A stretch of 17,443 nucleotides of DNA, taken from a virus. Taxonomy: Duplodnaviria; Heunggongvirae; Uroviricota; Caudoviricetes. A program made the translations under genes and the position numbers. Every line of letters begins with the position of its first letter. Within the stretch, counting starts at the first letter, position 1. The stretch lies in IMG/VR virus record IMGVR_UViG_2671181033_000009; one strand, written 5' to 3'. Below are positions 1-17,443 of the stretch, piece after piece. The notes beneath the pieces were generated by a model. The model saw only the letters and a program-made list of their open reading frames with translations. It did not search any database and was not told where the DNA came from.

Positions 1-74
1 CGTTCATCAAGTTTAACGAGGCGCTTGTCCAGTTCAATTATATCTTTAAATTGAGTAAGATGTTTAAAATCCAA
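1..74 (-). CDS. 5' fragment of the next LPS core gene downstream of waaY (possible waaJ-like glycosyltransferase), running off the window edge
   Basis: Open minus-strand frame from a TTG at 74..72 to position 1 (LDFKHLTQFKDIIELDKRLVKLDE...), 24 bp after the waaY stop, with GAAGGG about 8 nt upstream. No ATG is available in frame. Start and identity are uncertain. Confidence 0.35.
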   Translation of the reverse strand, partial: MDFKHLTQFKDIIELDKRLVKLDE

Positions 75-98
75 TTTAATTACCCTTCATCATAATCA

Positions 99-806
99 TT
101 ATTTGCTCTTCAATCCTAGTTTGACTTTTACATCCCTGATTACTTTTTTAATTTTCTTTTTGAATATAAGATATGTATAGCCAAAGTCTTTCAATTCATT
201 TTTTATATTATAGTGCCGTTCAAGATCAATGCGATCTTTTGCTTTTAAAACAGCGGTTGTTTTTTTACCTGAAAGGTCAATTAGTCTTAAACCTTTTTCG
301 GATACTATAAAATTTCCTTTATGAGGATCGCCAGACACCATTCCATGCTGATGCAACTCTTTTATCGATTCTGATAATTGATCCTTCAGATCTTCAGAAA
401 TTTCCAAATACTCATTTAACCCGACACCTTCAATATACTCAATGAGCATAATATAATAATGAGCGAAATTTAATGTTTTACGTTCAGCTAGCAAAAAATA
501 GTCATTAATTGATTGGATGCCTTCACCACGTACCCGATCGGTTTGATAAATTAAATTTTCATAATAATCTTTTTTTATGCAAGATTTTAAGAAACGTTCG
601 GTCATTTTATGCTTTGGCGCATAAACTTTAAGTACAAGAGGTCCACGAGCAGTGTCAATAAGAATGACTTTAGTATCATCAATAGAACGAAAAACTTTTA
701 ATGTTTTAACCCTGCAAGTTAAAAAGTCATTTAGAACTTGCTCATAAAAGGGATCATTATCTTTTATGAAAACTTTCAACCCATTTATCGTTTTATTATA
801 TATCAT
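99..806 (-). CDS. waaY: LPS core heptose(II) kinase WaaY-like protein
   Basis: 235-aa ORF, ATG at 806..804, K-rich kinase-like protein of WaaY size, placed after a GT8 gene in the waaQ operon. Confidence 0.8.
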   Translation of the reverse strand: MIYNKTINGLKVFIKDNDPFYEQVLNDFLTCRVKTLKVFRSIDDTKVILIDTARGPLVLKVYAPKHKMTERFLKSCIKKDYYENLIYQTDRVRGEGIQSINDYFLLAERKTLNFAHYYIMLIEYIEGVGLNEYLEISEDLKDQLSESIKELHQHGMVSGDPHKGNFIVSEKGLRLIDLSGKKTTAVLKAKDRIDLERHYNIKNELKDFGYTYLIFKKKIKKVIRDVKVKLGLKSK

Positions 807-831
807 AATGAATTATTTTAACCTTAAATCT

Positions 832-1839
832 TTAGAAGCATTTTTCTTTATAATACTTTAAATAATTAAAAATGCCTGCCATATAATGCTTTTGTTTAAA
901 TTTATGTTTTGCACAATACCGATACTGATTGCTATTTACAGGTTTAAGTAAATCTTCTTTACTCCACGGAGAAGCTGCTTTGGCGATCAAAAAACTACGT
1001 GACACCGGATAGTCAGCCCACTCATGCCAGGGTTTTGTAGGTCCCACATAGTGTATAAACACGGTGTCATCATTGACTGGATTATCAACTTTGTCTTTTA
1101 ATTCATAGTTAATACTATATCGGGTATTATATTTCTCCGAAATAAACTTCACTTTACCATCCAATAATACATTCAGTACATCTTGATCAAGGTGGGTGAT
1201 TTTACTTACCCAATCTGGGTCACGCAACATTTCAATAGCTTTTGACGAAATGTTATTTAGATTCCACTCATCAATATTTATCAGTAAAAAACCAGCATTG
1301 AAATATCCAAAAGCTAACTGTGGTGTAGTTAATACCGAGGCTCGATTTTGCCACCATTCAACATCTCTTTCAGCTACAACTGCGGCAATTTCATTAGTAG
1401 AAAATTGATAATCTAAGAGTTCTTTAATACTACCCTTGCAAGCAATATCTGCATCAAGATATAGTATTTTTTCATGTTTATGATAGAAATAATCTGCAAT
1501 TATAAATCGAAAATATGTTGCGTAAGTCCAGTTTTTCGTGCTTGGTAATGACTTCAGCTTATCACAATTGATAATATAAATATTAATTCTTGAATTATAT
1601 TGTTTTGCTAAATCAGAAAAATATAATTTGTCTTTATCACTGATATAATCTGTGAAAACATGAAATTCACAAGAGATTTCTCTATTGTTTAATAGAATAG
1701 ATGCGATGGCTACACCACATCCAAAAAGAAAATTTTTGTCAATACCAAATGCTATATCAAGAGTATTTTTAGATCTTATATTTTGATAATGAAAATTATA
1801 CTCAAAAAGGATGATGTCACTATCATTGAGTTGAGACAT
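832..1839 (-). CDS. waaI: GT8-family LPS outer-core hexosyltransferase (WaaI/WaaO-like)
   Basis: 335-aa ORF with the N-terminal and C-terminal look of the WaaI/WaaJ/WaaO/WaaR/WaaT family (for example LDADIACKGSIKELL). Its position directly between waaP and waaY matches the R3-type layout as I recall it. The choice of waaI over waaO is from synteny only. Confidence 0.8.
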   Translation of the reverse strand: MSQLNDSDIILFEYNFHYQNIRSKNTLDIAFGIDKNFLFGCGVAIASILLNNREISCEFHVFTDYISDKDKLYFSDLAKQYNSRINIYIINCDKLKSLPSTKNWTYATYFRFIIADYFYHKHEKILYLDADIACKGSIKELLDYQFSTNEIAAVVAERDVEWWQNRASVLTTPQLAFGYFNAGFLLINIDEWNLNNISSKAIEMLRDPDWVSKITHLDQDVLNVLLDGKVKFISEKYNTRYSINYELKDKVDNPVNDDTVFIHYVGPTKPWHEWADYPVSRSFLIAKAASPWSKEDLLKPVNSNQYRYCAKHKFKQKHYMAGIFNYLKYYKEKCF

Positions 1840-1881
1840 ATTTATTCTGTATCCAAAATTTTGGCAAAAATAAGTTACGGG

Positions 1882-2679
1882 TTACAACGATTTTCGAATC
1901 GTTCTTTCCCTGATTTTTGTGGCTTTTGCTTCTGCTTGCGACAGCAGTCCTTGTTCCTGCTTGAGAATGTCTTTAAGCGGGGCGGCAAAATACACTTTCA
2001 TAAACCGCCAGATATCCCGCTGAGTCAGGCCGATATTCATCGAAGAAAAATAAAGCCCAATAAGATCTTTATCCCGCCAACGACGTGGAACGCGCGTGCG
2101 AAGCTGCGCCCGGTGCAGGTCAATTACCGAAATTTTTAACTCCTCTTCCTTACCGGAAAAAGGCAAGTGCAGCAGGAAATGACAGATATAACAGTCACGG
2201 TGGTTAATGCCCGCAGCATGCATATCGCGCACCATCGTCGCGACACGCTTAATAAGCATACGCTTTACGCGAACATCTGGAGGGTTAGTCGCCCAGTCAG
2301 CACAGTAATCTTCAAGACTTATGGTTGGTGTCAGATCTTCGGTAATAATAAATGAAGTTCTGGTCAGCGGATTCATGCCTTTTTCGCCAAATGCCACCCC
2401 ATACATAGTATCAACGCCGACATCCCGCAGTCGATGAATCGCATTCCATTCGCGGTCTGCGCCTAATACTGGCATCCGCAATGAGAGTAAATTTTTGATT
2501 ATCTCTTTCAGGGTCGTGCCGCGATGCCATTTGAGAAAATAGCTTTTGCCCGCCATTTCAAATCGCAGAGTGCGGCGAGTTTCCAGTTCACGAAAAACCT
2601 CACCCTGCAAGGTTTTAACTTCCTCAAAAGGATCTTTACCGCGCCATAACGTGGCAAACGGCTCTTTAAGTTCAACCAT
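1882..2679 (-). CDS. waaP: LPS core heptose(I) kinase WaaP
   Basis: ORF 1882..2688. The protein is recognisable as WaaP from [21 protein letters not shown], so I place the start at the ATG 2679..2677 (265 aa) rather than the GTG at 2688. It overlaps the waaG stop by 8 nt. Confidence 0.9.
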
Positions 2680-3796
2680 CCAGACCACCCGTTATGATAT
2701 CCGCCGCTTTCTCTGGCAGACTGTATAAATCTTGTGTATCAGCATAATGTCGCGCATTTTCCGCCCAGGCCTGGCGCAATGAAGATTGCGTTAACGCTTT
2801 GCGTAAAATCTCATTCAATGTTTCCTGGCGGAATGGCTCAGCAATAGCCTCGCCGCAATTGGCGTCGACAATATAATGCGCATAGCCACAAACGGCTGTT
2901 GTTAGTACCGGTAATCCTGCAGTAATCGCTTCCAGTAGCACAATTCCCGCTGCTTCCTGGTAGGCAGGATGCAGTAATAAATCCGCCGCCGCCATTAATT
3001 CCGAGACATCGTTGCGCCCCGAGAAGAAGTGAACATTACTGCGCACGCCGCGTTTTTCTGCCAGCGCCTCAAATTTTCGCGGTTTATCCTGTCCAACAAC
3101 ATATAGCAATGTGTTGTGGCGCAGCGAATCCGGTAACGAAGCAAGTGCTTCAATGGAACGATCGACACCTTTACGCGTGAAGTCTGAACCGACCTGCAAC
3201 AATAAATATTGTTGTTCGGTTATTCCATTCTTCTTACGGAAGATTTCACGGCTATTAGCTGGCTGCTGGCTATATTTACGATCAGGATAAATCCCCGGTG
3301 GCAGAATATGAAAACGCTCCGCTTCAGTCTGATAATGTTTCTGGAAATCGGCGATTTGCTTATCTGTCAGCATCAGCAGCTGTGTCGGCTTGCCCTGTTC
3401 GAAGGTTGCCCGCTCAAAGGCGGCATAATGGCGATAACGTGACGTCAGGTGATAGAAAAAGCCTTTTTCCTGCGCGACTTTCTCGGCATAACAAACATCA
3501 GCGGCATAATAAACGTCCAGCCCCGGCATTTTGTTGAATCCAACGACTTTATCGACGGGATGTTCGCGTAAATGTTTTTGCACCCAGGCAAAATACTCCG
3601 CATTGCGCCCGTGATTGGTATGCGATTTAACCGGCACTTTGATCAGTTCAAATACATCAGGGCATTCGCCTTCCCACGACTGGGTATAAACCCGAACATG
3701 ATGACCTCGGGCGGCGACTGTCTGAGCAATACGCATAAAATCGCGCTGCAAACCGCCAAAGGGAAAATATTTATATAAACAAAAAGCAACGATCAT
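2672..3796 (-). CDS. waaG: LPS glucosyltransferase I WaaG
   Basis: 374-aa ORF beginning [24 protein letters not shown], recognisable as WaaG. Its start overlaps the waaQ stop by 4 nt (ATGA). Confidence 0.95.
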
Positions 3797-4851
3797 AACG
3801 ACGTACCTGTCGTGGAGGAGGGCAGTAATTTATCGACAGCAGCAATGACATCTGCCGCCGGAATAACCGAAAGATACATCTCATTTCGGTCACGCTGATC
3901 GCGCGTTGGCATTTCCCGGTAATCTCCCGCCCAGAATTGAATCATGTTATTTGACCAGGGACGCCAGAAAATATGGTCTGTCGCACCAAACAGCGATATC
4001 AGCGGCGTATTAACTGCAGCGGCAATATGCGCCGGTGCGGAATCAACGCCAATAAACAGCTGCGCATGATCGATTAACGCACCAAGTTCCGGGAAGGTCA
4101 CCTTTCCAGCCAGCGCCGTTACTGGTGGCGTCTGGCATCCCTGCGCAATTTCATTGACGCAGGCCAGATCGTCTTTATCTGGGCCGGACGTCAGAACAAC
4201 TTCATAACCACGAGCATGTAAGGCATCAATCACAGCGGAAAACTTGGCGTTGTCCCAGCATTTGAAGATTTGCCGCGCCGTAGGTTGGATAACCACATAA
4301 TTTTGTCCAACACCAGCGTGATCAAGTTCGCGACGCATACGTTTCCAGCTTGCAGGCGGGTAACTCATGGTTGTCTGCTTCACCAACGAATCAACTCCCA
4401 ATGGGGTCAGCACGGATAAGTTACTTTCCACCACATTTCCACCCTGCAACGGCACCAAATGGGTGAAACTTTTACGCCAAAAAGCAGACTGCCGATGATG
4501 ATAATCCTGGGAAATTTTCACACGGGCATTTAATAAGCGAACCAGTATAGCAACCATCCATTGATCGGTGAGATTGACGATAAGGTCATACTTATTGGCA
4601 CGTAATACCTTGATGAGATGAAAAAAGTTGGCAATTTTTTCTGAGGCTTTTGCTTTTTTATTTTTTATGCCGTAGAGCGCGTTAATCTCTGGATTTTCAG
4701 ACAGGATCGGGATGGTGTCCTGATAAAGCAGCACATCGATTTTTGCGTCAGGGTAATTTTTTTTCAGCGAACTAATGACGGGAGTAGTTAATAACATATC
4801 CCCATGAAAACGCATCTTAATGAGCAAAATTCTTCGAAATGGCTTATCCAC
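3793..4851 (-). CDS. waaQ: LPS heptosyltransferase III WaaQ
   Basis: ORF with the heptosyltransferase N-terminal pattern (RILLIKMRFHGDMLLTTP), first gene after the JUMPstart leader. Start is either the GTG at 4851 (352 aa) or the in-frame ATG at 4815 (340 aa). Confidence 0.88.
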   Translation of the reverse strand: MDKPFRRILLIKMRFHGDMLLTTPVISSLKKNYPDAKIDVLLYQDTIPILSENPEINALYGIKNKKAKASEKIANFFHLIKVLRANKYDLIVNLTDQWMVAILVRLLNARVKISQDYHHRQSAFWRKSFTHLVPLQGGNVVESNLSVLTPLGVDSLVKQTTMSYPPASWKRMRRELDHAGVGQNYVVIQPTARQIFKCWDNAKFSAVIDALHARGYEVVLTSGPDKDDLACVNEIAQGCQTPPVTALAGKVTFPELGALIDHAQLFIGVDSAPAHIAAAVNTPLISLFGATDHIFWRPWSNNMIQFWAGDYREMPTRDQRDRNEMYLSVIPAADVIAAVDKLLPSSTTGTSL

Positions 4852-4900
4852 AAGTAACTCTTTTTGTTGAGATTATCCGATTAAGGTGAAGCAGAAAAAG

Positions 4901-4939
4901 CACGCTACCGCCCCAGGCTCAACAGCTACCTGAATACTG
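4901..4939 (-). promoter_or_regulatory. JUMPstart element containing the ops site (RfaH-dependent antitermination signal) in the waaQ operon leader
   Basis: Reverse complement of 4901..4939 is CAGTATTCAGGTAGCTGTTGAGCCTGGGGCGGTAGCGTG. It ends with the ops motif GGCGGTAGCGTG and closely matches the 39-bp JUMPstart consensus, about 50 nt upstream of waaQ. Confidence 0.85.
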
Positions 4940-5263
4940 ATACCGCACTGATATTGACGCGCTAGTGTATCACTTCTTTCGCGGCAATCCGACCCGAATG
5001 ATTTTTAAGCACATTGTTGATTTTCAATAAAGAAATCAATCAAATAAAATCATTAGTAACCATATTCTTTCACTGTTGCTCTGCGATTCCTTCCTGCACG
5101 TACAGCAGAAATCAATGAATCGCATAAAAATACAAAAAAAGTATAGATGTTCAGCAAGAATTGGCGGGTAAATTGCTATTTAAGTCAAAAACGGGAAAAG
5201 TAATGGTAAAGCCACAGCTAAATACATAGAATCCCCAGCACATCCATAAGTCAGCTATTTACT

Positions 5264-7028
<1,765 letters not shown>

Positions 7029-7066
7029 CGTTTATGCCGGATGGTATGCCATCCGGCGCGCATGAA

Positions 7067-7876
7067 TTACTTCTGGCACTGCCGACAATAAAACGTTGCC
7101 CGCTGCGCATGTTTAGTCGCCACAATCGGCGTACCGCACACCCGACACGGCTCACCTTTTCGCCCGTAAACCTGCAATTCCTGAGCGAAATAGCCCGGTT
7201 TACCATCACTTTGCAGAAAATCTTTCAGCGTTGTACCACCCTGCTCAATCGAACGCAGCAACACCGCTTTAATCACCCGAGCTAACAATTCACACTCTGC
7301 CAGCGACAGTGATGACGCCAGCCGATCCGGATGGATCCCCGCCGCAAACAGTGATTCGCTGGCATAGATATTCCCTACCCCTACCACCAGCTTGTTATCC
7401 ATCAGCCACGGTTTAATCGCCGTTTTTTTCTTCGCGCACTTCTGATGCAGATACTCACCATTGAAATCGTCGCTAAGCGGCTCCGGTCCAAGATGAGCCA
7501 GCACGTTGTGCCCTTCCAGCTCTTTGGTCCACAGCCAGGCACCAAAGCGGCGCGGATCGGTGTAGCGCAGCACTTTGCCGTTGCTCATCACCAAATCCAC
7601 ATGGTCATGCTTTTCAGGGGGAAGTTCTTCTGGAAGGATGCGCAGGCTGCCAGACATCCCCAAATGAATGATAATCCAGCCCTCAGGCAGCTCCAGCAGC
7701 AGATATTTAGCCCGCCGCTGCACGCTAAGCACTGGTTGGTCGCTTAAACGGTAGATCTCTTCTGAAACCGGCCAGCGCAAGCGTCCGTTGCGCACCACCG
7801 CATGAAGAATGGTTGCACCAACGAGATGCGGTTCTATGCCGCGACGGCTGGTTTCAACTTCGGGTAATTCAGGCAT
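7067..7876 (-). CDS. mutM: Formamidopyrimidine-DNA glycosylase (Fpg/MutM)
   Basis: Protein begins [16 protein letters not shown] (catalytic N-terminal Pro after Met removal) and ends with the zinc-finger [26 protein letters not shown]. Start placed at ATG 7876, 269 aa. Confidence 0.95.
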
Positions 7877-7925
7877 AGCATCTCCAGGAATGAACAGATG
7901 CAATCAATATGGGGGCAAGCAGATA

Positions 7926-7949
7926 ACAAAAAACCCCGCCGGAGCGAGG
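7926..7949 (-). terminator. Intrinsic terminator or attenuator between rpmG and mutM
   Basis: Minus-strand RNA reads CCUCGCUCCGGCGGGG followed by UUUUUUGUU: a 6-bp GC-rich stem with one G-U pair and a U tract. The plus strand forms a weaker hairpin. Confidence 0.6.
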
Positions 7950-7974
7950 TTTTTTGTTACATCAAAGCGAGAAT

Positions 7975-8144
<170 letters not shown>

Positions 8145-8161
8145 TTATTTCCTCTAAGTAC

Positions 8162-8419
<258 letters not shown>

Positions 8420-8614
8420 TTAGCTCGAGCTTCGTATGGGGTATTGGCGCCTCGTCAGGCTTTACAGCCCGGTCATCGCAGTTCTATGTGAACTCTCGAT
8501 TGCCAGGCCCAAATGCCAAACCCGAGATTCTCAAAGGTGGCGTAGTATACGCTGACTCAGCGATGTGCTCAAGTCCCGAACAGACAAAGATCCCGAAGGA
8601 TCGCGCATAGCGGG

Positions 8615-9289
8615 TTAAATCCAGCCGCGTTCGGCAAAAGAAACATACTCTCCACGCCCAATCACGATATGGTCGAGCACGCGTAAATCCATGAACTGAC
8701 AACTCTTTATTATCCGTTCAGTAATGAGTTTATCCGCTTTACTGGGTTCAGCACAACCCGAAGGGTGATTATGTGCAAGGATCAGCGCCGAGGCGTTTAT
8801 TTTTATCGCTTCCCGGATAATTTCCCGAGGATGGACTTCAACATGGTTTAGCGTGCCGGAAAAAAGACGGCTATGCGTTATAACCCGGTGTTGTGAGTCG
8901 AGAAAGATCACCATAAAGATCTCCCGCTCCTCACCCGTGAGCTGGCTTTGTAAAAATTCCCGCGTCATCTCCGGGCTGAGTAAAGGGCTTTCTTCACGCA
9001 TCCGCACGTTGTAGTAACGCCGCGCCAGTTCAGCAATCCCCTTTAACTGGGCAAATTTCGCTACGCCAATTCCATGAACGCCACTAAATTGTTCATATTC
9101 AGAGGTTAACAAGCCATAAAGAGAGCCGAAATTCTCCAGCATCTCTTTTGCCAGGGTTAATACATCTTTACCGCGCGTTCCGGTACGCAGAAATAGCGCC
9201 AGCAGCTCGACATCCGTTAAGGCGCTAATACCAAACTTCAGCATTTTTTCGCGCGGCATCAACAGCTGTGCATTGTTTTTCACCTTCAC
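8615..9289 (-). CDS. yicR: RadC/YicR-family JAB-domain protein (UPF0758)
   Basis: 224-aa ORF with the JAMM-like HNHPSG motif, positioned upstream of rpmBG as in E. coli. The start could instead be the internal Met at 9259. Confidence 0.88.
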
Positions 9290-9454
9290 CTCCTTTGTGG
9301 TGCTCGCATCCTGTCATAGCCGTTTCGTTAAATCGACGGCCAGTTTTCAATCCTGGAAAGCGCCTCGCAAAGTGAATCTCAGGTGAAGGCACGACAACAA
9401 AAGTATTGTGATAAAATCGCCAACTTCTGGTGTCACCCTACAGGAAAAATCATC

Positions 9455-10675
9455 ATGAGCCTGGCCGGTAAAAAAATCGTTCTCGGCGTTAGCGGCGGTA
9501 TTGCTGCCTATAAAACCCCTGAACTGGTGCGTCGTTTGCGCGATCGCGGGGCCGACGTCCGCGTAGCCATGACCGAAGCGGCAAAAGCCTTTATCACCCC
9601 ACTTAGCTTGCAGGCGGTTTCTGGTTATCCCGTTTCCGACAGTCTGCTGGACCCGGCAGCCGAAGCCGCTATGGGCCATATTGAGCTGGGTAAATGGGCT
9701 GATTTAGTGATTCTCGCCCCTGCCACGGCAGATTTGATTGCCCGTGTTGCTGCCGGAATGGCGAATGACCTGGTATCGACGATTTGTCTGGCTACACCTG
9801 CGCCTGTAGCCGTGCTCCCCGCCATGAACCAGCAGATGTACCGTGCCGCTGCCACGCAGCATAATTTAGAGGTGCTTGCTTCCCGTGGTTTGCTCATCTG
9901 GGGGCCAGACAGTGGCAGTCAGGCTTGTGGTGATATCGGTCCTGGGCGAATGCTCGATCCGTTAACCATTGTGGATATGGCGGTAGCGCATTTTTCGCCC
10001 GTCAACGACCTGAAACATCTGAACATTATGATTACCGCCGGCCCGACGCGTGAACCGCTCGATCCCGTGCGTTATATCTCTAATCACAGCTCCGGCAAGA
10101 TGGGTTTTGCTATCGCCGCCGCCGCTGCCCGTCGTGGCGCGAACGTCACGCTGGTATCAGGTCCGGTTTCACTACCGACGCCACCGTTTGTTAAACGTGT
10201 TGATGTGATGACCGCGCTGGAAATGGAAGCCGCCGTGAATGCTTCTGTACAGCAGCAAAATATTTTTATCGGCTGCGCCGCCGTGGCGGATTATCGCGCA
10301 GCTACCGTGGCCCCAGAGAAAATCAAAAAGCAGGCCACGCAGGGTGATGAATTAACAATAAAAATGGTTAAAAACCCCGATATCGTCGCAGGAGTTGCCG
10401 CACTAAAAGACCATCGACCCTACGTCGTTGGATTTGCCGCCGAAACAAATAATGTGGAAGAATACGCCCGGCAAAAACGTATCCGTAAAAACCTTGATCT
10501 GATCTGCGCGAACGATGTTTCCCAGCCAACTCAAGGATTTAACAGCGACAACAACGCATTACACCTTTTCTGGCAGGACGGAGATAAAGTCTTACCACTT
10601 GAGCGCAAAGAGCTCCTTGGCCAATTATTACTCGACGAGATCGTGACCCGTTATGATGAAAAAAATCGACGTTAA
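9455..10675 (+). CDS. coaBC: Bifunctional phosphopantothenoylcysteine decarboxylase / phosphopantothenate-cysteine ligase CoaBC (Dfp)
   Basis: ATG 9455 with AGGA about 10 nt upstream gives 406 aa beginning [20 protein letters not shown] (flavoprotein N-terminal motif). The ORF-track start at 9383 is an upstream extension. Confidence 0.95.
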
Positions 10676-11111
10676 GATTCTGGACCCGCGCGTTGGGAAG
10701 GAATTTCCGCTCCCGACTTATGCCACCTCTGGCTCTGCCGGACTTGACCTGCGTGCCTGTCTCGACGACGCCGTAGAACTGGCTCCGGGTGACACTACGC
10801 TGGTTCCGACCGGGCTGGCGATTCATATTGCCGATCCTTCACTGGCGGCAATGATGCTGCCGCGCTCCGGATTGGGACATAAGCACGGTATCGTGCTTGG
10901 TAACCTGGTAGGATTGATCGATTCTGACTATCAGGGCCAGTTGATGATTTCCGTGTGGAACCGTGGTCAGGACAGCTTCACCATTCAACCTGGCGAACGC
11001 ATCGCCCAGATGATTTTTGTTCCGGTAGTACAGGCTGAATTTAATCTGGTGGAAGATTTCGACGCCACCGACCGCGGTGAAGGCGGCTTTGGTCACTCTG
11101 GTCGTCAGTAA
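10653..11111 (+). CDS. dut: dUTP diphosphatase (dUTPase)
   Basis: 152-aa [39 protein letters not shown]..., overlapping the coaBC 3' end by 23 nt. Confidence 0.95.
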
Positions 11112-11217
11112 CACATACGCATCCGAATAACGTCATAACATAGCCGCAAACATTTCGTTTGCGGTCATAGCGTGGGTGCCGCCTGGCAAGTGCTTATTTT
11201 CAGGGGTATTTTGTAAC

Positions 11218-11814
11218 ATGGCAGAAAAACAAACTGCGAAAAGGAACCGTCGCGAGGAAATACTTCAGTCTCTGGCGCTGATGCTGGAATCCAGCGATGG
11301 AAGCCAACGTATCACGACGGCAAAACTGGCCGCCTCTGTCGGCGTTTCCGAAGCGGCACTGTATCGCCACTTCCCCAGTAAGACCCGCATGTTCGATAGT
11401 CTGATTGAGTTTATCGAAGATAGCCTGATTACTCGCATCAACCTGATTCTGAAAGATGAGAAAGACACCACAGCGCGCCTGCGTCTGATTGTGTTGCTGC
11501 TTCTCGGTTTTGGTGAGCGTAATCCTGGCCTGACCCGCATCCTCACTGGTCATGCGCTAATGTTTGAACAGGATCGCCTGCAAGGGCGCATCAACCAGCT
11601 GTTCGAGCGTATTGAAGCGCAGCTGCGCCAGGTATTGCGTGAAAAGAGAATGCGTGAGGGTGAAGGTTACACCACCGATGAAACCCTGCTGGCAAGCCAG
11701 ATCCTGGCCTTCTGTGAAGGTATGCTGTCACGTTTTGTCCGCAGCGAATTTAAATACCGCCCGACGGATGATTTTGACGCCCGCTGGCCGCTAATTGCCG
11801 CGCAGTTGCAGTAA
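11218..11814 (+). CDS. slmA: Nucleoid occlusion factor SlmA (TetR family)
   Basis: ATG 11218 gives 198 aa beginning [24 protein letters not shown] with a TetR-type HTH. The ORF-track start at 11176 is a GTG extension. Confidence 0.93.
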
Positions 11815-11820
11815 TATGAC

Positions 11821-11842
11821 GCCGGATGACTTTTCATCCGGC
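11821..11842. terminator. Hairpin between convergent slmA and pyrE (probable bidirectional terminator)
   Basis: GCCGGATGA-CTTT-TCATCCGGC is a perfect 9-bp stem with a 4-nt loop, lying between the slmA stop (11814) and the pyrE stop (11851), followed by a T-rich stretch. Confidence 0.6.
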
Positions 11843-11850
11843 GAGTTTCT

Positions 11851-12492
11851 TTAAACGCCAAACTCTTCGCGATAGGCCTTAACCGCCGCCAGATGTTCCG
11901 CCATTTCCGGCTTCTCTTCCAGGTAAGCAATCAGGTCTTTCAGGGTGATGATAGAGATCACTTTGCAGTTGTAATCACGCTCAACTTCCTGAATCGCCGA
12001 AATCTCGCTGCGCCCCCGTTCCTGACGATCGAGCGAAATCAACACGCCAGCAAGCGTCGCGCCATTGGCCTGAATAATTTCCATCGACTCACGAATCGCC
12101 GTTCCGGCGGTGATCACATCATCTACCAGCATTACGCGTCCTTGTAACGCGCTACCAACCAGATTGCCGCCTTCACCGTGGTTTTTTGCCTCTTTGCGGT
12201 TAAAGCAGTACGGCAGGTCCAGGTCATGATGCTCCGCCAGCGCCACGGCGGTTGTGGTGGCAATCGGGATCCCTTTGTAAGCAGGGCCAAACAGCAGATC
12301 GAACTCAATGCCGGAATCCACCAATGCTTCAGCGTAAAAACGGCCTAACAGTGCCAGGTCGCGCCCGGTATTAAACAGCCCGGCGTTGAAGAAATAGGGG
12401 CTTTTACGCCCGGATTTCAGCGTAAACTCGCCAAACTTTAACACCTGCTTGCTAAGCGCAAATTCAATAAACTGGCGCTGATATGGTTTCAT
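11851..12492 (-). CDS. pyrE: Orotate phosphoribosyltransferase
   Basis: Start placed at ATG 12492 ([29 protein letters not shown], 213 aa). The PRPP-binding motif [13 protein letters not shown] is present. Confidence 0.95.
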
Positions 12493-12522
12493 GCCTTCGC
12501 TCCTCATCTTACTTTTCTACAG

Positions 12523-12552
12523 ACAAAAAAAAGGCGACTCATCAGTCGCCTT
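12523..12552 (-). terminator. pyrE attenuator (intrinsic terminator between rph and pyrE)
   Basis: Minus-strand RNA reads AAGGCGACUGAUGAGUCGCCUU followed by a run of eight U, a few nt after the rph stop and about 30 nt before the pyrE start. This matches the position of the UTP-sensitive attenuator of the rph-pyrE operon. Confidence 0.8.
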
Positions 12553-12557
12553 AAAAA

Positions 12558-13274
12558 TCAGTTTGCCAGCGCCGCCTTCTGCGTCGCTACAATGGATTCG
12601 ATTCCCCCTCGGGCCAGAGCCAACAAGGTGAGTAATTCTTCGTGGGTGAACGGTTCGCCTTCTGCCGTCCCCTGCACTTCAATGATGCGCCCGTCTTCGG
12701 TCATCACTACGTTCATGTCGGTCTCTGCGGCTGAGTCTTCAACGTATTCCAGATCGCAAATTGCTTCACCGTTTACAATACCGACAGAAACTGCGGCTAC
12801 CATCCCTTTCATCGGGTTGGTTTTCAGCTTGCCGTTTTCCACCAGCTTCTGTAGCGCATCTGCCAGCGCCACGCAGGCACCCGTAATCGACGCGGTACGC
12901 GTGCCACCATCAGCCTGAAGCACGTCGCAGTCCAGCGTAATGGTGAACTCACCCAGCGCTTTCAAATCTACTGCCGCGCGAAGAGCACGGGCGATCAGAC
13001 GCTGGATTTCCATTGTGCGTCCACCCTGCTTACCTTTCGCCGCTTCACGAGCGTTACGGGTGTGGGTAGAACGTGGCAGCATGCCGTACTCTGCGGTGAT
13101 CCAGCCCTGGCCCTGACCTTTCAGGAAGCGCGGCACGCCTTCTTCAATAGAGGCGGTACACAACACTTTGGTATCGCCAAATTCGACCAGCACCGAGCCT
13201 TCTGCATGTTTTGTATAGTTACGAGTCAGGGTAACGGGACGCACCTGATTATTGCTACGGCCTGCTGGACGCAT
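12558..13274 (-). CDS. rph: Ribonuclease PH (full-length)
   Basis: ATG 13274 gives 238 aa beginning [26 protein letters not shown], with an SD-like GGAG upstream. The reading frame is uninterrupted to the normal C-terminus. Confidence 0.95.
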
Positions 13275-13400
13275 ATTGAAATCTCCGGCTTGAAACAAAT
13301 GTGGCTGCGCATTATACGGACTTCCGGCGGTTATTCCTATCCTGACAAGGCATCGATGGCTATAATCCTTCCACCTCTCCTTTTATAAACAGGAACGTCT

Positions 13401-14264
13401 ATGATCCGCAGTATGACCGCCTACGCCCGGCGTGAAATCAAGGGTGAATGGGGGAGCGCAACCTGGGAAATGCGCTCGGTAAACCAGCGTTATCTGGAAA
13501 CTTACTTTCGTCTGCCGGAGCAGTTCCGTAGCCTTGAACCTGTCGTTCGCGAGCGTATTCGTTCTCGCCTGACGCGCGGTAAAGTGGAATGTACCCTGCG
13601 CTATGAGCCAGATGTTAGCGCACAAGGTGAGCTAATCCTCAATGAAAAACTGGCTAAACAGCTGGTAACTGCCGCGAACTGGGTAAAAATGCAGAGTGAC
13701 GAAGGGGAAATCAACCCGGTTGATATTCTGCGCTGGCCGGGCGTGATGGCAGCCCAGGAGCAGGATCTCGACGCCATTGCCGCTGAAATTCTCGCGGCGC
13801 TGGATGGTACGCTGGACGACTTTATTGTCGCGCGCGAAACCGAAGGTCAGGCACTGAAAGCATTGATCGAGCAGCGTCTGGAAGGCGTCACCGCCGAAGT
13901 GGTCAAAGTCCGCGCCCATATGCCGGAAATCCTGCAATGGCAGCGTGAGCGTCTGGTCGCGAAGCTGGAAGATGCTCAGGTTCAGTTGGAAAACAACCGT
14001 CTGGAGCAGGAGTTGGTTCTGCTGGCACAACGAATTGACGTTGCCGAAGAACTGGACCGCCTGGAAGCGCATGTCAAAGAGACCTACAACATTCTGAAGA
14101 AAAAAGAAGCCGTTGGTCGTCGTCTGGACTTTATGATGCAGGAATTCAACCGCGAGTCGAACACTCTTGCGTCGAAATCTATCAATGCCGAAGTGACAAA
14201 CTCCGCCATCGAGCTGAAAGTGTTGATTGAGCAGATGCGCGAGCAGATTCAAAATGTGGAGTAA
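13401..14264 (+). CDS. yicC: YicC-family stress-induced protein (UPF0701)
   Basis: 287-aa ORF MIRSMTAYARREIKGEWGSATWEMRSVNQRYLE..., divergent from rph. Confidence 0.93.
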   Translation: MIRSMTAYARREIKGEWGSATWEMRSVNQRYLETYFRLPEQFRSLEPVVRERIRSRLTRGKVECTLRYEPDVSAQGELILNEKLAKQLVTAANWVKMQSDEGEINPVDILRWPGVMAAQEQDLDAIAAEILAALDGTLDDFIVARETEGQALKALIEQRLEGVTAEVVKVRAHMPEILQWQRERLVAKLEDAQVQLENNRLEQELVLLAQRIDVAEELDRLEAHVKETYNILKKKEAVGRRLDFMMQEFNRESNTLASKSINAEVTNSAIELKVLIEQMREQIQNVE

Positions 14265-14302
14265 GCTATCAGAGGAAATCAATAAAGCGCAATAATCCAA
14301 TC

Positions 14303-14328
14303 AAACCCGCGATAATGCGGGTTTTTTT
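14303..14328 (+). terminator. Rho-independent terminator of yicC
   Basis: AAACCCGC-GATAAT-GCGGGTTTTTTT: a GC stem followed by a 7-T tract, 39 nt after the yicC stop. Confidence 0.75.
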
Positions 14329-14373
14329 GTAATTAATGGCTATCACAACGACGCAAGAAAGCGCATGATTAGC

Positions 14374-14425
14374 GTGTACCCAAAGGTGTACCCAATTGCA
14401 TTTTGGAACATCTGTTTGGGTACAC
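14374..14425. repeat. Three copies of GTGTACCC (two direct, one inverted) upstream of the integrase gene; candidate integrase arm-type or operator sites
   Basis: GTGTACCC at 14374..14381 and 14386..14393, and its reverse complement GGGTACAC at 14418..14425, within 80 bp upstream of the integrase ATG. Confidence 0.4.
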
Positions 14426-14454
14426 CCCCCTATTCAATGTTCAGGAGTTTCTTA

Positions 14455-15717
14455 ATGCCAAAGCTCACAGATATTCAGATCAGGGCATGGATAAAATCAG
14501 GTGAACGATTCGAAGGACGGTCAGATGGCGATGGCTTATACCTTCGTTACCGGAAAGAAGACCAGATACCAACATGGCGATTCCGCTACAAATTCGCAGG
14601 AAAAGCACGGGCAATGGTCATTGGCTCCTATGCTGATTACTCGCTATCAAAAGCCAGAGAAACAGCAAAGGAACTATCCGCTCGCGTCGCACTTGGGTAC
14701 GACGTAGCAGCAGAGAAACAGGAGCGTAAGGCCGAAGCCCTGGCAAAAATTGAGGCAGAAAAAAAGGCCGTGCGCGTATCAGAGCTTGCTGCCGAATATT
14801 TCGAACGTCAGATACTGCCACGATGGAAACATCCCGACATCCTGCGCCGTCGCATCGACAAAGACATAAACCCGCGTATTGGTCATATGAAGGTTGAGGA
14901 CGTAAAACCACGACACATTGACGAGATGCTAAAGGCAATTGTTGACCGTGGAGCGCCAACCATTGCAACGGACGTTCTGCGATGGACGCGCCGCATATTC
15001 GACTACGGGATAAAACGTCATGTGCTGGAGATTAACCCGTGCTCGGCGTTTGAAGTCTCTGATGCTGGTGGCAAGGAGTCATCCCGCGATCGCTGGCTGA
15101 CCCGTGAAGAGTTAATCCGGTTCTTTCAGGCCATGCGTACCGCAAAGGGATTCAGCCGACAGAACGAGCTAACCTTCAAGTTGCTACTGGCGCTTTGCGT
15201 CAGGAAGATGGAGTTGTGCGCCGCCAGATGGGAAGAGTTCGACCTTGATAACGCCGTGTGGCATTTGCCAGAGGAACGCAGCAAAAACGGCGACCCCATA
15301 GATATTCCACTTGTTCCCCCCGTTATTGAATGGCTGAAAGAACTGCGCGTCTTGTCATGCAATAGCGCGTGGGTACTTCCGGCGCGGAAAATGCAGCACA
15401 GGATGATCCCCCACATTCAGGAGAGCACCCTACCCGTTGCACTGCAAAAAGTTCGCGCAGAGATGTCGGAGGTTCCAGATTTCACTATTCACGACTTCCG
15501 CCGTACAGCACGCACACATTTAGCCGCGCTTGGTGTTGATCCGGTAGTCGCTGAAAGATGCCTCAATCACCGCATCAAGGGAGTCGAGGGCATATACAAT
15601 CGCTATCAGTATTTCGATGAACGGACTTCGGCGCTGGCGAAATGGACCAATCTGTTAGTGTCGCTGGAACGCGGGGAACGCTACAACGTGACACCAATCA
15701 GAAGGGCCAAAGCATGA
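14455..15717 (+). CDS. int: Tyrosine-type site-specific integrase (P4/CP4-57-like, with N-terminal arm-binding domain)
   Basis: ATG 14455 with AGGAG 7 nt upstream gives 420 aa. N-terminus MPKLTDIQIRAW...GDGLYLRYRKEDQIPTWRFRYKFAGK is typical of the arm-binding domain; C-terminal HDFRRT (HxxR) and YNRYQY supply the catalytic residues. The ORF-track start at 14365 is an unlikely extension. Confidence 0.9.
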   Translation: MPKLTDIQIRAWIKSGERFEGRSDGDGLYLRYRKEDQIPTWRFRYKFAGKARAMVIGSYADYSLSKARETAKELSARVALGYDVAAEKQERKAEALAKIEAEKKAVRVSELAAEYFERQILPRWKHPDILRRRIDKDINPRIGHMKVEDVKPRHIDEMLKAIVDRGAPTIATDVLRWTRRIFDYGIKRHVLEINPCSAFEVSDAGGKESSRDRWLTREELIRFFQAMRTAKGFSRQNELTFKLLLALCVRKMELCAARWEEFDLDNAVWHLPEERSKNGDPIDIPLVPPVIEWLKELRVLSCNSAWVLPARKMQHRMIPHIQESTLPVALQKVRAEMSEVPDFTIHDFRRTARTHLAALGVDPVVAERCLNHRIKGVEGIYNRYQYFDERTSALAKWTNLLVSLERGERYNVTPIRRAKA

Positions 15718-16364
15718 TTAATATCCTGAAAAAATCGCCAATAGAACGCCTGTGCGCTTCTGTTTCAATCACTCCGCACGAAATGGCCCTTGCACTGGCT
15801 GGCCTTAATCCGTCAATGAGAATAGGCGACGTGCCGCAGGACAAGTTCGAACAGGTCGAATCAGCCAGAACGATGATAGCCCGTGCTATCTGGTTGCATA
15901 GCGGCAGGAAAGCGGGAAAGGATGAGCCATACAGAGCGGGGGATATATTCCTTGCGTCCTTCCCGTTCATTGAGGCAGGAACGCCAGAGGCAATAATTAC
16001 GGCGGTAACTGATGCCATTGATGATTTACGAGGAACAAAAAATTGGGAAGAAAAAGCACTTAATCTTGGTGGGCGGCGGCTGGTCAGCCACATCAAAGAA
16101 ACAAGCCGCAGCGGAAGGGGGCAGTACAGGAAACTCGACGAAGAACAGGGAAACATGAAGATGATGGGGTTGCTGGTTTTACTGCTCGTGAAGAAATCAG
16201 GCACAACCGCATACATTCAGGACGGAGAACCAAACCGTTCAGCCATTTACCGCGACGTGGAAGCGCTGATGAAGGAGAAAGGGATATCGCCAAAAGGGAT
16301 CGCCAAATCCACGTTTATGCAAAAAATATCAGCCGCATTACTGGCAGTAAGCCAGGCAGATTAA
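15714..16364 (+). CDS. Hypothetical protein of unknown function (island cargo, 216 aa)
   Basis: ATG 15714 overlaps the integrase stop (ATGA) with GAAGGG 8 nt upstream. Composition is protein-like, whereas the antisense ORF is S/P/C-rich. I recognise no motif or family. Confidence 0.6.
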   Translation: MINILKKSPIERLCASVSITPHEMALALAGLNPSMRIGDVPQDKFEQVESARTMIARAIWLHSGRKAGKDEPYRAGDIFLASFPFIEAGTPEAIITAVTDAIDDLRGTKNWEEKALNLGGRRLVSHIKETSRSGRGQYRKLDEEQGNMKMMGLLVLLLVKKSGTTAYIQDGEPNRSAIYRDVEALMKEKGISPKGIAKSTFMQKISAALLAVSQAD

Positions 16365-16750
16365 CCAGCCAACACGCCCTGTATTCACGGGGCTGTAATC
16401 CCCATACATCCCCCACCAGCAAAATTTACTCACCGTTCTTAATCGTTATAAATCGGTATAAACAGGATTAGCACGTTAAAGACTGGCAAAAGATGGCAAA
16501 ACATAACAACGCATAACGGCGCAGTAGGAGTATTACGGTATCAGAACGTATACGGCTTCAATGACTTATCACCAATAAAGCAAAAACTTTCAAAGTTTTA
16601 GCACTCCATCCCGCCTGTTCAATCTTTTACTGGAAGTGTGTTTTTTCAATAGATTTTCGGAACGTTTTAATAGATTCCAGATTTGGTGGAATGCTGTACA
16701 AACAACCAATAGAATGGAGAAAACATCAACTTTTAACCCATGAGGGAATC

Positions 16751-16966
16751 ATGACAGCTAACCATCAAGAAGCTATCCCTACCACGGGCTATATCCGCCG
16801 CTGCAACCTGGCTAAGTTGCTTGATACCAGCGTGTCAACTATCGACCGCTGGGTGCGTATCGGCAAATTACCGAAGCCCACGAAGCTGGGGGAGAAAAAC
16901 ACCGTATTTAATGCGGTGGAGATCAACCACTGGCTGAACGAGCGCCGCAACAACACCAAGCAGTAA
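16751..16966 (+). CDS. alpA: AlpA-family phage/island transcriptional regulator (excisionase-like HTH)
   Basis: ATG 16751 with GAGGGA 5 nt upstream gives 72 aa. The architecture (LAKLLDTSVSTIDRWV ... VFNAVEINHWLNERR) resembles AlpA/TorI-type small DNA-binding proteins. Confidence 0.8.
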   Translation: MTANHQEAIPTTGYIRRCNLAKLLDTSVSTIDRWVRIGKLPKPTKLGEKNTVFNAVEINHWLNERRNNTKQ

Positions 16967-17033
16967 TCAGCATGACGGGCGTACAGTTCCGCGCCCGTCA
17001 GCACCAAACCTGATTCTACAGCAGGAGTTTTTA

Positions 17034-17411
17034 ATGAAACGTCCGAATATGCCCGTACAGGGGCAGGGCTTCGTTCAGCCTGAAATCAGCCAGAACGATA
17101 TATTGATTCGCCACAAAGCGGAGTCGCGTATTGATTCCCGCGTTATTTCTGAGCGAGCAGGAATACAACACGAAAGTATCATTGCGACGATTAAATCTCA
17201 TCAATCCAGATTGCGCGAGCTTGGCTCACTGCCTCGCCAGTCAGTCAAGGAATTAACCTATTTGAAATCGGGAAAACCTGGCCGCAAGCGCGGTCGTCCT
17301 GAAATTAGTTATTTGCTGAATGAGCTACAGCTTGACTATCTGTTACGCGTTATCCGTGGGCGTGACGCAGAACGTATCAACCTGAACCGCCCCGGAAATC
17401 CTGGAGACTAA
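17034..17411 (+). CDS. Hypothetical island protein, possibly phage regulatory Rha-like
   Basis: 125-aa ORF with AGGAG 8 nt upstream of the ATG. The segment DSRVISERAGIQHESIIATIKSH resembles the N-terminal motif of Rha-like phage regulators, but the assignment is weak. Confidence 0.55.
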   Translation: MKRPNMPVQGQGFVQPEISQNDILIRHKAESRIDSRVISERAGIQHESIIATIKSHQSRLRELGSLPRQSVKELTYLKSGKPGRKRGRPEISYLLNELQLDYLLRVIRGRDAERINLNRPGNPGD

Positions 17412-17443
17412 ACTCCCTGAGAAAGAGGTAAACAGGATGACTA

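Follow-up and report, generated by a model that had tools for sequence, protein, structure and literature searches.

Genes and features at the yicC junction

The window analysed here, a stretch of 17,443 nt, comes from E. coli and matches strain 2013C-4974, with 100% identity over positions 13400-17443 and 99.99% identity over all 17443 nt. All features described below are on its + strand, apart from one short repeat. The yicC gene (13401-14264) codes for a YicC/YloC endoribonuclease of 287 aa, as indicated by the Pfam YicC-like_N and YicC-like_C domains, the PGAP annotation and the alignment with K-12. Its 3' end reads ...CAAAATGTGGAGTAA, and it is followed at 14303-14331 by a rho-independent terminator composed of AAACCCGCG-ATAA-UGCGGGUUU and then a T run (terminator scan; fold of -15.9 kcal/mol).

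The next gene (14455-15717) codes for a tyrosine integrase of 420 residues assigned to PHROG 1 (integrase). It has the P4-type architecture, with the Pfam domains Arm-DNA-bind_3 (PF13356, E=2e-19), Phage_int_M (PF22022, E=4e-17) and Phage_integrase (PF00589, E=2e-16), and its start at 14455 is backed by the PGAP annotation and by relatives that align from residue 1. Three copies of GTGTACCCAA, at 14374-14383 (+), 14386-14395 (+) and 14416-14425 (-), were found by motif count between the terminator and the integrase gene and represent putative arm-type integrase sites. Only 0.07 matches are expected by chance, and none of 200 shuffled sequences reached three. The first-pass annotation had described a P4-type integrase directly after yicC, led by integrase-proximal repeats; both the three-domain architecture and the repeats are borne out.

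The following ORF (15714-16364) begins within the end of int, the two genes sharing the 4 nt ATGA. Its predicted product is an all-helical protein of 216 aa that has no match in Pfam, NCBIfam or PADLOC and belongs to PHROG 30524, a family devoid of an assigned function. We found only 19 homologues, all unnamed or hypothetical, and comparison of its AlphaFold model (pLDDT 82.7) with PDB and viral folds gave nothing better than E=0.6. A repressor function was considered for this protein, for which there was no helix-turn-helix (HTH) motif or other support.

A presumed regulatory region of 386 nt (16365-16750) comes next, non-coding in that no gene is annotated there in any relative. It contains, upstream of alpA, a near-perfect palindrome read from the sequence, GCAAAAACTTT-C-AAAGTTTTAGC (16580-16602), which Rfam calls spuriously as a miRNA hairpin. 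The alpA-type gene (16751-16966) codes for an HTH protein of 71 aa (Pfam Phage_AlpA and HTH_17; PHROG 66, excisionase/transcriptional regulator), which, by analogy with characterized elements, presumably activates the island and promotes its excision. A promoter scan is uninformative here: it gave fewer sites overall than in shuffled sequences, and none of sigma-70-like type ahead of int or alpA. The last gene (17034-17382) is the 5' part of a Rha-family regulator gene (Pfam Phage_pRha), cut by an insertion sequence (IS) into which its ORF runs up to position 17411; an intact Rha gene of 239 aa is present in RM10042. The left end of this IS3-family element, TGAACCGCCCCGG..., occupies 17383-17443 and is annotated by PGAP as an IS3 family transposase with a programmed frameshift. 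It may be IS629-like.

The island boundary lies within yicC

Aligning the junction with an island-free genome, as the first-pass annotation had advised, located the att core inside yicC. Homology with K-12 stops at an 11-nt identity block, GAGCAGATTCA (14241-14251). Extended by one nucleotide, GAGCAGATTCA(A) at 14241-14252 covers the last yicC codons E-Q-I-Q and forms the attL identity block, or crossover region; it is the sole stretch common to attL, attR and the K-12 attB. This block is the published att core of the E. coli element EcCIRM13514, whose published start, 4527455, falls exactly on window position 14241. A generic search for direct repeats across the island did not report the 11-nt core, which was revealed by the alignment with the empty K-12 site.

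The yicC gene of the window is thus chimeric. Its chromosomal part extends to ~14251, and its last codons are island-derived, ending in QNVE* versus QNIE* in K-12; the last 13 nt are AAATGTGGAGTAA in the window versus GAACATCGAATAA in K-12. From 14252 on K-12 homology is absent, and the island supplies the end of the gene (AAT GTG GAG TAA) together with a new 3' UTR (14252-14302). The terminator at 14303-14331 is missing from the K-12 site, where a different one stands, and each of the related loci listed has its own, equivalent terminator beyond the stop codon of yicC. In island-bearing genomes the native yicC terminator is found past attR, and in intact relatives the right flank of the K-12 site picks up again after the island.

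These observations modify the initial description of the junction. All the DNA up to the yicC terminator had been regarded as core genome, yet the alignment with the empty K-12 site stops at ~14251, so that the island begins with the final 13 nt of yicC and includes the 3' UTR as well as the terminator. The start of the island, placed at 14265, is actually some 14-24 nt earlier. As for the target, proposed to be the yicC 3' region or its terminator, the former holds in the form of the coding 3' end of yicC, whereas the latter does not, the terminator being supplied by the island. In annotations, the island boundary should therefore be set within yicC at 14241-14252, and the terminator after yicC should be labelled as island-borne. 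The exchange of the 3' UTR and terminator of yicC could possibly alter the expression of the YicC ribonuclease.

Two other details of the att sites have no coverage in the literature cited here. Downstream of the yicC stop codon, the trinucleotide TCA is found at +5 (14269) and +15 (14279), followed by GCA at +25, and these 10-nt-phased TCA repeats are kept in 41, 44 and 33 of 64 unique related loci, spread over dozens of genera that have this integrase clade. In addition, attR differs among lineages by small deletions adjoining the core. In independent E. coli lineages, 2, 11 or 14 nt are repeatedly missing exactly at the crossover side, and because these deletions vary between lineages the crossover points can be placed only approximately. 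The intact island of O157:H7 M1300706002 has a full-length attR, and that of RM10042 a short one. Speculatively, and with a rather low probability, the repeats and deletions could mark an undescribed binding array for an accessory protein and an error-prone step in yicC-specific recombination. Such an array and step might explain the shifted att cores among yicC PICIs, termed attB drift by the authors who described them (10.1101/2022.07.18.500453).

A conserved clade of yicC-specific integrases

Relatives of the integrase, with 55-87% identity, are encoded just downstream of a complete, co-oriented yicC gene in 68 of the 74 loci with enough flanking sequence. The spacing between the two genes is generally about 175-250 nt and reaches about 560 nt. 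In the window as in those 68 loci, int directly follows an intact, co-oriented yicC whose 3' end is regenerated, the arrangement by which we define the Int(yicC) clade. The 74 loci belong to many genera of both Gamma- and Betaproteobacteria, and the last codons of yicC are almost invariant among them. Thus, targeting of the yicC 3' end is a conserved and documented property of the clade, and the near-invariance of the last codons makes them a broad-host-range target. In the 44-kb loci inspected for arm-type sites, the motif GTGTACNCMA is present in two to three copies near int in four out of five loci and in one to two copies near attR, with one stray copy per locus besides the island ends. 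No integrase of deposited phages is more than 33% identical to that of the window.

Among 5426 complete E. coli genomes, 4192 have the empty, K-12-type junction in one contiguous piece, a lower bound since genomes that lack dinD (e.g. THO-003) split the query without carrying the island. The int-orf-alpA left end was found in 90 complete E. coli genomes. The arrangement is thus far from being a fixed feature of the species with no empty sites, the situation that had been named as incompatible with a mobile island, and the core reading of an integrase-led mobile island at the yicC 3' region is supported.

The island of 2013C-4974 is interrupted and partly inverted

The breakpoint in rha is marked by a 3-nt target duplication, ACC, at 17380-17382. 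Window positions 17382-17443 recur in inverted orientation at a second IS copy, located in dinD. The target duplications are swapped between the two copies (ACC in rha, GTC in dinD), and together with the breaks in colinearity they denote an IS insertion and an inversion. Recombination between the rha IS and its inverted dinD copy flipped the remaining ~12.7 kb of the island together with attR. The island had been said to continue beyond the window: its remainder is indeed present in the genome, but it does not simply run onward, the IS3-family element being in its place from 17383.

In this genome the island is split into two pieces that add up to about 15.8 kb when the IS copies are left aside. 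Its right part is a mosaic that includes a DUF927 primase-type gene, a YeeE/YedE transporter gene and extra PerC genes. As a result, attL and attR face each other as inverted repeats at a distance of 5.4 kb, and ~14 nt beside the core are missing from attR. In this configuration, Int could at best invert the segment between the two sites, with no excision. The excision PCR suggested in the first-pass annotation is expected to be negative in 2013C-4974, despite the mobility of this family of elements.

The island is most likely a PICI

Taken together, the data suggest, with a probability that we estimate at about 85%, that the window contains the left end of an E. coli phage satellite (PICI) of the EcCIRM13514 type, integrated in the last codons of yicC. 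EcCIRM13514 is listed as a reference Gram-negative PICI of 11.9 kb at CP006027 4527455-4539396, with the att core GAGCAGATTCAA and the site yicC-dinD (Fillol-Salom 2018 Table S1, PMC6092414). The left 4 kb of the island are 96.9% identical to RM13514, and 397 of the 420 residues of Int are identical to those of the integrase of a sister strain. In intact relatives, unidirectional genes code for Int, AlpA, Rha or AntA, GIY-YIG, Icd/Ash, primase, SSB, ProQ/FinO, PerC and Q proteins. The island thus has the int, alpA and primase genes in the rightward, unidirectional order that characterizes Gram-negative PICIs under the criteria of Fillol-Salom et al. 2018; the primase of relatives, encoded downstream, belongs to PHROG 864 (E=1e-185), and its counterpart in the genome of the window is the DUF927 primase-type gene within the inverted part. 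Measured between cores, the island spans 11.9 kb in both RM12581 and RM13514 and some 15.1 kb in RM10042, in line with the size of about 8-20 kb between direct att repeats given for PICIs. Also as in PICIs, no phage structural or lysis genes are annotated: the PGAP annotations of six island copies, with ten proteins checked using HMMs, contain no capsid, tail or lysis gene.

PICIs with yicC-targeting integrases have been described (10.1101/2022.07.18.500453), and both the type of element and its site are already catalogued. The finding is thus an ordinary one; integration at the yicC 3' end, a hot spot, is well documented, and the importance of the present case beyond correct annotation is small. 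The PICI label is a probable one, drawn from the gene content and the Table S1 listing; neither a packaging gene of the RppA type nor a cos site or a helper phage was identified. For EcCIRM13514-type elements, no induction, excision or packaging is reported in the PICI literature cited here.

Other readings concern the target and the nature of the island. P4-type integrases commonly target the 3' ends of tRNA or tmRNA genes, and the yicC link would be incidental if the junction harboured an unrecognized tRNA or sRNA gene. A weak structured-RNA match over 14218-14330 in Rfam goes in this direction. It nevertheless reaches just 25 bits where the gathering score is 41, and it only reflects the terminator hairpin, itself island DNA; likewise, at E<=1 Rfam gave nothing near a gathering score at the junction, where weak Trp_leader and Leu_leader matches correspond to the same hairpin. 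ARAGORN found no tRNA or tmRNA gene in the whole window, and neither such a gene nor a 3' fragment of one, as expected of islands that target them, lies at the junction. Furthermore, the identity block is part of the coding sequence of yicC, and int adjoins this gene in 68 of 74 loci from distant genera. The tRNA/sRNA-target reading is effectively refuted, and the initial statement that there is no tRNA at the yicC junction stands, with covariance models detecting no RNA gene there.

The P4-type architecture of the integrase and the presence of phage-related genes coding for Icd-like, Ash-family, Q antiterminator and Rha/AntA proteins could suit a decayed prophage or a remnant of a P4-type satellite rather than a PICI. 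However, the islands are 11.9-15 kb long with unidirectional transcription, no annotation contains capsid, tail or lysis genes or, alongside the primase, the P4 products Psu, Sid, Delta and Epsilon, and the best integrase among deposited phages is 33% identical, making this origin highly improbable. The P4-like and prophage readings were rejected on annotated gene content alone. An integrative mobilizable element of the MGI/SGI1 type, moved by conjugative plasmids or integrative and conjugative elements (ICEs), also appears quite unlikely. The yicC-dinD site is listed for a PICI (PMC6092414), but Vibrio MGIs and SGI1-like elements are also placed at the yicC 3' end (PMC8409611) and share it with PICIs. 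yicC-specific integrases are described for MGIVflInd1, MGIVmi1 and SGI1-like elements, including E. coli IEEcoMOD1 (PMC8409611), and the clade spans many genera with varied cargo. As some of its members drive conjugatively mobilized islands (PMC8409611), the integrase alone is no proof of a satellite lifestyle. Nevertheless, in intact relatives of the island no relaxase, oriT-related, TraG/TraN, MpsA or SgaC gene is annotated, and what they hold is the PICI set of alpA, Rha/AntA, Icd/Ash, primase, PerC and Q genes, and the element is listed as a PICI at identical coordinates (PMC6092414).

Proposed mechanism of integration

The junctions, repeats, domains, distribution and rearrangement were observed directly, and they suggest the following route for the PICI. 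As for recombination chemistry, Int, as a tyrosine recombinase that binds arm sites through its N-terminal domain, would join attP to the last eight codons of the chromosomal yicC gene. The attP site is predicted to contain 24 nt that imitate the end of yicC, GAGCAGATTCAAAATGTGGAGTAA, with strand exchange taking place inside the shared GAGCAGATTCA, and by analogy the GTGTACCCAA repeats would serve as arm-type Int sites. Upon integration, the original terminator and final codons of yicC end up at attR, and island copies take their place; yicC itself stays intact, with the I286V substitution only, and has a new terminator.

The role of AlpA and the dependence on a phage are modelled on EcCICFT073. 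A helper phage would turn on AlpA, which in turn may drive excision and expression of the rightward operon, leading to replication by the island primase and to packaging in helper particles. Excision from an intact island would join ...CTCAATGAGCAGATTCA to AAATGTGGAGTAAGCTATC.

Comparison with known elements

The closest known element is EcCIRM13514 of the O145:H28 strain RM13514. It shares the yicC-dinD site, the att core GAGCAGATTCAA and corresponding coordinates with the island of the window, as well as the int-orf216-alpA module at 96.9% nucleotide identity, with Int at about 95% amino acid identity. They differ in size (11.9 kb versus about 15.8 kb) and in their primases, of RM13514 type in the former, whereas the latter has the DUF927 gene. 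Moreover, the copy in 2013C-4974 is interrupted by the IS3-family element, inverted, has a shortened attR and harbours the YeeE/YedE transporter and extra PerC genes. CfCIP10159, a Citrobacter freundii PICI located between yicC and yicG, and the other yicC PICIs discussed by the Williams laboratory are alike in the targeted gene end and the class of element. In contrast, the att core of CfCIP10159, ATCGAGTAAG, covers the stop codon and has no position in common with the GAGCAGATTCA block (PMC6092414).

EcCICFT073, the experimentally studied model PICI, similarly has int, alpA, primase and perC genes in a rightward arrangement, and it is the source of the model of AlpA-controlled induction by helper phages; the yicC-type element is known here from its sequence. 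EcCICFT073 has a different integrase, a different site, ycfD-phoQ, and the core GGACATATTT (PMC6092414). MGIVflInd1, MGIVmi1, IEEcoMOD1 and SGI1-like elements, likened by their target, also have a tyrosine integrase specific for the yicC 3' end in Gammaproteobacteria (PMC8409611). All these elements nevertheless differ by conjugative mobilization, oriT or Tra-related genes and RdfM-type excisionases, and they have no alpA-primase-PerC set.

Lastly, integrases of the P4 and CP4-57 family are composed of the same three domains, arm-binding, central and catalytic. As here, the attP of those elements carries a replacement copy of the 3' end of the target gene. They insert at the 3' ends of tRNA genes or ssrA, whereas the target in the window is the 3' end of a protein-coding gene.

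Boundaries of the island

The window is 100% identical to E. coli 2013C-4974 (NZ_CP027587.1) over 13400-17443 and 99.99% identical over its whole length. The ordinary core order coaBC-dut-slmA-pyrE-rph-yicC precedes the island, with yicC at 13401-14264; in K-12, dinD and then yicG lie directly downstream of yicC. We aligned this empty K-12 locus against the intact island copy of strain RM10042 and obtained two homology blocks, the first ending inside yicC at ...GAGCAGATTCA and the second restarting 15 kb on, just before dinD. The left island end (attL) reads GCGCGAGCAGATTCA|AAATGTGGAGTAAGCTATC, the K-12 attB site GCGCGAGCAGATTCA|GAACATCGAATAACTCGTAAC, and the fullest right end (attR), from O157:H7 M1300706002, CTCAATGAGCAGATTCA|GAACATTGAATAACTCGTAAC. 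An identity block common to all three, GAGCAGATTCA, is found at 14241-14251.

The last four codons of yicC and its stop codon are the island copy, the protein ending in QNVE* versus QNIE* in K-12. The 3' UTR and the rho-independent terminator (14303-14331) are also new and come from the island, and the native terminator (GCCGCC...GGCGGCATTTTT) is displaced to the right of attR. Therefore, the first-pass annotation was wrong to count everything up to the yicC terminator as core genome, and the island start that it placed at 14265 moves about 14-24 nt leftwards, to about 14241-14252. The island itself is real, and the earlier interpretation of it was essentially right. In particular, ARAGORN detected no tRNA or tmRNA gene in the whole window, and an Rfam scan of 13900-17443 with permissive settings gave only sub-threshold matches, the best being Trp_leader (25 bits for a gathering score of 41), which is only a terminator hairpin. 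Thus, the island was correctly described as integrase-led and lacking a tRNA.

The sequence of attR just past the identity block varies by lineage (loci L001, L002, L004, L005, L006, L088 and L089). Only the O157:H7 lineage has the full length. Relative to it, 2 nt are missing in RM12581 and 90-3040, 11 nt in RM10042, OkiPb01713 and SCU-106, and 14 nt in 2013C-4974, where attR reads GAGCAGATTCATCGTAAC. The shortening may reflect either decay of the yicC stub displaced to attR or recombination that was imprecise.

The integrase module and its target

Three copies of GTGTACCCAA at 14374-14425 (0.07 expected by chance; three reached in 0/200 shuffles) precede a 420-residue integrase (14455-15717), whose domains are Arm-DNA-bind_3, Phage_int_M and Phage_integrase. 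The motif GTGTACNCMA is located at the island ends in the 44-kb E. coli loci, with one stray copy per locus: four of the five have two or three copies close to int, and attR has one or two nearby. This placement is as expected for arm-type Int sites. The N-terminal domain of Int would bind the GTGTACCCAA repeats, and strand exchange would take place within GAGCAGATTCA.

The start of a 216-codon ORF (15714-16364) overlaps the integrase stop codon. Its product is predicted to be all-helical. No protein family, defence system or fold was matched, and neither sequence nor fold comparison gave a relative with a known function. Only 19 homologues are detectable, and the ORF adjoins related integrases in Xenorhabdus, Rouxiella and Klebsiella as well (29-63% identity). 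A non-coding stretch of 386 nt separates it from an AlpA-type gene (16751-16966), which is followed by the 5' part of a Rha-family gene. This stretch contains a near-perfect palindrome at 16580-16602, GCAAAAACTTT-C-AAAGTTTTAGC, a candidate operator upstream of alpA.

With one genome per species scanned, 80 loci were found to encode relatives of the integrase at 55-87% identity. Among the 74 with at least 1.3 kb of upstream flank, 68 have a complete, co-oriented yicC upstream, and the distance from its end to the integrase start is about 175-250 nt (up to about 560). They include Enterobacterales (Tatumella, Erwinia, Pectobacterium, Xenorhabdus, Photorhabdus, Klebsiella, Enterobacter and Citrobacter), Betaproteobacteria (Dechloromonas, Vogesella and Aromatoleum), and Aeromonas, Tolumonas and Methylomonas. 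As in the window, the yicC stop codon in the loci whose junctions were listed is followed by an unrelated spacer and by a terminator hairpin particular to each locus. As the last yicC codons (IEQMREQIQNIE*) are nearly invariant in nucleotides across these taxa, the site is a good broad-host-range target.

Between the att core and the terminator lies an array of TCA triplets phased at 10 nt. Counted at the same position in the cross-species loci (L008-L087), of which 64 are unique loci with this integrase clade, TCA is found at +5 after the yicC stop codon in 41/64, at +15 in 44/64 and at +25 in 33/64. The window version (14265-14302) has TCA at 14269 and 14279, and GCA at 14289. The array looks like a protein-binding site.

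An Erwinia psidii contig (NZ_RHHM01000013.1; L009 and L037) carries two clade integrases about 12.7 kb apart, the first adjoining yicC and the second not, which suggests two tandem islands at the yicC site. In Klebsiella michiganensis (L055), an int (65%), orf216 (63%) and alpA (62%) module has no yicC within 4 kb upstream, and may be a related module with a different site.

Distribution and gene content

Of 5426 complete E. coli genomes, 4192 have a contiguous yicC-dinD junction of the K-12 type. This count is a minimum for empty sites: certain genomes, THO-003 among them, pass directly from the yicC stop codon to yicG, without dinD, and go uncounted. The int-orf216-alpA left end lies beside yicC in 90 genomes. 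Presence of the island is thus polymorphic, and the two findings that the first-pass annotation named as evidence against its reading, namely the same int-cargo-alpA arrangement in all related genomes without empty-site alleles and a tRNA or sRNA gene at the junction, were not made. In THO-003 (L007, 20113-20365), which has no dinD, K-12 homology breaks exactly at the yicC stop codon; dinD may itself have been inserted long ago at this hot spot.

We compared the intact copies of RM10042, RM12581, O157:H7 M1300706002, 90-3040 and SCU-106. All five are 12-16 kb long and transcribed rightwards. They carry int, the 216-codon ORF, alpA, a Rha or AntA/AntB gene, Icd-like and Ash-family genes, a gene for a primase (PHROG 864, E=1e-185) or a DUF927 protein, and genes for SSB, ProQ/FinO, one to three PerC-family proteins and a Q antiterminator, with a GIY-YIG gene only in some. 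The int-orf216-alpA module is kept at 95-100% identity, and a mosaic region starts inside the rha/antA gene. No capsid, tail or lysis gene was found among the annotated genes of the island copies, and among deposited phage genomes no integrase exceeds 33% identity.

A partly inverted copy in 2013C-4974

In the window's own genome, rha is truncated by an IS3-family element that starts at 17383 behind the target triplet ACC, and a second, inverted copy lies inside dinD (locus L002, 23984-25297, of which 17383-17443 is the window part, and 38906-40219). The segment of about 13.6 kb between them, which contains the remainder of the island, attR and the 5' portion of dinD, is inverted relative to RM10042. 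Each IS copy now has ACC, half of the duplication in rha, at one end and GTC, half of that in dinD, at the other. These swapped 3-nt duplications are the signature of recombination between two inverted IS copies. As a result, attL (L002 20842-20852, plus strand) and attR (26222-26232, minus strand) now lie 5.4 kb from each other in inverted orientation. Given this orientation and the shortened attR, circular excision is not expected in 2013C-4974. The close relative OkiPb01713 (L088, 20975-20990) has the inversion and lacks the rha-side IS copy; its junction, GTATCAACC|CACGTC, fits an IS deletion between two ACC triplets, consistent with IS excision after inversion.

Relation to known satellites

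Neither the element nor its insertion site is new to the literature. The phage satellite (PICI) EcCIRM13514 of E. coli O145:H28 RM13514 (CP006027 4527455-4539396, 11.9 kb) is catalogued with the att core GAGCAGATTCAA and the att gene yicC-dinD (Fillol-Salom et al. 2018, Table S1, PMC6092414). RM13514 and the window are 96.9% identical from yicC through most of the rha fragment. Position 14241 of the window corresponds to 4527455, the published start, and the attR core of the sister strain RM12581 (L004) to 4539396; thus, the published boundaries are exactly the two identity-block copies found here. The same catalogue lists CfCIP10159 of Citrobacter, with the site yicC-yicG and the core ATCGAGTAAG (PMC6092414, Table S1). 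Among reference PICIs in yicC, the identity blocks have drifted until no overlap remains (Williams laboratory, 10.1101/2022.07.18.500453), and integrative elements of the MGIVflInd1 and SGI1-like types are also known to insert at the yicC 3' end (PMC8409611).

Judged from its predicted genes, the island fits the organisation published for Gram-negative PICIs, and the element would be packaged by a helper phage. By analogy with the experimentally studied EcCICFT073, in which AlpA was shown to be a phage-responsive activator and excision factor, AlpA probably plays both roles here.
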